DNA of 64,000 bases. It comes from a virus (Duplodnaviria; Caudoviricetes). The stretch lies in the IMG/VR virus record IMGVR_UViG_3300028797_000005, positions 59,247 to 123,246 of that record; one strand, given 5' to 3'. The notes below the pieces were generated by a model, which did no database searches, was not told the origin of the DNA, and worked only from the letters and a program-made list of their open reading frames with translations. Numbering within the stretch: position 1 is the stretch's first letter; the number at the start of each line of letters is the position of its first letter. Made by a program: the position numbers and the translations under genes. Below are positions 1 to 64,000 of the stretch, piece by piece.

Positions 1-750
1 GTAGAATGTGATACTCCGGTGCAGTTCTTCACAAAGAAACTCACCAATAGTGGTAATCCCAACCCATCTTATAATGATGTTTCTACTATTCTCCACGAAG
101 GAAAGTCCATCGCGACGGTTGGAGAAGCTGATGCAGATGGAGTAAGGCTTACTGGTATCCGCGTCACCATGAACGATTATTATGGTAGAGATGGTCGTTA
201 TATTTCCTTCCCAAGAATTAACGGTTCCTTTATCCGTGTAGTTCCGAAGAGTCAGCTTAATCCTGTGGCAAAAGTTGACCTTGACCTTATCATTCGTGAT
301 ATGAAGCATGAAGTGGACAAGGACGGAATCGAAACTGGTAGATTCTTCATTAATGGTATCAATATTGGTTTCAATGATTATACTGATATCATTCCAATTG
401 TGACAGAAAATCCTGAGTATATCGCCTCTATTGGTGCTGTTTATCAGCCGGGCGATGCAATCACCGCATCTGTAAGACTCAACTTCACCCAGAAAACTAC
501 TACCACTTATCAGGAAGTAGAAATTGGTGAACCGATTGAGAGAACTCGTACCGTTACTGTCAGCGACCTCGTAATTGCGGCTATTAGTCGTAACGACAGA
601 ATCGTTGAAATGTATAGCAGCGAGCAGGTTAAGGCTTGCCTCGAGAAGCGCAATCAGCGCATTGAGGGCAAGAAAATGGCCTCTCAGCAGTCTGCTAACG
701 CCGAGAGAACTCAGAACGTTGCGCAGAGCAGAATTGACCTCGGATTTTAA
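1..750 (+). CDS. Putative ssDNA-binding/replication protein (SPbeta YorF-like position), 5'-truncated by window edge
   Basis: Frame open from base 1; beta-rich with low-complexity tail ending DLGF; first gene of a YorF-YorL-like cluster. Confidence 0.5.
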   Translation, partial: VECDTPVQFFTKKLTNSGNPNPSYNDVSTILHEGKSIATVGEADADGVRLTGIRVTMNDYYGRDGRYISFPRINGSFIRVVPKSQLNPVAKVDLDLIIRDMKHEVDKDGIETGRFFINGINIGFNDYTDIIPIVTENPEYIASIGAVYQPGDAITASVRLNFTQKTTTTYQEVEIGEPIERTRTVTVSDLVIAAISRNDRIVEMYSSEQVKACLEKRNQRIEGKKMASQQSANAERTQNVAQSRIDLGF

Positions 751-768
751 TATAGGTGGTGAGGTTGT

Positions 769-1743
769 ATGGCAATTTTAAATCTTCTTGACCTACAGCC
801 TACCACTATTTCAAGGGATTTAAAAGATAAGTATTTGCTGTTATATGGACCAGCAAAATGCGGTAAAACTTCATTCGCAGCGCAGATTCCAGATAATCTT
901 ATCTTTTCCTTTGAAAAGGGTACAAATTTCTTAGGCGGCATTTATGCTGTGCCGATTGAGAAATGGTCAACCTTTAAGTTAATGTTAAAGCAGCTCAGTA
1001 AGCCAGAAGTGCAGAAGAAATTTAAGACTGTCACAATAGATACACTGTCTATTGCGTGGTCTCTCTGTGAACAGTACATTTGCGATACCGCTAATGTAAG
1101 TTCAATCTCCGATATTCCTTGGGGCAGAGGCTATGCACTTCTGAAAGATGAATTTTCAGATGCTCTTCGTCAAATCTCTATGATGGGTTATGGTATTATT
1201 CTAATCACTCATGCTAAGGTTAAATCAACCAAGATTGATGAAGATACTACTATTGACACTATGGCGCCTAATATTCCGGAAAGGGCGCAGGATGTTGTCA
1301 ATGCTCTTGTAGATATTATCGGCTGCATCAAAGTAACTCCCCATGCGGACGGTACATCTGATAGAACTCTTATTACTCGCTCTACGCCTTATATCGTAGC
1401 TGGATCAAGACTTCGCTATTTGCCGAGTGAAATTCCCTTCGGTTATAAGGAATTAGTAGAAGCCATGAACGAAGCTATTAATCGACAAGAAGCTGATGGC
1501 GATGTAGTTGTTGATCGTACAGAAAAACAACAAATCGTTTCGCAGCGTACATATGACGAAGCTCTCGCAGAAGCCCGCGGTATTTGGGAAAGTCTTTTAA
1601 ACAGGCCTAACCCAGAAGAGGCCGTTGAGAAAGCAAGTAAAATTATTGAAAAAATAATGAAAAGACCTTGCCGCATCTCAGAAATTAAGCCTGAACAGCT
1701 TGACCTGCTAGAACTAGTTATCGACGAACTTCATACGCTTTAA
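769..1743 (+). CDS. AAA-family ATPase (Sak4/YorG-like)
   Basis: Walker A YGPAKCGKTS, Walker B VTIDT, ITH motif. Confidence 0.8.
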   Translation: MAILNLLDLQPTTISRDLKDKYLLLYGPAKCGKTSFAAQIPDNLIFSFEKGTNFLGGIYAVPIEKWSTFKLMLKQLSKPEVQKKFKTVTIDTLSIAWSLCEQYICDTANVSSISDIPWGRGYALLKDEFSDALRQISMMGYGIILITHAKVKSTKIDEDTTIDTMAPNIPERAQDVVNALVDIIGCIKVTPHADGTSDRTLITRSTPYIVAGSRLRYLPSEIPFGYKELVEAMNEAINRQEADGDVVVDRTEKQQIVSQRTYDEALAEARGIWESLLNRPNPEEAVEKASKIIEKIMKRPCRISEIKPEQLDLLELVIDELHTL

Positions 1744-1747
1744 CAGG

Positions 1748-1777
1748 ATTGCGAGGTGTGATATTGCACCTCGCAAT
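1748..1777 (+). terminator. Hairpin/likely terminator
   Basis: ATTGCGAGGTG-N8-CACCTCGCAAT right after stop codon. Confidence 0.6.
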
Positions 1778-1806
1778 TTGCATTTTTAGGAAATTTTTGG
1801 TATACT
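1778..1806 (+). promoter_or_regulatory. sigmaA promoter
   Basis: TTGCAT-17-TATACT with TG extension. Confidence 0.7.
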
Positions 1807-1826
1807 ATATTTAGAGAGGTATACCA

Positions 1827-2342
1827 ATGAGACAAAATGTTCATTGTAGAATTTGTAAGAAAGAGATTAATAGAGATTTAGAGAAGGAAGGAGTCGACTG
1901 GATAATGCGTTCTGAAGGATGGTATTATCATAAATCATGTTGGGAGACATATGCTAAGCAGAGTATTCCCAAGACAGATGAAGAATGGTTCGACCTTCTT
2001 TTTTATATCATCACTAATGATCTCCATAGTTCATATAATTACTTCCAGATAAAGAGCCAATGTGAGAAGATGAAGGCAGAGGGCAAGACAATGAAAGGCA
2101 TCTACTTCACGACATATTGGTATTTTGTGTTACAGAAAAAAGAGTATAAACCAGAGTATGGCTTAGGTATCATTCCTTATGTGTACGACCAATCAATTGA
2201 GTATTGGGCAGAGCGTGAAAAGAAAGAAAAAGGTATCTTAGCCGAAATCACAAGATTAAAAAGAATCGAAGCAGGAGAAGGGCGCAATGTAGCTGCGCGC
2301 AGAACAAACCGAAAGAAAGTTACAGCTGAACCAGTTATATAG
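1827..2342 (+). CDS. Hypothetical Zn-finger protein (YorH-like position)
   Basis: CRIC...HKSC motif; lies between ATPase and helicase. Confidence 0.6.
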   Translation: MRQNVHCRICKKEINRDLEKEGVDWIMRSEGWYYHKSCWETYAKQSIPKTDEEWFDLLFYIITNDLHSSYNYFQIKSQCEKMKAEGKTMKGIYFTTYWYFVLQKKEYKPEYGLGIIPYVYDQSIEYWAEREKKEKGILAEITRLKRIEAGEGRNVAARRTNRKKVTAEPVI

Positions 2343-2355
2343 AAAGGAGTCGGCA

Positions 2356-3915
2356 TTGGCACAACAGAATACTGAACAGTTGCTGATAGGTAGCTTAATG
2401 CACGAGCCGAAATTATTATTGCAGACGGATCGGTATCAGATTACATCTGCTGATTTTGAGAACCCTGTATACAAATATATCTTTTGGGCAATAGAGAATC
2501 TAGCACCTGGGGCAACTAAAGAATTAACTCCATATGAAATTGAGAAATGGATGTTTAATAGTCCATCTGCGAAAGCAATATATGAATCAAGGAATGGACG
2601 TCAAGCATTAGTTGATTGTGAAGCTGTTCCAGTTGGTTCATTTGATGGTCTTTATTCATCATTTAAAAAAGAAAACTTGATACATGATTTATCGAGTAAA
2701 ATGAAAATTGATACAAGTGATCTCTATGTAGAAACACCTGTAACAGAATATGAGAAAAAAGTTGATGAAGTATTTGCGAACTCAACAACTCAAGACATAA
2801 TTGATAGAATTGATAAAGAATTTGTCCAGTTAAAGAGTAAGTATATTCTAAATGATACAAGTGAAAGTCAGACATTGTATGAAGGAATGGAAGATATGTT
2901 GGCCGACCTTGAAGTTAATCCAGAAATTGGACTGCCGCTTCAGGGTAAGATATTTAATCATGCAGTAAGCGGCGCAATTAAAGGTCGTTTTTATCTTCGT
3001 TCTGGTCAAAGCGGTCTTGGTAAAACTCGTTCATTAATGGCAGATGCGTGTGAATTGGCATTTCCTGTGTGTTTTTCATGGGATCAAATGAAATGGGTAC
3101 AAAGTGGCTGCTGTGAAAAAGTAATGATTATCATTACAGAGCAGAACTTTGATGAAGTTAGGAAGATGGCAATAGCTTATCTTACTGGAATTAATGAATC
3201 CAAGATTAAGCGTGGACTTTGTAATGCACAGGAAAAGGCAGTCATAAGTCAAGCACTGTCAGTATTTAAGTATTATGAAGATAACTTTAGAGTAATCAGA
3301 GTACCTAGTCCAAGTATCTCACTTATTAAGCAATTAGTAAGAGAACAGGTCATGATGTATGATATTGGATATGTGTTCTACGATTACATTTTTGTGTGTC
3401 CGTCATTATTATCTGAGTTTAAAGGAGTAAACTTGAGAAACGATGAAATTTTATTAATGTTCTCAGATGCGCTCAAACAATTAGCTGTCGAACTTGATGT
3501 GTTCGTAATGTCAAGTACACAAGTTAATGCAAATGCAGATAATAATAAAGATATTAGAAATGAAGCATCAATTGCAGGCAGCCGCGCAGTAATCAATAAA
3601 GCTGACATGGGCTGTATTATGGCGCGACCTACAAAAGATGAATTAGAGGTTATCGGTAGAGTAAATGATAGCGGTTGGACGCCGAATATTGTAACAGACA
3701 TCTATAAGCTACGAGGTGGAGAAAACACGCAGATAAGAATTTGGTCTATCATGGATTTAGGCACCTTGAGGAAATGTGATTTATTTGTAACAGATTCAAG
3801 ATTAAATATAGTAGATATTGGTTATGAGAAAATTGAATATACATTATTAGAAGAAGATTATGATAAGTTAATGAAAATCTTGGGTGAACTAAACGAAGGA
3901 GTGATGATTGAATGA
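2356..3915 (+). CDS. dnaB: DnaB-like replicative helicase
   Basis: SGQSGLGKT Walker A, VFYDYI Walker B, STQVN, IAGSRAVINKAD motifs. Confidence 0.85.
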   Translation: MAQQNTEQLLIGSLMHEPKLLLQTDRYQITSADFENPVYKYIFWAIENLAPGATKELTPYEIEKWMFNSPSAKAIYESRNGRQALVDCEAVPVGSFDGLYSSFKKENLIHDLSSKMKIDTSDLYVETPVTEYEKKVDEVFANSTTQDIIDRIDKEFVQLKSKYILNDTSESQTLYEGMEDMLADLEVNPEIGLPLQGKIFNHAVSGAIKGRFYLRSGQSGLGKTRSLMADACELAFPVCFSWDQMKWVQSGCCEKVMIIITEQNFDEVRKMAIAYLTGINESKIKRGLCNAQEKAVISQALSVFKYYEDNFRVIRVPSPSISLIKQLVREQVMMYDIGYVFYDYIFVCPSLLSEFKGVNLRNDEILLMFSDALKQLAVELDVFVMSSTQVNANADNNKDIRNEASIAGSRAVINKADMGCIMARPTKDELEVIGRVNDSGWTPNIVTDIYKLRGGENTQIRIWSIMDLGTLRKCDLFVTDSRLNIVDIGYEKIEYTLLEEDYDKLMKILGELNEGVMIE

Positions 3916-4955
3916 TAGATGCCAAGAAACTAAAAGAATCATTAACTCCGGAAATGATAATCAACTTAATGCGGCTCCTGGGAGCTACACAGTATGAAGA
4001 TAAAGGTGAATATATTATGTTCCCGACTATCTGTCATAATGTACATGAAGAAGATGCTGGCTTCAACTTAAGCTATTACAAAGATAGTCACAGATTTTAT
4101 TGCTTCAGTAACTGTCATGCTATGGATATATTCCAATTAATTGAGAGGCGCTGGCGGCTTATTGATAGTGACGAAGACCTGCACTTTGAAAATATCCTAT
4201 ACTGGGTAATGAACCATTCCAAGATAGACCTTGACAACTATCAACCGGAAGATTTCAAAAGCCCAATAAATATTAAAGATTATCAGACAAAAACTACTGA
4301 AGTCGTGCTTCCAGAAAAAGACCCAACTGTATTAGATGCCTTTTCTAATTATCATGCAATAGAATGGCTTAATGATGGCATTTCTGATGAAGCTATGGAC
4401 AAGTATAACATTAAGTATTCACAACTGCGCAATGCCATAATTATTCCACACTATGATATTCATAATAGATTAGTCGGAATTAGACGGCGCGCGTTAGATG
4501 AAGAAGAAGCTAAGAAAGGCAAATATAAGCCTATTTATATAGAGAATGTCAGTTATTCTCACCCATTAGGCTATAACTTATATGGTCTTAATAATGTATG
4601 GGAAGAGATTAAAAGACAAAGAAGAGTATTCGTAGCTGAAGGTGAGAAGTCAGCGCTGCAAGCATATACATTATATGGTGATAGGAATGTCGTTGTATCG
4701 GTATGCGGCAGCCGGATTAACCGTTGGCAGATACATCTCTTAATGAAATATTGCCGGCCGAATGAGATAATTATTTCTTTCGACCAGGGTTTGGATTATG
4801 ACATCATTCACAAGATGTGTCAAAAATATAGTTGTTATTGTCAAATGTCTTATTTATGCGATGTAAGCGGTAAGTTATTAGGCGAAAAGCAAAGTCCTTT
4901 TGATGTGCCGGAAGCATTAGACGAATTAATAGATAAAAGGATTAAGGTCAAATGA
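3912..4955 (+). CDS. dnaG: DNA primase (Zn-binding + TOPRIM)
   Basis: TICHN...FYCFSNC Zn site, AEGEKS, SFDQ; follows helicase. Confidence 0.8.
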   Translation: MIDAKKLKESLTPEMIINLMRLLGATQYEDKGEYIMFPTICHNVHEEDAGFNLSYYKDSHRFYCFSNCHAMDIFQLIERRWRLIDSDEDLHFENILYWVMNHSKIDLDNYQPEDFKSPINIKDYQTKTTEVVLPEKDPTVLDAFSNYHAIEWLNDGISDEAMDKYNIKYSQLRNAIIIPHYDIHNRLVGIRRRALDEEEAKKGKYKPIYIENVSYSHPLGYNLYGLNNVWEEIKRQRRVFVAEGEKSALQAYTLYGDRNVVVSVCGSRINRWQIHLLMKYCRPNEIIISFDQGLDYDIIHKMCQKYSCYCQMSYLCDVSGKLLGEKQSPFDVPEALDELIDKRIKVK

Positions 4956-6670
4956 ATATTAAATTAAAGTATAATGTAGAAGCTCCATATGATATTAATT
5001 TAATTAAGGCTCGCGGCATTAAAGATGTGGAGGCTTTTCTTAATCCAAGTAGAGATAACCTTCAATCTCCGTGGGATTTAGATAATATGGAAGATGCCGT
5101 CGAAACTGTTAATGTCAATGCTCATTTTAATACTCTGGTTGTAGTTGATAGCGATGCTGATGGTTATAATAGCGCCAGTATGCTGATTAGCTATTTGCAA
5201 GATTGTTTCCCAACTTGGAGTATTGATTATTTTATTCATAGTAAGAAGCAGCACGGATTACAAGACGTAGTATTGCAGACTGATTTAAACAATTATGCTC
5301 TTGTGTTGCTCCCAGATGCTGGCAGTAATGATGATGAATATTTTGAGCAGTATCCTGAAACTAACTTTGTAGTGCTTGACCACCACTTGCGCGAAGGCTA
5401 TAAACCGATTCCTGAAAATGCAGTTATTGTGAATAACCAAAATTCTGAAAAATATTTGAACAAAGCGCTCTGCGGAGCTGGAGTAACTTGGCAATTCTGT
5501 CGTGCTTTTGATGATTATTATGGTTTCGATAATGCTTGGAAGTATATTGACCAGGCGGCCTTTGCAAATATCGGTGATGTGATGGATATTACTACTCCGG
5601 AAAATGCTTATATCATTAAAGAAGGCTTGACTAATCTTCATAATCAGTTCCTCAAATTACTCTGTAATAATGCAGCATATAGTTTAGGGGTTGAGCTTAC
5701 GCCGATAGGGGTTGCCTTTTATGTAATCCCCATGATAAATGCCATGTGCCGCACTGGTAAAATGGACGAAAAGGATAGAATGTTTACAGCCTTTACTTGG
5801 CCGGAAACAATGGTGACTTCTCATAAACGTGGCGTTGCGCCTGGTACTAAAGTCGAAGTCGGCATTGAGAGTGTAAGAGAATGCACCAATGCTAAATCTA
5901 GACAGAAGCGTGAGGGCACAAAAATGGCAGAGCTGTGTGATAAGAAGATTATTGAAGAAGACCTGTTAAGAAACAAGATAATCATTATTGTGCTTGACGA
6001 AACCTTTGACGATATTCCATCTGAAATGAACGGCCTCGCCGCCACCCAGCTGTCGAATAAATATAATCACCCTGTCTATATCTTGCGTGAGAATGAAGAT
6101 GGAGAACTCAAGGGTTCTGGCCGCGGGCTAGAGACTCTTGATATGCCACCGCTTAAGGAGTTTGTTGAACAGAGCGGCCTCATTGAGTTCGCACAAGGCC
6201 ATAACAATGCTCATGGCTTAGGGTTGAGAGCCAAAAATTTGGAAAAATTTATCGAATGGACTAATGAGCAGCTGAAAGATTTAGATATCGACTCAAAACT
6301 TTGGAATGTTGACTTTAAGCTGAAGGGCAATAGTACAGAAGTCAGGGACGTAATTTTCGCAACTGAGCATTTGCAGCCATACTTCGGAACAGGTTTCCCA
6401 GAGGTTGAAATAGCTGTAACTGATATTGAAGTACCACGCTCTGATATTAAAGTCATGGGTAAGCTGGGTGATACAGTTAAGGTAACATATAATGGAATCT
6501 CTTATATGTTCTTTAAACGCGATATTGAGGAGGTTAAGAAGTTAATTGAATATCCTCGTGCTAAATTCACTATCGTTGGCAAACCAAATCTTAATTACTA
6601 TAATGGACAGGTACTCCCACAGATATTTGTGGACGACTACACCATCGAAGACGCAAGATATAGTTTTTAA
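4952..6670 (+). CDS. recJ: RecJ-like DHH ssDNA exonuclease
   Basis: DSDADG, LDHH, GSGRG, QGHNNAHG motifs. Confidence 0.9.
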   Translation: MNIKLKYNVEAPYDINLIKARGIKDVEAFLNPSRDNLQSPWDLDNMEDAVETVNVNAHFNTLVVVDSDADGYNSASMLISYLQDCFPTWSIDYFIHSKKQHGLQDVVLQTDLNNYALVLLPDAGSNDDEYFEQYPETNFVVLDHHLREGYKPIPENAVIVNNQNSEKYLNKALCGAGVTWQFCRAFDDYYGFDNAWKYIDQAAFANIGDVMDITTPENAYIIKEGLTNLHNQFLKLLCNNAAYSLGVELTPIGVAFYVIPMINAMCRTGKMDEKDRMFTAFTWPETMVTSHKRGVAPGTKVEVGIESVRECTNAKSRQKREGTKMAELCDKKIIEEDLLRNKIIIIVLDETFDDIPSEMNGLAATQLSNKYNHPVYILRENEDGELKGSGRGLETLDMPPLKEFVEQSGLIEFAQGHNNAHGLGLRAKNLEKFIEWTNEQLKDLDIDSKLWNVDFKLKGNSTEVRDVIFATEHLQPYFGTGFPEVEIAVTDIEVPRSDIKVMGKLGDTVKVTYNGISYMFFKRDIEEVKKLIEYPRAKFTIVGKPNLNYYNGQVLPQIFVDDYTIEDARYSF

Positions 6671-6672
6671 AT

Positions 6673-6701
6673 TTGACAAATGAACAAAATAATGGTATAC
6701 T
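6673..6701 (+). promoter_or_regulatory. sigmaA promoter
   Basis: TTGACA-17-TATACT with TG extension. Confidence 0.8.
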
Positions 6702-6725
6702 AATATAAGAGAAAAGAGGTAAAAG

Positions 6726-9700
6726 ATGAGTTATAGTACATTACATATCCATACCGAAGCAAGTAACTTGCGGTTGCTTGATTGTATTAGTAAACCATCT
6801 CAGATATTAGACAAAGCTCATGATTTAGGTTTGCACGGAGTTGCTTTCACAGACCATGAGTCTTTGTCATCTTTTATTAAAGGTGAACAATATCTTGAAA
6901 GTAAAAGAGAAGTAGATGAGATTTGGAAGAATATGAAGTTCATTAGAGGTAATGAGATTTATCTTTGCCGGAATGGACTTAATAAAGATAATTATGATAG
7001 GTCTATTGATAGATATTATCACTTTATTTTATTAGCAAAAGATTATGAAGGTTATTTGCAATTATGTGAATTAAGCCGGCGCGCATGGACGAGAATGTTT
7101 AAGCAGTATCAGACAAGGGTGCCAACTTATTATAGTGATGTGATTGAAGTAATCGGAAGTAATCCAGGTCATATTATTGGTAGTACAGCTTGTATTGGTA
7201 GTCAGATTGGTAATAAGTTTCTTCAAGTATTAGATGAAAATATTGAGTTGCATGAAGCGATAGATTATAACGCGGCATGGCTTAATAGAATGAAAGAAAT
7301 CTTTGGAGAAGATAACTTATACATTGAGCTACAGCCGGGATTAACAAAAGAGCAAATATTTGTTAATGAGAATCTTGTCGAATTGAGCAAGATTGTTAAT
7401 CTTCCAATGATTATCACAACAGATGCTCATTATATTAATAAAGATGATAGAATCATTCATAAAGCATTTTTAAAGAGTAAAAATGGTGAAAGAGAAGTTG
7501 ATTCATTCTATGAAGCAACATATATGATGAGTGAAGATGAGATTCATCAGAGAATGGACAAATATCTTGGAAAAGATGTTGTTGATGAATGTCTGGAAAA
7601 CACAAACAAGATTGCAGACAGCATTGAAGATTATAGTTTGCTCAAGCCTTTGTCAATTCCTTATCTTCCAAAGAAAGAATATGATGAAGAATTGAGTAGT
7701 GAAGCGATTGAAAATTTATGGCAAATTGTTGGTGTGGTTCCAAGTTTAAAAAAATATATGACGCAGGGGCCATACATCACAGCAAACAATCAATTTGCGA
7801 TTCGTATTATTAACTTCATTAATAATAATAAGATTTATCTTGATGAAAAGAAATGTCAACAGATTGAAACAGAATTAAGTATTATTTGGGATTCGGGAGT
7901 AAAGCAAAATGTTGAATGGTCAAAATATTTTTTGCAGGTAGCAGATTATATTAAGATTTATTGGACATTAGGTGATTCGTTAACAGCTCCAAGCCGCGGT
8001 TCAGCTGGTGCATCATATATATGTTATATCTTGGGGATTACACAGATTGATCCAACAAGAGAAGCGGCGCCGATGATCTTCCAGAGATTCATGAATCCAG
8101 ATAGAGCGAGTGTTCTTGATATTGATACAGATATTCAGTCAAATAGACGGAATCAATGTATTAAAGCACTTCAGTCAGTTTATGGTGAAGACAGAGTAAC
8201 TCGTGTTGCAACATTTAAGACAGAGAAGGCAAGGTCAGCAATCTTAACTGCGGCAAGAGCATTAGATATTGACGTAGACACAGCAAGATATATTAGTAGT
8301 TTGGTTCAAGCAGAAAGAGGTATTCAATATACTTTAACTCAAACCTATTATGGGGATGAAGAAAATGATATTAAACCTAATAAGACTTTCATTCAGGAAA
8401 TGGAAAAGTATCCTGAATTATGGAAAATTGCGAAGGGAATTGAGGGTCTAATATCTGGGCTTGGGAGTCACGCTGGAGGCGTTATTATAACTGAAGAACC
8501 AATCACAGTAACCTGCGGTGTAATGAGAACCAGCTCTGGTGATATCGTAACGGCATATGACTTACATGAAGTTGAAGCGCAGAGTTTGATTAAGATTGAC
8601 TTGTTAGCAACAGAAGGTTTGACAAAAATTAGAACTTGTATTGATATGTTATGTGATTATGGATATGCAAAGAAGTATCCAACATTGAAAGAAACTTATG
8701 AGAATATTGTAGGTATTTATCATATCAATAGAATGGAACCGAAAATGTGGCAGATGGTTTGGAATAATGAGATTACATCATTGTTCCAGATGGAGCAACA
8801 GAGCGGTATCCAGGGTATTAGATTAACGAAACCAAGTTCATTGGAAGACTTAGCAACTCTTAACTCAGTTATTCGGTTAATGCCGCCGGATAGGAAATCA
8901 GAGCGGCCGCTTGAAAAGTTCGCGAGATTTAAGGAAGATCCAACAGCGTGGGAAGATGAAATGAACGCAGCTGGATTGACAGAAGAACAGAAAAAGTTAT
9001 TACATTCAATGTTTGATTATTCTAACGGTATCTCAGCTCAGCAAGAAGACTTGTATCAGTTAATGAGATGTGAAGATATTGTAGGATATTCATTCGGTCA
9101 AGCAGACAAATTAAGAAAAGCGGTAGCAAAGAAGAATCCAAAAGATTATGATGCGTTTGAAACACAATTTTGGAAAGATGTAAAAGAGCGCGGCAGCGAT
9201 TTTAACTTATGTCATTATATTTGGAATGAGATGGTTAAGCCGCAGAAAGGATATTCGTTTAACCTCGCTCATTGTTTATCTTATAGTATGGTTGCGTTGC
9301 AGGAAATGAATCTTGCATATTATTATCCTATCATCTTTTGGAACACGGCAAACTTAATAGTTGATTCTGGGTCAGAATATAAGATGTATTATAATGATGA
9401 GCCAGATGAAGAAGTTGACGAAGAAGAAGTTGACGAAGATGAAGAAGATAACAAAACAAGTAACTATGGCAAGATAGCAACGGCAATAGGGAAGATGCAA
9501 CAAAAAGGCATTTATGTATTGCCGCCGAATATAAATGATTCTCAGTTCACATATACAGTTAATGTCAAAAAGAATGAAATCCATTATGGATTAAAAGGAA
9601 TTGAAAAAGTCGGTAATAAAGTAATTAATGATATTATTAACAATCGTCCATATAAGTCAGTTGATGATTTCTTAAACAAAGTTAAGGTAAATAAAACACA

Positions 9701-10670
9701 GATGGTCAATTTGATTAAGTGCGGCGCATTTGATCAATTTGGAGACAGAGTACAGATAATGAAGAATTATCTTGTTACAGTATCTGGCGGCAAGATGAGA
9801 TTAACTTTGCAGAATGTTGGAACATTAATTGAGAATGATTTAATCCCGAAAGATGAGTATGGATTTAACATTAGTGTGTTTAAGTTCAACAAGTATCTTC
9901 GTAAGTTTAAAGATAAAGAAAATAATGCAATTTTATTAGATGAAAATGCGTTTCCGATTTTTGAAGAGCATTTTGATATTGATAAAATAATCGCAGGTTC
10001 AGATGGTAAATCATATATTGATGCAAATTATTGGAAGAGTGTGTATGATTCATACATGGCACCATTAAGAGATTATATAAAGAAGAATCAAGATGAATTG
10101 ATTTTTGCTTTAAATAGTAAGTTAATGGGAGATATTTATGAAAAATATGCAAGTGGTAATTTGGCGAAATGGTCGATGGATTCAGTAAACTTCTATCAAG
10201 GTGACCATGAGTTGAAGAACGCAAAATTGAGTAGATATAATATAAAAGATTTTTATAGTCTGCCGGTTGAACCAGTAGTAGATAGAAGTTTCACAGCAAA
10301 AGATGGACATATTGTAAATATGTATAAGCTGGATAAAATTGCGGGCACAGTAATTGATAAAGATAAGTTAAAAAGTCAGATTACATTGTTAACATTAAAT
10401 GGTGTTGTAACGGTTCAAGCATATGGTGTGTTCCCACAGTATGACAAACAGGTTAGCGAAATGGGAGCAGATGGACATAAGCACGTTGTAGAAAAGTCAT
10501 GGTTTAGTCGAGGAAACAAGATAATCGTGAATGGTATGCGGCGTGGAGAGTCGACATTTGTTGCAAAAAAATATGCAAGTGATTTAGGTCATCATTTTAT
10601 GTTGATTAAAGAAATATTGCCGGATGGAGATTTAATCATTCAAGAGGAACGTATAGAGGTTGAGGAATGA
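6726..10670 (+). CDS. dnaE: DNA polymerase III alpha subunit (C family)
   Basis: PHP domain HIHT/TDH/TTDAHY, SRGSAG, DIDTD, HAGG, KIDLL, YSFNLAH. Confidence 0.95.
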   Translation: MSYSTLHIHTEASNLRLLDCISKPSQILDKAHDLGLHGVAFTDHESLSSFIKGEQYLESKREVDEIWKNMKFIRGNEIYLCRNGLNKDNYDRSIDRYYHFILLAKDYEGYLQLCELSRRAWTRMFKQYQTRVPTYYSDVIEVIGSNPGHIIGSTACIGSQIGNKFLQVLDENIELHEAIDYNAAWLNRMKEIFGEDNLYIELQPGLTKEQIFVNENLVELSKIVNLPMIITTDAHYINKDDRIIHKAFLKSKNGEREVDSFYEATYMMSEDEIHQRMDKYLGKDVVDECLENTNKIADSIEDYSLLKPLSIPYLPKKEYDEELSSEAIENLWQIVGVVPSLKKYMTQGPYITANNQFAIRIINFINNNKIYLDEKKCQQIETELSIIWDSGVKQNVEWSKYFLQVADYIKIYWTLGDSLTAPSRGSAGASYICYILGITQIDPTREAAPMIFQRFMNPDRASVLDIDTDIQSNRRNQCIKALQSVYGEDRVTRVATFKTEKARSAILTAARALDIDVDTARYISSLVQAERGIQYTLTQTYYGDEENDIKPNKTFIQEMEKYPELWKIAKGIEGLISGLGSHAGGVIITEEPITVTCGVMRTSSGDIVTAYDLHEVEAQSLIKIDLLATEGLTKIRTCIDMLCDYGYAKKYPTLKETYENIVGIYHINRMEPKMWQMVWNNEITSLFQMEQQSGIQGIRLTKPSSLEDLATLNSVIRLMPPDRKSERPLEKFARFKEDPTAWEDEMNAAGLTEEQKKLLHSMFDYSNGISAQQEDLYQLMRCEDIVGYSFGQADKLRKAVAKKNPKDYDAFETQFWKDVKERGSDFNLCHYIWNEMVKPQKGYSFNLAHCLSYSMVALQEMNLAYYYPIIFWNTANLIVDSGSEYKMYYNDEPDEEVDEEEVDEDEEDNKTSNYGKIATAIGKMQQKGIYVLPPNINDSQFTYTVNVKKNEIHYGLKGIEKVGNKVINDIINNRPYKSVDDFLNKVKVNKTQMVNLIKCGAFDQFGDRVQIMKNYLVTVSGGKMRLTLQNVGTLIENDLIPKDEYGFNISVFKFNKYLRKFKDKENNAILLDENAFPIFEEHFDIDKIIAGSDGKSYIDANYWKSVYDSYMAPLRDYIKKNQDELIFALNSKLMGDIYEKYASGNLAKWSMDSVNFYQGDHELKNAKLSRYNIKDFYSLPVEPVVDRSFTAKDGHIVNMYKLDKIAGTVIDKDKLKSQITLLTLNGVVTVQAYGVFPQYDKQVSEMGADGHKHVVEKSWFSRGNKIIVNGMRRGESTFVAKKYASDLGHHFMLIKEILPDGDLIIQEERIEVEE

Positions 10671-11899
10671 TTGGATTATATGACTGGGATCTCCTCAAAT
10701 GGAGATCCCCAGTTGTGTTTAATCTTGAATTAATGAAATTGGCCACTTATTATAAGACTAGAGAGCGGCAGATAATTAAGATGATTCGAGATATTGATGG
10801 AGATATTGAGGCATTTAATAAAGTTGTCATAAGAAAAGATTATGATGATTTTTATTATCCAAGCCATTTAACTACTAATCAGAGGATTGAATGGGGCGGC
10901 CTGGCGATGACTAATAATATCTATGTTCCATTACCTCCACAAGTAGAAGCTTGCGTGCCCGATACTAGCATCTATCAGAAATGCGGCTTTGTCTATGACG
11001 CTTCTCCTAAGCTGCGGAAAACATTTAAAACCATGATGACGGCGGAGCATTACCGCATTAGTAATGATGAAATAGTTATTAAAAAAGAAGATGAATTAAA
11101 ATCTCGTTATTTAATTATTCACGATAATGATTTATGTTTTAATGATGAAATAAAAAGAAAAATATCAGCACTTCGTAATAACAACTATAAATCTAATATA
11201 GTAATTGGAACCAAATATCCTGTAGATATTTATAACGAAAATGATTTTATCTTTTGGGCAGATATAAAGAAAATAGCTGACTTAAATTGTATGAATATAT
11301 ATTGTAAACTTGCCGATTCTGCCCTCGCGGTTTTAATTAAGAAGCCGCAAGAGATAAATTTCATAATAAATGACATTACTCTCAATTTTAAAGATGAATT
11401 ATTACATCTTTTACTTCAATCTAACTTCGCGGCCTGCTGTGGTTGTAATACTAAAATCCATGTTGGAAAGGAAAGCCCATTAAGTGATGAATGGATACAG
11501 TTTATAAAATTTTACAATCGCTATTTACTTGATACCAAATTAAAACATAATTTTCTCGTTTATTCACCCTATCGTTTCTGTAAACGAGACAAATTCCTAA
11601 GCCGTGATGAGAAATATGCTCTTTTCCATTTTCTTGAAAAAGAAAGTGTTGATATATATGACCTAATGTTTAACATGGAATATACCAAGTTAAACAATGG
11701 AAAAATTGAAAAACATATGTATACCCCTTTAGAAATAGATAAATATGGAGGTTATCATGACGCAAAAAGAAATTTTGGACAAGATTCAGAAGAACAATTT
11801 AACTATGCGACAATTACTGAACCCGAACGAGTTTACATTAAACAACACGATTTCAGAACTTCTGAACGAGAACAGAAAATTACAGCAGACCTGTGGTGA
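10667..11899 (+). CDS. Hypothetical protein resembling a degenerate phage radical-SAM-like family
   Basis: N-terminal IGLYDWD...FNLELMKLATYYK and IIHDND; no CX3CX2C motif. Confidence 0.4.
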   Translation: MIGLYDWDLLKWRSPVVFNLELMKLATYYKTRERQIIKMIRDIDGDIEAFNKVVIRKDYDDFYYPSHLTTNQRIEWGGLAMTNNIYVPLPPQVEACVPDTSIYQKCGFVYDASPKLRKTFKTMMTAEHYRISNDEIVIKKEDELKSRYLIIHDNDLCFNDEIKRKISALRNNNYKSNIVIGTKYPVDIYNENDFIFWADIKKIADLNCMNIYCKLADSALAVLIKKPQEINFIINDITLNFKDELLHLLLQSNFAACCGCNTKIHVGKESPLSDEWIQFIKFYNRYLLDTKLKHNFLVYSPYRFCKRDKFLSRDEKYALFHFLEKESVDIYDLMFNMEYTKLNNGKIEKHMYTPLEIDKYGGYHDAKRNFGQDSEEQFNYATITEPERVYIKQHDFRTSEREQKITADLW

Positions 11900-11957
11900 A
11901 ATAGGTCATGTATTTGACGGCGGCTATTGTATTTTTTGCATGAAACAAGAGGATTAA
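11757..11957 (+). CDS. Small hypothetical Cys/His protein
   Basis: GGAGGT RBS before ATG 11757; C..GH....CIFC; stop abuts nrdJ. Confidence 0.6.
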   Translation: MTQKEILDKIQKNNLTMRQLLNPNEFTLNNTISELLNENRKLQQTCGEIGHVFDGGYCIFCMKQED

Positions 11958-11958
11958 G

Positions 11959-14217
11959 ATGAGAGTAGAAGACTGGCTGGGTAAAGACAATCAACTTGGT
12001 ATAGATATTTGGAATAAGAAATATCGTCATGGTAACGAAACATTTGACGAATGGATTGAACGTGTTAGTGGAGGCAATAAAAGTATTGCTAAACTAATCA
12101 AAGAAAAGAAATTCCTCTTCGGTGGCCGTATTTTAAGCAACAGAGGATTAGCCAAAGAAGGCCGCAAGATTACATATAGTAACTGCTATGTTATTCCTGC
12201 GCCGGAGGATAATCTTGAATCTATTTTTGATACAGCTAAATCTCTTGCGCGTACTTATTCCTATGGTGGCGGCTGCGGCGTTGATCTCGGTAAACTTGCG
12301 CCGGCAGGAGCTAAAGTAAGAAATGCAGCTGAGACATCTAGTGGAGCAGTATCCTTTATGGATTTTTACTCTACCGTTACTGGTCTCATTAGTCAGAATG
12401 GTCGTCGTGGCGCGCTCATGCTTTCATTGCCGATTAATCACCCCGATATTGAGAAGTTTATTCATATCAAATCTGATCTTGGCGCAGTAACTAAAGCCAA
12501 TATCTCTGTAAGAATTACTGATGATTTTATGGAAGCAGTTGGGCTTAATAAACCATATAAATTGTCATTCACAAGAGAAGCAACTGGCGAAACCATTGAA
12601 AAAGAAATAAATGCTAAAGAGTTCTTTACAGAACTTTGCCGCATGAATTGGGATTATGCCGAACCTGGTATCTTATATTGGAATACGATTGAACAACACA
12701 ATTTCCTTCGTGGCTATGAAGAATTTGAATATGCTGGAACGAATCCTTGTGCAGAAGAGCCATTACCGGCCGGCGGTTCCTGTTTGCTTGGTTCAATTAA
12801 CCTAGCTGAGTTTGTAAATGATAAAGGTCAGTTTATGACTGATGATTTTAGATTTGCGGTTCAAGACGCTGTAATTGCTTTAAATGAAGTATTAGACGAA
12901 GGCCTCCCACTCCATCCGCTTAAAGTGCAGCAAGATTCTGTACGAGATTGGCGTCAAATTGGTCTAGGTATTATGGGTCTTGCTGATACTCTTATTAAAC
13001 TTGGTATAAAATATGGTGATAGAACAGCTGTTGAGTTCTCAAGTCGTGTTAGCGCAATTATGATGACAGCAGCTATAAAAATGTCTATTGATTTAGCTGC
13101 GATAAAAGGTTCATTCCCAAAATATAACTATGCCAAGACTCTTGACTCAATGATAATTTCTTATCTTGATACTAAAACTTACCGTCATTTGAAACAAAAC
13201 GGAATAAGAAATTCTCAGCTTCTTACCTGCGCTCCAACTGGTAGTATTAGTACCATGCTTGGCGTGAGCGGCGGCATTGAACCAATTTTTGCAAATTATT
13301 ATACAAGAAAAACTGAGTCGTTACATGGTCACGATGAGTATTATAAAGTTTATACTCCAATTGTGGCAGATTACATGAAACGGAATAACTTAACAGATGA
13401 TAGTCAGCTTCCAGACTACTTCGTGACTGCCCATGAAATCGCTCCTAAGGATCGTATTTTAATGCAGGCGGCATGGCAGGCTAATATTGACGCTAGCATT
13501 AGTTCAACAGTTAATCTTCCTAATGAAGCAACCGTGGAAGAAGTTATAGATCTTTACCTGGACGCTTGGCATTATGGTTTAAAAGGCTTAACAATCTTCC
13601 GTGATGGCTGTGCTAGAGTTGGTATTCTTACTACCGATAAGCCAAAAGAAGAAAAGAAGAAAGTAGTAAAACCAGCTGGCCGAGTTCTTCGGAGAGGCGA
13701 AATTATTGCCGTTGATGATGACCTTATAGGAGTTAAAAAGAAACTCATGTCAGGCTGCGGCACTCTCCATTGTGAAGCCTTCTTCGACAAATATGATGGA
13801 AGTTTTAGAGAAATTTATCTAAGCAAAGGCTCTACTGGCGGCTGTAACAACTTTATGATTGGCTTAAGCCGCATGATTTCTCTTGCTGCTCGTGGTGGAA
13901 TTGCGCTCGAAGATATTATTGATCAATTAATGTCAACTGGTGTTTGCCCATCATATAGAGCAAGAACAGTTACCAAACATGATACTTCCCAAGGTTCATG
14001 TTGTCCAATGGCTGTCGGCTATGCGCTCAGAGAAATGCAGGAAGAAATTCTTGAATATATTATAAACAGACCAGTAGCTGATGAACCAGTTAGTGATACT
14101 GATATTAACAATGATAGTGAAAAAATTATTGCCAAATGTCCGGATTGCGGCGCTGATCTCGAATGGAGTAATGGCTGCGTGCATTGTCCAGAGTGCGGCT
14201 ATAGTAAATGTGATTAG
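11959..14217 (+). CDS. nrdJ: Class II (B12-dependent) ribonucleotide reductase
   Basis: SNCYV, GRRGALM, TNPCAEEPL, APTGSIS, C-terminal Zn ribbon; no beta subunit nearby. Confidence 0.9.
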   Translation: MRVEDWLGKDNQLGIDIWNKKYRHGNETFDEWIERVSGGNKSIAKLIKEKKFLFGGRILSNRGLAKEGRKITYSNCYVIPAPEDNLESIFDTAKSLARTYSYGGGCGVDLGKLAPAGAKVRNAAETSSGAVSFMDFYSTVTGLISQNGRRGALMLSLPINHPDIEKFIHIKSDLGAVTKANISVRITDDFMEAVGLNKPYKLSFTREATGETIEKEINAKEFFTELCRMNWDYAEPGILYWNTIEQHNFLRGYEEFEYAGTNPCAEEPLPAGGSCLLGSINLAEFVNDKGQFMTDDFRFAVQDAVIALNEVLDEGLPLHPLKVQQDSVRDWRQIGLGIMGLADTLIKLGIKYGDRTAVEFSSRVSAIMMTAAIKMSIDLAAIKGSFPKYNYAKTLDSMIISYLDTKTYRHLKQNGIRNSQLLTCAPTGSISTMLGVSGGIEPIFANYYTRKTESLHGHDEYYKVYTPIVADYMKRNNLTDDSQLPDYFVTAHEIAPKDRILMQAAWQANIDASISSTVNLPNEATVEEVIDLYLDAWHYGLKGLTIFRDGCARVGILTTDKPKEEKKKVVKPAGRVLRRGEIIAVDDDLIGVKKKLMSGCGTLHCEAFFDKYDGSFREIYLSKGSTGGCNNFMIGLSRMISLAARGGIALEDIIDQLMSTGVCPSYRARTVTKHDTSQGSCCPMAVGYALREMQEEILEYIINRPVADEPVSDTDINNDSEKIIAKCPDCGADLEWSNGCVHCPECGYSKCD

Positions 14218-14225
14218 GTGATACA

Positions 14226-14477
14226 ATGAAAAGAGCTAAAGGTAAAAAACCAGTAGATTATGATTTAGGTGGCGTTCATTTAAGTGAAGTTAAGAAAATG
14301 ATTGCCAGCCTTGAAGCAGGGCCGCTAGATGACCCATATCTGACCTTCACCTTTTTAATCAATTCTCTTTTCAAGGAAGTGCCTAAGAATATGGAAAGGA
14401 ATTTGCGGAAGGAATATGATAGAGGTTTCAGAGAAGGCTATGCGGCTGCGCTCGAAGAAACAGTTAAATTGCCGTAG
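14226..14477 (+). CDS. Hypothetical protein
   Basis: AGGTG RBS, operon packing. Confidence 0.7.
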   Translation: MKRAKGKKPVDYDLGGVHLSEVKKMIASLEAGPLDDPYLTFTFLINSLFKEVPKNMERNLRKEYDRGFREGYAAALEETVKLP

Positions 14478-14485
14478 GTGATAAT

Positions 14486-15130
14486 ATGATAGAGATTAAA
14501 AATGTAGAAGTTGCTGGTATTGAAACGGCAATTAGAGGAATGAGGAATCCTCTTAAGAGTTGGGATAAGGCAGACAGCTGGGAAGAAGTACATGAGTACA
14601 AGGTTGGTGAAAAGGACTTAAGTCTTGCCGCAAAACTCGCGGCCGCAGGTCCAGACCATGGTAAGCTGTTAAGGCAAATTTATGTTGGTGCAGATATTAA
14701 TGCCCCACTTTATTGGTGGAAACAGATGGACCAATACAAAGTTGGAACTACGACCAATTCTGAAAGTACAATGCACCGCTTAACGAAAGATCCAATATCT
14801 GTTGGAAACTTTTCGATAGATGAAGACACTATTCATATCGCTCTTGATGGTGCTTATACCGTTGGCGACGCATGGCTTGATATGGCTACTAATCTTGAAT
14901 TATTAAGATTAAAATGCCTATTCGACCCAGATAATAGTGAGCAATATTGGCGCGCACTTAATCAACTCTTACCGCAAGGCTACTTACAAATGAGAACATG
15001 GACTGGTAATTATGCCGTCCTTAAGAATATATATCATGCAAGAAAACATCATAGGCTAGAAGAATGGCATGATTTCTGCCATTGGATTGCTACTCTACCT
15101 TATGCAAAAGAATTAATCATAGGAGAATAA
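14486..15130 (+). CDS. ThyX/Thy1-like phage protein (putative)
   Basis: RGMRNP..SW, H.KLLRQ, APLYWW, NSESTMH, LPQGY, NY..L, HRL.EW; next to dUTPase. Confidence 0.55.
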   Translation: MIEIKNVEVAGIETAIRGMRNPLKSWDKADSWEEVHEYKVGEKDLSLAAKLAAAGPDHGKLLRQIYVGADINAPLYWWKQMDQYKVGTTTNSESTMHRLTKDPISVGNFSIDEDTIHIALDGAYTVGDAWLDMATNLELLRLKCLFDPDNSEQYWRALNQLLPQGYLQMRTWTGNYAVLKNIYHARKHHRLEEWHDFCHWIATLPYAKELIIGE

Positions 15131-15131
15131 A

Positions 15132-16028
15132 ATGGGTAAAGTATTAGATTTTAAAAGTAAAGAACAAGTAAAAGTACCTAACTTCAAAGAAATCGAAGAA
15201 GCACTTTCTAATCTTCAAAATGATGAGAAAAGTATCGCTGTTATTGCTTCCTGCTTAGCCTTGCCAGAAAATGAGTTTGCGTTTATTAGTGAAACTATTT
15301 TACATGAACTCGAAAAGTCAATGAATGACCCTGATAGCCGCTATAAGTTGGTCCAGGCCCTTAATGCTAATGGTATGAAAGCTGAAGACTTAATTGGTAT
15401 TTATAAAGATATTCTTGACGTAGTGGAGCAAGAAACCAAGAACCAGCTTAGCCCGCAGAAGCGCAGTTTTGTAAAAAAATTCTTCGGCATGATTATTAAT
15501 TCTATTGAGGAAACTGAGGGTATTCCAAGACGGATTATTACTATTCCGATTGAGCTTTGCCATGAGAAAGCTAAAATTCCACAATATGCGAGACTTGGTG
15601 ACGCTGGCATGGATGTTTATGCGGTTGAAGATACAAAAATTGATCCCGGTCAGACAGTTATTGTTAAAACTGGATTGAAATGCGCGCTTCCGCTCGGCTA
15701 TGAATTTGAAGTTAGACCTCGTTCTGGCTTAAGCGTTAAAACACCACTTCGGGTAGCTAATGCACCAGGTACTATTGACAGCGGTTATCGTGATGAAATT
15801 GGCGTTATCATTACTAACATTGATCCGCCAATTAAGAATATTGATGTAGATGTAGAGAGCGGCAAGACAACTATTGAGTATGGTCAGAGCTATACCATTA
15901 CTGAGGGAATGAGATTTGCTCAGCTAGTATTAAAAGAAGTGCCGACCTGCAGCTTTTATGAGGTGACAGATGTATCAGATATTGGAATCGACAGAGGGTC
16001 CGGTTTTGGCGGAACAGGCACTAATTAG
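15132..16028 (+). CDS. dut: Trimeric dUTPase with ~130-aa N-terminal extension
   Basis: AGMDV, RPRSG, GTIDSGYRDEI, RFAQL, RGSGFGGTG. Confidence 0.9.
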   Translation: MGKVLDFKSKEQVKVPNFKEIEEALSNLQNDEKSIAVIASCLALPENEFAFISETILHELEKSMNDPDSRYKLVQALNANGMKAEDLIGIYKDILDVVEQETKNQLSPQKRSFVKKFFGMIINSIEETEGIPRRIITIPIELCHEKAKIPQYARLGDAGMDVYAVEDTKIDPGQTVIVKTGLKCALPLGYEFEVRPRSGLSVKTPLRVANAPGTIDSGYRDEIGVIITNIDPPIKNIDVDVESGKTTIEYGQSYTITEGMRFAQLVLKEVPTCSFYEVTDVSDIGIDRGSGFGGTGTN

Positions 16029-16215
16029 TCCATGCACATATTGCATTAACAGATTAAATGGAAGTGGTTTTTGTCATTGTATATTAGGAGACCCGCAATA
16101 TTGGAGACGCTATCCTGTTTGGGTTACAACAACGACAACAGTACCTACATGGTATTATATTCCTACAGCAACAACCGTTACAGTAGGAGAAGGGTCATGG
16201 GCAAAATCACTTTAG
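15970..16215 (+). CDS. Small Cys-rich hypothetical protein
   Basis: GAGGTG RBS; CTYC...GSGFCHCILG; fills gap between dut and resolvase. Confidence 0.5.
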   Translation: MYQILESTEGPVLAEQALISPCTYCINRLNGSGFCHCILGDPQYWRRYPVWVTTTTTVPTWYYIPTATTVTVGEGSWAKSL

Positions 16216-16928
16216 AAGAAATTCAGCGCAAGCTACAGCTTTACGGCTGGGAATGTCTTGATACTGAATATAAGAATCTCCAAGCACCAATGCGTTTCCA
16301 TTGTAACGAAGGTCATTTGGTTGAAAGCACATGGGGCAAATTAAGAAATAAATTAATTTGTCCTGTGTGTATTAACAATGTAACTCGCAAAATAGCTAAC
16401 ATATCTGCTCAGCCTAAGACGGAAGCATTTAGAGTTCTTGCCTTAGATCAGTCAAGCCATAAAACAGGCTATTCAATCTATGATGGCAAGAAACTCATTA
16501 GCTATGGAGTGTATGAAACACAGAATGGAACGCAGCTGGAACGTATCGTTGAAGTATGCGATTGGCTTAATTCCATGATTAACAACTGGAAGCCCGACCT
16601 AGTAGGAATGGAAGAAACGCAGTATAACTCCACTGGCGGCGTTGGTCATGACGTCTTTAAACTCTTATCTCAAGTAATGGGTGCAATCATGTTGACGGCT
16701 GCACGAAATAAATGTGAAGTTGCGTCCGTCTTGATTCCCACTTGGCGGCACTATTGCGGAGTTAAGGGAAATAAAAGAGCTGACCAAAAGCGATCAGCAC
16801 AGATGTTAGTCAAGCAATGGTATGATATTACAGTTACAGATGACGAAAGTGATGCCATTTGTATTGGAAAATATTTTGCTGAAACAAGAGCAGATAGAGA
16901 AGATTTGATTGGAGATTCATCATGGTAA
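16197..16928 (+). CDS. RuvC-like Holliday junction resolvase with N-terminal Zn ribbon
   Basis: LALDQSSHKTGYSI, GMEE, DDESDAICIG; start at MGKITLEE after AGGAG. Confidence 0.75.
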   Translation: MGKITLEEIQRKLQLYGWECLDTEYKNLQAPMRFHCNEGHLVESTWGKLRNKLICPVCINNVTRKIANISAQPKTEAFRVLALDQSSHKTGYSIYDGKKLISYGVYETQNGTQLERIVEVCDWLNSMINNWKPDLVGMEETQYNSTGGVGHDVFKLLSQVMGAIMLTAARNKCEVASVLIPTWRHYCGVKGNKRADQKRSAQMLVKQWYDITVTDDESDAICIGKYFAETRADREDLIGDSSW

Positions 16929-16931
16929 TAA

Positions 16932-16956
16932 AAAAGAGCGGTTAAACCGCTCTTTT
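16932..16956. terminator. Bidirectional terminator at convergence of the two modules
   Basis: AAAAGAGCGGT-TAA-ACCGCTCTTTT. Confidence 0.85.
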
Positions 16957-16959
16957 CTT

Positions 16960-17340
16960 TTATTCCATGATAATTGATTTGAGAGAAGCTGCTTCTTGAA
17001 CGGTAATTTCAATACCATCAAGCTCATCAAGTGTAAATTTAATTTCTGGAATTTCAACTGGAGTACTGAGAAGGTCTGTCATATCGGCAGTATACTTTTC
17101 AGTATTTTCTTTTTCTACGATAAAATCTCCGGAATCATTAATAAATAAGCTGCCGTCTTCATTCTTATTGCAATACTTAAATAAGATTTCACGATACTTT
17201 TCTTGGAAGAACTTGAAATCCGACTCGAAAGAAGTTAAGAGCTTATTAAACTTATAAGCTGTCTTAATCGGCATTTTATCATTACGATGCTCATTAAGAA
17301 CTTGATTGATTGCCGCCATGTCATTCATTGTAATTTGCAT
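16960..17340 (-). CDS. Phage protein (DUF1617-like)
   Basis: MPIKTAYKFNK...; typical position after tail fibres. Confidence 0.55.
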   Translation of the reverse strand: MQITMNDMAAINQVLNEHRNDKMPIKTAYKFNKLLTSFESDFKFFQEKYREILFKYCNKNEDGSLFINDSGDFIVEKENTEKYTADMTDLLSTPVEIPEIKFTLDELDGIEITVQEAASLKSIIME

Positions 17341-17374
17341 CTATCCATATCTCCTTATTATCTATTCTATATAT

Positions 17375-17403
17375 AGTATAGCAGATTTTTTAAAGAAATG
17401 CAA
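17375..17403 (-). promoter_or_regulatory. sigmaA promoter
   Basis: TTGCAT-17-TATACT with TG extension. Confidence 0.65.
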
Positions 17404-17406
17404 ATT

Positions 17407-18708
17407 TTATGAAGAAATTAATGTTGACCAAGCAGTAGCTTCGTCGGCCGAAAGATAAAGTATAAAGTATTTATTACTTCCATTATAAAATCCAATACTT
17501 GGAATATTATCGGCATTTGTGCCATATCCGACTTTACTACCACTTTTATATAATGAAATAGTATCTACTAAACTAGCATCAGTTGTTGAATTATCAACAA
17601 TTAATGGTGCATTTTCAGTACAATCTTTAAGGCGAGTTACTGTAATAGTATGCTCACGCATTTGCATAATAGGTGTTGGAGGAGTAATTCTTGTCGTTAA
17701 TGTAGTACCCAAGTATGCTTTTCCATTTTTCGAAGTAGTATTATTATATACTTGAATATAGAGATAATATGATGTTGATTGGTTTAATGCTTTAACAGAT
17801 GCGCTTGTTCCATTTTTATAATAATAAGTAAGACCCTTTACCTCAACAATTAAATTTGAATTGTCAGTATCAAAACTTACTTTAACATTATAAGGATCAT
17901 AATTAGTAATTGATCCTCCACTATAATATGGAGTAAAAACTAAAGTTTGCCCACTGCTAACATTATTAGTTGTCCCATTTTGAAAAAAACAATTTGGAAA
18001 AGCACTTTGCGATACACCAATTACTCCGCGGATAGTCGGATAAGGAGCATCACTTGGTAATTCTGATAAAGTCAATTTACTGGTACTAATAAAAATATCA
18101 GTAAAATATGTTGACCAGCCATTTAACATACCATAATCATACCAATAATGATAATCATAAGTTTGCGGACCAGACTCTAATCTTGGGCCAGTCATTGTAA
18201 ATTGATATTGAATACTTAAAGCATTATTTTCCCAACCAGCTGAATTTAACTTTGGTATTAAAGTTCCATAATAATAAGCATAAACTATTACCTTATTACT
18301 ATAAACGACTTTCCCACTATAATCATCATTAACATATACTGTAAAACGAAACGCTGAATCACATTCAACTTGAGGAATATTAGTAGTCCAATAATTAGTA
18401 TATCCACTTGTAGTTGCTTTTGTTAAAGTCACGTTAGTAGCTTTAGGTTTAAAAGAATTATTATACCTATAATGAACTACATTGTTACTATCTTTATAAG
18501 AAGAAATTGGACTTGCTTCTATATCACAAGTATAAGTAAATGAATAAGTTGAAGCTACTGTTTTATCTGTTGGAGGTTGAATATCAAGGTATACTGGAAA
18601 GCCCTGTAAATAGAATTGAGATTGTTTTGTTTTATATTCAGCTGAACTTGTGTCTGGAGAACCACCACTCTGTGGCACAATTACGTCTATTTCTGTATAA
18701 GTTGCCAT
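17407..18708 (-). CDS. Putative tail fibre/receptor-binding protein
   Basis: S/T/Y/N-rich beta protein at distal end of tail module. Confidence 0.5.
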   Translation of the reverse strand: MATYTEIDVIVPQSGGSPDTSSAEYKTKQSQFYLQGFPVYLDIQPPTDKTVASTYSFTYTCDIEASPISSYKDSNNVVHYRYNNSFKPKATNVTLTKATTSGYTNYWTTNIPQVECDSAFRFTVYVNDDYSGKVVYSNKVIVYAYYYGTLIPKLNSAGWENNALSIQYQFTMTGPRLESGPQTYDYHYWYDYGMLNGWSTYFTDIFISTSKLTLSELPSDAPYPTIRGVIGVSQSAFPNCFFQNGTTNNVSSGQTLVFTPYYSGGSITNYDPYNVKVSFDTDNSNLIVEVKGLTYYYKNGTSASVKALNQSTSYYLYIQVYNNTTSKNGKAYLGTTLTTRITPPTPIMQMREHTITVTRLKDCTENAPLIVDNSTTDASLVDTISLYKSGSKVGYGTNADNIPSIGFYNGSNKYFILYLSADEATAWSTLISS

Positions 18709-18721
18709 ATCTCACTTCCTT

Positions 18722-21043
18722 TTATGCCTTTAAAGGCAAAGTCACAGTTTTTCCAGTAACATTAGGTAACGCTGTTGCTGTTAAAGTTTTCGTCACAGTT
18801 TTTGTTAATGTCGTAGAAAAATTATTATTTGTATTACTGTAATTGGTCCAAGTTGTAGTTTTTGTACTAGCAAATAATTCTCGAACACTTACAACTATTT
18901 TTAAAGTATTATTTGCATTAATATTTATTGATGGCGTACTAATTGTGCTTATAGAATGATTATTCCAAGTTATTCCAGATATTTTATAACCATTTGTTGG
19001 TTTATATCCACTGTCACTACTTGTAATAGTAATAGTTAAATTTTTAACATTTGGATTACCGCCATCTTCTGCTTTTACTTTACTAATAGTTTCTGTAGCA
19101 AATTTTGTATCATTTAAATAGAAATCTATTGTTGCCTGATAAACTTGAAGACCTACATTAAATGAATATGTACCTTCTACTCGATTAATATTAGAATTTG
19201 GAACAATAAAAAATTCACTATCTGTCATATTTAAACTACTTGTTAATCCGCTACTAATTTGTACCGCTAGATAAAAACTTGAATCAGTAATCGTTCCACT
19301 TTTTAATAAAACACCAGTGCTTTTTTCATATATAGAATAAGATACATTGTAAGTTTTTGAACGAGTTAGCGTAGAAACATTCAAACTTGTTGTACTATTG
19401 GCAGTTGTTGGCGTGACTGTTTTTGTAACAGAACTACAAGTAAATACATATTTTAATTTTTGTGCTGCAGTATCAGTAGTATTAATTATTTGAATACCAA
19501 CAGATGAGTTAATACATCTCCCCAATGGAGAACCTCCATTGTATCTATAAAGTGTAGTAGTCCAATTCATTGTAGGAATAGCATAACTAGGAAATTCAAT
19601 AGATAAGTTTTTTACACTTGTATATACAGTATCAAATCCATTAATCGAATGAGAAGCTTTAAAATAAACTTTACTACTGATACTACTAGGATTACCTAAT
19701 TTACTAATAATAGCAGATCGTGTTATACCGCTAGTAAACATTATACCATTATTGCCAGTATAAGTTGAATTTACTAATTCTTTAAATCCAGAAGATGAAG
19801 AATAGCTAATATATAATTTAACTGTCGTTGTTACTCCAGAATATGGACTATATCCATCAATAAGAACTGGCGGAACATTAACAACTAAAGATATATCATT
19901 ATAAGGTATTATTGTACTTCCATCAAAATTTAACGCTGGAGCTGATAATGTTTTTCCACATTGATAAGTCTTACTTGTTGAAGTTGTGGCAAAACCGTCG
20001 TTTACTTTAGCATATAAAGTAACATTAGAACCCGCGCGACTAGTCAATAAACTAGCAACATTTTTTATATATGTAAAAGTATTTGTATAAGTTCCAGTTG
20101 AACTGTTTTCCCAATCAGTAGAACTAGAAGAAGTAGTAAGCGAAAATCTTAAATATGAGTTACCATTATTATAATAACTTGTGCTAGTGTCTTTTGCACT
20201 AATTTTAACATTAACAGTGCTTCCAAGAGTTAATGGAGAAGATGTATTAAAAGTTGGAGCATCTGGAGTTGAATTCATCGTTTGGAACCCTTGAGTAGCT
20301 ACCGTAGTATCCCAAACTGCAGTTTCAACTACTTCCACCGTATCACCCATTTTTCCAGTAGCAATTACTTTTAATTTTACAGCATCTCCTGCCGCAACAG
20401 ATCCTCCATACGGGACTTCAGCATAACTATTGCTTCCAAATACGCTTGCTGCAAATTCATTTTGTTTAGTCCATCCCAACCATTTAGAAGTTGATTTTTG
20501 ATACCTATTATAATAAGTTGTATATTTAGAAATTGCGTTACTAGTGCCATCTGTACCTTTATATATATACCATTTAATATCACTAGCACTTCCGCGCCAC
20601 GGATATGTTGTTATTTTTGGCTTCGGTGCCTTACTGTAACTAATTCCCGTCCATCCTACTGGAAAAGTAATTGCTTCTTCTGCACTACCTGAGCTAGCAT
20701 TATTAGTATGATTAATAGTAACTCTCATACCGACACTTGTTTGGTTTGCATTTACAGAAAAACTCTGTTCGTAACTCGCAGCCCTATTAAAAATACTTGA
20801 GCCACTATCACTAGCTTTAATAACTATACTTTTCTTTACATCTCCGCCCCACACTAGCGTACAATTAATAGCATAAGTTGAATTAAAAGAGTATGGGCCA
20901 GAATCTGTCGTTACTTTTCCAGTCACAGTTACGGTATTACCACTCCGGGTGGTTGACCATGCGGCCGTCGCACCCAGAGAGTAATCATAACCGCCGGCGG
21001 AAATTGGAATATTTGTTATTCTAATTGATCCGCTTGCCATCAT
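18722..21043 (-). CDS. Putative minor tail/fibre protein with beta-sandwich repeats
   Basis: 773 aa, S/T-rich, follows central tail protein. Confidence 0.55.
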   Translation of the reverse strand: MMASGSIRITNIPISAGGYDYSLGATAAWSTTRSGNTVTVTGKVTTDSGPYSFNSTYAINCTLVWGGDVKKSIVIKASDSGSSIFNRAASYEQSFSVNANQTSVGMRVTINHTNNASSGSAEEAITFPVGWTGISYSKAPKPKITTYPWRGSASDIKWYIYKGTDGTSNAISKYTTYYNRYQKSTSKWLGWTKQNEFAASVFGSNSYAEVPYGGSVAAGDAVKLKVIATGKMGDTVEVVETAVWDTTVATQGFQTMNSTPDAPTFNTSSPLTLGSTVNVKISAKDTSTSYYNNGNSYLRFSLTTSSSSTDWENSSTGTYTNTFTYIKNVASLLTSRAGSNVTLYAKVNDGFATTSTSKTYQCGKTLSAPALNFDGSTIIPYNDISLVVNVPPVLIDGYSPYSGVTTTVKLYISYSSSSGFKELVNSTYTGNNGIMFTSGITRSAIISKLGNPSSISSKVYFKASHSINGFDTVYTSVKNLSIEFPSYAIPTMNWTTTLYRYNGGSPLGRCINSSVGIQIINTTDTAAQKLKYVFTCSSVTKTVTPTTANSTTSLNVSTLTRSKTYNVSYSIYEKSTGVLLKSGTITDSSFYLAVQISSGLTSSLNMTDSEFFIVPNSNINRVEGTYSFNVGLQVYQATIDFYLNDTKFATETISKVKAEDGGNPNVKNLTITITSSDSGYKPTNGYKISGITWNNHSISTISTPSININANNTLKIVVSVRELFASTKTTTWTNYSNTNNNFSTTLTKTVTKTLTATALPNVTGKTVTLPLKA

Positions 21044-24000
21044 TCGCCTCCTATGTAGTTGAAGGTAATCCCATTATTTTCTATTTCAATTTGTATTTTA
21101 TCAGAGAAATTTAATACATCTTTAGTCTGCGAGCCGACTATAACACTATTCTTAGTATCATTATGTATAATCATAGCTGACTGACCAGTTGCATTAGCAA
21201 AAGTAAAGGTATTTGTAACAGCACCAATAATTTCTGTATTATTTAAATCACCTAAGTAGATATGTCCGATAGAAAATAATTTATTATTTTCATCAGATGG
21301 ATTCCAAAGAGCATCGGCAATAGTATCATAGTTAGCATTGTTAATATTTATGCTACTAGAATCATCAGAATCGCCACCAATAGGAATAGAATATTTCGTG
21401 AATGTAATATGATCACTATTTAAATTAATACCATATATTGGGCTAGGATTTGGATTTGTTAATACATTATAAAAAGAATTATCAGAAGCAGCCCAAAGCT
21501 GTAAATTTGTTGCACTTATACGAGGCTGAATCGTTTGAAGATCTTTCGTTCTATCTAATATTGTAAATATTGGGAACGGACAAGCATTATCTCTCCAATA
21601 ACCTTTTTTAATGAAATCCGCTTGATTAGTATTATCATTCCAATAATCATACCCATATTTAGTATATTCGGTCGCAGTATAAAGATCAGGACTATATATC
21701 CAATTATCATTATCATCTTTATAAAATCCATTATAATATCTTGAAAATATCGTCAATGAATCCCACATATTTAATCCGTATCTATTGAAATCAGCGATAT
21801 AATTATGAACATCAGTATCAATATTCGAATTATCTATATCATCTCCAGCCCAAGCATAATAGAAATGACTAAAATCTGGAGTTTCCTTATTTCCTAATAA
21901 TACACCAGATGCTTTAATATGACCAGAAAATTCACTATCAGAAGCTTCAATTTTACCTTTAAACACGCCTTGACTGGCATATAAAGTACCATCTTGAGTT
22001 ACAATAAATGGAGCATTTTGCATATCTGCATAACCTGCACCTGCCCAAATACGAACCTCACTTCCAGTCCCTTTTGTAACTTTTTCTTTTTGATCTACAT
22101 CGCCAGTTCCATCCCAACTAGCAAGAACTTGTAACTCTTCATTAGTAATACCGGCTTTTGGCAAGTATACACGCCCTTCAATGAAAGCACTTTGGCTATA
22201 TAATCCATAATAAGTTTGCTCTTCTAATATGCTTTTAAATATACTATTTTCACTAATTCTAGTCGGATCAAGGAACCCAATCATTGTAGATTTAAAGCTA
22301 TCGCCATCATTACTTGTCATATAAATAGTAGATCCAGCTGGTTGCATAGCTGACAATGAAATACTATTATGAGTAAGATTAATATTAATAAGAGAAGTAC
22401 CTTTCGGTAATGTTGCATAACTTCTTCCATCTATAAACTCTGGAACTATATGATAAATACGATTAAGTGCTTGTGCCACATCACTTTCATTGCTAGGAGC
22501 ATCATGAAGAATTAAATAATTTTTATCTATTTCTTCTACGGCAATATCCCATTGTTCAGTTAAAACTTGATATGTTCCTCTCCAAGAAAAATGTAGAATT
22601 TTAGTAACGTCATCATAGGAATACTCTTGATTAGAAACAGACATCTCCTGGGTAGAAACCCAAATGTGTTCATCATTACCATCCCATAAAGGAAGTTCGC
22701 CAGAAGGAACCCATTTATCATTCGTTGTATTATATTGTAAAAATAATATTTTTTCTATAATTGCGCCGTCTTCATCAACCCCACCGTTAAATATTATCTT
22801 ATATTCAGTTACAATCTGTTGATTATTTTCCATAGAAATAACAGAAGGCTTAATTGATAATATTTCTGGAGGGTTTGGATCAATCTGAGGATTTATTGAC
22901 GTAGGCGATCTAGTAATAGACCATGTATTAATTGAAGAATCATTTAAATCATCTTTAATTGTAATAATACTACCATGTATATATACTTCTTCTGAAACTT
23001 GACCTTCTAATTCCGATTCCTTTTCTACCAATACGCTAACTAAAACATCGTCTCCATCATGCCACAAATCTAAATCTGTTGAGACGGTTTCAAAACCATT
23101 CTTTCCATCAATAATAACGGTTGAAATACATTCTTCTACCAAAAAAGCGCTAGGAGTAATAGCAATATTACCACCGACAGCTGAAATTTTATCATATTCA
23201 AATACTGTTGTAGCAATTTTCCCTCTTGCTTTTACATTATTAAACTCAGCGCTGCCATCTTTATTAACCCACCATACATCACCAAAATCATTATTAGCAT
23301 AAATTCTACCATTGTCTCCGTCGATGACAATTCTATTTGAATCATCTTCTCCGTGTACTTTTAATGCACCAGTTAGATCTAATCCATTAGCAAATAACGT
23401 GCCTGCCATTTCAATAGATCCGTTATCTCGAACGCCAAAGATAAGATTTTTATTATTAATTTCAGTATTTGGATTATAAACTGTAAAGAAATAAGAAGTA
23501 TAATTTTCATTCTCATCAATAATTTGATTTGGTCCAACTACTATATTATAATAATCACCATAATTTAATGCAGTAGATTGCGTAAAGTCTGGATGACCAA
23601 TTCCATACCAATTAGTATTTCTAACAAGGAATAATTTTTCACCATAGAAATATCCTCGATTATCTACAGCAAAGTCTCCAGCATGAATATTAATGTAAAC
23701 TAAACCGGCATCAGACTCACCACTTCTTCCTTCTATACCAGTATTAGCACCAATATAACTTGTAATTGAACTGTTATCCTCTGGAGAATTATTTAAAAAT
23801 AATCTATTGATTCTTCCTTGATTTGCAAAAATAGTCCCCTCAATGGTACTATTCCCACGAATCATTGAATCATTTGCAATCATTTGACCATTTGGAGAAA
23901 CAGAAAAAGTTGGCTCTGTACTATCACCATTTCCTGCATAAAATACATATGCAGAATTAGAATCGCCATTTATTCCAGCAGTATTGCCGATTTTGATTGC

Positions 24001-27000
24001 ACCAGAGAAATATCCATCAGTTGCATTAATAGTACCAGTAATATTTGCTCGTTTAGCTATAAAAGTTCCATCTGCATGAATTTTAAACGGCGCTTTTTCA
24101 TATTCAGATGATTTTGTGGTCTCAAACGCTGGAGAATAACCGGCATAAAATACTATTGGATTATCGCCAATACCATCTCCATTAAGACCAACATACGGCA
24201 TGATAGTTTCGGTGATTATATAATGTGTGAAATAAAAACCATTACTAATTGGAATAGGATTAATTTCTTGTTGAGAGAACTGATCAATTTGACGACTTGT
24301 CCAATAAGTATTGGATTCAGCATCATAGTTCCAATCATTAGAAGGCGTATGGCTGTCTGCTCCGACATTAAATTCTATAACTGGATTATTGAAATCATTC
24401 GTTATATTAGCAACTGTAACGACAGTATTTGGTGCCGGAGTATTTTTTAAAGTAATCCTATAAATAACATAATCAATATAACCGCCAAACTCATCATTAA
24501 CTCTATTATAAGTCTTTAAGATATATGCTGTTTCTTCTACTTGATGGGTATAATTTCTTTCAGCTCCAAATTCACCAACTCTTAATTGATTCCTTAAAAT
24601 TAAATTACCAGTATTACTAGTCTCCATTGTAATATAACCATCATTATTACGAAGACGTAATCCATATACTGGACTAACTGCGGAATAAGGAAGACCAAGC
24701 CGGCCAAGTGTTACTAGTGGAACAGCATCGTTTTTCGTATATTTTTCACCAAGACCATCATAAATATAATCATATGATTTTAATGTAGCAAGTGGCCATT
24801 TAACTCCAGAGTAAATTTCAAGACCACGCTGCGGATCAAGCTTTAAATTACCGTTATCAGAATTAAGATATAGACCGTCCCAAGTAAGGAAAAAAGTTGT
24901 ATAATCTTTAATAGCCTTAATTTTTTCAGCTTCATTTTTATCACCAATTAAATTAAGCGCGGTATCAATTTGTTCCCCTTTACTAGTTCCATAGATACCA
25001 AGATTGTTGTATCTTACATATACTTGACCATCAATACCTTGATTTTTATTAGACGCATTTTTAAGATAAGCATTGAGTCCTGCTGCATCCCAGGTAAAAG
25101 CATAATCATTAGCAGCTGATGTAATATTAATAGTATCTACATCAATTTGACCAACTAAACTATTAATTGTAACTCCTGTATAAAGATTTTCGCCCATGTT
25201 TACAGTAAAACCAGATGTAGTTGTAACTGACTCAATTTTTTGACTAGTTGTATTAATTTTATTTAATGCTTCTAATACTTTATTAACTTTTAATTGACCA
25301 GTTTCATCTACAAGATTTGCTGCCCGTTGATAGCCACCAGAATTAAAACTTAAAGTTTGTGTCGCTGCCGTTAATTTTGAAAATAAATCTTTCCATTGAT
25401 TACGATAAGTTTGAACAGTAATTTTAGATTTACTTGCATCATCAAAATTTCTAGTCCTTTCAGAAATAATAACTTCTTTCTTAAAAGGAGTTTTCCAATT
25501 TCCAAGATCTTCAACACCTTGAGAGTCTGTATAGATCCACCCAAAGAAATCAGTATCTTCTAAATAAGTCCGCTGGCCAACTTTAAAAGTATACCCTGCA
25601 TATTTTTTAATACCACTAATGTCCACAACACTAATCGTATAAGTAACTTTTGGATAAGCTGATTGGGCTAAAATCTTTTTAGCATCAAAGAAATAACTAT
25701 TATCATTTATATAGCTGCTGTCTGACCAAGTACCCTCTTGAATAAATCTGCTATATTTTTTATAAAATTGCTCATCTAATATGCGCTTGTCATCAGATAA
25801 TACCAAGGATTTATTATATAATGTTTTACTAGCTTTAGTTTTAGTAGAGGTTTCCCAATATTTATCATCATTTCCACCAGTGGGCTTTTTATTAACGTTG
25901 GTTTGCTTTGCCTTATAAAATTGACTACCAATTCTAACAAATGTACCTTCTGAATAACTATTTGCACTATTCCAAAATCCTTGATATGTAATAGTTTTAT
26001 CAGAATTGCCATAAACCTTTTTATAACATTCATTAGCTTTATCAAGATAGCCATTCAAACCTTTCTGAAAACTATTTTTTCTAGCCTTCATTGTCTTTAA
26101 AGTTTGCTCTAATCCTTCTTTATATGGTGTATTATCTAATCCTTCAGCCGACTCTACTAAACGTTGTTGCTCATCAATTTCTGAACTTAAGCTAAGCATT
26201 GCTGCAGAATATTGATTATAATATTCTTCATAACGATCGCCGTCTGTAATAATAGTTTGAATCTTTTCATTAAGTGGAAGAAGATCTTTATTAATTTTCC
26301 CCAGTTTTGCTAAATAACCATTTTTAGCATTATATAAATCATAAGTCATCTGACTTTGACTTAATAATCCTTGATTCACGTAATAGTCAAAATTAAATAA
26401 ATTTCTTTCTCCACTAATATTGTCTGATGCCCTTACGATAGAACAAATGCCATCTTTTGCAAATTCATTAACATTATCATTAACAATAATTTTAGTTGAA
26501 ATTGAATCACTTACAGTGTTACGCTTGATATCATCAACATTAATACCGTATTTAAAACCAGCCCAATTTTCTTGGTCAAATGGAGAAAATTTAGAAAAAA
26601 TAACTTGTTTTTTTGGCTGTCCATTTACTTTAAATATCTTTCCATCTTTTTGATGCGCAACTCTATAACCAACCCATACTTCAAATAATTCTGCTAAGCT
26701 ATTAATATTATTAAAATAATTACTCTTTTCAATCTCTAAGTGTCTAACAGCCGCATAATTTGATCTTTTGCATACCTGATAATTGTTTGGCTTAGCTGGA
26801 AGAATAACTGTATTCCCATTATTAACAGTATAAAAATGCGTTTCTACATTATAGGTTGCTTCTGGTAAATCTCCTGGGAATAATGGAATCATATGTCCAT
26901 TATATTGTTGTTCTTTATATTCAAAAAATTGAATATCTTCAAATAGCCAAGATGCCTGAGAATTATTTTTTGTAGTTGAAATAGTAACTCCAACTGGATG

Positions 27001-28638
27001 CATATTTGTCGCTGATATACTTTCTCCAGCTTGAAGAATAACATAAGTATATCCAGCTTCATCAGCATGACATTTATTTATAGTGATTAATCTTTCTTCT
27101 TTTTTAACTGGAGTTACAAAACCATATCCTGTATAATTACTCGCTGTTGATTCTGACGTATTTGGATATTTAACCAAAAATTTCATACCTTTAATAAATC
27201 CATAATTAGAATCAGAATCAGCTCTTTTATTCCAATCACGAATACCTACATATAGTTTACCTTCAGTCGGAAGTGTTAAATCAACTTCATTTTTAGGATT
27301 AACTTTCCCTTTGTTTAAATTAACAGCTCTTGCCCTAAATCTAATAACATATTTTTTATTTTCTTCAATAGTAATATGTCTATCTATTAAACCACTATTC
27401 CAAACCCTAGTAGTTTTCTTACTGTTATTCTTAATAATTAAACAATTTTTTGCATATCCGCTAGCTTTTGTAGAATTAGGATAGGTAATTAAATCTTTAG
27501 CATCTACATCATCGTCACTAAGCCAACCAGTAGTTGATACAAAATTTGAACTATTAGTTACGTAATTTTGAACGCTTTCTGAATTTAAATATTCAGCTGT
27601 TTCATATCCGTATACAACTGCGCCAACTTTCGCGCCATTTACTGATTTAATTACCTTATAATCAGTAACGTATCTATTATTAACTGACTCATAATGAGTT
27701 ACATTTGATTCAACAATTCTTTTACCTTGAATACCAGAATCTAATGGTGTCCAAACTAAATCAGTACTAATTCCATTTGTATCAGTAACTAAATAGTTAT
27801 ATTCATCATTTTCATCAATAATTACTCTTTCGTCATCAGCATCGTCAGTAGAAAAACCATCTTCTTTATAATACACTTGTGGTTTATCAGTCGTTAAATG
27901 CCATTCTCCATCAATATTTTCTAATTCGCTATAAAAAGCGTAAAGCTTTAATTGATTTACTTTTTTACCCGCTCCCGTATTATTCCCAACCATTTTGGTA
28001 ATGCTAACTTTAGTATTTGCTTGAGTCTGAACTGGAATAAATAAAATCTCTTTACTATATTCTTTTGGAATATAGTTACTGCCAATTGTCCAACCGCTGT
28101 GTTCTAAGATTCTTGCGGCTAATTCATTTAAAGTGCCATAATTATTTTCAAGTTCAGTTTTTAGGGTAGTAGCATAACCATTTTTTCCTAGTTCTGTCAC
28201 ATAAGCTTCTTTACAGGTAAAAGTATTGACATAGCTTTTCTTATTTTCATCAACTGTTTTAATAAGAAAATCTATCCATCTATCTTCTTTATCTTCTTGA
28301 ATAGGAATTGTATCGTCATATACTCCTTTATCATTATAAAAATTATATGGTTCTCCAATTCTTAATTTTATTTTTCTCTCATTCGTAAGGATAGGAATAA
28401 ATGGATTATCCATTAACTCACCTTTATCATTACGATATTTTCGAAGAATATTAAAGGTTAAAGTTTTTTCTCCATTAATATTTTCTGTTAAAGTAACATT
28501 ATATGCTTTAATTGGAGAATCCCATCCACTAGCTCCTATAATAGCAATCTTTTGTTCATCTAGATATTCTTCATTTTTAGAAAGCACAACATCTTCCCAT
28601 ACAGAAAGTTCATATTTTTCTATAATATTATTTTCCAT
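21040..28638 (-). CDS. Large tail hub/central fibre protein (Tal-like)
   Basis: 2532 aa after Dit; coiled coil, CBM5/12-like module, repeated APF...DG fibre motifs. Confidence 0.75.
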   Translation of the reverse strand: MENNIIEKYELSVWEDVVLSKNEEYLDEQKIAIIGASGWDSPIKAYNVTLTENINGEKTLTFNILRKYRNDKGELMDNPFIPILTNERKIKLRIGEPYNFYNDKGVYDDTIPIQEDKEDRWIDFLIKTVDENKKSYVNTFTCKEAYVTELGKNGYATTLKTELENNYGTLNELAARILEHSGWTIGSNYIPKEYSKEILFIPVQTQANTKVSITKMVGNNTGAGKKVNQLKLYAFYSELENIDGEWHLTTDKPQVYYKEDGFSTDDADDERVIIDENDEYNYLVTDTNGISTDLVWTPLDSGIQGKRIVESNVTHYESVNNRYVTDYKVIKSVNGAKVGAVVYGYETAEYLNSESVQNYVTNSSNFVSTTGWLSDDDVDAKDLITYPNSTKASGYAKNCLIIKNNSKKTTRVWNSGLIDRHITIEENKKYVIRFRARAVNLNKGKVNPKNEVDLTLPTEGKLYVGIRDWNKRADSDSNYGFIKGMKFLVKYPNTSESTASNYTGYGFVTPVKKEERLITINKCHADEAGYTYVILQAGESISATNMHPVGVTISTTKNNSQASWLFEDIQFFEYKEQQYNGHMIPLFPGDLPEATYNVETHFYTVNNGNTVILPAKPNNYQVCKRSNYAAVRHLEIEKSNYFNNINSLAELFEVWVGYRVAHQKDGKIFKVNGQPKKQVIFSKFSPFDQENWAGFKYGINVDDIKRNTVSDSISTKIIVNDNVNEFAKDGICSIVRASDNISGERNLFNFDYYVNQGLLSQSQMTYDLYNAKNGYLAKLGKINKDLLPLNEKIQTIITDGDRYEEYYNQYSAAMLSLSSEIDEQQRLVESAEGLDNTPYKEGLEQTLKTMKARKNSFQKGLNGYLDKANECYKKVYGNSDKTITYQGFWNSANSYSEGTFVRIGSQFYKAKQTNVNKKPTGGNDDKYWETSTKTKASKTLYNKSLVLSDDKRILDEQFYKKYSRFIQEGTWSDSSYINDNSYFFDAKKILAQSAYPKVTYTISVVDISGIKKYAGYTFKVGQRTYLEDTDFFGWIYTDSQGVEDLGNWKTPFKKEVIISERTRNFDDASKSKITVQTYRNQWKDLFSKLTAATQTLSFNSGGYQRAANLVDETGQLKVNKVLEALNKINTTSQKIESVTTTSGFTVNMGENLYTGVTINSLVGQIDVDTINITSAANDYAFTWDAAGLNAYLKNASNKNQGIDGQVYVRYNNLGIYGTSKGEQIDTALNLIGDKNEAEKIKAIKDYTTFFLTWDGLYLNSDNGNLKLDPQRGLEIYSGVKWPLATLKSYDYIYDGLGEKYTKNDAVPLVTLGRLGLPYSAVSPVYGLRLRNNDGYITMETSNTGNLILRNQLRVGEFGAERNYTHQVEETAYILKTYNRVNDEFGGYIDYVIYRITLKNTPAPNTVVTVANITNDFNNPVIEFNVGADSHTPSNDWNYDAESNTYWTSRQIDQFSQQEINPIPISNGFYFTHYIITETIMPYVGLNGDGIGDNPIVFYAGYSPAFETTKSSEYEKAPFKIHADGTFIAKRANITGTINATDGYFSGAIKIGNTAGINGDSNSAYVFYAGNGDSTEPTFSVSPNGQMIANDSMIRGNSTIEGTIFANQGRINRLFLNNSPEDNSSITSYIGANTGIEGRSGESDAGLVYINIHAGDFAVDNRGYFYGEKLFLVRNTNWYGIGHPDFTQSTALNYGDYYNIVVGPNQIIDENENYTSYFFTVYNPNTEINNKNLIFGVRDNGSIEMAGTLFANGLDLTGALKVHGEDDSNRIVIDGDNGRIYANNDFGDVWWVNKDGSAEFNNVKARGKIATTVFEYDKISAVGGNIAITPSAFLVEECISTVIIDGKNGFETVSTDLDLWHDGDDVLVSVLVEKESELEGQVSEEVYIHGSIITIKDDLNDSSINTWSITRSPTSINPQIDPNPPEILSIKPSVISMENNQQIVTEYKIIFNGGVDEDGAIIEKILFLQYNTTNDKWVPSGELPLWDGNDEHIWVSTQEMSVSNQEYSYDDVTKILHFSWRGTYQVLTEQWDIAVEEIDKNYLILHDAPSNESDVAQALNRIYHIVPEFIDGRSYATLPKGTSLININLTHNSISLSAMQPAGSTIYMTSNDGDSFKSTMIGFLDPTRISENSIFKSILEEQTYYGLYSQSAFIEGRVYLPKAGITNEELQVLASWDGTGDVDQKEKVTKGTGSEVRIWAGAGYADMQNAPFIVTQDGTLYASQGVFKGKIEASDSEFSGHIKASGVLLGNKETPDFSHFYYAWAGDDIDNSNIDTDVHNYIADFNRYGLNMWDSLTIFSRYYNGFYKDDNDNWIYSPDLYTATEYTKYGYDYWNDNTNQADFIKKGYWRDNACPFPIFTILDRTKDLQTIQPRISATNLQLWAASDNSFYNVLTNPNPSPIYGINLNSDHITFTKYSIPIGGDSDDSSSININNANYDTIADALWNPSDENNKLFSIGHIYLGDLNNTEIIGAVTNTFTFANATGQSAMIIHNDTKNSVIVGSQTKDVLNFSDKIQIEIENNGITFNYIGGE

Positions 28639-28647
28639 ATGTGCCTC

Positions 28648-30603
28648 CTAGAGATAATTAATATCCCATACAACTCGTTGAGCTGCCCAAGAATAATCCG
28701 TTTCTGGAGTATTCGCTTCAAAATGTTTACTTGTCCATATAAAAGGTCCTACACAGGCTGCCGCAGCACTATTAAATGCAATTAAATATCTTCCTGGTTT
28801 AACTTTTCTACCTTTCCATTCTTCCAATTCATATGGAGGAATTTCAAAAAAATCTCCTGCGATTATAGCATTGTTACGAATATCATTTGTAGGAACAAAA
28901 GTTGTATTATAATATTTATATGGGTTGGGGATACCGCTTGATGATCTTGCCGGACCCCATCCTTGGTCTGGATTTGTATCAAAAGTAGATATCCTATAAA
29001 GAAGTCTTAATTCGCAATCAATTACATAATTATAATTAGTAGGCTTGCCATCAATTGTAATCGTAGTTCCACTAGTAGTCGCATTATCTCTTTCTGAAGA
29101 TTTGGGTGTTAATTTTGTTAAGTCTAAACTGATTCTACCAATAACATCATCTTCAGTAAGCTTCGCAGTAGAAAAATCTACCTCGTCATAGTATGGATAA
29201 AGAGTAATCGTTGCATATCTCCAATCGCTATAATTACCCAAACCTTTATTAATTAATGTATAAGTTCCATTATCATTTTTAACAATACTTGCTAAATTAT
29301 AATTACAACGACTTCTTGTAATCATACTTCTCTTATCTAATACACTAATAATAATCTTAGGACTAGTTTTATAATTTCCAGGATTATATACATGACACCA
29401 TTTTCCAGTAATACCTCTAACTGGCCCAATTTTTCCTGCCCAATTATCAGTAACTGTAACACTTCCACCCAATCCTCCACGAGAAGTAGAAATATCAGAA
29501 TAAGCAATTGATGTTTGGACATAAGCATTAGGATTATTAGGATTTCTTGTTAATTTTCTTCTATAATCTACATCTTTAATATTTTGATTAGCATAAGCCC
29601 AACCAGTATCTGTCGTACCACCCTGTTTCTTTTCTGTTTTATAGCGATTAGCATTTGGAGCGTCTAATAAAATTTTATAACTATCTTTAGAATAATCAGA
29701 AAGACCGCCAAAAATTGTTTCAGACAAATATCCATAACGACGATATAAATAATCACTAACTAAAATATCATCTTGATTAAAAGGTGGCGTACCAGTCCAA
29801 CTAAAATTTTTACCATAAGATGCCTTGTAAATCTTTAATCCGTTCGCCGTACCTGTCTGATCTGCACTTAATTTTTGACCATTTGAGATACTTTCCCAAC
29901 CGCTTGCTTTTAAATCTAAATCTTTTTGAGCTTTTAATCTTGATGTTCCCTTCCATTCATCAAAATTATTCCAACCAGTAGGGACCTCTATAGTTGGATT
30001 ATTTCCAAGAATCCTTGAATCCAATGTTTTTATTGCCTGTAATTGTAATTCACTTTGATCCTTAGTATTATTCCTATCTGTTTTATAATATTTATTATTA
30101 ATATAATCCCAATTATATGCTTCTAAAAATGGAAATGGGGCTTTTGCAATAATAGAATAACTAATAAAATTAACTATTCCTTCACCTTTATAAATACGAG
30201 TATTCATTCCACCTAATATCTCATCAAAACAAATAAATTTAATATTAGGAGCATTATTTATTTTAACAGTCCAAGATTTATAAGGCTCTTCATCAAAGAT
30301 TAACTGAGCAGGTTCTTTAGTATTTAACCAATATTGCATAGCTCTAAAATCATTTTCTCGTAAATCATCAAAAGCAAAATTTATACTAAAAGTTCTATTC
30401 CCATAAGTTGAATTATAATAATAAGATCCATCTACTCCAGTCACCTGAGCAGTAACATCTTTAGGGGAAGGAAGTATTTCCTTCCCCATTCTATTTCCAT
30501 TAGAAACTTGTATAATGTTAAACTCAGATGAATGACGACCATTAAAGGTAAACCCTATAAAATCACCTCGTCCGTTTAGTCCGGCGCGGTTTATCATCGC
30601 CAT
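28648..30603 (-). CDS. Distal tail protein (Dit) with insertion
   Basis: GFTFNGRHSSEFNI, G.DG.YY, WL....LIFDEEP, NPGN; follows tape measure. Confidence 0.75.
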   Translation of the reverse strand: MAMINRAGLNGRGDFIGFTFNGRHSSEFNIIQVSNGNRMGKEILPSPKDVTAQVTGVDGSYYYNSTYGNRTFSINFAFDDLRENDFRAMQYWLNTKEPAQLIFDEEPYKSWTVKINNAPNIKFICFDEILGGMNTRIYKGEGIVNFISYSIIAKAPFPFLEAYNWDYINNKYYKTDRNNTKDQSELQLQAIKTLDSRILGNNPTIEVPTGWNNFDEWKGTSRLKAQKDLDLKASGWESISNGQKLSADQTGTANGLKIYKASYGKNFSWTGTPPFNQDDILVSDYLYRRYGYLSETIFGGLSDYSKDSYKILLDAPNANRYKTEKKQGGTTDTGWAYANQNIKDVDYRRKLTRNPNNPNAYVQTSIAYSDISTSRGGLGGSVTVTDNWAGKIGPVRGITGKWCHVYNPGNYKTSPKIIISVLDKRSMITRSRCNYNLASIVKNDNGTYTLINKGLGNYSDWRYATITLYPYYDEVDFSTAKLTEDDVIGRISLDLTKLTPKSSERDNATTSGTTITIDGKPTNYNYVIDCELRLLYRISTFDTNPDQGWGPARSSSGIPNPYKYYNTTFVPTNDIRNNAIIAGDFFEIPPYELEEWKGRKVKPGRYLIAFNSAAAACVGPFIWTSKHFEANTPETDYSWAAQRVVWDINYL

Positions 30604-30606
30604 TCC

Positions 30607-33600
30607 TTACCTCCTACCAAAATCTAATGATTGAACATTTCTATAACCGGCATTTTCATAAATTTTTCTTTGCATTTCATCCCACATACTGTCTACATCA
30701 TAATCAGATGCAATTTCATTACTCATAGAAATGTTATAATACGTATCTCCTATTAAAGTAGAATTATCAGTAGTTCCTATATCTCTTGTAAAATCAAGTA
30801 AATCAAAGAATTTCTCAGTTTGTTCAGCATTAAGAACATACTCTGGTTTTGATTTAGTACCGTCAAGCCAAGCTGGACCAGTAAAATCAGCAAGACCGCC
30901 AGTGGCAAATGCAGAATATCCATAGCGCTCTGACATCCATTTTACATCTCCTGCATAATGCGTCGGTAAAGACCCCGCTTTTTTATTATATATACTCTCT
31001 ATAATCTGTAAAACTCTTAAAGCACCGCCATCTCCTAATTTTTCTGATAATTTTTTAGTTAAAGCTGGAATATCCCCTCTATTACCCCAGCCTGCCTGGC
31101 TAGGATACTGAGCAATAAATTCTGCAATCCCGCGATAAGTATCTTCCGCTTCTACACTAACACCAGACGGTCTATTGAGATCTGGATACATCGCGGCAGT
31201 TTTTTGCCCAGTTTTTAATCTTAATTCAGCTCCTTTTCCTGAGGCGAAAGTATCTTTATATGGATCAGTGTTGGATAACTTTGTAGTTCTATTTAAAGCA
31301 TCTATCGCTTCTGGTACAGTTGTTGCTCCTGCAAGTGCTGCTTCCTTAGTAGATTGACGTGCTTTATCTTGATCTATAGCATCTTGTTTTCTTGCAGCTG
31401 TCTTCCTTGCTTCTTCTCGTGCCTCTTCTTGCTTTTGCGCTTTTTTAGCTGCTTCTTGTTTTTCTGCTTCTTCTTTTGCCACTCTTGAAGTATAAGTTAA
31501 TCCATTCCTATTAGCATATGTATACGCTTGCTCAAATGAATTTTTCAATGTTTCTGTCCATTGTTCTTTTGTTGCAAATCCCATAGATTTAATACCATCA
31601 ACTTTTCCAAAAAGTTGAAGTAAAAGTGAAGAGTCTCCTCTATTAAAACAAGCATCTAATAATTCTTGCGCTTCTTTTGCTATTATACCATTTTTTAAGT
31701 CATATTTAAGCTGCTCTTCCATTAATTGGATTTGTAGCTCTCTTTGTTTCTGAGCTTCTTCTGCCTGTTTAGACATATTATCAATAGCCTTGTCTATTAA
31801 ACTATCGGTATAATTTTGTCTAGCATCGTCTAAACTTTTTTGAGCATTTAATATATCTAATTGATTTGCTTGAGACGTATCTGTCATCATTAATGCAAGT
31901 TTACGTTCTTGCTGACCAATATCCTTAAGTGCATCATCTTGCTCTCTTTGATTTCTATATTCTTCAATACCAGCGTTTAAAGCATCAATAGTTGCTTGAT
32001 TACCATTATTAATAGCATTATAAACCGATTGTAATTCATCAATTTCTTCTTGTCTTAATGTTTCTAATGCTTTAATAGTATCTTGTTCAAATTGAATATA
32101 CTCATCTCTTCCAAGTTTCTGATTTTCAACAACAGCATCTTGAAGATCACCAATCTGATCCTCGATACCTTCTAAATCTTTTTGAATATTTTCTAAATAA
32201 GATACATATCCTTCAAAAGCTTTTCCTATATCTTCAGTCCAATCTAACTGAGAGATTGTATCATAATCAATTACAGTATATCCAAGATTTGGATCATATG
32301 AAGCATATTTAGTAAAATCATAAGTTTTTCCATTCTCTGCTTTATATTTAGAATATTGATCTTCTATTGCATTTAATTCTTCTAACCTTTTTACTTGCAA
32401 TAATTGCTGATCTGCTAATTGTTTTTGAAGTAAGCGTTCTTCTTCTTTAGCCATTTCTAGCATCTTTTTTGCATCATTTTTATTATTATTAATTAATCTA
32501 TTACGCTCTTTTTGTAATTTATTAACATTTCTTTCTAATTTATTAATTTCTTGTAATAAATTATAAAGCCAGTCATAATTTTGAACCCATTTTTCAGCAT
32601 CTTTTCCAGAGCCACCACCGCCTCCGCTGCTTCCAGAGCCGCCAGAACCAGTATTTTTAGTTTTATCAGCTAATTTTTTATTAGCTTGTTTTCTAAGACC
32701 TTCAATAGTAGCAATTTGAGCGTTAATATCAGCCAAGGTAGCTTGAGCATCAGCTAAACGAGATGCTGCATCAGCTTTAAATTGATTCCTAAAAGCTTCG
32801 CTGTCTAATAATTGTTTTGCTATTTTTGCTGCACTTGTTGTACTTAAATCTACTTCGCCGCTAAGCATTTCTGGTCCGGTGACCGATGCTTTTCCTTTTT
32901 GGTGACGATTAGCGTAAGCCTTATCTACACTTTGATAATCAACTGAACTATCAGTAGGTAATGGTGTTAAGCTACTTGGATGTTCAACTAATCCTTCTTT
33001 CTCATCATAAGTAAAAGATTTTTTAGCAACTTTATTAACTGCTTGTGCCAATCTATTTAAATATGCTACAGCATTAGAAGCTGCTTGATACCATGCAGTA
33101 TTAGTTATTCCTGCAGCTTCACCATGAGCTTCAGCAACGGCGCCAGCTGATAAATCACCTTCCTCTGCGATAGCATCTAAGTTATCTATAACATTAGTAG
33201 CCATACGTTGGCCATTCGTCATAGCCGTGTTTCCAGCGGCCGCAGATGCTTCGCCTATATTAGTCGCTGTATTTTCAGCCTGTTCAGTTACTCCTTCATT
33301 GGTTTCATTAGCATAATTAACAACAGCTTGAGCTAATAGATGTTCTAAATTATTAATTGCTTGTGTTTTATCTTCTTCTGTATTAACTTCTGCTTCAGCC
33401 GCTTTATCTGCTGCATCAACTAAAGCTTTATAGTAATTAACAGTAGCTTGGGCCGCAGCCTGCTGCATTTCTAATTCAGCAATTTTTGCATCTGCCATTG
33501 CATCAATTTGACCTTGACCAGCTTCTTGAGCTGCTTTAACCGAGTCTTCACTAAGTTGAATCATACCATCGTCAAGTACCTCAATACCTTCAGCTAATTC

Positions 33601-36600
33601 TGGAAAAACATCAACTAAATCTAAAAAGTCAGACGCAGTAACCTGCAAATTTTCATTAATTACATCAAAAGCATCTGCAAAATGATTAATATCATTTGTT
33701 AATTCAGAGATATTCTGACGGCCTTCTGCTTTAATAGCAACTTTTACTTCAAACTCAGCTTTATCCAAATCATCTTGTAACGCTTTATACTCTTTAGAAG
33801 GAACTTCTAATTTTAATTCACCTGGATTTTTCTTCAAATAGTCATCAATCGCATCTTTTGCTTTTTGTACATTATCTTGCAATTGTGAAATATTCATTTT
33901 TGCAAGATAATTTTGAGCAATTTCTAACGCTTGAGTATATTCTTCTGTACCTATTAACCATTCTTTATTAAGAATACTAACCTCGTCAGTAATGTCTCCA
34001 TAAGTATCTGAGACCTGGTTTAAATAAATTAATAATTCTTTATAGGCATCTGCATTATTATAATCTTCAAGACTAGTAAATTTCCCAGTCTGCAAATCCT
34101 CAATTGCTTGTACAGCAGTTTTATTATTTTCTCCAGCAAATTGCTTGATAGCTGAAACAATTTCTTGATAATCTATACCATTAATTGCATTAGCTAAATC
34201 TGTCATACTTATTCCGGCATCTTCTAATGCAGAAATACCTTCTGGACCTAATAATTGTAATAAATCTTCATCTTGCAATTTAATAATAGCTTCTTCATTA
34301 AGCATTAAGCTAGAAAAATCTAATTTCCCGTTTGCTAATCCATTTATAATAGCCTCAGCCAAACCATCATATTGCTGCACATTCTTATTATTTAAAATAG
34401 ATTCAATCGCATTAGTATAAATTCTTTCTAAACGTGAAAAATCAGCATTTTCTATTGCGGCCAAGTATTCTTCAGACCCGACTTCTAAGTCCTTTACAGT
34501 AACTGCAAATAAACTAGAATTTGAAATTAAAGTATGTAATGCCCCTTCTATATTATATTGAAGTCCTATATCTGTTTCACCTTCACTATTGGTTGCAATT
34601 CTTTGAGCTTCATTTTCTGTTTCTTTTTGAATTTTACTTCTTAATTTTTCAGAAACATAATACTCTATCATATCAGCAGCATTTTTTTCACCATCTGCCA
34701 ATTCTCGTAAAGCATCTAAGTGATCCTCTATATATTTTTTTTCAAAATCAGTTGCAGAATCTCCAAAAACGTCTGCTAATATTTTATTAACTAAGCTCTC
34801 ATCAACTTCATAGTCTGCATCACTCATATGATTAACCATAGATTGAAGCATTTTATCAATATTTTCTTGATTTATTTCATAAAAATTATATAATGCTTCA
34901 GTATCATAACCCATTATTGGGTCTAAATCATTTTTAACATATGAAGATGTTTGTGATTTTTGAATTAAATCAGTTTTTCTTGCTTGCTGTTGCTTCAAAA
35001 TATTATCAATTTCACCATTATATTGATCTTGCAATGTTTGATAATAATTATCTTGCAACCTTTTTTGAGCATCTGCTAATGCGTTTTCATCAATTTGAAT
35101 TATTCCATTTTCATCAATAGTATACGCACTTGCTAATCCAAGAGTATTAATTAATTCTTTTGCTTGTTCATTCGTTTTTTCCAACGTATCAGCATATTCA
35201 GAAGTAGTTTTATCTAATTCTTTTAAAGATTCCACTCCAGTTGAATAATCTGAAGATAATTGCTTCATTTCTTCTAACTGAGTACTTGCTTCATCTGCTG
35301 CTTCTTGCAATTCTTTTAATTTTTCAGCAGATTTTTCAGCAGCTTTTGCATCAGCTTCAAGAGAATTTTTAATAAGAACAAAAGCAGCAACTGCAGCCCC
35401 CGCTAGTAACAAATATGGAAACGCTGCCTTAAGAGCAGTTCCAAGTGCATATGCGCTCGCTGCTGCTTTTCCTTGCGCGGCTGCTAAAGCTTCATTTCCA
35501 GCGGCCGCAGTAGCTTTTGCAGCTGCATCTTGTGCCTCAGCTGCTGTAACTCCTCTAAAACCAAGTATTAATTGTTTTAAGAGTTGTGGGAAAAACATTA
35601 TATTTTTTTTGAGTACGCTAAACGAAGCTGCTAATTTTAATGTTCCAATACTTCCCACTGTAGCACTTTTAGATTCTGCCTCTATTGCTGCAGCTAATCC
35701 AACTACTGAACCGGTTGCTTTATCAGCCGCACCCTTAATTGCCATTAACGCTAGTCTAAATCCAATAGCGATAACACCAATTTCAATTAATGCACCGCTT
35801 AAATTTGCCAATATGTTTTCTGAATTAGCTAATGGTTCAATTAATTGATTAAATCCATGTATTAAATTAGTAATTAAATCTACTAAATCTTTAACAACTC
35901 TATTATTAGCTAAATTAGTATAAAATATATCTAATTCATTACGTAATTTAGCTATTTTACTTTCAAAACTTTCTAAAGTTTTATTAAATTGTTCTTGAGA
36001 TTTCCCAGCGCTATTTGTTGCATAACCTGTTAATTCAAGTAAACGTTCATTATTATCTAATAATGCGATGAAACGGGATTGTTGTCTTGAACCTGCAGCT
36101 GTTGTAGCAATATAACGTTGAGTCATTTTATCAAGTTTATCCCATTTACTAGATAATTCTAAAATTACATCATCGAAATCTCTAAACTGTCCATTCGCAT
36201 CTCTAAGAGCTACTCCGGCACTTTTTAATGCTGTTTCAATTTTATTGGCATCAACAACTTCGCCTTCAACTTCACCAATTTCTTCTAATGGCTTCTTTAA
36301 TTCTTGAAAACGAGCAATAATCGTTTTCATTGCTGTACCAGCGGTCTCTGGGGCTTCTTGAGTCGTTTCAATAATTTGTGCTAAAAACGCTGACATATTT
36401 TCAAAAGAAGCGCCTGAGTTATATGCAATAGATGCTGTTTTAGACATAGCTGTTGCTAATTGCTCTTGGTTTGAAGCAGATTTTGCAGCTAAGTTAGAAT
36501 AAACATCATTAACGTGTTGCGCTTCTGTTAATTCCATATTATAACCACGGAGCGCCGCCGTCATTTTTTCTGTTGCATCAGCACCATCAAGACCTGCTAT

Positions 36601-37965
36601 ACGTCCCATTTTCATGGTTTCTACAGCGACTTGCATCGCATCATTTAAATTTAAGCCTTGCTGTACATATAAAGTTGTAGCATTTACTAAATCTAAGGTA
36701 GATACACCAAGTTGAGTTGCTTGCTGAGAAAAATCAGATCTCATGCCCCAAATATCGCTTAAATCATATTCAGATACAACAGCGATACCTGTCATAGCCT
36801 CGTCCAATTCTTTTACTACATCAACAGCACTACTAATTGAACGTTTTAATAAATTCCATCCACTAGTTAAACTAAAGAATTGCGTCATCTGATTAGATAA
36901 TGCCTGGACTTGTTTATTAAAATCTTCAGAACTTTCAGAAGCATCATTAATTCCCGAAGCTAACTTATCTCCAGCTTGTTGACCACTTTCCATGCCTTCA
37001 ATAAGTAATCTTAATGTATCTGCTGCCTTCTGAGTAGCTGGACTTAATTTATTTGTTTCATCTGCTGCAATTTGATCAATAAGTTCTAAGAGTTGTCTCA
37101 TATTTAACTTACTTAAGTCAACAGTAGTCAACTCTTGAAGCTCAGCCTTTACTTCTTTTAAATTAGCAGAGCCAACTGCTTTTGCTGCTTCTTTCCATTC
37201 CTTTTCTAATTGGTCGACATTAGAGTTAGCAATAGCAGCGTTAACCTCTTCTAATTCTTTCTTAGTAGTTTCTAAACCTTTATCGTAATCTTTAAGAGCA
37301 TCATGAGCTTTTTTTGCTTGATCTGCGGCCTGCTCATAATTAATTTGCGCTTTAGCTCTTTCTTCAGCAGAAGATCCAGAAGATTTTTTGTTTAGTTCAT
37401 CTCTAATTTCTTTTAATTCTTCTGCTTTAATTTTTGCTTGCTCATAAGTTTCAGCTAACTCGTTTCTATTACTAGAAGACTCTAAAGTTTTGTTTAGTTC
37501 TGCTTGTCTAGCTTTTAATTGATCAAGAGCGGCAGCAGCATTTTCATAATTCTCTTTTAAAGTATCCCTTTTAGCCTTTTTAGCATTTTGAGATTCTTGA
37601 AGTTCTAAAATTTTTGTCTTTAATTCATTTAATTTCTTAAGATTTTCATTAGGAATTAATTTTTTTGGATCTAATCCTAATTTCTTAAGTTTTAAATTAA
37701 CTTCATCAATATAACGTGATACTTCAGCCCAACTTTTTTGGAAAGCTTTATTATCAGAAGAATTTTTAATATCATGCGAAGCTACTTCTTCAAATTTTTT
37801 CAAACTAGCTTCTAGTTTTGCGATACTTTCTGAAACCCCTTTTGTAGCATTACTATCTAATTTTAAATTTTTAAAACTATTTTGAATGTCAGCAATACCT
37901 TTACGCACACCATCAACTTGCATTGAGGCATCTATGGTTATTTTTTGTACATAATCTTTTGCCAC
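30607..37965 (-). CDS. Tail tape measure protein
   Basis: 2452 aa helical; TP901-type core (GTAMKTIIAR, AGSRQQSRFIAL); C-terminal FATGGLADFTGPAWLDG. Confidence 0.92.
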   Translation of the reverse strand: MAKDYVQKITIDASMQVDGVRKGIADIQNSFKNLKLDSNATKGVSESIAKLEASLKKFEEVASHDIKNSSDNKAFQKSWAEVSRYIDEVNLKLKKLGLDPKKLIPNENLKKLNELKTKILELQESQNAKKAKRDTLKENYENAAAALDQLKARQAELNKTLESSSNRNELAETYEQAKIKAEELKEIRDELNKKSSGSSAEERAKAQINYEQAADQAKKAHDALKDYDKGLETTKKELEEVNAAIANSNVDQLEKEWKEAAKAVGSANLKEVKAELQELTTVDLSKLNMRQLLELIDQIAADETNKLSPATQKAADTLRLLIEGMESGQQAGDKLASGINDASESSEDFNKQVQALSNQMTQFFSLTSGWNLLKRSISSAVDVVKELDEAMTGIAVVSEYDLSDIWGMRSDFSQQATQLGVSTLDLVNATTLYVQQGLNLNDAMQVAVETMKMGRIAGLDGADATEKMTAALRGYNMELTEAQHVNDVYSNLAAKSASNQEQLATAMSKTASIAYNSGASFENMSAFLAQIIETTQEAPETAGTAMKTIIARFQELKKPLEEIGEVEGEVVDANKIETALKSAGVALRDANGQFRDFDDVILELSSKWDKLDKMTQRYIATTAAGSRQQSRFIALLDNNERLLELTGYATNSAGKSQEQFNKTLESFESKIAKLRNELDIFYTNLANNRVVKDLVDLITNLIHGFNQLIEPLANSENILANLSGALIEIGVIAIGFRLALMAIKGAADKATGSVVGLAAAIEAESKSATVGSIGTLKLAASFSVLKKNIMFFPQLLKQLILGFRGVTAAEAQDAAAKATAAAGNEALAAAQGKAAASAYALGTALKAAFPYLLLAGAAVAAFVLIKNSLEADAKAAEKSAEKLKELQEAADEASTQLEEMKQLSSDYSTGVESLKELDKTTSEYADTLEKTNEQAKELINTLGLASAYTIDENGIIQIDENALADAQKRLQDNYYQTLQDQYNGEIDNILKQQQARKTDLIQKSQTSSYVKNDLDPIMGYDTEALYNFYEINQENIDKMLQSMVNHMSDADYEVDESLVNKILADVFGDSATDFEKKYIEDHLDALRELADGEKNAADMIEYYVSEKLRSKIQKETENEAQRIATNSEGETDIGLQYNIEGALHTLISNSSLFAVTVKDLEVGSEEYLAAIENADFSRLERIYTNAIESILNNKNVQQYDGLAEAIINGLANGKLDFSSLMLNEEAIIKLQDEDLLQLLGPEGISALEDAGISMTDLANAINGIDYQEIVSAIKQFAGENNKTAVQAIEDLQTGKFTSLEDYNNADAYKELLIYLNQVSDTYGDITDEVSILNKEWLIGTEEYTQALEIAQNYLAKMNISQLQDNVQKAKDAIDDYLKKNPGELKLEVPSKEYKALQDDLDKAEFEVKVAIKAEGRQNISELTNDINHFADAFDVINENLQVTASDFLDLVDVFPELAEGIEVLDDGMIQLSEDSVKAAQEAGQGQIDAMADAKIAELEMQQAAAQATVNYYKALVDAADKAAEAEVNTEEDKTQAINNLEHLLAQAVVNYANETNEGVTEQAENTATNIGEASAAAGNTAMTNGQRMATNVIDNLDAIAEEGDLSAGAVAEAHGEAAGITNTAWYQAASNAVAYLNRLAQAVNKVAKKSFTYDEKEGLVEHPSSLTPLPTDSSVDYQSVDKAYANRHQKGKASVTGPEMLSGEVDLSTTSAAKIAKQLLDSEAFRNQFKADAASRLADAQATLADINAQIATIEGLRKQANKKLADKTKNTGSGGSGSSGGGGGSGKDAEKWVQNYDWLYNLLQEINKLERNVNKLQKERNRLINNNKNDAKKMLEMAKEEERLLQKQLADQQLLQVKRLEELNAIEDQYSKYKAENGKTYDFTKYASYDPNLGYTVIDYDTISQLDWTEDIGKAFEGYVSYLENIQKDLEGIEDQIGDLQDAVVENQKLGRDEYIQFEQDTIKALETLRQEEIDELQSVYNAINNGNQATIDALNAGIEEYRNQREQDDALKDIGQQERKLALMMTDTSQANQLDILNAQKSLDDARQNYTDSLIDKAIDNMSKQAEEAQKQRELQIQLMEEQLKYDLKNGIIAKEAQELLDACFNRGDSSLLLQLFGKVDGIKSMGFATKEQWTETLKNSFEQAYTYANRNGLTYTSRVAKEEAEKQEAAKKAQKQEEAREEARKTAARKQDAIDQDKARQSTKEAALAGATTVPEAIDALNRTTKLSNTDPYKDTFASGKGAELRLKTGQKTAAMYPDLNRPSGVSVEAEDTYRGIAEFIAQYPSQAGWGNRGDIPALTKKLSEKLGDGGALRVLQIIESIYNKKAGSLPTHYAGDVKWMSERYGYSAFATGGLADFTGPAWLDGTKSKPEYVLNAEQTEKFFDLLDFTRDIGTTDNSTLIGDTYYNISMSNEIASDYDVDSMWDEMQRKIYENAGYRNVQSLDFGRR

Positions 37966-37989
37966 CCGTTCTCACCTCACTAAATAAAA

Positions 37990-38014
37990 AATCGGCATTA
38001 TACTAATGCCGATT
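37990..38014 (-). terminator. Intrinsic terminator
   Basis: AATCGGCATTA-N3-TAATGCCGATT then T-tract on - strand. Confidence 0.7.
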
Positions 38015-38795
38015 AAATATCACTATCTATGTCATCGTCTAGCAAGATGAAATCCATAACTTTCTCGCTACCTTTTGACCCAGTAGGAAATGCCTTAACA
38101 GTAAATCTGCTAATTGCCGGTGAGGCTGCTCCACTTCCTAACCTAATAGAGAAATCAGACATTAGTTTTACTTGCGGAGCGAAGAACACTCCAGTTACTG
38201 TTTTCCCTGTTACATCATCTTTAAGGCGCGTTTTCATGGTTAATTGAAAATATCCATTTAAAAAATGACGGCCTAAATGAATTACATCATTCGGTCCACA
38301 ATCATATTTATAACTTACTTGAACATAAGTATATGGCTCTACATTTCTAAATGTAATTACTTTCCCATCTATACTGCCACGAAGATGATTTCCCGTTGCT
38401 CTATCATAAGCCCAAATATCCGTGTCGGCAGGAAGGTGTTTTAAAGTTACTTGAGATAATGAATTAGTTTCTAATTCTTCCCACATAGGAACAATTACCG
38501 GTTCTTCTTGCATCGCCACATTACTTAATAACGATAAATGAACCTTAGAAAAAATTCCTTGAGCAAAATTAATATCTAATTCTTTCGTTCTTTCCCAAGA
38601 TACCCATACTTGATTTCCATAGCCGCCACGAGCATGAATATATTCTTTAAATTCGTTAAAGTTTACCATTTGCAGCGAATTAAACACTACAATCGGTTCG
38701 CCAGCTTGAATTTTTTTTCCACCTATCTCTATATCATAAGTAGCTTTAAGAGTACATTCATATACTTCTTTCATTCCGAACAATGTATTATCCAT
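38013..38795 (-). CDS. Tail-tube-like paralogue
   Basis: FGMKEV/ARGGYGN..VSWE..KE parallels YGIKEV/AQGGQGN..LAWD..KE of the upstream gene. Confidence 0.6.
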   Translation of the reverse strand: MDNTLFGMKEVYECTLKATYDIEIGGKKIQAGEPIVVFNSLQMVNFNEFKEYIHARGGYGNQVWVSWERTKELDINFAQGIFSKVHLSLLSNVAMQEEPVIVPMWEELETNSLSQVTLKHLPADTDIWAYDRATGNHLRGSIDGKVITFRNVEPYTYVQVSYKYDCGPNDVIHLGRHFLNGYFQLTMKTRLKDDVTGKTVTGVFFAPQVKLMSDFSIRLGSGAASPAISRFTVKAFPTGSKGSEKVMDFILLDDDIDSDI

Positions 38796-38817
38796 TTACT
38801 ACCTCTTTTATAATAAG

Positions 38818-38843
38818 AAAGGGCGCGGTTCCCCACGCCCTTT
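38818..38843 (-). terminator. Intrinsic terminator after major tail gene
   Basis: AAAGGGCG-N10-CGCCCTTT. Confidence 0.6.
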
Positions 38844-38870
38844 TGGAAGTGGTTGAAATAACCACTCAAA

Positions 38871-39950
38871 TTAATCTGGATTGGCTGTAGACTGAAGTCT
38901 CTGATCAATAAAGTTGGTAGCTTCAGTAGAAGAACCAGTACCGAATGAGTACTGAACTAATTGCATCATAACATTCTTGTTATTTACAGTTGCACGAAGT
39001 ACTTGTACATTCATATTAAAGACAGTCGGATCTCCTTCTGCTTCAAGAGTAAGAGTATTCTCAGATGTAACTTTACCCTTAGGAATAATAATCTGGAAGA
39101 ACTGATCTTCACCGCTGGCTTCAGAACGAGCATAAGTATCAGCGGTAATATAATAAGTTCCTGGGAAGCTATCTGGGCCTACGTTAATTACAAAACCGTC
39201 ATCTGGGTTAAGATAAAGGCTTGCAAAAAGTTTAGGATCTCCTTTAGCTGCAATAGACCATGAAGCAGGACTACCACTATAAGTCGCATAATCAGTATAA
39301 TTACTAGAACTATCATCATCTACATTTTTAATAGTTGGGGTAGTTGTGCTTGGAGTTAATGCTAAAGCATATGCTGGATAATCTCCGCCAATCTGGGAAA
39401 AAGCAGAAGTAAAAGTAATATGACCAAAAGTACTATCCCATTTAATCTTATTGGTAGAAGCTGGACCTACTAATGCTGCGTCAGTAATAGCGCTATCATT
39501 AACATTTCCTAATGCTTCATTAATAAGTTTTACTACAGCAATACCAGTTGCATCTTTTGCTAAAGCACCAGCAACATCTAAAGTATTCAACTGAATAGTT
39601 TTATAAATCCTACGCTTATTATTATAATTAGTAACATCTGTTACGTCACCATTATTTAATAATGGAGCAGGTTTATCACCCTCACCAAACATAATGGAAA
39701 GTGATTTAGGAGAAAATACCGCGTCTTCAATAGACATAGTAATTTCTTTACCAAAGTCCCATGCAAGAAGTCTGCCGTTACCTTGTCCACCTTGAGCATA
39801 CGTAGTTTCGGCAGTAGACTCAACAGTAGTTACTTTGGCAGTATCAATATAAAGAACAGGAGTTCTTGGACGACCCGTATTAGCATCAATAGAATAGAAA
39901 GTTAAATTTGCTACTTCTTTGATACCATAACGCTCAAGAATACTTGCCAT
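38871..39950 (-). CDS. Major tail tube protein
   Basis: Position, biased codon usage, AEGDPTVF motif. Confidence 0.7.
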   Translation of the reverse strand: MASILERYGIKEVANLTFYSIDANTGRPRTPVLYIDTAKVTTVESTAETTYAQGGQGNGRLLAWDFGKEITMSIEDAVFSPKSLSIMFGEGDKPAPLLNNGDVTDVTNYNNKRRIYKTIQLNTLDVAGALAKDATGIAVVKLINEALGNVNDSAITDAALVGPASTNKIKWDSTFGHITFTSAFSQIGGDYPAYALALTPSTTTPTIKNVDDDSSSNYTDYATYSGSPASWSIAAKGDPKLFASLYLNPDDGFVINVGPDSFPGTYYITADTYARSEASGEDQFFQIIIPKGKVTSENTLTLEAEGDPTVFNMNVQVLRATVNNKNVMMQLVQYSFGTGSSTEATNFIDQRLQSTANPD

Positions 39951-39971
39951 GTATGTATCCTCCTATATGAG

Positions 39972-40739
39972 TTATTTATCTTTTCCATATAACCAATGTT
40001 CTAATGGTTTTCTTTTTTTCTTACTCCCGAATGGATTACTTGTCATAATTCTTAATTCGGTTTCATATTGTTCTTTCTTCTGTGCTAAAGCGAATAATTC
40101 TTGCACAGATAAATAAGAAATCTCTCCGATATTAAGTGGATTAAGACCTAAATTCATACAACAAATTGCAACAATCATTTTGTCTAATCCTATAGAATTT
40201 TTATTGCCTTTTTTCTTTTTAAGCCTTTCACGCCAACGTCCTTTTGCCTTAATAAGAGCAACCATAGGATTCTCATTAAATTTAGGAGGCTCTTTTACTT
40301 CATCTCCGCTAACTTGTCGAATCAAATTTTGTAATTTAAAAAATTCTTCTTCTGTTTCAATCCTTCTTAAATTTTCAACACTAGTCTTCTCATCAATATC
40401 TGTAACAAATACAATAGCCTTTAAAGTTGGCAAAATTTTAACATATTCTTTAGTATAAAAAAGAAAAGCTTCTTCTGTTTTTTTCATATACTCTTCAGAA
40501 TGATAGCAATTATTCATTAAAAGCTCAAAAGGTGTTGGTGCGCCTTCAACTGGCTTAGCAGAAAAATTTGCGCCACTTTGTTCTTTAGCTATCATATCCC
40601 AGATATCTTCCTGGCTCATTGTAAGAATCGTATTATAAATACCATAATTTGGATTTGCTAATACATCTTTTAATTTAGGCGGATAAACTTTATAATTTTT
40701 TGTTATTAGCGGTTCACCAATAAAACAAGCAGCGTTCAT
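39972..40739 (-). CDS. Putative tail assembly protein/chaperone
   Basis: Position in tail module; helical. Confidence 0.45.
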   Translation of the reverse strand: MNAACFIGEPLITKNYKVYPPKLKDVLANPNYGIYNTILTMSQEDIWDMIAKEQSGANFSAKPVEGAPTPFELLMNNCYHSEEYMKKTEEAFLFYTKEYVKILPTLKAIVFVTDIDEKTSVENLRRIETEEEFFKLQNLIRQVSGDEVKEPPKFNENPMVALIKAKGRWRERLKKKKGNKNSIGLDKMIVAICCMNLGLNPLNIGEISYLSVQELFALAQKKEQYETELRIMTSNPFGSKKKRKPLEHWLYGKDK

Positions 40740-41261
40740 TTAATTATATTGCGTTATTTTAAAATTCATTATAAAAGCAGAAATCTCTTCTGTAAAGAAA
40801 TTGACTGCGAAGCCTGAACCGCGAATTTCCCCTAAGCCATTAATTTTCTTTCCTTCAAGTGATCTCTGTACTTCACCCATAATAGCATATGGACGTAAAT
40901 TGTTATCCTTTATAATCCACTGTTCATTTGGAACAAATATTTCTATTGAAAAATAAATATCTAAAAATTCATTATTTTCATTGGATGGTATGCCGCGTAA
41001 TACACGAAGCGTAATAATTGAACGAGCATCTTCCATTGTGCCAACTACAGGTATAATACGTATTACACCATCATCTCCATGACCATATGCCGCAGCTTGA
41101 TCTACAGCGATATGTTGTTCACTTAATGGATCCTTATCTGTATACCATAATAATTTTAATAAATTACTATTAGCCAATAATCTTTGAATAATTTTAATAA
41201 GATTTGGCCCCATTTCACCAAGAAAGCGAACTATAGATTTTTCTTCTAAATATCCCATCAA
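40740..41261 (-). CDS. Putative tail completion/neck protein
   Basis: Synteny; LLKLLWY...DPL, LRPY.I motifs. Confidence 0.5.
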   Translation of the reverse strand: MMGYLEEKSIVRFLGEMGPNLIKIIQRLLANSNLLKLLWYTDKDPLSEQHIAVDQAAAYGHGDDGVIRIIPVVGTMEDARSIITLRVLRGIPSNENNEFLDIYFSIEIFVPNEQWIIKDNNLRPYAIMGEVQRSLEGKKINGLGEIRGSGFAVNFFTEEISAFIMNFKITQYN

Positions 41262-42040
41262 TTACCTCCTTCAGTTTCCCAGCCGCCGAACCAGAAGAAA
41301 TCATCGGGATCGTCTCCAGGCTGCTGCGTAGGAGGTGGCGTTAAATCTCTATTAATTGTTGGATCAACAGATACATAAGCAATTCCAGGCGTTGAAATAG
41401 TATCATAACCAGTTACACGCCAATAGTGGTCCGCCTTAGCATATTGTAATTCGCAATAAGCTCCAATCTCTAATGGACTTTTTGTCGTTGTATTTCCATG
41501 AAAGTCTACAGTTGCAACTCTATCTGGTGTCGGCATAAGCATAAATTCAAGTTTAAGATTTTCCAAATATAATGTAGCAGAACGAGAGCGTGATTTCAGC
41601 TCATTCTTTAACATATTGTCTTCTTGTGAATAAATATAAGCCTCAGTAGTCCAAGTATAGCCGTCTTCGTTAATAAATGTTACGGTAGTGGTTAATTCAA
41701 CAACTACCCATCTATTATAACCGCTATCTTGTCTTTGATCCCACCACCAGAACATATATCGCTTACCATTAATAGTAACAATATCTCCAACTTCAAATAC
41801 CTCACCAACACGGCAAAGTATATCCATCATAATTTTAGTTTCATTCTGTTTTCTTGGTTCAAATACACATTCAACAGTTCTCTCTTCTTCAGTATCTGGT
41901 TTATATACAAAAGTTAAATAATGGGGCGAAGAATAAAGGAACTTTTCAAAATTCGCTCTTCTTCCCTCTTCTAATCTGCCTGTAGGTGTATCTCCAAAGC
42001 GACTCAGACGCTTTTTATATATATCTTCATAATAGCTCAT
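41258..42040 (-). CDS. Putative head-closure/neck protein
   Basis: Synteny; beta-rich. Confidence 0.5.
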   Translation of the reverse strand: MSYYEDIYKKRLSRFGDTPTGRLEEGRRANFEKFLYSSPHYLTFVYKPDTEEERTVECVFEPRKQNETKIMMDILCRVGEVFEVGDIVTINGKRYMFWWWDQRQDSGYNRWVVVELTTTVTFINEDGYTWTTEAYIYSQEDNMLKNELKSRSRSATLYLENLKLEFMLMPTPDRVATVDFHGNTTTKSPLEIGAYCELQYAKADHYWRVTGYDTISTPGIAYVSVDPTINRDLTPPPTQQPGDDPDDFFWFGGWETEGGN

Positions 42041-42299
42041 CTTTATCGCCCCTTCCTAATAATGCCATAGCATCAAATATATTTTTACGAAAATATTTAT
42101 ATGAAAGATATTTAGCAGAACTCAATTTATACCAAACCGAATAATAGTTAATGCCGCGTTCATTTTCCGGAACCCCATTTAATTCAAGCAATATGCCATC
42201 AAGACAAGATTCCCAATCGCGTTCAGCTTCTCTTTCACATAAACAACTAAATAATTTATTCTTTAGCTTATTTGTATAAGCCTCTTTCATTACATCCAT
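42027..42299 (-). CDS. Hypothetical protein
   Basis: Operon packing. Confidence 0.65.
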   Translation of the reverse strand: MDVMKEAYTNKLKNKLFSCLCEREAERDWESCLDGILLELNGVPENERGINYYSVWYKLSSAKYLSYKYFRKNIFDAMALLGRGDKDELL

Positions 42300-42302
42300 A
42301 GC

Positions 42303-42749
42303 CTACCCCGCAAAACCGGTATAGTCGAATGGCTGTCCTTTTATACTTCTATAATAACGAGCTTCTAAATCATCTGCTTGCTTTCTAATGTTATCCTGAC
42401 GTAATCTAAACTCACTCAATTGCTTTGCTGGTGAGAAGTCACGTTCAGTATACAGCGGTCTTAAATTTTCCCATGAATCAATTACTCTGCCAAGCCAAAT
42501 GGCTTTCATAAATAACGCTACAATCTGAATCTCAACATTTGTAATATTAGGGTCAATAAAATATTCACCGCTTTCATCCCATTCTAAAGAACATCTTGGA
42601 AACTTAAACCAAGGGATTGCCGCCAAGGCCAAATGTTGCAGATCATTTTCAACCTCAAATTCTGTCCAAGTATCCCATTCATCTGACTCGATTAATACGA
42701 AAAACGCATCATAGAGTTGTTGTACCGGAACTCTACCACAGCAGCCCAT
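42303..42749 (-). CDS. Putative head-tail adaptor
   Basis: EIQIVA.FM...W, DFSPA.QL motifs; synteny. Confidence 0.55.
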   Translation of the reverse strand: MGCCGRVPVQQLYDAFFVLIESDEWDTWTEFEVENDLQHLALAAIPWFKFPRCSLEWDESGEYFIDPNITNVEIQIVALFMKAIWLGRVIDSWENLRPLYTERDFSPAKQLSEFRLRQDNIRKQADDLEARYYRSIKGQPFDYTGFAG

Positions 42750-42764
42750 TGGCCACCTCCTTTA

Positions 42765-43268
42765 TTATTTTGCTTTTTCAGCAGCCTCGCGGCGCTTTTC
42801 TTCCATGTTTCGACGAACTATTAAATCAACATCAATTTCACTCTTTTCTTTTAAAAGTAGATTTTTTTCATAATTCGTAGAATCCAATGAAATAGCCATA
42901 TGCGCAAGTTCTTCAAGTTGGTCACGGGACATTTTTTCAGCTTCGCTCTTTAATTCATCAATAGAAGCTTCCTTAATTAAATATGTACCTTTCTCTTCAG
43001 TAAGGTTATAAACGGTAGCCCCAGTATTTGGATCTTCAAGACCAAGATCAATTCTATCTTCTTCGTCTTCTATATAAAGAATACCAGTTTTAAAAAGATA
43101 CTCAACGCCAGGTTCATAAATAGCTTGCATAAGAACATCTTTAGGAAGTCTTAATACAGAACCCTTCTTAGGCCAAGTTCTATTCAGATTTAAATATGGC
43201 AAAGTAATTCCTACTTGTGCATTAACAGTTGATTTAACAAGAACTGGTTTCATCATTTCCATAAACAT
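42765..43268 (-). CDS. Hypothetical protein
   Basis: AAGGAG RBS before ATG 43268. Confidence 0.65.
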   Translation of the reverse strand: MFMEMMKPVLVKSTVNAQVGITLPYLNLNRTWPKKGSVLRLPKDVLMQAIYEPGVEYLFKTGILYIEDEEDRIDLGLEDPNTGATVYNLTEEKGTYLIKEASIDELKSEAEKMSRDQLEELAHMAISLDSTNYEKNLLLKEKSEIDVDLIVRRNMEEKRREAAEKAK

Positions 43269-43503
43269 AATCTCCTTGTAAGAACCAATAGTAGCCACCT
43301 GCGGAGTTCCTTATTCCATTTACACACTCAGAAATGTGCCTAATTCCGCACGCCCTTTGCGCGGCCGCAATAGATGGAAAAAAATTTATAATATTCCCTT
43401 CCTTATCCATCTGTACTATTGGTTTCATTCTACGCTCATTAGCGTTTCTATTCTCAAATATAATTTTTGAAAAGTCATTTATAATGGAAACACGGCTTCC
43501 CAT
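43234..43503 (-). CDS. NUMOD1-type DNA-binding domain protein (homing endonuclease remnant)
   Basis: KPIVQMDKEGNIINFFPSIAAAQR...ISECVNG.RNSAGGYYW. Confidence 0.7.
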   Translation of the reverse strand: MGSRVSIINDFSKIIFENRNANERRMKPIVQMDKEGNIINFFPSIAAAQRACGIRHISECVNGIRNSAGGYYWFLQGDYVYGNDETSSC

Positions 43504-43531
43504 TTTGGCTCTCCCATTTTCTTCAAAAGGC

Positions 43532-43558
43532 AGCCAAGCGGCATTGCGCCGCTTGGCT
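43532..43558 (-). terminator. Hairpin after major capsid gene
   Basis: AGCCAAGCGGC-N5-GCCGCTTGGCT. Confidence 0.6.
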
Positions 43559-43571
43559 TAATCTATCTAAA

Positions 43572-44645
43572 CTAAATGTTTGGATATGGATTATATAAGG
43601 TCTGTGGGATACTGCTGTTCTTATAAATACCCCAGTTGTAGTATGTAAGAATGGCAACGCCGAGTTTCTTGTATACTTCAACTTCCATGCTCTGGTCTTT
43701 GTTAACCCAGTCATAAATCTGAGTCTGACCCTCGAATACGACCTTAACAACTTTATCTCCACCGGTAGGAAGAACGTATGCAATCTGTGGATCAATCCAA
43801 GTACTGTCATTAGCAGTAGTTACAAAGCTCTGCTTGAACTGTACAATTGGAGTACCACGGAAGAGATTAATATAGCCCTGGGTATGGATTCTATCAATAT
43901 CGTCTACAGGATAAATACCCTGAGCAACCTTAGTGGTGCTGTTCATAAGAACTGGAACGATAGCATCTGGCCCCATTGCTGCAACGAACTCAGGTGGTGC
44001 AAAGATAACTGCTCCGCCATTGCCATAGGCTTTAACGGTAGCGCAAAGACTGAACATCTTATCAGGATCGAAGCCAGCATTGATTACCTTATTAGGGGTA
44101 ACATCGCTAACACCCTGGGTAAGAGCGGTCTTGAGTGCTCTCTGAACTTCGATGTATACTGCATCGACAAGTCCTTCAGCGAGAACATCCATAACTTCTG
44201 CTAATGATTCAGCGCCGTCAAGCATTCTTTCGAAATCAACGGTAGCTGCTCCGCCGATGGCATGAGCTTTAACTTCGAATTCATTAACATCAAGTCTGAA
44301 TGCTTCGTATACGCCAGCAAGACCAACCTGGGTGAGGAACTTTTTAGCTCTCATCTTGGAAGCTTCTTTACCGACTTTGAACATTGCTCTCTGACCCTGT
44401 CCAATCTGACGAATTTCAGCGAAAGCGCCTAACTGATCGATAACCTTTGCAGGAACGATTTCATCAGCGTTTTCAATAATAATGTCATAAAGATCATAAC
44501 GATTCTTCATGAACTGGTTAATAGAACCGCAATAGTTCTTTAACTCTTCAGCAAATGCCTTATCAACATCGGCAACGGTGAAGTTTTCTGGTGCGGTATG
44601 ACGTGCCGCATTTCTTGCTAATTCTTTAAATTCTTTCGTTAACAT
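43572..44645 (-). CDS. Major capsid protein
   Basis: 357 aa, synteny after protease/decoration genes, biased codons. Confidence 0.8.
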   Translation of the reverse strand: MLTKEFKELARNAARHTAPENFTVADVDKAFAEELKNYCGSINQFMKNRYDLYDIIIENADEIVPAKVIDQLGAFAEIRQIGQGQRAMFKVGKEASKMRAKKFLTQVGLAGVYEAFRLDVNEFEVKAHAIGGAATVDFERMLDGAESLAEVMDVLAEGLVDAVYIEVQRALKTALTQGVSDVTPNKVINAGFDPDKMFSLCATVKAYGNGGAVIFAPPEFVAAMGPDAIVPVLMNSTTKVAQGIYPVDDIDRIHTQGYINLFRGTPIVQFKQSFVTTANDSTWIDPQIAYVLPTGGDKVVKVVFEGQTQIYDWVNKDQSMEVEVYKKLGVAILTYYNWGIYKNSSIPQTLYNPYPNI

Positions 44646-44657
44646 TACGGCACCTCC

Positions 44658-45227
44658 TTAAGCCTTGATTACTTCAAGCATCATACCAACCTGTCCATCA
44701 GGCATAGTATGAATTTCAACTAACTGAGCAACTGGACCATAAGATGCAGCAGCAGCAGTTAACTGCCAATAACCAGAACCATCGCTAGCAATACCTGCAT
44801 AGATCTTAGTGCCAGCATCTAATAAAGTCTGCATAGCATCAGTATCAGCATAAGTACTAGAATCATAGCAAATGGTGTTTGTGGTGAACTTATCGCCAAC
44901 AGCAAGATAACCTAATCTTGGGAAGAAATCATTGCTGGTGAGATAGAAGTTCTTAAGACCCTGATGTCTCTCATCATAAAGATGCTCAGCAGAATAATTA
45001 AGACCGATTACCTGAGTCTGAGCAAGGGTTGTAGTAGCTTTCTTAAGAGTACGGGTTACTCTATCAATGGAAAAAAGCATACCATTCTCTGCAACAACAG
45101 AACCGTTTGCAGGGAATTCGGTGGTATCTAATTTGCATTGAGCTTCAATGCGGCCATCTCTACGGAAGGCGACTTGGTTGAGTTCTACCTGTCCATAGCC
45201 GTCTTTTGCAAGTTTGACAATAGCCAT
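44658..45227 (-). CDS. Capsid decoration/minor head protein
   Basis: Between protease and capsid; ENGM, PRLG.L.VGD.FTTN. Confidence 0.6.
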   Translation of the reverse strand: MAIVKLAKDGYGQVELNQVAFRRDGRIEAQCKLDTTEFPANGSVVAENGMLFSIDRVTRTLKKATTTLAQTQVIGLNYSAEHLYDERHQGLKNFYLTSNDFFPRLGYLAVGDKFTTNTICYDSSTYADTDAMQTLLDAGTKIYAGIASDGSGYWQLTAAAASYGPVAQLVEIHTMPDGQVGMMLEVIKA

Positions 45228-45248
45228 GTATATGAACCTCCGTCATTC

Positions 45249-46775
45249 TTATTTCTTGTATTTACTAATTAATGCTTCAAGACCTGTCATTGGAGTTTCT
45301 AATGGTACTAAACCTTCCTCTTTATCAGAGAAGATTGTGGCATCATTTGTGACAAGCTCATAAGCAAGTTCTTTTTCAAGATCATTAATAGTATAGTTGT
45401 CTAATTTTTCACGATAAATGTTAAGAATATCTTCACTAAGTTTTGTGCTGTACTTAGAAATAACGGCAGCTTTCTGCTGAGTTTCAATATTCTTCTTATA
45501 CTCTCTTAACAATTCGTTTTCAGCAGTATAAACATTAATCTTTTCTTCTAAATCTTCAACTTTGCTATTAAGTGCATCTTTATCTATATTTAAAGTAGAT
45601 AATTCAGTATTCTTATTATCAAGTTCTATCTGTAATTCTTCAGCTTTATTTTCAAGCCCGTTAATACGGTCATCTAAAGCCTCATATGTGCCGATTTCTG
45701 TACGCTGTCTTAAAGAAGCAAGAGCGTTCTTTTCAGACTCGGTAACCCATTCAGCATAAAGGCGGCTAAATTCGGTTCCAATAAGAACAGAATCATTTTC
45801 GCCTAAGCTGTATGCAACCTTGTAAACAAGGTCATCCTCTAAATTATAAACAACAGCATAATCGCTATAAGTGTCCATAACGAGATACTGGAATTTAGAA
45901 CTATTTAACGCACAACCAATAGCATTTTGTTTTTGATTATCAGATAGGACGAAATCGAAGTGAATTTCTTCTACGCTTTCAACTTCCTCACTCTCAACAG
46001 CTTCTGCTTCCTTGGTTTCAAAAGTATCTTCTACTTCTTCGACCTCAGCAATTTCTTCAGCTACATCAGCTTCAAAAACTTCTGGAGCAGCTTCTTCAGG
46101 GAGTGTCTCGGTTACTTCAATGCTTTCAGGAAGTTTATCTTTGAGCATTTTATTATTACCCCCTATTGATAATTTTTCCAGTTTTTCTAATAAGGCAGTA
46201 TATAATTCACGAATCTCTTGGATGTTTTGTTCAGTAAAGAACGCGGAGCCTTGGAAGCATGGAATTGCATTTTCGCCTAAGACCTGTAAGCCAAGAAAAC
46301 TGGCGTCAGAGAAACGGAAATATTCCTGCCCCTCTATACCAACCCATTCTCCTTGAATAGATGGTCCGTATAATTCCATACTTTGACTTTTACCTTCAAT
46401 TTCTTTTGCCTCTGGATAAATCGCAGTAAAAAGATAAACATCAGCACAAGCATACTCGCGCTCAACGCCATCGACGTCGGTGTGTTTTTCCCAAGCAAAA
46501 TTATAATTTTCCGGTACGATACCATAGATTTTACCAAGATCGCGGCTAATGCCATGATCAGTATAATCTTGGGCTTCTTCATCATAAATTCCCTTAACAG
46601 GGGTATATGGTAAAGTCGCAATTAATTTATTCGCAAATTCATCAGTAATATAACTGCCGTTTCGGTTCGCCCCTTTGTAAAAAATACGAACTCTTTTTTT
46701 AGTAAGTGTATCGCTAATCTTTTCAGACGAATCCTCAAATACTGTAATAGGGAAGTCAATAGGTATTTTTTTCAA
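45249..46775 (-). CDS. Prohead protease/scaffold
   Basis: NRNGS, QSMEL, GLQVLG...PCF; acidic coiled-coil C-terminus. Confidence 0.75.
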   Translation of the reverse strand: MKKIPIDFPITVFEDSSEKISDTLTKKRVRIFYKGANRNGSYITDEFANKLIATLPYTPVKGIYDEEAQDYTDHGISRDLGKIYGIVPENYNFAWEKHTDVDGVEREYACADVYLFTAIYPEAKEIEGKSQSMELYGPSIQGEWVGIEGQEYFRFSDASFLGLQVLGENAIPCFQGSAFFTEQNIQEIRELYTALLEKLEKLSIGGNNKMLKDKLPESIEVTETLPEEAAPEVFEADVAEEIAEVEEVEDTFETKEAEAVESEEVESVEEIHFDFVLSDNQKQNAIGCALNSSKFQYLVMDTYSDYAVVYNLEDDLVYKVAYSLGENDSVLIGTEFSRLYAEWVTESEKNALASLRQRTEIGTYEALDDRINGLENKAEELQIELDNKNTELSTLNIDKDALNSKVEDLEEKINVYTAENELLREYKKNIETQQKAAVISKYSTKLSEDILNIYREKLDNYTINDLEKELAYELVTNDATIFSDKEEGLVPLETPMTGLEALISKYKK

Positions 46776-46789
46776 AATATTACCCCCTA

Positions 46790-48307
46790 TTAATTGTTAT
46801 TATTCTCCGCCGCCGCTTCGTTACGAAGCGTTTTCTCAGATTTTTCTTCTTCGGCTAATGCTGGACGGCCAACCTTGCCACTACTAGAATCACTACTACT
46901 AGAACTATTTGATTGAGTATAAGAAGTTGAGAGAGGAATAAGTTTATCGCCTAAATCCAATACATCATTTTCTAAATCTTTCAAATCTTCAAGCTGTTTG
47001 ACAGATAATCCGGCAGCGATAGCGGGCATCAATAATGAGTAACCGCTATTGGCCATCTTAAGATAGCTGTCAATGTAGTCAGTTTCATTATAATACGTAA
47101 TTGGGAATACGTTGTAAGAGAACTTAACAGCTGTATTTCCATATAACATATTAATGATATGGGAAACGAATTTCCCAATCTTATTAGCCAGCGTCATCAT
47201 CAACGCGGTATCATACTTAATAGAGGTGGCCAATGTAGAGCTACCTGTCGCAGCGAATATTTCACTCGATACGCCAATGTTAGCAAATACATTTTGGTTC
47301 ATGTTCTCTAATGTAGTATTAGTTACACTATCATTAGTCTTCGTATTCTCGATGTGTGCATCGCCATAAGTAGTTAAAACTGAAACGTGAGGATTTGATG
47401 TTTTAATCATATTAACGATACCATCGTGCATTACTTGAACTTCAACTGGTTCAAATAATAAGCGCCCATCAGAAAGATGGGGTATTTGGTTAATGAGAAT
47501 CTTCTTGACTTCGTCAAGCTGTCTTTCAAGTTCATTGTCAACAGCTTCTTGATACTCAATCGTTGATGGAATAACCGATAAGAAGTAAGGTCGCTCATTA
47601 AAAAGATTAAAGGCAAAACCTATATCACTAGGAAGAATTATCCAGGAAGAAACTCCCTTTCCCTTCTTACTCCAGTTGTTGTATTTTGAGCGAACTATAT
47701 CGGGATAAAGCTTTAGTGCAGAATTGCGCGCCTGTGGATCTCTGATAGAATCAAAGTACTGGACGTTAAATTCCACTACTAAATCATTGTTTGAATTAAC
47801 AAAACGAGCGCGGCAATATTTCGGAGGTAAATCAACAACTGTAAAATTATCTTTTGATAAATTAATTATCATCCCATAATATGTTCCATTAAGAAGCACA
47901 TTATAAGCAATTCTCGGACCTAAATTCTTTAAATCCATTTTATCAACATAATTATTCGCATTACGATAACGCTTTTCTAAATTTGAATCTTGGAGAGATT
48001 TACCATTAGATGGGTGTGGAATTAATATACCATAATACTTAATAAGCGTTGCATAATACGTAATAATTTGACGATAATAACCGTTTAAAACGAAATAGTT
48101 CTGAGAAAGCTCTCTTTGGGCGAAAAGATCTCCAGTTTCAATGATTCTAATAACATCCTCTATCTGATATCGTCTTACTGGTTTCGTTCTATCCCACATT
48201 AAGTGATTTTTTTTATAAATTTCTTCATTAACAGCAATTATATCTTTATATGCACTTTTAAATTGCTCCAACGAGAAATTATGATCAATCTTTACATTTT
48301 CGTCCAT
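46790..48307 (-). CDS. Portal protein
   Basis: 505 aa after terminase; PLSTSYTQS...GRP tail. Confidence 0.8.
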   Translation of the reverse strand: MDENVKIDHNFSLEQFKSAYKDIIAVNEEIYKKNHLMWDRTKPVRRYQIEDVIRIIETGDLFAQRELSQNYFVLNGYYRQIITYYATLIKYYGILIPHPSNGKSLQDSNLEKRYRNANNYVDKMDLKNLGPRIAYNVLLNGTYYGMIINLSKDNFTVVDLPPKYCRARFVNSNNDLVVEFNVQYFDSIRDPQARNSALKLYPDIVRSKYNNWSKKGKGVSSWIILPSDIGFAFNLFNERPYFLSVIPSTIEYQEAVDNELERQLDEVKKILINQIPHLSDGRLLFEPVEVQVMHDGIVNMIKTSNPHVSVLTTYGDAHIENTKTNDSVTNTTLENMNQNVFANIGVSSEIFAATGSSTLATSIKYDTALMMTLANKIGKFVSHIINMLYGNTAVKFSYNVFPITYYNETDYIDSYLKMANSGYSLLMPAIAAGLSVKQLEDLKDLENDVLDLGDKLIPLSTSYTQSNSSSSSDSSSGKVGRPALAEEEKSEKTLRNEAAAENNNN

Positions 48308-48310
48308 TGA

Positions 48311-50092
48311 CTATCTCCCATCTGTGAAGAAAACTAGCGTTCGATTGCCAACTTTCTGCCGCGCTTTTTTACTCGCTTCTTCTTCCCTCTCCTTAATTCG
48401 TCTAAGCCCAATACAAAGACTTGAAAATCTATCGTCTGGGAATCGTGAATTAATGGGTTCCAAAACAATATCTAAGCCGGCTCCGGTTCGTTTTAAACGT
48501 AAGTTTCCCATTTCTTCAAAAAGTTTAGTCGTCATTTCATAAGGCATTAAAAATTTTGTCTTTTGTTCAACGGACATACCTTGACCCTTTTTAGTAGATA
48601 AGAGGCGGCTGCGCGCATCTTGCTCTTTAATAAGAAAATCTACTAGACCAGAGTCAATTCTAGAATAACAGTTACCAAACATTTCACTGTTAATCTTATG
48701 ATTTGCTTTAAATGAATATAATATCTTGGACGCGTCGGCAGATTGAATTAACCGATAATCTTCATCGTTAATAAACCCATAAGCTGGATAGGTTCTTCCA
48801 AACTTATCAGTTTGTTCTTGAATCATTAAGTCAGCAACAGATGCGCCGATACCGTTAGTATCTATAACGCACTCTATTGGCTTAAAGGCCTCAATAATTC
48901 TCTTAATATCAATAACCTGCCGATAAAATTGCTTCGTTTCTCTTGTCCTACCAAGTATATAAATATTTACGACAACTGCCCTAAATATATCATTTCTTGG
49001 CATGACTTTAAAAACTGTCACGACTGTATTATCGTGCTTTCTGCCCACGTCAACAGATAACAAATAAAACATATCGGGCATATCCTTATTATAAGTAGCT
49101 TTCCATTCAGCGTTTATTTTCTTTCTATGTTTATTCAATTTATTGAAATTAAACCATGACTCATCAGATTCGGTGGTATAAATACTCATATACTCTCTAG
49201 CAAATAATTGGTCATTCATTGTTGGGTCAAGTTTCTGATCCTGAACGAATGAACTTGGATAAATACCTTCAATAACAGGTACTCGATAATCTAATCCAGT
49301 AACAAAAGCTGTCTTTGGACTGATAATCATTTTCTCCAATATGTCAATAACTTTCTCATAGTTGTAACTTGATTTACTGGAAGCAGATGTAGTATACGTC
49401 TGAATCTGGTGCATTTCATATGGATTCAACTTGCCGCTGGCGGTATACCTAACCTTAGATACCGTAGGGACAAGAATACCATTAACTGCATCGCCATCTT
49501 GGTCACGCGCTTCGTCTACATCAATTGCATCGAAACGACGCCCACGAGTTGACTCCAAAGCTGCTGTAATTTCAATCTTTGACTTATTTTTAAACCTAAT
49601 AATGAAATAATCTTTACCACCTATTGGCGGGCCGTCTAACTCATTATTGAGTAATGGAAAACGATTTAATAAGTCTGTTGCGGTTTGCTTACCAATCTGC
49701 GCAGACTGGCTTTTTGTAGGAGCCGCAAACGCAATATCTGAGCCTGGGCAAAACACGCAACGATGAAAGGCTGCAAAAAGTGTAACAAATGTTTTTGAAA
49801 CACCGCGTGCAGCCGTTATATGATTGAATTGATAGCGCGCTAATTGCCTTAACATGATTCTCTGATAAAATTTCCATTTAAAAGATGAACCAGTAGGAAT
49901 TAACACTTCATCAGCCCATATATCTGGATATGCTGACCAAACAGCGAACTTGGCGCGAAGGAATGGCTCCATGTTAAGCATTTTATTCTCACCAAGAGCT
50001 ACGTTCTTCTCAATAACTGTACCGAGCCGCGTAGGAAGCTCCATCTCATTCCAATATGAAGTTGTCTTAGTTTCAATACCTGGTAAGTCCAT
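48311..50092 (-). CDS. terL: Terminase large subunit
   Basis: AARGVSKT Walker A, RGRR..IDVDE, SVDVGR, IDTNGIG, DDRFSS. Confidence 0.9.
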   Translation of the reverse strand: MDLPGIETKTTSYWNEMELPTRLGTVIEKNVALGENKMLNMEPFLRAKFAVWSAYPDIWADEVLIPTGSSFKWKFYQRIMLRQLARYQFNHITAARGVSKTFVTLFAAFHRCVFCPGSDIAFAAPTKSQSAQIGKQTATDLLNRFPLLNNELDGPPIGGKDYFIIRFKNKSKIEITAALESTRGRRFDAIDVDEARDQDGDAVNGILVPTVSKVRYTASGKLNPYEMHQIQTYTTSASSKSSYNYEKVIDILEKMIISPKTAFVTGLDYRVPVIEGIYPSSFVQDQKLDPTMNDQLFAREYMSIYTTESDESWFNFNKLNKHRKKINAEWKATYNKDMPDMFYLLSVDVGRKHDNTVVTVFKVMPRNDIFRAVVVNIYILGRTRETKQFYRQVIDIKRIIEAFKPIECVIDTNGIGASVADLMIQEQTDKFGRTYPAYGFINDEDYRLIQSADASKILYSFKANHKINSEMFGNCYSRIDSGLVDFLIKEQDARSRLLSTKKGQGMSVEQKTKFLMPYEMTTKLFEEMGNLRLKRTGAGLDIVLEPINSRFPDDRFSSLCIGLRRIKEREEEASKKARQKVGNRTLVFFTDGR

Positions 50093-50093
50093 A

Positions 50094-51122
50094 TTATACC
50101 CCCGTGGTATCTGCATTAAGAACATCTTCTACAATGAAGTCCTCATATAACTGATTCTCTCTTCCTTCAAGATCAACATATTCGTCAATATCAAATACAT
50201 TCTCTGTAAAGCCTTTCTTATCAAGATCAGATTCTGACTTCTCTAATTCTTGTGCTATCTTAAGCTGGTCAATACGGGCTGTGATTTCTTCACCAATGCC
50301 GCTTTCATTGGTATAAAGGCGCTGCACAAATGTCTGCCATGAGTGCATTACTTCGTCGACGATATCTTTATTTTCATCATTATACCAAGTATTGATCCAG
50401 TCGCGTTTTTCGAGCCAAAATGCTACTTCACCAAATGAACTGAAGTCATTATCCGCCTTAGAGTTTTGTGGAGTGAAATTAGCTACCTTAGTAAGCTTTT
50501 CATATGAACTCATTAGCTTATCAATGTTTTCACCAGCCCTAATATAATTGTCAATCTGTAAGCTGATCTTACATAGCTTTTGCGCTTGGTCATGGTTTAG
50601 CGCGCCAGATACATTTTGTGATGACAAAATACCATTATAGAGATTCTCCAGATAAACCAGCTCATCTCTATCGTAATTCTTACCCCACCGAAGCGCTAAA
50701 TCTGCAAAATAATTGTCATTAATAAGCGGCAGCTCTTTGTCAATTTCACCCTTATGCTTGAGTTCTAACCATTTATCATAATAATCTTTCCAATGAAAAG
50801 GCTCATATTCAGAGGATTCAAATTGTTTAGAATAAAGTAGAAACGTATTGCCGACTTTATTTTCGCGCATCTTTTCAAGAACGCGAGGGATAAATGGCAA
50901 ATCAAACATCTGGCACAGTTTATCCACTTCCTGCCAGTCCCAATTAACTTTCTTCAAATAGAGGTCAATACACTCTGCGCAAATATCTGAAACGCCATCT
51001 GGATAAATCCAGGCGCGGGTCTTAATAAAACTTCCCATAGGTCTCTGGCGGCCGCATTTGCAGCAACGTTTAGTTTCGCTCATCTTGAAGTCTTCTACTT
51101 TTGGTAATTTCGGTTCTAACAT
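50094..51122 (-). CDS. Zn-finger protein upstream of terL (possible small terminase, YonG-like position)
   Basis: CCKC...CAEC, WGK.Y...L..LE..Y. Confidence 0.5.
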   Translation of the reverse strand: MLEPKLPKVEDFKMSETKRCCKCGRQRPMGSFIKTRAWIYPDGVSDICAECIDLYLKKVNWDWQEVDKLCQMFDLPFIPRVLEKMRENKVGNTFLLYSKQFESSEYEPFHWKDYYDKWLELKHKGEIDKELPLINDNYFADLALRWGKNYDRDELVYLENLYNGILSSQNVSGALNHDQAQKLCKISLQIDNYIRAGENIDKLMSSYEKLTKVANFTPQNSKADNDFSSFGEVAFWLEKRDWINTWYNDENKDIVDEVMHSWQTFVQRLYTNESGIGEEITARIDQLKIAQELEKSESDLDKKGFTENVFDIDEYVDLEGRENQLYEDFIVEDVLNADTTGV

Positions 51123-51388
51123 TATTTTACTATCGGCTCCATTACAGATAATATAAACTTTCTTTTGCTCTTGGAAGTGGATACAAAAGCATCAACAAGT
51201 TCAGACAAAATAATATCATAATCTTTTTCAGTTATTGTAGCCTTCTCTTGTCCGTCGGCGTCTGTACCGTCTTCTCTTGTTACAAGTTCGACACCTAATA
51301 GCCTAGCAATTCCTACAGCCTCAATAACCTCTAATTGTGTGAGATATTTAAGAAATTTTAATACCTCTCTATCTTTACTTCTTTTCAT
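51122..51388 (-). CDS. Hypothetical protein
   Basis: Operon packing. Confidence 0.65.
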   Translation of the reverse strand: MKRSKDREVLKFLKYLTQLEVIEAVGIARLLGVELVTREDGTDADGQEKATITEKDYDIILSELVDAFVSTSKSKRKFILSVMEPIVK

Positions 51389-52781
51389 TATTTTGCTCCT
51401 TGATGGCCTTTTTTAATACTTTACAGTCTTTACAATAGTTAAAGAAGCCATCATTAGAAGTAACGCGCTTATTAAAGTATTCGGTATTCCGTGGCAGTAA
51501 CTTGCCGCAGCAGGAACAGCGTTTGAAAACATTTTTACCCATTAAAATATATTCGACATTTTTATAATGTTTTTCGACTTCTTTAATAATTGCATTTACT
51601 ATCCTTTTCGTAAATATAGTAGAAATATAATTTTCTTTATAATCTAATCCGTAATTTTCTTTAAGATGTTCGCTTATACTTCTATTGGACACGCCGCTAA
51701 TTTTGGCATAAAGAATATATTTTAAATCATCTGAAAAATTACATTTATGAATATAATAATCAATATATTTAATTAATTTATTGACTATCTCGTACTCCTG
51801 ATAAGGAAGGTCAGATAAAGAATCTATAAAATCATTCCGCATAAAAAGAACTTCGCGAACGGTTTTCGGATCCCTTAAGTCGATTTCCCGTATACCAACC
51901 CCGGCGTCGGCATTTTGTAGTTCTTTTATGCAAAGATCTTGGAATGGCCTGTTAAAGAATGAATCTTCAAAATTTTCAAATAATAATTCTTCTGCCATAA
52001 AAGGTTTGAAGCCTATTAAACCATTGTCATTGTCATTCCAATATAGACCAATATTACCATGTTTTTGAAGTGATTCACCTTGTAAAGCATCAAGTAAGGT
52101 GTACTGTTCAGTTCGTAAGGCAACCAGCTGCCGCTTCTGCTTCAATGCCGTATATCCATCCCAGGCTCCGGCCGCAGCTTCAAGGGCCGCTATTAATTCA
52201 CCATAAGTGTCATAGGGATGATTATAATACGCAAAGAAAGCCAATCTCTCCAATAGTTCCTGTCTAATTGGTAGATCGGCTCGGCGCTTGCCATTCTTAA
52301 GTTCCCAGTATTGAACCTGGTATTCTGTTTTATCTATCTGTCCCCATAAATCAAACCAAGTAATGGTTTGATAACTTAATGAATAATCGAAAGGCGGCAG
52401 GGTATCGTTCGGGCGGCTCAGTATCTCATTAATTGTCGCCGTCGGCATTTCAAAATTTAACTTAACTAGTACACAATTTCTATCTAATTTTCTTTTCTTA
52501 CCTTTCTCTTGAACTTCACTAATTTGCTGATAAACGCTTTTTCTATTACCTTCTAATTCCTCTTCTTGTAATGCTTGCCAAGATATATGCTTACTTTCGC
52601 GACTCTTCCAGGGGCTGTGCGCAGAATCTATCTCGAAATCAGGCGACGGCACGGTCCATAATAAATAGTTGGCCATCATTTCGAGATTCGAGTCTGTAAA
52701 TTGTTTGTCTTGTATATACGTGTCAAGATACGCTAATCTTTCTTCCGGCGTATCTAACTGGAAGTCCAAATTTAATCGCAT
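51375..52781 (-). CDS. Hypothetical protein with HTH-like segment and C-terminal Zn ribbon (possible regulator)
   Basis: SNRSISEHL...ENYISTI; KRCSCCG...YCKDC. Confidence 0.55.
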   Translation of the reverse strand: MRLNLDFQLDTPEERLAYLDTYIQDKQFTDSNLEMMANYLLWTVPSPDFEIDSAHSPWKSRESKHISWQALQEEELEGNRKSVYQQISEVQEKGKKRKLDRNCVLVKLNFEMPTATINEILSRPNDTLPPFDYSLSYQTITWFDLWGQIDKTEYQVQYWELKNGKRRADLPIRQELLERLAFFAYYNHPYDTYGELIAALEAAAGAWDGYTALKQKRQLVALRTEQYTLLDALQGESLQKHGNIGLYWNDNDNGLIGFKPFMAEELLFENFEDSFFNRPFQDLCIKELQNADAGVGIREIDLRDPKTVREVLFMRNDFIDSLSDLPYQEYEIVNKLIKYIDYYIHKCNFSDDLKYILYAKISGVSNRSISEHLKENYGLDYKENYISTIFTKRIVNAIIKEVEKHYKNVEYILMGKNVFKRCSCCGKLLPRNTEYFNKRVTSNDGFFNYCKDCKVLKKAIKEQNNEKK

Positions 52782-52799
52782 TTCTCACCTCTTGTATAC

Positions 52800-52841
52800 A
52801 TTATACTAAAATTTTACTTTTCTGTCAATTTTTGGTATAAT
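52800..52841. promoter_or_regulatory. Overlapping divergent sigmaA promoters
   Basis: - strand TTGACA(52828)-17-TATAAT; + strand TTTACT(52813)-17-TATAAT with TG extension. Confidence 0.7.
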
Positions 52842-52914
52842 TTATATGTAAAGAATGTGAAAGAAACCCTAGAAATTTACTTAATAATAGATTATACTCG
52901 CAGGAGGCGATTGA

Positions 52915-54537
52915 ATGATAATATTAGGTGATGATGTAAGAGTTGATTTTACACCGATAGAAAGAAGTCAACTCACAGATGCCTTAACCGTAACAACTCG
53001 ACTTTATAGTAATCTAAGCAGTGAAAGTCAAGAAACTACGGATTTTGGACTTAGCGCGAATAGTGTAAATGAAGGGATTACATATTTACTTGCAAATGGT
53101 GGTATAGATAATTCATTAGAAATTGCAAGTATGGTCGATCCAGTTATAATTGATGCTACTTTATATAGTGCTTTATCCGCTGCAAAAACCGCACTTTATT
53201 CTTTAATTAATAATGAAATTAGTAATGATTATTATTTAAATTTAGATTTAGAAGTAGAAACATATGTTCCTACTTATGTAAAATTGCATGAAATTAGAAA
53301 TACTACTCCTTTTAGTTATAAATTGGAATTTGGATATTTTATTAATAATCCACCTACAGGAGTATCTGCTTCTTGGCAAGTTATTAATAATATTAGTTAT
53401 GCCGTAGATGCTAATTTTAATCCAACTTGGACAAGCGGCACTGGTTCTGCTAATTTTACTTTTTATGATATTTCTGGTGAAACGCCAGCATTAGTTTCTT
53501 GGGCTAATATGAATATAACAGTTAGAAATACTTTAACTGCTGCGGCGGTATCGTATTGTACAGTTTTAACAGGCGCTGATTTTATACCTTCAGAGTCATA
53601 TAATTGGATAAATAAAGGTAACAGCATTAGTGATGAAGCACAGTCTGTATATAATGCGTTAAATGCTTTATTGCCGAATTACGAATCTGATGTTGAACCA
53701 GTTGTGCCAACTGGAGAGTATAAGGTTACCTTCGCTTGGACTTCAATGCCAGAAGGAAGTTATACATTTACGTTGTACAATGGTTATACACGTATTAATA
53801 TTACCATGACGCATGATAATGATTCTGCTGGAATTAGTTATAGTGATGAAATTACTTTACCAATTTATAAAGATGATGAAGATAATGAATTTGCTTATGA
53901 ATTTGATACTTCTAGTATTGGCTATGATATAGCTTTTGCTATTAATGGTACACCGATTACTTCCATAACTTCTGCTAATAATAATGCTCAAGTTAATATT
54001 ACGAGTACAGCAATTACTTATACTTTGAATTGGGCATATCATAATTTTGTTTATGAAAGTAATACTTGGGAAGATGATGGTTACCCAGAAGGCGCAGATC
54101 CGCTATACTTTACCCTTTATCATGAAGGCTCTGATGTTGGCGTAACCTACGCCATTAGTGAGGGGAACACCAGCGGCTCTATCATTTTAAATGAAGCTGG
54201 AAATTATACCATTGGTTGTAACGCACATTTGAGCATTAATTCATTTACTGCTTCTGCTGGTGGAAGCGGCAGTCTTAATATTTATCAATATAATGAAGGA
54301 GACCCATATAACATTACCGTCAACTCTAGTGTAGTAACCACTTATTTATTAGATGGCGATGAAGTAGATATCGGTGTAAGATCAGTAGATCTTTTAACTT
54401 GGAATGGGCCAACTGATAATGTTGCTGAGCATATTGTACCTCATGAATTAGATGCAACAGCAGGCTATAAGTTCTCTGGTAGTACACAAGTAATAGAAGT
54501 AACCTCTACTGGAACCTATACTATTATTACTGCTTAA
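52915..54537 (+). CDS. Acidic S/T/N-rich beta protein, unknown function
   Basis: 540-aa ORF with GGAGG RBS and own promoter. Confidence 0.65.
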   Translation: MIILGDDVRVDFTPIERSQLTDALTVTTRLYSNLSSESQETTDFGLSANSVNEGITYLLANGGIDNSLEIASMVDPVIIDATLYSALSAAKTALYSLINNEISNDYYLNLDLEVETYVPTYVKLHEIRNTTPFSYKLEFGYFINNPPTGVSASWQVINNISYAVDANFNPTWTSGTGSANFTFYDISGETPALVSWANMNITVRNTLTAAAVSYCTVLTGADFIPSESYNWINKGNSISDEAQSVYNALNALLPNYESDVEPVVPTGEYKVTFAWTSMPEGSYTFTLYNGYTRINITMTHDNDSAGISYSDEITLPIYKDDEDNEFAYEFDTSSIGYDIAFAINGTPITSITSANNNAQVNITSTAITYTLNWAYHNFVYESNTWEDDGYPEGADPLYFTLYHEGSDVGVTYAISEGNTSGSIILNEAGNYTIGCNAHLSINSFTASAGGSGSLNIYQYNEGDPYNITVNSSVVTTYLLDGDEVDIGVRSVDLLTWNGPTDNVAEHIVPHELDATAGYKFSGSTQVIEVTSTGTYTIITA

Positions 54538-54583
54538 AATGAAATTTTTAATTCAGTACGAAAATGTGTGACGCCCGGGTCTG

Positions 54584-54598
54584 AATTTTCAGAAAATT
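54584..54598. promoter_or_regulatory. Perfect CodY consensus box
   Basis: AATTTTCAGAAAATT. Confidence 0.65.
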
Positions 54599-54684
54599 CC
54601 TAAAAATCCTACAAACCACCCCGGGACCCCTGTCCTGCATAAAAATACAAAAGCCCGAAATTCAATACATTTTTACAAGCTATC

Positions 54685-54712
54685 AAAGGCGGTGAAGAAA
54701 TTCACCGCCTTT
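54685..54712. terminator. GCGGTG..CACCGC hairpin terminator
   Basis: AAAGGCGGTGAA-GAAA-TTCACCGCCTTT between convergent genes. Confidence 0.75.
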
Positions 54713-54722
54713 CTTTTTTTAG

Positions 54723-54905
54723 TTATTCAAGAGCAAGCAGGTCTTCGAAGAAGTAAATCTTTGCTCCCATGCTAACTCTTTCTTCAACCTCTTCATTCAA
54801 GAGGTTCCAGCCGTCAACATCACAAGGAATACCATCGTAAAACACGATATCAATACCATTCATAACTTTTTCCAATTCATTCCAGATTCTCATTTCAGCG
54901 TCCAT
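54723..54905 (-). CDS. Small acidic hypothetical protein
   Basis: RBS, promoter TTGACA-17-TATACT at 54960-54988. Confidence 0.7.
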   Translation of the reverse strand: MDAEMRIWNELEKVMNGIDIVFYDGIPCDVDGWNLLNEEVEERVSMGAKIYFFEDLLALE

Positions 54906-55080
54906 TTTCCGACTCCTCTCTCCATAAAAACGGATTGCCCTCTTTTTTCTTACAATATAAGTATAACATGACCGGATAAGATTGTCAAGTCACTATTTTA
55001 TTTTTTAATTAAAATATAATAATATTATTGTAAACCGGGTATGGACCGATTGGAAGGGGCAGGCCGTCCCTAGCCGGTAG

Positions 55081-55104
55081 AATTGTCAGAACATTCTGAT
55101 TAAA
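55081..55104. repeat. CodY-operator-like element (single)
   Basis: AATTGTCAGAACATTCTGATTAAA. Confidence 0.7.
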
Positions 55105-55122
55105 GACAGAAAGAAAAAATGA

Positions 55123-55142
55123 GCGGTGATTTTCATCACCGC
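55123..55142 (-). terminator. GCGGTG..CACCGC terminator
   Basis: GCGGTGAT-TTTC-ATCACCGC with T-tract on - strand. Confidence 0.7.
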
Positions 55143-55150
55143 CCTCTTCA

Positions 55151-55315
55151 TCACGCCTCAGCATACCGCATTTCCAGCAGTTCGGCGATGGAGTACAGGC
55201 GCACATCGCACCAGTCCTCGTCTTCATACGCCTCGCACAGACGAGCAAATTCAATGGTTTCTTCGGCTTCCAAGCCATACAGACGCGCAACGCGGGCAAG
55301 CAGTTCTTCTCTCAT
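55151..55315 (-). CDS. 54-aa acidic protein MREELLARVARLYGLEAEETIEF... (not in ORF track)
   Basis: GAAAGGAG RBS, own promoter and terminator. Confidence 0.75.
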   Translation of the reverse strand: MREELLARVARLYGLEAEETIEFARLCEAYEDEDWCDVRLYSIAELLEMRYAEA

Positions 55316-55445
55316 CGTGAATCTCCTTTCAACTCACTCACTCTTTATCTTGACTAAAGTATATCATACTTCGCCGGCCTTGTCAATAGGTAAAATGAAA
55401 AAAATATATTTTCTACGCGGAATTAAAAAAGAAAGGTTAAAAGAT

Positions 55446-55504
55446 AATTGTCAAACTATTCTGACTTCGCGGCGGGCCGCCATTGTCAGAACATTCTGAT
55501 AAGG
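55446..55504. repeat. CodY-operator-like pair, 35-bp period
   Basis: Cores at 55448 and 55483 around GC linker. Confidence 0.8.
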
Positions 55505-55545
55505 TAGGATAAAAAAATAAAGTAGTGAAATTATTCACTACTTTT

Positions 55546-55720
55546 TTGAACAAGAGTTTGCATAAGGGAATCGAACCCTTCTCTCCTGGGCTAATTACGC
55601 GGCGTGTGTGCTCCAGCCTACCTATGCCTTATCTCATTCGAGAGTCTGCATATAGGAATCGAACCTATCCTCTCCGCAACCAGGCGTTGCACCATGTTAC
55701 TGATGCCTTATCTTGTTCAA
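55546..55720 (-). ncRNA. Tandem tRNA-like (T-arm) RNA, two units
   Basis: Two GGTTCGATTCC arms with covarying stems, shared flanks, 10-bp closing stem, promoter and terminator, no credible ORF. Confidence 0.65.
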
Positions 55721-55726
55721 GTCGGC

Positions 55727-55792
55727 TTTAGTAGTGCTTGCTCTTGACTGCTTGCTACCAAGGAGGTGGGAAGCCGTTCCCTTTCCTCTTGC
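55727..55792 (-). ncRNA. Two-hairpin sRNA/leader, copy 1
   Basis: AAGAGGAAAGGG..CCCACCTCCT.GGTAG..CTACTAAA, conserved with 57540-57597. Confidence 0.55.
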
Positions 55793-55866
55793 AAGTATAT
55801 ATTAACACAAACGAGACTATATGTCAAGTGTTTTATAAAAAATTTTCTAGAATTTTTTTCAGAGAT

Positions 55867-55890
55867 ATTTGTCAAAATATTCTAATAATT
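55867..55890. repeat. CodY-operator-like element (single)
   Basis: ATTTGTCAAAATATTCTAATAATT. Confidence 0.6.
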
Positions 55891-55932
55891 CGCCACGGAA
55901 AAAATGGGCGGTGCTTCTGCACCGCTTTTACT

Positions 55933-56097
55933 TTAGAAGATGGATTCAAGAGTGCCTTCGCTATCAAACTCGAAAACCGTATCTTCTCCGCCATCGGATT
56001 CAACTTCGAGGTAGTAGCCGCCATCTTCTCTTCTGCGGTCTACTACGATTCTTCCAGTTCTTCTCATCACGGTTCTAATCATTCTGTAATCGGTCAT
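55933..56097 (-). CDS. 54-aa hypothetical protein
   Basis: Start MTDYRM after GAGG; terminator 55908-55925. Confidence 0.7.
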   Translation of the reverse strand: MTDYRMIRTVMRRTGRIVVDRRREDGGYYLEVESDGGEDTVFEFDSEGTLESIF

Positions 56098-56197
56098 TTT
56101 CTTTTCCTCTCTTTCTTTTAGGCTTTTGCCTCTCTCTTTCTTACAATGTAAGTATAACACACCTTGCCGGTCTTGTCAACACTTTTTATAAAAAAAT

Positions 56198-56221
56198 TAA
56201 AGTTAAAATATTCTGACAATT
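56198..56221. repeat. CodY-operator-like element (single)
   Basis: ..AAAATATTCTGACAATT followed by GC linker. Confidence 0.6.
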
Positions 56222-56263
56222 TGCCGCGGGCCAAAAATCGGCGCCGTTTTTCGACACCATCCT

Positions 56264-56494
56264 CTACTCGATTACGACATCTTCAACTCTTACGATTCTC
56301 AAGATTCCCTCGTATTCAAGGACGATTCTCCAGTACATTACGCCCTCTTCATCTGCTTCCTCTGCGGTGCTTCCGTGCGCCACTACCATATTCTGTCTAA
56401 AGGTCGGATAGCCTTGCACTACTGCGGCGTATCTTGCGCTTGCGTCTTCTTGCATCTTTCTAACCATTAGGTTGTCAATTACTCTCCATTCCAT
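56264..56494 (-). CDS. Hypothetical protein
   Basis: AAAGGAG RBS, own promoter. Confidence 0.7.
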   Translation of the reverse strand: MEWRVIDNLMVRKMQEDASARYAAVVQGYPTFRQNMVVAHGSTAEEADEEGVMYWRIVLEYEGILRIVRVEDVVIE

Positions 56495-56601
56495 TTTCGT
56501 TTTCTCCTTTCCTTATCTTCAATTAGATTATAGCATAGCCGGACGGCGTTGTCAATAGATTTTTAATAAAAAAATGCGGTGACTTTTGTCACCGCTTCGA
56601 T

Positions 56602-57108
56602 TTACTTGATAGGATTTTCGGCGATATAGGCTTCGTACTCGGCAAGCTCTTTTTCTGCTTTCGCAAGTGCTTCTGCAAGGTTTTCAACCGCTTCTCTCAT
56701 CTTTTTTAATTTGCGGTTTCTGTTTCTCAAGTGTTTGTATTCTTCAATACTCAAGCCTTCTTTTTCGGCTTTCGCTTTCAGCCGTTCAGCGTTCTGCGCT
56801 TTTCTTTCAGCCTTTTCCTTTTCTTTTCGTTCTTTCCACTCTTTGAAAGTTTCGGAATGTTTCGGAATGACGCAGACTTCTGCGTGAATATCCTCGTTGA
56901 AATACCACTTTTGAGTAATTGCGACCGCTTCGGCTTCCATCTTGCTATCGAAGAAGTAAAGGTCATTCGTTATATCGGGCATACCCGACCAAGCATCATC
57001 ATAACCGCTTTCACGGTATCCATATTCACAGTAGTATCTGTACCCTTTTTCATACATTTCATTGAGCAGTTCGGCGTTTGCAATTCTTGTGGCGACCAGT
57101 TCCTTCAT
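56602..57108 (-). CDS. Hypothetical protein with C-terminal coiled coil
   Basis: RBS, own promoter, terminator 56576-56595. Confidence 0.75.
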   Translation of the reverse strand: MKELVATRIANAELLNEMYEKGYRYYCEYGYRESGYDDAWSGMPDITNDLYFFDSKMEAEAVAITQKWYFNEDIHAEVCVIPKHSETFKEWKERKEKEKAERKAQNAERLKAKAEKEGLSIEEYKHLRNRNRKLKKMREAVENLAEALAKAEKELAEYEAYIAENPIK

Positions 57109-57259
57109 TTTCTTTTCTCCTCTCTTTATCTCTCCTTATCTTGACTAAAGTATATCATAATTTTACCGGTCTGTCAAGCATAAAATTAAAAAAATTTTTT
57201 ATTTTTTCCTCTTAACAAAAATGCCGTCGGCATGATATAATGGACTGGGACGCTAAAAT

Positions 57260-57283
57260 TGTTTTCAAAATATTCTGATAATT
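57260..57283. repeat. CodY-operator-like element (single)
   Basis: TGTTTTCAAAATATTCTGATAATT. Confidence 0.6.
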
Positions 57284-57324
57284 TACCACGGCGGGAAATG
57301 GCGGTGCTTCCACACCACCTTTTT

Positions 57325-57450
57325 CTATTCGGGAATGATTCGAACGATTTTCCCGTGCTTGCTTTCAAGCACTCGCCGTTCCTGAACGCTCATTCCGTAG
57401 AGCCAAACTTCGTATCCGTCTTCGAAAATGTACCAAGCACTTCTCTTCAT
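57325..57450 (-). CDS. 41-aa hypothetical protein
   Basis: Start MKRSAW; own promoter, hairpin 57300-57319. Confidence 0.65.
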   Translation of the reverse strand: MKRSAWYIFEDGYEVWLYGMSVQERRVLESKHGKIVRIIPE

Positions 57451-57539
57451 TTTTCTTTCCTCTCTTTCCTTATCTCTGTCTTGATTATACAGGATAACTT
57501 TGCTTTTGTCAAGCACTTTTTTAATTTTTTCGGAAGATT

Positions 57540-57597
57540 TTTAGTAGCGTTTTGTCTACCGAGGAGGTGGGATTTCTTCCTAACCCTTTCCTCTTAC
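57540..57597 (-). ncRNA. Two-hairpin sRNA, copy 2
   Basis: Same promoter and stems as 55727-55792 with different loops; no ORF. Confidence 0.55.
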
Positions 57598-57662
57598 AAG
57601 TATATATTAACACAAGCCGGTCTATATGTCAAGCACTTTTTTCAACTTTTTTTCGATTTTTT

Positions 57663-57748
57663 TATTGTCGAAATATTCTGACAATTCGACAGGGTAGCAC
57701 TCGCTTCGCAGCTTTTTCCTATTGCCGCAATTTTCTGACAATTCGACA
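57663..57748. repeat. Two CodY-like elements with three 0A-box heptamers
   Basis: Cores at 57665 and 57722; TGTCGAA 57666, TTCGACA 57685 and 57742. Confidence 0.65.
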
Positions 57749-57790
57749 GGGTGAGAAAAAACGGCGGTGATTTTCTTCACCGCCTTGATT

Positions 57791-58057
57791 TTAGGCGTGA
57801 TGGATTTTTCCATCAATTACATAGATAACCGATTCAAAGCCATCGTATTCGTCAATTTCCCAATCGGTCGCCTCGTCAGGAATTTCTATAACTTCCAACT
57901 CGGAATAACCACCGCCAGCATCTTCTCCGTACTTCTCAACCAGTTCAACCAGTTGAGCATCAGAACGGTCTACCGACCATTCGTCAATTCCATACTGTTC
58001 TGCAAGTTCCTTATCAAGACCAAAACCGCCATAGCATTTATTAAGTACAATCTTCAT
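57791..58057 (-). CDS. Acidic phage hypothetical protein
   Basis: KIVLNKCYGGFGL...EYDGFE; own promoter, terminator 57763-57784. Confidence 0.8.
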   Translation of the reverse strand: MKIVLNKCYGGFGLDKELAEQYGIDEWSVDRSDAQLVELVEKYGEDAGGGYSELEVIEIPDEATDWEIDEYDGFESVIYVIDGKIHHA

Positions 58058-58173
58058 TTTCTTTTCTCCTCTCTTGTTCTCTCTGATATTATATTATCAC
58101 ATCTTCATTCTATTGTCAACAGTTTTTTTCGGCAACGGCGATTTTTTTCGCCGTTGCCTTCGTTAAAACTTTG

Positions 58174-58275
58174 TCAATCTTCTACCAGTAGGCACTCGTT
58201 GATATAAACAGCGCAAGCGAGATTTTCCACAGTGTAGTCAATTTCCGAAAAGAATCCAATCGTAACCAGTTCCAT
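58174..58275 (-). CDS. 33-aa peptide MELVTIGFFSEIDYTVENLACAVYINECLLVED
   Basis: GAGGAG RBS, own promoter, hairpin 58131-58158. Confidence 0.6.
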   Translation of the reverse strand: MELVTIGFFSEIDYTVENLACAVYINECLLVED

Positions 58276-58463
58276 AATTTTATCTCCTCTCTTTATCTTG
58301 ATTAAAGTATACCACAATTCTCCGGCATTGTCAACACTTTTTTATTAAAAAATTTTTTTATTTTTTTATGAAAAAACACTTGACAAGCCAACGGCATTAT
58401 GTTATTATAATAGTGGGAAGTGGAGTGGACACCGAGGACGCAAACACTCGGGCAGCAATTTTT

Positions 58464-58592
58464 TATTTTCAGAATATTCTGACAATGACGGGCGGTGTAA
58501 TTGTCAGAATATTCTGATGGTTGTGGGCGGCATAATTATCAGAATATTCTGTTAAAAGTAGGCGGCCAAATTGTCAGAATATTCTGAATCTT
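58464..58592. repeat. Four CodY-operator-like elements at exact 35-bp period
   Basis: AGAATATTCT at 58471, 58506, 58541, 58576; GGCGG at 58491, 58526, 58561. Confidence 0.9.
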
Positions 58593-58636
58593 GCAAGATG
58601 CAAGACTTTAATGTAATGAAGCGCTAAAGCGATGAA

Positions 58637-58732
58637 GTTAGTCGCGACTAACCGGAGTTAGTCCGGACTAACCTGGGTTAGCCTGCTGCAACCTGAGTTA
58701 GCCTGCTGCAACCTGAGTTAGCCTGGTCTAAT
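58637..58732. repeat. 5 x 20-bp tandem array of GTTAG-N6-CTAAC-like palindromes
   Basis: GTTAG at 58637, 58657, 58677, 58697, 58717. Confidence 0.9.
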
Positions 58733-58734
58733 CT

Positions 58735-58772
58735 CCTGCATATTTATGCAGACTCCTGCATATTATGCAAGC
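58735..58772. repeat. Tandem ARG-box-like palindromes
   Basis: TGCATATTTATGCA at 58737 and TGCATATTATGCA at 58757. Confidence 0.6.
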
Positions 58773-58882
58773 TGTCCGAAAAATGGGACTGGCAATAATT
58801 GGTAGAAAAAATTGCGAAAAAGTGTTGACAAACAAGCCGGCATTTGTTATAATTAGTACAGAGTTAAGGAAGGAGATACCTA

Positions 58883-59356
58883 ATGAAAACTACACTTTGC
58901 AACCTTTACACCAAACACGCCTACTGCCACAACTATATTTTCGGTTATGTAGAAAACGGCAAGGTTTACGCCGCTTACACCACCGCCGCCGCCCTGCCTG
59001 CCGTTGTAAAACTTGACAGAGCAAGCCGCGGAAACGGCTACTCAATCCGCTTTAAGGGCGGCTACGATGAAGTCGAGCAGCTGAAAAAGTCGGCTCTGAA
59101 AATTGAATACATCTGCTCCGAGGAATTCCTCGAACAGGTCGCCGAGGAAGTCAGCACAGGCAGAAAAAACAGAGGTTCGGCTTTTGAAAAAATCCTCACC
59201 GAAAAAGTCGGACAGGTCTGGAAAAAGGATAGCGTACCGTTTACGGAAGCTCCCGACCTCGTAATTGACGGAATCGGTTATCAAATCAAATACAAGGGCG
59301 CGACCTTTGCGAATGAAGCCCAGTTGAACAGACTGGAAGCCAAGGCGGAAGCCTAA
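58883..59356 (+). CDS. Hypothetical protein, possible PD-(D/E)xK nuclease fold
   Basis: RGSAFE...APDLVIDGIGYQIK. Confidence 0.55.
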   Translation: MKTTLCNLYTKHAYCHNYIFGYVENGKVYAAYTTAAALPAVVKLDRASRGNGYSIRFKGGYDEVEQLKKSALKIEYICSEEFLEQVAEEVSTGRKNRGSAFEKILTEKVGQVWKKDSVPFTEAPDLVIDGIGYQIKYKGATFANEAQLNRLEAKAEA

Positions 59357-59492
59357 GGCTTCCGGTCCGGACCGGCCGGGCCTGCCTCCGAAGCGGATCC
59401 GGCCCGCTTGTTAAAAAAATAACTTGCAAGCTGGAGCTTGACAAGCTACGAAAGCTGTGCTATAATAAAGCTGAAGTTAAGGAGAGAAAGAG

Positions 59493-59681
59493 ATGCAACT
59501 GAACAAAATAATGAAAGCCTTTCGGCACAATCAACCTGTAAAAATTGTATACCCTGACGGACATGGCGTGTTAACCTGTCGCAGAAGCGTTGAGACCTAC
59601 GCCGCAGTGTGGTACTATGATGTTCTGCGTGTGGAAGCTGAAGCCAAGCCACCTGTCATCTACTTGAGAAAGGAGCAGTGA
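59493..59681 (+). CDS. Hypothetical protein
   Basis: AAGGAG RBS, promoter 59438. Confidence 0.65.
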   Translation: MQLNKIMKAFRHNQPVKIVYPDGHGVLTCRRSVETYAAVWYYDVLRVEAEAKPPVIYLRKEQ

Positions 59682-59682
59682 A

Positions 59683-59895
59683 ATGTTTAACATTTGGACA
59701 CAAGATATTCTTGAAGCTCTTGCGGTGTTGAAAGAGAAATGCCCCAACAGACTTTTAGTGAATTGTATTGGCGGAAATTATTATGGTGATGTCCTCATCA
59801 AAACCGAAGATGCACACTTTACTTACAAGGTAAAGGAAAAAGAATTGTATATCTACATCGGCACTTGGAAACAAGGCCATTGGGAAAAACTGTAA
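59683..59895 (+). CDS. Hypothetical protein
   Basis: AAAGGAG RBS; terminator-like hairpin 59911-59940. Confidence 0.7.
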   Translation: MFNIWTQDILEALAVLKEKCPNRLLVNCIGGNYYGDVLIKTEDAHFTYKVKEKELYIYIGTWKQGHWEKL

Positions 59896-59951
59896 TCTCC
59901 TCTCTCTTGAAAAATGCGGTCTCCTCTCACGCATTTTTTTCTTGCAAAAAT

Positions 59952-60010
59952 AATTGTCCGAATATTCTGACAATTGCGCCGGCCGCCGTTTTCAGAAAAT
60001 TCAGGCAGAA
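59952..60010. repeat. CodY-operator-like pair, 35-bp period
   Basis: Cores at 59954 and 59989. Confidence 0.8.
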
Positions 60011-60085
60011 AAATTTTCCCAAAATAATACTTGACAAGGTATCCCGAATATAGTATACTATATATAGAGAAAGTGAGGAAATAAA

Positions 60086-60526
60086 ATGGATAAAAATATT
60101 TGGTTTGATATGGACGGAACTTTTGTAGACTTGTACGGAGTAGAAAATTGGTTGGAAAAATTACACAATTTTGATGCAAGTCCTTATAAAGATGCTAAAC
60201 CGCTTGTGCATTTCCCAACATTCGCAAAGACTTTGAATAGACTTTACAGGGAAGGTTGGAATATCAACATTGTTTCGTGGTGTGCAAGAGGTTCTTCCGA
60301 AAAATATGACGAGGAAGTAACGAAAGAAAAATTACAGTATATTTCTAAACATCTTCCGAGTGTAAAATTTAATGAAATAAAAATCCTTAAATATGGTACT
60401 CCAAAAAGTACAGTAGGAACAGGCGTTCTTTTTGATGATGAACAGAAGAACAGGGACGAGTGGAAAGGTATTGCTTGCTCTGAAAAAAATTTGCTGAAAA
60501 AATTGAATTGCCTATTGACAAGGTAA
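60086..60526 (+). CDS. HAD-superfamily 5'(3')-deoxyribonucleotidase-like protein
   Basis: WFDMDGT motif I, IVS, K, VLFDD. Confidence 0.75.
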   Translation: MDKNIWFDMDGTFVDLYGVENWLEKLHNFDASPYKDAKPLVHFPTFAKTLNRLYREGWNINIVSWCARGSSEKYDEEVTKEKLQYISKHLPSVKFNEIKILKYGTPKSTVGTGVLFDDEQKNRDEWKGIACSEKNLLKKLNCLLTR

Positions 60527-60566
60527 GGAAAGTGTGATATAATCCTAAATGTAAGGAGAGATAAAA

Positions 60567-60728
60567 ATGAAAAAGAAAGTAGAAAAAATCGGTGTCATTT
60601 CAGGCATTGACTTAATAAAGAAAACTAATCCCAAAATTGATATACCTTTCAGAACAGGCGGTCATTCCACGAAAAAGGATAGACCAAGAGAAAAGGTAAG
60701 CAGACATAATATTGATAAATACCTTTAA
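60567..60728 (+). CDS. 53-aa basic protein (not in ORF track)
   Basis: AAGGAG RBS, promoter 60515; MKKKVEKIG...FRTGGHSTKKDRPREK. Confidence 0.7.
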   Translation: MKKKVEKIGVISGIDLIKKTNPKIDIPFRTGGHSTKKDRPREKVSRHNIDKYL

Positions 60729-60752
60729 TTCGGTTTCCTCCTCTCTAAACGA

Positions 60753-60811
60753 AGTCGTCAGAATTGTCTGACGATTTCGCCGGCCGCCGTTTTCAGAATA
60801 TTTAAACTTTA
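60753..60811. repeat. CodY-operator-like pair, 35-bp period
   Basis: Cores at 60755 and 60790. Confidence 0.75.
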
Positions 60812-60987
60812 ATTTTTTAAGAAAAAAGTGTTGACAAATATAATCCCATATGCTATACTAATAATGTCAAGGGGAGAGAGAAAACAACCTCTCACAGACG
60901 CGTAATCTGTTGTAAGTAAAATAAAATCTCCTCAAAAAAATGTAAAAACCCCTTGACAAACGGCACCGAGTGTGCTACAATATAATC

Positions 60988-61180
60988 AAGGTGAGGATAG
61001 GCAAAGCCGAGATGGTGCGACTCAACTGAGTCAGTAAGACCGATTCCGATGACCCTTACCGCATGGAGTCCTGTTGTGCGGTATATAAATGTGAACCAAG
61101 CGCTAAGAACGCAACCCACGCCGCCAAGGTGGCGCAGCCGTTGGAAAGGGGACGGCAGGACACGGCAACTCCTCTCTTTA
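60988..61180 (+). ncRNA. Structured ~190-nt RNA upstream of tRNA
   Basis: Own promoter, several GC-rich hairpins, no + strand ORF. Confidence 0.5.
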
Positions 61181-61184
61181 ATAA

Positions 61185-61258
61185 GGTTGAGTGGTATAAC
61201 GGAAGAACAACGCACTGTTAATGCGTAGATGAGGGTTCGACTCCCTCTTCAACCTCCA
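61185..61258 (+). tRNA. tRNA-Asn(GTT), CCA encoded
   Basis: Acceptor GGTTGAG/TTCAACC, anticodon arm ACGCA-CTGTTAA-TGCGT, T arm GAGGG-TTCGACT-CCCTC. Confidence 0.9.
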
Positions 61259-61265
61259 CAAATCA

Positions 61266-61324
61266 AGTTGTCAGATAATTCTGACAACTTGGGCCGGCGG
61301 CATTATCAGAATATTCTGAATATA
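61266..61324. repeat. CodY-operator-like pair, 35-bp period
   Basis: Cores at 61268 and 61303. Confidence 0.8.
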
Positions 61325-61411
61325 AATTCTGATAAAAATAATGCTTGACATTCTTATCCTAATATAGTATAATCTTATTGTCAAATGGTAAGGATTGAAA
61401 GGAGAAAACTT

Positions 61412-61609
61412 ATGTGGACGACTTATTGGTTTGAAATCGTTGGTGAAGATAGTGAAATTTGCGGTGAAGAATTTTTCACTGAATTGGAAAATGCAACGAA
61501 AGAACAGCATATCGCATATGCGCACGAAATTTTCCCTAATGAAAAGATAGTCTGTTGGGGAAAGGTAACGCAAATGGAAGCTGAAATGATGGGCTTGGAT
61601 ACTTATTAG
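61412..61609 (+). CDS. Small acidic hypothetical protein
   Basis: Start MWTTYWFE after AAAGGAG. Confidence 0.75.
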   Translation: MWTTYWFEIVGEDSEICGEEFFTELENATKEQHIAYAHEIFPNEKIVCWGKVTQMEAEMMGLDTY

Positions 61610-61624
61610 AAAGGTGGTATAAAT

Positions 61625-61702
61625 ATGACTTGGGAAAAAGACCAAATTATTATCGTAGTAATGAGTTTTGTAGGTTTATTCATTTATGCGTGTATGAGGT
61701 GA
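61625..61702 (+). CDS. 25-aa hydrophobic peptide MTWEKDQIIIVVMSFVGLFIYACMR
   Basis: AAAGGTGG RBS; single TM-like stretch. Confidence 0.5.
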   Translation: MTWEKDQIIIVVMSFVGLFIYACMR

Positions 61703-61707
61703 AAGCA

Positions 61708-61766
61708 AGTTGTCAGAATTATCTGACAACTTTGCCGGCCGCCGTTTTCAGAATATTCAGAATAAT
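61708..61766. repeat. CodY-operator-like pair, 35-bp period
   Basis: Cores at 61710 and 61745. Confidence 0.8.
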
Positions 61767-61981
61767 TTTAATATTCCGCGTTTTAATTTAACGCTTGACT
61801 TTCGACCAAAATTTTGCTATAATCTTATTGTCAAGGGTTGAGAGTGGCAACGGCAAGCGAGCCGCTCTCGAAAAAAAATTAAAAAAAAGTTTTAAAAACC
61901 TCTTGACAGAATCGAAAAATTATGTTATACTTAACTCGTAAGTTAAGAGAGAGCCGAAAGGCAAGAAAGGAAAGGTTCATT

Positions 61982-62287
61982 ATGACCAAGAGAGAAATGT
62001 TTGAAGCTATCGTCAATGGTAACATCACTGAGGAAGTCATCGCTATGGCTCAGAAAGAGCTGAATCGTGGAGCGGAAGCTCGTGCGGCTAAGACGGCTGA
62101 ACAGAACGAAACCGATACTGCGGTTATCGATGCGCTCGAACAGGCTACTGCTTATGTTCCTGCGTCTGAAATCGCTGAAACTGCGGGTCTGACCGTGGGT
62201 AAGGTAACGGCTTCTCTGAAGCGTCTGCGTGTGGCTGAAAAGGTGCTTGTCATCGAGGGTAAGCCTAACACTTACAAGCTTGCGTAG
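61982..62287 (+). CDS. Winged-HTH DNA-binding protein
   Basis: ASEIAETAGLTVGKVTASLKRL...GKPNTYKL; terminator 62307-62340. Confidence 0.7.
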   Translation: MTKREMFEAIVNGNITEEVIAMAQKELNRGAEARAAKTAEQNETDTAVIDALEQATAYVPASEIAETAGLTVGKVTASLKRLRVAEKVLVIEGKPNTYKLA

Positions 62288-62348
62288 TCAAGGCTTGTAG
62301 CCAACGGCAGTGGTGAAGAAATTCACCACTGCTATTTTTTTGATTTTA

Positions 62349-62407
62349 AATTGTCAGAATATTCTGACAATTCGGGCCGGCCAAATAGTCAGAAAATTCT
62401 GACTATT
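62349..62407. repeat. CodY-operator-like pair, 35-bp period
   Basis: AATTGTCAGAATATTCTGACAATT-CGGGCCGGCCA-AATAGTCAGAAAATTCTGACTATT. Confidence 0.85.
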
Positions 62408-62597
62408 ATCTTTCAAATCGCCAAAGAAACATCATATCATCTTGCCAAGCATACGCCAAAGTATTTTCTTCTGCGACCATTCTGTTATACTCGGCTTGTT
62501 CTGCCAAAGAGCGTTCATAGTCAAGGATAGATTCCTCGCTGACCTCTTCATCTTCCTCAAAGTACTGGAGCATTTTTTCCCATTCTCGTTTAGTCAT
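62406..62597 (-). CDS. Small acidic hypothetical protein
   Basis: AAGGTGAG RBS, coupled to upstream gene. Confidence 0.7.
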   Translation of the reverse strand: MTKREWEKMLQYFEEDEEVSEESILDYERSLAEQAEYNRMVAEENTLAYAWQDDMMFLWRFER

Positions 62598-62769
62598 ACA
62601 AACTCACCTTCTTCTTGATACCAATAATCTCATAGTCCTTTTCCAAGAACACTTCGTCAAGGATATACTTTGCATCTTCGTAAGCGTGCTTGACGGAGCA
62701 AGAGCGGACTTCAAAGATGCCGACATAATCGTCTTGTGCTACATAGTAAGTAATATCATAGTCCCACAT
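62590..62769 (-). CDS. Small acidic hypothetical protein
   Basis: Start MWDYDI after AAAGGAG; promoter TTGACA-17-TATCAT 62792-62820. Confidence 0.7.
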   Translation of the reverse strand: MWDYDITYYVAQDDYVGIFEVRSCSVKHAYEDAKYILDEVFLEKDYEIIGIKKKVSLYD

Positions 62770-62829
62770 AATCTTATCTCCTTTCGTTATTATGATAACA
62801 CAAATATAAGCCTTTGTCAAGTATCAAAA

Positions 62830-62882
62830 TAAAGTTTAAATTTTCTGACAATTCGCGCCGGCGCTTGTTAAAAAAATAACAC
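62830..62882. repeat. CodY-like element + GC linker + Rex-like box
   Basis: ..AATTTTCTGACAATT-CGCGCCGGCGC-TTGTTAAAAAAATAACAC. Confidence 0.6.
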
Positions 62883-62938
62883 TTGACAGGGATTTTGACT
62901 TGTGCTATAATTAGACTATCAAAGGAAAGGAGAAGAAA

Positions 62939-63178
62939 ATGAAAGAGTTATTTAAGATTTACGAGCCATTCAGACTTGAATACAATGACTTGCGTGCGGT
63001 CATTACTGTTATCAATGTTATCTTGATTATGATTTATGGGTTGTCTATTGCTTGGTTTGGTCTTGCTGTTGCTATTATCGGTATTGTTAAAGACTTAACA
63101 GTTGACAGACATATCAACGGTCTGGTAATGCACTTGGCGAACGCCGCTTTGAACATTTATTTTATCACGCTTATTTGA
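62939..63178 (+). CDS. Small membrane protein
   Basis: Hydrophobic segments, RBS, promoter 62883. Confidence 0.7.
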   Translation: MKELFKIYEPFRLEYNDLRAVITVINVILIMIYGLSIAWFGLAVAIIGIVKDLTVDRHINGLVMHLANAALNIYFITLI

Positions 63179-63189
63179 AAGGAGTTATT

Positions 63190-63474
63190 ATGCGTATTGT
63201 TATTTACATTTATTTAGGATTATCTGCTATTATTCTTTTTATGGGATATTTAGAAGCATATCTTTGTGTTTCTGCACTCAAAAAGAAATATCCTAATGCG
63301 AAAAAAATTAATTGTAATAATAAGGGGCTTGCTACCTTATTGTCAGTAATGAAAACTTTAATGATTAGTTTTTTCCCTGTTATTAATCTTGCATTTTTGT
63401 TTTATTTATTACTTTACCCACAAGAATATGATGAAGCTTGTGAGCAAGCTTTTCTCAAATATAACAGAATCTAA
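63190..63474 (+). CDS. Small two-TM membrane protein
   Basis: AAAGGAG RBS before ATG 63190; FFPVINL. Confidence 0.7.
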   Translation: MRIVIYIYLGLSAIILFMGYLEAYLCVSALKKKYPNAKKINCNNKGLATLLSVMKTLMISFFPVINLAFLFYLLLYPQEYDEACEQAFLKYNRI

Positions 63475-63482
63475 TAAAAACA

Positions 63483-63541
63483 AATTGTCGGAATTGTCCG
63501 ACAATTTGGCCGGCGCCAATTTTCAGAATATTCAGAAAATT
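63483..63541. repeat. CodY-operator-like pair, 35-bp period
   Basis: Second element AATTTTCAGAATATTCAGAAAATT = two 1-mismatch CodY boxes overlapping by 6 bp. Confidence 0.85.
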
Positions 63542-63779
63542 CAAATGCAAAATTTTTTGCTTGTGTTTGCAAGTCCCGCAAGTACTGGAAAAAATTGGCA
63601 GGAAAAAATCTATTGACATTTTTCAAAATTTGTGGTATAATATATATAGAAAATGAAAAAGGGAAAAAATGGAAATCCCCTTGCATAAAAAATGTATAAA
63701 TATTCTTCTTGACTTTACCTCGGAATGGTGGTATAATCAAGGGGAAGTAAGAGATAAGGAAAAGAAAGGAAGTGCTACT

Positions 63780-64000
63780 ATGGCAAAAAATCTCAAAGAA
63801 GTTGTGCGTGTGCAGTATATGAACCTTGTGCGCTCTGCGCTTGAAGCAAATGGTGAAGATGTACTTGATATTGCATCTAATGCGTTTTGCTTCCCTGTTG
63901 TGGATAGCGAGGGAAATGACCTTTATATCCGTGTAAAGGTTGAAATTCCAAAGGGTTCCAAAGACGAGCCGTTTGATGGGTACGCTATGCGTGATGATTA
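63780..64000 (+). CDS. Hypothetical protein, 3'-truncated (MAKNLKEVVRVQYMNLV...)
   Basis: AAAGGA RBS, promoter 63709, frame open to window end. Confidence 0.7.
   Translation, partial: MAKNLKEVVRVQYMNLVRSALEANGEDVLDIASNAFCFPVVDSEGNDLYIRVKVEIPKGSKDEPFDGYAMRDD

Follow-up and report, generated by a model that had tools for sequence, protein, structure and literature searches.

The early region of this phage carries, in many copies, a short DNA element that resembles the operator of the host regulator CodY, which raises the questions of what protein binds the element and what the repeated copies do. Within the window, by which we mean the whole 64,000-nucleotide stretch analysed, CodY-like 24-mers begin at 25 sites (55081, 55446/55481, 55867, 56198, 57260, 57663, 57720, 58464/58499/58534/58569, 59952/59987, 60753/60788, 61266/61301, 61708/61743, 62349/62384, 62830 and 63483/63518), each 2 nt ahead of a previously listed 20-bp core. 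All of the 25 elements reported in an earlier note on this DNA are present where that note placed them. The seven pairs and one quadruplet with an exact 35-bp period were recovered when positions were rechecked, as was a perfect 15-nt CodY consensus (0 mismatches) at 54584. The count for the window stands, but the array is longer than had been stated. The contig is circular (end overlap of 127 bp), and beyond the junction the array continues at genome positions 329-2560 with three further pairs and one degenerate copy. The whole early-region array amounts to about 33-35 elements in 11.9 kb of a 123-kb genome.

The early region was scanned for the motif against shuffled controls. It contains 25 CodY-consensus 15-mers with two or fewer mismatches, whereas Markov shuffles of the same region average 0.27 and never exceed 2. 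The other 111 kb of the genome contain 4 such 15-mers, an enrichment of approximately 58-fold over the remaining genome. The 24-mer consensus gave 8 matches at three or fewer mismatches and none in 100 shuffles, and 24 of the 25 cores found genome-wide at two or fewer mismatches lie inside this region.

Functional CodY sites usually carry up to 3-5 mismatches to the 15-nt consensus. Each of the 25 24-mers contains a box with three or fewer mismatches, and 19 contain one with two or fewer; the best 24-mer is identical to the 24-nt CodY double consensus at 23 of 24 positions, and one 15-mer is perfect. The core-to-core offset is exactly 9 bp in all copies, which corresponds to two 15-nt boxes overlapping by 6 nt. 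CodY binds such 24-nt sites cooperatively as two dimers; one or two extra base pairs lower its affinity, and cooperativity is gone by 2 bp (Hainzl 2023, PMC10415144). Positions T6, T15 and T15' are hydrogen-bonded and almost completely conserved in CodY sites (PMC10415144). In this phage T6, A10 (which pairs with T15' in the Hainzl numbering) and T15 are each invariant in 30/30 copies, a figure to be read in light of the copies having been gathered by core similarity, and all three are among the best-conserved positions in the relatives G001-G004. The dyad centres (positions 8 and 17, written W) rank with the least conserved positions of the core in five phages and vary independently of one another, with A/T free there; the CAG/CTG interchange described earlier is present in some copies. 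On our reading, the central GAATATTC, one mismatch away from each of the two overlapping boxes, may be a symmetric compromise between them.

The deviations from consensus also have counterparts among bacterial sites. Variants G5, T12 and C20 occur in natural CodY sites, mapped or predicted, and in Bacillus subtilis braB the third motif of the strong CodY site II matches the phage unit at 14/15 positions (PMC4608796). Predicted boxes of Streptococcus salivarius genes that are derepressed in a codY mutant are identical to the unit at 14-15/15 positions, and the thrC box is an exact match, the sole occurrence of that 15-mer in the 8 million papers searched. In the literature searched, nothing connected CodY boxes with the early regions of phages. 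The resemblance to CodY sites noted earlier is thus upheld in consensus, register, invariant positions, free dyad centres and natural counterparts, with CodY itself a candidate for the binder.

The element unit is also arrayed in five distantly related uncultured phages (G001-G005; core genes 25-50% identical in amino acid sequence), as well as in cultured Bastillevirinae (Evoli, P59) and Sextaecvirus, whose hosts are Bacillus, Cytobacillus and Mammaliicoccus. The Bacillus hosts include the B. cereus group. In G001 the consensus agrees with the CodY double site at 23/24 positions; runs of 3-5 cores in exact 9-bp phase occur in G001 and G004, and G002 and G003 have 23-25 elements within 5-10 kb of largely promoter-free DNA. 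The flanks of the 15-nt unit share nothing between unrelated phage families.

It is fairly unlikely, in our estimate, that the element is instead the operator of a phage-encoded or other host protein whose specificity resembles that of CodY, analogous to the SPbeta element and its repressor MrpR. Repeated intergenic operators for a phage regulator have that precedent (PMC10516654), and among the products of the early region are some 20 small proteins of no recognisable family and two winged-helix paralogues. A small, fast-evolving phage protein of CodY-like specificity is conceivable, and the preference for G5/C20 and the lineage-specific GC-rich block, which adjoins every element in this lineage outside the CodY box, go beyond the canonical box. 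Against such a binder, the G5, T12 and C20 variants are known from natural CodY sites, and the 15-nt unit recurs in the rumen phages, Evoli, P59 and F1, although no early protein common to their array regions was found (small proteins could escape such detection). Just one DNA-binding fold is recognisable in the region, that of a 101-aa winged-helix protein on the plus strand (61982-62287; HTH_24, E 1.2e-4) with a paralogue at genome positions 622-936. This protein, which the earlier note had named as an alternative binder, has no homologue in the five array-bearing relatives at E up to 10 and is absent from 50,697 cultured phage records. No conserved phage DNA-binding partner of the element, of the kind known for SPBRE and MrpR, was found in G001-G005 or the cultured phages. 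Because the same specificity occurs across families that have no shared early gene, a conserved host protein is the easier explanation, and CodY is the best available candidate.

None of the phages examined encodes a CodY domain. The putative host is a Gram-positive gut or rumen bacterium, probably of the phylum Bacillota to judge from terminase relatives, sigma-A promoters and a CWB2 endolysin. A CodY helix-turn-helix is present in four of five genomes tested (all four Lachnospiraceae; a Faecousia MAG is without it), but only about 68 of 301 sampled Clostridia genomes (~23%) give a strong match, which counts against the CodY reading.

The placement of the elements bears on what a bound protein could do. 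The earlier note had the sites lying upstream of -35 elements rather than on them. They do lie off the promoters, with no overlap with a strong -35 or -10 among the elements of the early region, but they are better described as locked behind terminator hairpins. The hairpin-to-element gap is 12-18 nt in 7/8 cases in this phage, and is 9-17 nt in G001, G002/G003, G004, G005, P59 and F1, a cross-lineage spacing that rests on few cases. The perfect single box (54584-54598) lies between the stop of a 540-aa gene and that gene's terminator (54685-54712). Past minus-strand terminators are single elements at 55081-55104 (16 nt past 55121-55144), 55867-55890 (17 nt past 55908-55925) and 56198-56221 (17 nt past 56239-56259), and a 35-bp pair with a GC-rich linker at 55446-55504 (14 nt past 55519-55544). 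The 55867 element, of family D3, consists of one good box and a GC-rich flank, and the centre of the 56198 element is ~65 nt upstream of the start predicted for minus-strand promoter 56179. Another single element (57260-57283) is just past a minus-strand terminator and at about +23 downstream of plus-strand promoter 57212. Two singles of family D4, 57 bp apart (57663 and 57720; 57663-57743), follow, the first in the direction of transcription being 19 nt past minus-strand terminator 57763-57784. The quadruplet, with its exact 35-bp period (58464-58592), occupies a transcribed non-coding tract downstream of promoter 58380; further repeat arrays come after it. The single element at 62830-62853, a 1-mismatch box with a GC-rich flank, is located between divergent promoters 62820 (minus strand) and 62883 (plus strand). 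Only promoters 57212 and 58380 fire into elements, a placement unlike that of CodY-style promoter control; a roadblock mode would need no promoter overlap.

The remaining elements are pairs, and some of these form hairpins themselves. The plus-strand pair at 59952-60010 begins 18 nt after terminator hairpin 59915-59933, its proximal centre ~67 nt upstream of the start predicted for promoter 60031. The pair at 62349-62407 lies between convergent genes, as had been noted and as the gene layout bears out; its first element is a perfect 24-bp palindrome 15 nt after terminator 62306-62333, and its second, a palindrome with a symmetric change, adjoins the stop of the minus-strand gene. Four plus-strand elements without a separate upstream terminator have extended stems of 11-13 bp. 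In the pair at 60753-60811, the first element folds as a 13-bp RNA hairpin (MFE -22.9 kcal/mol, z -3.4) and shows a symmetric T-to-C/A-to-G change, and the second is CodY-like. Directly after tRNA-Asn (61185-61258), the pair at 61266-61324 again opens with a 13-bp hairpin with symmetric changes (z -5.6), and the pair at 61708-61766, directly after a small ORF, has a first element forming a hairpin with symmetric changes and a second comprising two direct-orientation cores. The pair at 63483-63541 comes immediately after the stop of a gene; its first element forms an 11-bp hairpin and shows a symmetric A-to-G/T-to-C change, and its second is the 24-mer identical at 23/24 positions to the CodY double consensus. 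Symmetric compensatory changes occur in 5/5 elements without a separate upstream terminator and in 0/5 with one, and are explained by a second role as RNA 3' hairpins. The first elements fold strongly (z -3.2 to -5.6) but differ from intrinsic terminators, in which a GC-rich hairpin is followed directly by a U tract: they are 11-13-bp AU-rich hairpins followed by 0-3 U and then the GC-rich linker, and two are terminator-like by score on the opposite strand only. Elements that have diverged to hairpins match CodY more weakly (5-6 mismatches of 24). Second elements of pairs are often non-palindromic, with cores in direct orientation and the core strictly conserved.

Spacing locked behind terminator hairpins points to a roadblock or insulator role, a possibility that the earlier note had not raised. 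In the model that we tentatively prefer, while giving it somewhat less than an even chance, the elements would be high-affinity CodY-type double operators, each expected to hold one host CodY dimer on each of its two overlapping boxes. They lie 11-18 nt beyond an RNA hairpin at almost all junctions between the small early-gene cassettes, the hairpin being an ordinary terminator or, where that is absent, the first element of the pair. The bound protein would act as a roadblock, stalling RNA polymerase just past the hairpin; this would make termination firm and keep read-through away from the next consensus promoter. Insulation of the cassettes would be set by CodY occupancy, and hence by the branched-chain amino acid and GTP status of the host. 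CodY as the binder and the roadblock effect are both inferred, from the observed sequence match, geometry, placement and cross-lineage conservation. A more far-reaching version, to which we give rather little credence, is that large virulent Bacillota phages make conditional terminators or insulators out of host CodY sites, each a hairpin with a CodY double operator 11-18 nt on, that would stop polymerase only in a well-fed host; how far read-through crosses the early cassettes, and with it the infection programme, would follow host nutrient status, and amplified arrays in relatives may also drain CodY from the host regulon.

CodY might also bind to other effect, as the earlier note proposed, and all of the evidence on the binder applies to such readings. 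The array could be a sponge that titrates CodY upon replication, derepressing host amino-acid and peptide supply, or a sensor that tunes early promoters from about -66 or -76; we regard this as unlikely. The promoter-poor arrays of G002 and G003 suit a sponge better than a junction device, but a sponge leaves unexplained both the tight spacing behind hairpins and the hairpin evolution of terminator-less elements. With regard to a sensor, proximal centres in this phage fall into clusters 30.5-32.5 or 40.5-42.5 nt ahead of the -35 hexamer, and a Rayleigh test at a 10.5-bp period (p = 0.0065, n = 20) suggests face-of-helix coupling to promoters. This p value is soft because several periods were tested; moreover, the early promoters are near-consensus and need no activator, and the promoter distances are not conserved in relatives and may reflect duplicated cassettes.

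Duplication could also bear on the spacing behind hairpins: since the terminators are a repeat family in their own right (D17), their constant distance to the elements could be inherited from duplicated junction modules. In T4-type phages, promoter-stem-loop cassettes have spread by duplication. That the elements here bind no sequence-specific protein, and are only structural parts (RNA 3' hairpins, homology patches for cassette shuffling) of mobile terminator-to-promoter cassettes likewise spread by duplication, would agree with the repetition of whole junction modules (families D1-D6 and D17), with the strong, compensated hairpins of first elements and with one gene cassette that is inverted yet element-bounded, but is very improbable given the conserved cores of non-palindromic second elements, a 15-nt unit common to unrelated phage families with unlike flanks, and 9-bp-phased runs of 3-5 cores that make no sense as hairpins.

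Compared with the 24-nt overlapping CodY operators of Bacillota (PMC10415144, PMC4608796), the phage elements are alike in consensus (21/24 matches here and 23/24 in G001), in the exact 9-bp register, invariant T6/A10/T15 and free A/T at the dyad centres, and in deviations that recur in braB site II and streptococcal boxes. They differ in number, some 35 copies being packed into 12 kb of a phage that looks virulent, as against one or a few per host promoter; in placement, behind terminators and upstream of -35 whereas host sites lie over or just downstream of promoters; and in their 35-bp pairing with a GC-rich linker. Roadblock repression by CodY is reportedly a published mechanism, credited to Belitsky and Sonenshein (2011, J Mol Biol 411:729). 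There, as the model presented here would need, CodY sitting within a transcription unit reportedly halts RNA polymerase during elongation, but the known sites lie within a host gene or leader and lack a systematic pairing with terminator hairpins at junctions. The placement behind terminator hairpins and the hairpin-forming first elements are new here, and a terminator made of hairpin plus roadblock, under the control of a repressor that senses metabolites, would, if true, be a new regulatory device.

Among phage systems, the SPbeta repeated element (SPBRE) likewise recurs, as a 15-bp sequence, between many genes of a large Bacillus phage, and was first found by sequence alone, its binder, the phage master repressor MrpR, being assigned only decades later (PMC10516654). 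That binder is phage-encoded and the phage is temperate, whereas the present element is common to unrelated phage families and the search for a conserved binder among their proteins found none. As the unit recurs in cultured phages of the Bacillus cereus group, Cytobacillus and Mammaliicoccus, the CodY idea is testable with existing strains. The virulent Bacillus phages phi29 and Nf carry Spo0A boxes on their genomes (PMC2731898), and in both cases sites for a host global regulator (putative here) lie in the early region of a lytic phage, through which development follows, or here would follow, host state. In phi29 and Nf the sites are few, 7-nt 0A boxes overlapping promoters and origins, with repression shown; the present case involves a different putative regulator, a large array and terminator-locked placement. 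If CodY does bind, Spo0A and phi29 would gain a second and much more extensive counterpart: a lytic phage that ties its early programme to a global regulator of its host, in this instance the main nutrient sensor of Gram-positive bacteria.

The array of 24-bp elements described in the earlier note is confirmed: every element it lists was recovered, as were its seven pairs and its quadruplet, all with the exact 35-bp spacing. The window takes up the final 64 kb of the contig (IMGVR_UViG_3300028797_000005; 123,246 bp), whose ends share a 127-bp overlap, giving a circular genome of 123,119 bp; the record is classified as complete by IMG/VR. The elements lie within an 11.9-kb region (window 54.5-64 kb joined to genome 1-2.6 kb) of very small genes on both strands, where terminators are numerous and about 28 sigma-A promoters are close to consensus. 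Past the window end, three further pairs (genome 329, 995 and 1951) and a degenerate copy near genome 2500 were found. At two mismatches or fewer, the core occurs 25 times genome-wide, and 24 of these 25 occurrences are inside the 11.9-kb region. In keeping with the claim that the elements resemble CodY operators, 15-mers within two mismatches of the CodY consensus number 25 in this region versus four in the remaining 111 kb, and Markov shuffles of the region gave 0.27. No Rfam family matched the element.

Other repeats accompany the array. Right behind the quadruplet, at 58605-58760, are five 20-bp GTTAG-N6-CTAAC dyad units (family D7) followed by TGCATA palindromes; the dyad units share the quadruplet's transcribed non-coding tract, downstream of the 58380 promoter. 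On the minus strand at 55546-55720, two tandem tRNA-like units with T-arm sequences, called by neither ARAGORN nor Rfam, stand behind a strong promoter, and a duplicate (family D15) of a similar promoter and leader occupies 57584-57663. At the genome start just beyond the last element (fetched locus L097:2560-3100), about 0.5 kb of non-coding DNA contains many CAGCTGC copies and two TTGACA-type promoter boxes. Possible roles for this tract are an origin, a packaging region and a further operator array.

Against the published 24-nt CodY double site, in which two 15-nt boxes share 6 nt, the 24-mer consensus departs at three positions (5, 12 and 20), and element positions 6, 10 and 15 are invariant (30/30). 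T15 and its opposite-strand partner are hydrogen-bonded by both CodY dimers and are almost completely conserved, while T6 is the other base-specific CodY contact (Hainzl et al. 2023, PMC10415144). Positions 8 and 17, the dyad centres of the two boxes, are, in the five phages, some of the most weakly conserved positions of the core and vary independently of each other, a pattern that fits two putative dimers centred there rather than one dimer on a 24-bp palindrome. The core-to-core offset is 9 bp in all copies; one or two extra bp in the CodY double site lower affinity, and cooperativity is gone by two (PMC10415144). The central GAATATTC brings one mismatch into each overlapping box and is apparently the symmetric optimum for two boxes with 6 nt in common. 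The element's deviations from the CodY consensus occur in natural sites. Motif 3 in site II of B. subtilis braB, a strong CodY site, matches the phage unit at 14 of 15 bases (PMC4608796). Among the boxes predicted upstream of genes that lose repression in an S. salivarius codY mutant, about one third carry G5 or C11 by our own count, and the predicted S. salivarius thrC box is the exact phage 15-mer, its sole occurrence in the literature searched. The earlier reading of the elements as CodY operators is partly supported, by the consensus match, the 9-bp register and the invariant bases. One feature that does not fit is a block of 8-12 nt, rich in GC and often with CCGG, that adjoins every element in the present lineage and lies outside the CodY box.

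Viral contigs scanned with a 16-nt core yielded dense arrays in several records, of which five, all from uncultured relatives, were fetched. Element counts were 15 in G001, 23 in one 5-kb bin of G002, 26 in G003, 25 in G004 and 6 in G005. These relatives have only distant core genes in common with the present phage (25-50% amino acid identity). Their consensus drifts toward the canonical CodY site, to which that of G001 is identical at 23/24 positions, and runs of three to five cores at exact 9-bp phase occur in G001 and G004. Megablast of the region against cultured phages gave no match, and matches were obtained by short-word search alone. One pair used as a short-word BLAST query matched 91 records, 82 of them Bacillus phages (including the Bastillevirinae Evoli and Spock); the others were P59 (Cytobacillus), five Sextaecvirus-type phages (Mammaliicoccus or Staphylococcus), two unassigned phages and one labelled Arcanobacterium. 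A second short-word query, from G001, again matched only such phages. In Evoli and P59, the unit is arrayed in the early, terminal-repeat region. Several inter-element spacers of the P59 array (L120:4650-5100) contain AGCGG, the Bacillus subtilis Chi sequence, and the P59 linkers may carry a second signal, like the GC-rich linkers of the present phage. The record labelled Arcanobacterium phage TPWB06 (PQ358086.1; L119), inspected at its element site, is nearly identical to Mammaliicoccus sciuri Sextaecvirus phages (L121); because CodY would not be expected in Arcanobacterium, this actinobacterial host label deserves a check.

The terminase, closest to those of Geobacillus, Alicyclobacillus, Enterococcus and Bacillus phages (30-35% identity), the Bacillota sigma-A type promoters with TG extensions and the endolysin (Amidase_2 plus three CWB2 repeats) together place the host in Bacillota. 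No database record of the exact terminase protein was found, homologues of the Amidase_2 plus CWB2 endolysin are metagenome proteins, and 20 kb of DNA searched against 401 Lachnospiraceae genomes gave weak 73-87% matches only, none of them spacer-like. The CodY HTH was detected in four genomes out of five tested, each of the four being Lachnospiraceae; among 301 Clostridia genomes sampled, only about 68 had a strong match to it. On a further fetched locus (L179:11293-13173), a UvrD-type helicase that follows a GIY-YIG protein is split by an intein (Intein_splicing domain, residues 167-445).

A phage-encoded protein, or some other binder in place of CodY, is a doubtful alternative. The one DNA-binding fold recognised in the region belongs to a 101-aa winged-helix protein (61982..62287, plus strand), which has one paralogue. 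The earlier note had named it as the alternative binder, and this candidacy was weakened: searches up to E = 10 gave no homologue in G001-G005, and 50,697 cultured phage records contained none either. The remaining early ORFs matched no Pfam family, and their PHROGs matches were to families of unknown function only. Between the rumen phages on one side and the Evoli, P59 and F1 array regions on the other, no common early protein was found; a CodY domain is absent from all the phages. Since the site is kept across phage families without a common early protein, a conserved host protein would be the simpler explanation, with a small, fast-evolving phage protein still conceivable. Both winged-helix paralogues (within 61840-62287 and L097:460-936) have the same upstream order of promoter, short GC-rich hairpin RNA with terminator, second promoter and leader, and the conserved leader contains GAGCCGAAAGGCAAG.

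The 18-nt palindromic core, scanned against bacterial genomes, matched at 53 loci, none of them arrayed. Most are tips of unrelated terminator-like hairpins or belong to a few repeat families, about what chance among hairpins would give, so the scan says nothing on a native regulon. Four CodY-bearing Lachnospiraceae were searched for near-identical 24-mers, which numbered 10 in G007 and 5 in G009 (reversed control, 0) and belong to repeated palindromic elements. The five copies in G009, a rumen Lachnospiraceae MAG, lie in the loop of a long GC-rich palindrome (e.g., L186:1501-1524, L184:92-115 and L188:1501-1524) and show phage-like G5/T5, C20/A20 and CAG/CTG variation; they may be a native target of the phage elements' binder. 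One G009 24-mer sits between TusA and ThiS-ThiF sulfur-carrier genes, not in a classic CodY-regulon locus. Lachnospiraceae loci L140, L160, L163, L166, L172 and L187 (including Anthropogastromicrobium aceti, G007) hold a multi-copy element of more than 150 bp that includes a 42-bp palindrome centred on the 18-nt core. It is probably mobile, has at least seven copies in one genome and in one case adjoins Mrr-type nuclease and DUF2326 genes.

The elements are tied more tightly to hairpins than to promoters. Gaps from hairpin end to element start were obtained with a strict terminator finder and by a separate reading by hand. With the strict finder, the gap was 12-18 nt in seven of eight cases in the present phage, 14 nt in G001, 16 nt in G002/G003, 12, 15 and 15 nt in G004, 9 and 11 nt in G005, 13 and 17 nt in P59 and 13 nt in F1; by hand, it was 14-19 nt at eleven junctions of the present phage. 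The terminators themselves form a repeat family, so this constant spacing may partly be inherited. Centres of promoter-proximal elements cluster at two distances ahead of the -35 hexamer, 30.5-32.5 or 40.5-42.5 nt, which cassette duplication could produce, and these distances are not kept in the relatives; helical phasing to promoters (Rayleigh p = 0.0065 at 10.5 bp) was given no weight. Transcription from promoters 57212 and 58380 runs directly into elements, in the case of 58380 into the quadruplet.

The common layout is a hairpin, 11-18 nt and a putative protein site. We infer that the bound protein would act as a roadblock: polymerase would be held immediately beyond the hairpin, which would favour transcript release and shield the next promoter. 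The convergent pair at 62349 would block in both directions. CodY acting in this way is a credible if tentative reading. That CodY binds but the array instead acts as a sponge or sensor is unlikely. There are almost no promoters in the DNA that carries the G002 and G003 arrays, a setting easier to reconcile with a sponge than with a junction device.

Five elements have no separate upstream terminator: the first elements at 60753, 61266, 61708 and 63483, and the second member of the convergent pair (62384, in its minus-strand reading). Symmetric compensatory changes are present in all five, versus none of five first elements behind a canonical terminator, and in the four plus-strand copies the stem is lengthened to 11-13 bp. 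Because the changes are confined to terminator-less elements, these copies would also serve as the upstream transcript's 3' hairpin, which accounts for the compensatory changes that had been noted separately; the next element lies 11 nt beyond the hairpin-forming one. A purely structural role for the elements is very unlikely.

Taking the roadblock and the sponge or sensor roles together, CodY is probably the binder. No publication on CodY-like arrays in phage early regions was found in the literature searched. Among other host regulators, none of Spo0A, TnrA/GlnR, Rex/Fnr, ArgR, Lrp, the Fur family, LexA, NrdR and ScoC is known to have a site that agrees with the element in both sequence and spacing, the TnrA/GlnR site being off by one in spacing. 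Roadblocking of transcription is reportedly a published activity of CodY.

What the first reader, a model, noticed from the sequence alone, without database searches (positions are those of the whole stretch)
58464..58772. Back-to-back panel of four different operator-like arrays: candidate multi-repressor decoy or sensor hub
Seen: 310 bp of non-coding DNA tiled almost without gaps by 4 x 35-bp CodY-like operators, an 8-bp-periodic T(G/A)AAG run (58605-58637), 5 x 20-bp GTTAG-N6-CTAAC units and 2 x 20-bp TGCATA-N1-2-TATGCA units. Each block has its own dyad and period, implying different dimeric binders. Several resemble host metabolic regulator sites (CodY, ArgR, and more weakly metal-dependent and TrpR-family repressors). 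Inference: a DNA sponge that redirects host metabolism without encoding enzymes. I know no described system of this form, but could not search for one.
Basis: partly seen in the sequence, partly recalled or inferred. Interest (0 to 1): 0.88.

Follow-up and report, generated by a model that had tools for sequence, protein, structure and literature searches.

The report
Host-repressor docking panel in phage DNA
A 310-bp gene-free stretch at the head of this rumen phage's early genes is tiled with binding sites, one set matching the operator that gut bacteria put in front of their iron-uptake (feoA) genes and another matching the CodY nutrient-repressor box, so the phage DNA probably docks host regulators to read or soak up the host's metal and nutrient state.

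Summary
Window 58464-58772 holds four back-to-back repeat blocks:
- 4 x 35-bp units (A)
- a short TAAAG-type block (D)
- 5 x 20-bp GTTAG-N6-CTAAC units (B; three good, two degenerate)
- 2 x 20-bp CTGCATA palindromes (C)

The window comes from a complete, circular 123-kb phage. It is distantly SPbeta-like and has no integrase. The panel sits at the divergent early-promoter hub.

B is the best-identified block. The same tandem pair lies between the -35 box and the start codon of FeoA genes and DtxR/MntR-family repressor genes, in at least 120 bacterial loci from many phyla. Arrays of 2-29 copies occur in 61 phage contigs. The phage encodes no DtxR homologue.

A matches the published 24-bp double CodY box at 22 of 24 positions. 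It is confined to the early region (13 versus 0 elsewhere) and lies upstream of most early promoters. The phage encodes no CodY homologue.

D looks specific to the phage lineage. C is unassigned. The ArgR and TrpR resemblances are not supported.

No paper I found describes such panels. This scan has noted the same kind of array on other phage genomes.

The parts
58306..58334 (-). Leftward early promoter (TTGACA-17-TATACT), the last of the minus-strand series
   Evidence: Promoter scan
58338..58375 (.). Almost pure A/T tract between the two divergent -35 boxes. It could serve as UP elements for both promoters or as an unwinding element.
   Evidence: Sequence. The genome-wide cumulative GC-skew minimum falls at window 58392.
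58380..58408 (+). Promoter P1 (TTGACA-17-TGtTATTAT), the first rightward early promoter. It fires into the panel, not into an ORF.
   Evidence: no ORF downstream
58414..58463 (+). Purine-rich leader ending in a T-run, with no convincing intrinsic terminator
   Evidence: RNA fold -14.3 kcal/mol, z -2.3, 5-bp hairpin. Similar promoter-leader-array units occur in relatives.
58464..58592 (.). Block A: four 24-bp double CodY-type boxes (58464-58487, 58499-58522, 58534-58557, 58569-58592) at a 35-bp period, with GC-rich GGCGG spacers
   Evidence: The dispersed A consensus matches AATTTTCWGAAWWTTCWGAAAATT at 22 of 24 positions (PMC9318921).
58589..58605 (.). Small palindrome TCTTGCAAGATGCAAGA between blocks A and D
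58606..58636 (.). Block D: a TAAAG/TGAAG run with a weak 8-bp period. It corresponds to the CTTTAG-N4-CTAAAG / YTAAAGYG modules that sit next to B arrays in related phages.
   Evidence: Sequence. Homologous modules in L044, L059, L049, L073, L063. Found in 24 of 79 related loci. Not enriched in Lachnospiraceae genomes.
58637..58732 (.). Block B: five 20-bp units of the DtxR/MntR-type operator GTTAG-N6-CTAAC. Units at 58637 and 58657 are perfect, 58717 has one mismatch, and 58677 and 58697 keep the left half-site only.
   Evidence: Identified through bacterial feoA/DtxR promoters.
58733..58770 (.). Block C: two CTCC-CTGCATA(T/TT)TATGCA palindromes 20 bp apart; binder unknown. They occupy the slot just upstream of P2, where relatives carry other short repeats, for example four DnaA boxes in L071.
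   Evidence: Not conserved in relatives.
58825..58853 (+). Promoter P2 (perfect TTGACA-17-TGtTATAAT), which drives the first rightward early gene
58883..59356 (+). First rightward early gene ('fam2', 157 aa). It has no Pfam or PHROG family and is widespread in related phages. It is a neighbour of the panel, not a specific partner.

Best explanation
The panel is a block of protein-binding DNA sites at the divergent early-promoter hub of a virulent, distantly SPbeta-like phage of a rumen Firmicute.

At least one block, the GTTAG-N6-CTAAC array (B), is the operator of a host metal-dependent DtxR/MntR-family repressor. The 35-bp units (A) are most probably double CodY boxes for the host nutrient sensor CodY. 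D and C are sites for unidentified binders, and the binder of D is probably phage-encoded.

Proposed mechanism (inferred, not shown). Metal-loaded DtxR-type dimers and GTP/branched-chain-amino-acid-loaded CodY dock side by side on the DNA between promoters P1 and P2. There they gate, mainly as roadblocks, the strong P1 transcription that would otherwise run through the panel into the rightward early genes. The single A elements upstream of most other early promoters tie the whole early programme to the same signal. The phage thereby reads the host's metal and nutrient state at the moment of infection. Sequestration of these regulators as genome copies multiply would be a side effect or a second function.
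For: Shown here:
1. The blocks are real and non-coding.
2. The tandem B pair lies between the -35 box and the start codon of FeoA genes in 39 bacterial loci. It also precedes DtxR-family repressor genes (Fe_dep_repress plus Fe_dep_repr_C), Fe-type binding proteins and other genes. It occurs in at least 120 bacterial loci from Firmicutes, Melainabacteria, Actinomycetota, Spirochaetes, Proteobacteria and Fibrobacter.
3. B arrays of 2-29 units occur in 61 viral contigs, including unrelated 13-kb PolB phages.
4. In 48 cases a consensus promoter precedes the first B site by 8-113 nt, and in the closest cases the site sits at an operator position over the transcription start.
5. The complete phage genome and the fetched phage loci encode no DtxR or CodY homologue, so the binders must be host proteins or unrecognisable phage ones.
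6. A matches the 24-bp double CodY box at 22 of 24 positions. CodY-type boxes number 13 (24-mer) and 25 (15-mer) in the 13-kb early region, against 0 and 4 in the other 110 kb.
7. 16 of 25 strong early promoters have an A element 24-180 bp upstream, on both strands.
8. A relative (L003) and unrelated low-GC phages carry dense arrays of the same units, including the exact CodY consensus.
9. Bacteria exist that have both CodY and the B operator.

Precedent: phi29 carries host Spo0A sites that repress its early promoters and block replication initiation (PMC2731898).
Against: - No binding or expression data exist, and the host is unknown.
- In this phage B does not overlap a core promoter. It lies about 220 bp downstream of P1 and about 95 bp upstream of P2. 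P2 is a perfect consensus promoter that would express the first gene regardless.
- A elements never overlap core promoters, which is unusual for a simple repressor.
- The extended A palindrome (with G at position 5 and C at position 20) occurs about twice as often as its reversed control in 401 Clostridia genomes, and most of the 25 fetched matches lie inside ORFs. So A could belong to an unrecognised phage protein.
- Arrays of up to 29-31 B sites in relatives exceed what regulation needs.
- The bacterial regulators found next to B are short (125-150 aa) and lack the SH3 domain. The literature links that form to Mn rather than Fe (PMC7762939), so the metal sensed is uncertain.
Confidence: 0.45

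Rival explanations
1. DNA sponge. The sites have no cis-regulatory role. As the phage genome replicates, hundreds of copies of 25-29 CodY-type double boxes and 3-5 DtxR-type sites titrate the host regulators. That would derepress feoAB and metal uptake and the CodY regulon (amino-acid supply) to the phage's benefit.
For: - Relatives carry arrays far larger than regulation needs: 29 B sites in L071, 18 in L037 and L060, 19 in L051.
- Many arrays have no ORF downstream.
- A elements sit in the untranscribed gaps between terminators and promoters, where bound protein would not be swept off.
- Different relatives carry different host-type operators (Rex-type, LexA-type, CtsR-type, DtxR-type, CodY-type), as expected if each targets a different regulon.
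- The phage encodes no homologue of the regulators.
Against: - This phage has only 3-5 B sites, so titration would need high genome copy number and could only act late, not at takeover.
- The A sites are distributed one per early promoter and confined to the early region, which is the pattern of a cis element, not a bulk sink.
- B arrays in relatives are often directly downstream of strong promoters, where transcription would disturb occupancy.
- My literature searches found no natural phage precedent.
Confidence: 0.22
2. Replication origin or other nucleoprotein platform. The phased arrays act as iterons that assemble a host-protein/phage-protein complex next to an A/T-rich unwinding tract. 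Transcription from the flanking strong promoters, with purine-rich leaders, would activate or prime it.
For: - The genome-wide cumulative GC-skew minimum lies at window 58392, right at P1 and the A/T tract.
- A 38-bp A/T tract sits between divergent promoters.
- The 5 x 20-bp and 4 x 35-bp arrays look like iterons.
- In the 13-kb linear PolB phage L053, both inverted terminal repeats each carry three B-like units. By analogy with phi29-type phages, these ends would be the origins.
- L071 has four perfect DnaA boxes beside its B array.
Against: - The skew curve follows gene strand: there are two minima and two maxima that match the strand blocks, and this point is simply the strand switch.
- There are no DnaA boxes in or near this panel.
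- The replication genes lie about 50 kb away.
- Relatives have up to eight separate B arrays within 14 kb (L051), too many for origins.
- The A/T tract is explained by UP elements of two back-to-back promoters.
Confidence: 0.13
3. All four blocks are operators for phage-encoded early or middle regulators, analogous to SPBRE-MrpR in SPbeta. The likeness to host operators would be convergence or mimicry.
For: - A dispersed repeat at about 10 early promoters, bound by a phage master repressor, is documented for SPbeta (PMC10516654).
- The phage is distantly SPbeta-like by its portal protein.
- D is not enriched in host genomes.
- The conserved G5/C20 variant of A is not seen at host promoters.
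- The early region is full of ORFan proteins, and one carries a winged helix at 61922-62287.
Against: - B has the same half-sites, the same N6 spacing and the same 20-bp tandem period as the bacterial feoA/DtxR operator. It is shared by unrelated phage lineages.
- No recombinase-like (MrpR-type), DtxR-type or CodY-type protein is encoded.
- The winged-helix protein's homologues occur in phages that lack A sites.
Confidence: 0.12
4. The panel is the body of a non-coding RNA made from P1, a chain of hairpins that acts as RNA.
For: P1 fires into the panel and no good terminator intervenes. The predicted RNA is very stable, with z -11.7 for the A part and -4.5 for the B/C part.
Against: - The stability is an automatic consequence of the DNA palindromes.
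- There is no Rfam match; the best hits are far below the gathering scores.
- Only the protein-contact half-sites of B are conserved, while loops and linkers vary freely.
- The same sites work as DNA operators in bacteria.
- The dispersed A copies lie in untranscribed gaps.
Confidence: 0.05

Closest known systems
phi29/Nf: host Spo0A boxes (and parS sites) on a virulent Bacillus phage genome (PMC2731898)
   Same: A virulent Firmicute phage carries binding sites for a host global regulator at its early promoters and origins. Binding ties the lytic programme to host physiological state. No phage homologue of the regulator is needed.
   Different: Here the candidate regulators are a DtxR/MntR-type metal repressor and CodY, not Spo0A. 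The sites are stacked in phased arrays of several kinds in one gene-free panel. A sites sit upstream of the core promoters rather than over them. Nothing has been tested experimentally.
DtxR/IdeR iron box and the tox operator of corynephage beta (PMC7762939; iron box TTAGGTTAGGCTAACCTAA in PMC4598388 and PMC7174319)
   Same: A phage-borne operator for a host DtxR-family metal repressor. The half-sites (GTTAG/CTAAC, TTAGG/CCTAA) are the same.
   Different: The arrangement differs: half-sites are 6 bp apart and repeat every 20 bp, instead of the compact 19-bp box, and there are no iron-box hits in the genome. The associated bacterial regulators are short forms without an SH3 domain. The site is arrayed and does not overlap the promoter of a cargo gene.
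SPBRE-MrpR of Bacillus phage SPbeta (PMC10516654)
   Same: A short repeated element dispersed over about 10 intergenic early-promoter regions of a large, distantly related siphovirus, serving as the common operator of the early programme. This matches the genome-wide distribution of block A.
   Different: SPBRE is bound by a phage-encoded recombinase-fold repressor of a temperate phage. This phage has no integrase, resolvase or recombinase-like gene, and its element matches a host regulator's consensus.
Phage T5 injection-stop (iss) untranslated repeat region with 8 DnaA boxes (Davison, bioRxiv 10.1101/866236)
   Same: A gene-free phage region crowded with repeats and palindromes, including sites for a host DNA-binding protein, whose proposed function depends on docking that host protein.
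   Different: A different host protein (DnaA) and a different proposed role (arrest of DNA entry). The genome end and entry polarity are unknown here. That function is itself only a hypothesis.
Transcription-factor decoy arrays such as E. coli datA (from my own knowledge) and synthetic decoy sites (PMC7826281, PMC3322331)
   Same: Clusters of high-affinity sites that can titrate a regulator away from its regulon.
   Different: Those are chromosomal or engineered. No natural phage-borne multi-regulator decoy has been described in the literature I searched.

Membership tests
DtxR/IdeR/MntR-family operator | Inverted repeat built from TTAG(G)/(C)CTAA-type half-sites | tested here: met
   GTTAG-N6-CTAAC at 58637 and 58657 (perfect) and 58717 (one mismatch)
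DtxR/IdeR/MntR-family operator | The same site lies over the promoters of metal-uptake genes and of the regulator's own gene in bacteria | tested here: met
   The tandem pair lies between -35 and the start codon of FeoA (39 loci; PF04023, E 5e-19) and of Fe_dep_repress/Fe_dep_repr_C proteins (7 loci)
DtxR/IdeR/MntR-family operator | Canonical 19-bp iron-box arrangement TTAGGTTAGSCTAACCTAA | tested here: not met
   0 hits with up to 4 mismatches in the whole genome. Here the half-sites are 6 bp apart with a 20-bp tandem period, so this is a different operator architecture within the family.
DtxR/IdeR/MntR-family operator | Metal-dependent binding by the repressor | not testable with these tools
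   Needs EMSA, footprinting or ChIP. The metal (Fe or Mn) is uncertain, because the neighbouring regulators are short SH3-less forms.
CodY box | Match to AATTTTCWGAAAATT and to the overlapping 24-bp form AATTTTCWGAAWWTTCWGAAAATT | tested here: met
   22 of 24 for the A consensus. Early region versus rest of genome: 13 versus 0 (24-mer, up to 4 mismatches) and 25 versus 4 (15-mer, up to 2 mismatches)
CodY box | The host encodes CodY and uses this box at its own promoters | tested here: inconclusive
   The host is unknown. CodY is present in 2 of 5 genomes that carry the B operator. The extended palindrome with G5/C20 occurs in 50 of 401 Clostridia genomes, about twice as often as its reversed control, and most of the 25 fetched matches lie inside ORFs.
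CodY box | Binding by CodY in the presence of GTP/BCAA | not testable with these tools
   Needs EMSA, ChIP or IDAP-seq
Iteron-type replication origin | Phased direct repeats next to an A/T-rich unwinding element, at the skew switch | tested here: inconclusive
   The arrays, the 38-bp A/T tract and the global GC-skew minimum at 58392 are all present. However, skew follows gene strand and the tract lies between two -35 boxes.
Iteron-type replication origin | DnaA boxes or an adjacent initiator gene | tested here: not met
   No DnaA box (up to 1 mismatch) in 58300-58880. The nearest is TTTTCCACA at 58223. The helicase, primase and polymerase genes are at 2356-10670.
SPBRE-MrpR-type phage repressor system | Repeated element dispersed over early promoter regions | tested here: met
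   About 20 further A elements; 16 of 25 strong early promoters have one upstream
SPBRE-MrpR-type phage repressor system | Phage-encoded recombinase-fold master repressor, temperate lifestyle | tested here: not met
   No Phage_integrase or Resolvase match in the 100%-complete genome
Partition centromere (parS/parC type) | Adjacent ParA/ParB-type genes | tested here: not met
   No ParB_N or AAA_31 match in the genome and no parS
Transcription-factor decoy/sponge | Site number times genome copy number exceeds regulator abundance, and the host regulon is derepressed | not testable with these tools
   Needs infection transcriptomics and copy-number measurements

The most novel reading that the evidence does not exclude
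The panel, together with the roughly 25 dispersed A elements and the much larger arrays in related phages, is a genuine non-coding takeover device. Phage DNA would act as a multi-regulator sponge that sequesters the host's DtxR/MntR-type metal repressor and CodY (and, in relatives, Rex-, LexA- and CtsR-type regulators) as the genome replicates. That would switch on host metal uptake and amino-acid supply without any phage enzyme or protein effector.
Probability: 0.22. Interest if true: 0.9.

Novelty: new variant of a known kind. Interest (0 to 1): 0.7.

Why it matters
Host-regulator sites on phage genomes are known only as isolated cases, such as Spo0A boxes on phi29 and the DtxR operator of the diphtheria tox gene.

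Here, and in dozens of related and unrelated gut and rumen phage contigs, operators of host global regulators are stacked into phased, gene-free arrays, and different phages mix different operator types. If the arrays sense host state, they show that virulent phages of anaerobic Firmicutes wire their early programme to host metal and nutrient status. If they titrate regulators, they are a new, protein-free way of reprogramming host metabolism.

Either way the arrays have two practical uses. They give a sequence-only handle for predicting phage hosts, by matching operator sets to regulator repertoires. They also give a direct way to discover operator motifs of uncultured bacteria. The GTTAG-N6-CTAAC/feoA operator itself appears to be a widespread, little-described regulon signal.

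Tried and rejected
- First-gene protein (fam2, 58883-59356) as the cognate B binder. In B-selected loci it always had B upstream (14 of 15). In an unbiased set of 79 fam2 loci only 19 had B upstream, and downstream flanks were just as rich. I rejected it as a specific partner.
- Fold of fam2. The AF2 model has pLDDT 96, but there was no PDB match by Foldseek (best E 0.09) or VIA-wide (best Z 2.8). The Atlas gave only weak restriction-endonuclease-like leads. PDB sequence search found nothing.
- C-like TGCATAAATATGCA elsewhere in the genome. These are loops of GGCGG...CCGCC terminator hairpins, not operators.
- Known RNA family: none above threshold.
- Pac site: the terminase gene lies about 8 kb away and nothing links it to the panel.
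- parS: none in the window.
- ArgR, Fur, PerR, LexA, CIRCE, CtsR and NrdR scans of the panel: no hits in it. A Rex-like hit at 58812 is just the conserved -35 context of P2.
- D as a host operator: 4 hits against more than 50 control hits in 61 Lachnospiraceae genomes.
- blastn of the region against cultured phages: only an A/T-rich chance match to Staphylococcus phages. tblastn of fam2 against cultured phages: nothing.
- Pfam and PHROG searches on 20 early ORFs: almost all blank.
The viral scan worked.

Full report
WHAT IS THERE

The window is the last 64 kb of a 123,246-base contig whose first 127 bases repeat at its end. The genome is therefore a circular or terminally redundant 123,119-bp phage. 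CheckV rates it 100% complete. It encodes a DnaE-type polymerase, a DnaB-like helicase, a primase, RecJ, ribonucleotide reductase, a large terminase and a portal protein. The portal is distantly related (27-30% identity) to those of SPbeta-like, Enterococcus EF1-like and gut 'Phass-1' phages. There is no integrase, resolvase, ParA or ParB, so the phage is probably virulent.

Window 54.5-64 kb, continuing into genome 1-2 kb, is an early region. It is made of about 25 near-consensus sigma-A promoters, small ORFan genes and terminators. Leftward promoters end at 58334 and rightward promoters begin at 58380. The panel lies directly after this first rightward promoter (P1) and before the next one (P2, 58825), which drives the first rightward gene at 58883-59356.

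THE OBSERVATION

All four blocks exist as described.
- A is four copies of ATTGTCAGAATATTCTGA(CAAT) at an exact 35-bp period, with GGCGG-rich spacers.
- D (58606-58636) is a weak 8-bp run of TAAAG/TGAAG.
- B is five 20-bp units. Three are good GTTAG-N6-CTAAC sites and two keep only the left half-site.
- C is two CTGCATA palindromes 20 bp apart.

The A core with up to 1 mismatch occurs 13 times in the window against 0.03 expected. The panel is the strongest non-coding tandem-repeat cluster in the genome.

BLOCK B IS A HOST METAL-REPRESSOR OPERATOR

I scanned for the tandem pattern GTTAG-N6-CTAAC-N4-GTTAG-N6-CTAA(C). With 19-20 specified bases, I estimate about one chance match per collection.

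In viral contigs it found 61 stretches, with arrays of 2 to 29 units almost always at a 20-bp period. Some are relatives of this phage, sharing the terminase, a sigma-like protein and a nucleotidase. Others are unrelated, such as 13-kb phages with a protein-primed-type polymerase.

These come from Oscillospiraceae, Lachnospiraceae, Christensenellales, Gastranaerophilales, Actinomycetota, Treponema, Succinivibrionaceae, Fibrobacter and others. There the motif is a pair, placed between a TTGACA -35 box and a start codon. The gene behind it is FeoA in 39 loci and a 125-150-aa DtxR-family repressor in 7. In others it is an iron-type solute-binding protein, IlvD or another gene.

This is the signature of an autoregulated metal regulon. 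The half-sites are those of the classical IdeR/DtxR iron box TTAGGTTAGGCTAACCTAA, but the spacing differs and the canonical box is absent from the phage. Neither this phage nor the fetched phage loci encode a DtxR homologue. The natural binder of B is therefore the host's repressor. The regulators found are short SH3-less forms, which the literature links to Mn rather than Fe, so the metal remains open.

BLOCK A IS A DOUBLE CodY-TYPE BOX AND BELONGS TO A GENOME-WIDE SET

The 24-mer AATTGTCAGAATATTCTGACAATT matches the published overlapping CodY consensus AATTTTCWGAAWWTTCWGAAAATT at 22 of 24 positions. About 20 further copies lie in the early region. They are usually a composite of two boxes 35 bp apart with a GCCGGC-rich spacer, placed after a terminator and before the next promoter.

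CodY-type boxes are confined to the early region: 13 versus 0 for the 24-mer and 25 versus 4 for the 15-mer. Of the 25 strong early promoters, 16 have an A element 24-180 bp upstream of the -35 box, on both strands, and none has one over the core promoter.

A relative (L003) has a 600-bp gene-free tract of 9-bp-phased AATTCAGAA units that includes the exact CodY consensus. Several unrelated low-GC phage contigs carry similar arrays. The phage has no CodY homologue.

Against a host origin for A: the extended palindrome with its conserved G5/C20 occurs in 50 of 401 Clostridia genomes, about twice as often as its reversed control, and most of the 25 fetched matches lie inside genes. The CodY assignment therefore rests on motif likeness and distribution, not on a demonstrated host regulon. 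Bacteria that have both CodY and the B operator do exist, namely a Roseburia MAG and a Clostridium species.

BLOCKS D AND C

Modules like D (CTTTAG-N4-CTAAAG, YTAAAGYG runs) sit beside B arrays in several relatives and occur in 24 of 79 related loci. They are not enriched in 61 Lachnospiraceae genomes, with 4 hits against more than 50 for the reversed control. D therefore looks like a phage-lineage site.

C is not conserved in relatives. The slot just upstream of the first-gene promoter holds other short repeats there, including four perfect DnaA boxes in L071 and CtsR-like GGTCAAA-N3-AGTCAAA repeats in L044 and L059.

THE BROADER PATTERN

I took an unbiased sample of 79 loci chosen only by homology to the first rightward gene. 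The flanking 1 kb carries DtxR-type, clostridial Rex-type, LexA-type, CodY-type and CtsR-type sites and D sites far above shuffled expectation (0-2). Different phages show different mixtures and copy numbers.

The sample also corrected a false lead of mine. The first-gene protein is not a specific partner of B, because downstream flanks are just as rich in sites. That protein folds with high confidence (pLDDT 96) into something with no PDB match.

HOW IT MOST LIKELY WORKS

What is shown: the sites exist, B equals a bacterial feoA/DtxR operator, A equals the CodY consensus, and the phage lacks its own versions of these regulators. Everything about consequence is inference.

I favour cis-acting docking of host regulators that couples early transcription to host metal and nutrient state. 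The reasons are:
- A is distributed one per early promoter and only in the early region.
- In relatives, the closest B sites lie over the transcription start, and in 48 cases a consensus promoter precedes a B array by 8-113 nt.
- The phi29-Spo0A precedent shows exactly this logic in a virulent Firmicute phage.

In this phage the arrays would act as a roadblock between P1 and the rightward early genes. The P1 leader has no convincing terminator.

The sponge reading stays alive. Arrays in relatives are far larger than regulation needs, many have no gene downstream, and A sits in untranscribed gaps. However, 3-5 B sites per genome could titrate only late in infection.

An origin reading has some support. 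The genome-wide GC-skew minimum falls at 58392 beside a 38-bp A/T tract. B units lie in both terminal repeats of a small linear phage. But skew here tracks gene strand, there are no DnaA boxes, and relatives carry up to eight arrays. The ncRNA, pac-site and centromere readings are weak.

COMPARISON AND NOVELTY

The closest known cases are:
- phi29/Nf Spo0A boxes
- the DtxR-regulated tox operator of corynephage beta and the IdeR iron box
- SPBRE-MrpR of SPbeta
- the T5 injection-stop region with its DnaA boxes
- decoy arrays such as datA

None combines several regulators' operators in phased, gene-free arrays. My literature searches found no description of such arrays.

Earlier notes of this same scan describe the same class on other phage genomes. 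One has a 33-copy DtxR-type array with CtsR and DnaA sites; others are Rex/HrcA panels. I reached the DtxR assignment independently before reading them. They are unchecked AI notes and are not counted as evidence.

I class the finding as a new variant of a known kind, namely host-regulator sites on phage DNA. It has roughly a one-in-five chance of being something categorically new, a protein-free regulator sponge.

Noticed in passing
window 58883-59356: The first rightward early protein (157 aa) has at least 110 homologues in viral contigs. Its invariant residues are N96, G98, E102, F120, D125, Q134 and K136, a GD...QxK pattern reminiscent of PD-(D/E)xK nucleases. Its AF2 model has pLDDT 96 but matches no PDB fold (best Z 2.8). 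It is often present in 2-3 paralogues per phage.
   Followed up: partly
L020:12612-12632 and L022:12866-12886: Two 13-kb phage contigs with a protein-primed-type B polymerase carry a perfect host parS (TGTTTCACGTGAAACA) inside the 5' part of a gene, together with B arrays and an A box near the contig end. This is reminiscent of the phi29 parS sites.
   Followed up: no
L053:1-90 and 12980-13069: A 13,069-bp linear contig has imperfect ~90-bp inverted terminal repeats, each containing three GTTAG/TTTAG-N6-CTAAC units starting about 17 nt from the end. Host metal-repressor sites therefore sit in what are probably the replication origins of a small phage.
   Followed up: partly
L071:3957-4960, L060:1492-2049, L050:786-1400, L044:5636-6000: A recurrent unit in related phages: a consensus promoter, a short, often G/purine-rich leader (for example ggccggagaggggagggggagg), then a B array of up to 29 units with no ORF. 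The purpose of transcribing into an operator array is unexplained; roadblock, R-loop/origin priming or RNA are possibilities.
   Followed up: partly
window 55451-55499, 61271-61319, 61713-61761, 62354-62402, 63485-63536; genome 334-390, 1000-1055, 1956-2004: The dispersed A element is a ~55-bp composite: a strong 22-bp palindrome, a conserved GC-rich spacer (GCGCCGGCCGCC / GGCCGGCC), then a weaker second box. CodY binding would not require the conserved spacer. It may bind a second factor or serve as a recombination linker between early gene cassettes.
   Followed up: no
L234-L313 (79 fam2 loci): Clostridial Rex-type (TTGTTAA-N4-TTAACAA; 56 sites in 22 loci) and LexA-type (CGAAC-N4-GTTCG; 28 sites in 18 loci) motifs are strongly over-represented in the early regions of related phages. 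This phage has neither in its panel.
   Followed up: partly
window 51375-52781 (-): A 468-aa protein has a sigma-factor-like region (phrog_5767, E 3e-15) and a C-terminal zinc-finger-like tail that hits Lar/endonuclease VII families. It is conserved next to the terminase in relatives and is a possible phage sigma factor for middle or late genes.
   Followed up: no
window 58414-58468 and L059:11890-11960, L059 (minus strand) near 5300, L044:5665-5735: The P1 leader (…CCGAGGACGCAAACACUCGGGCAGCAAUUUUUUAUUUU) resembles leaders in relatives (…CGGACCCACGGCGAGG…UUUUUU). It may be a short conserved early RNA or attenuator upstream of the arrays.
   Followed up: no
bacterial loci L091, L099, L107, L110, L116 and others (16 loci): In Gastranaerophilales (Melainabacteria) the same tandem operator precedes a ~330-aa protein with no Pfam family, presumably a new member of the metal regulon.
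   Followed up: no
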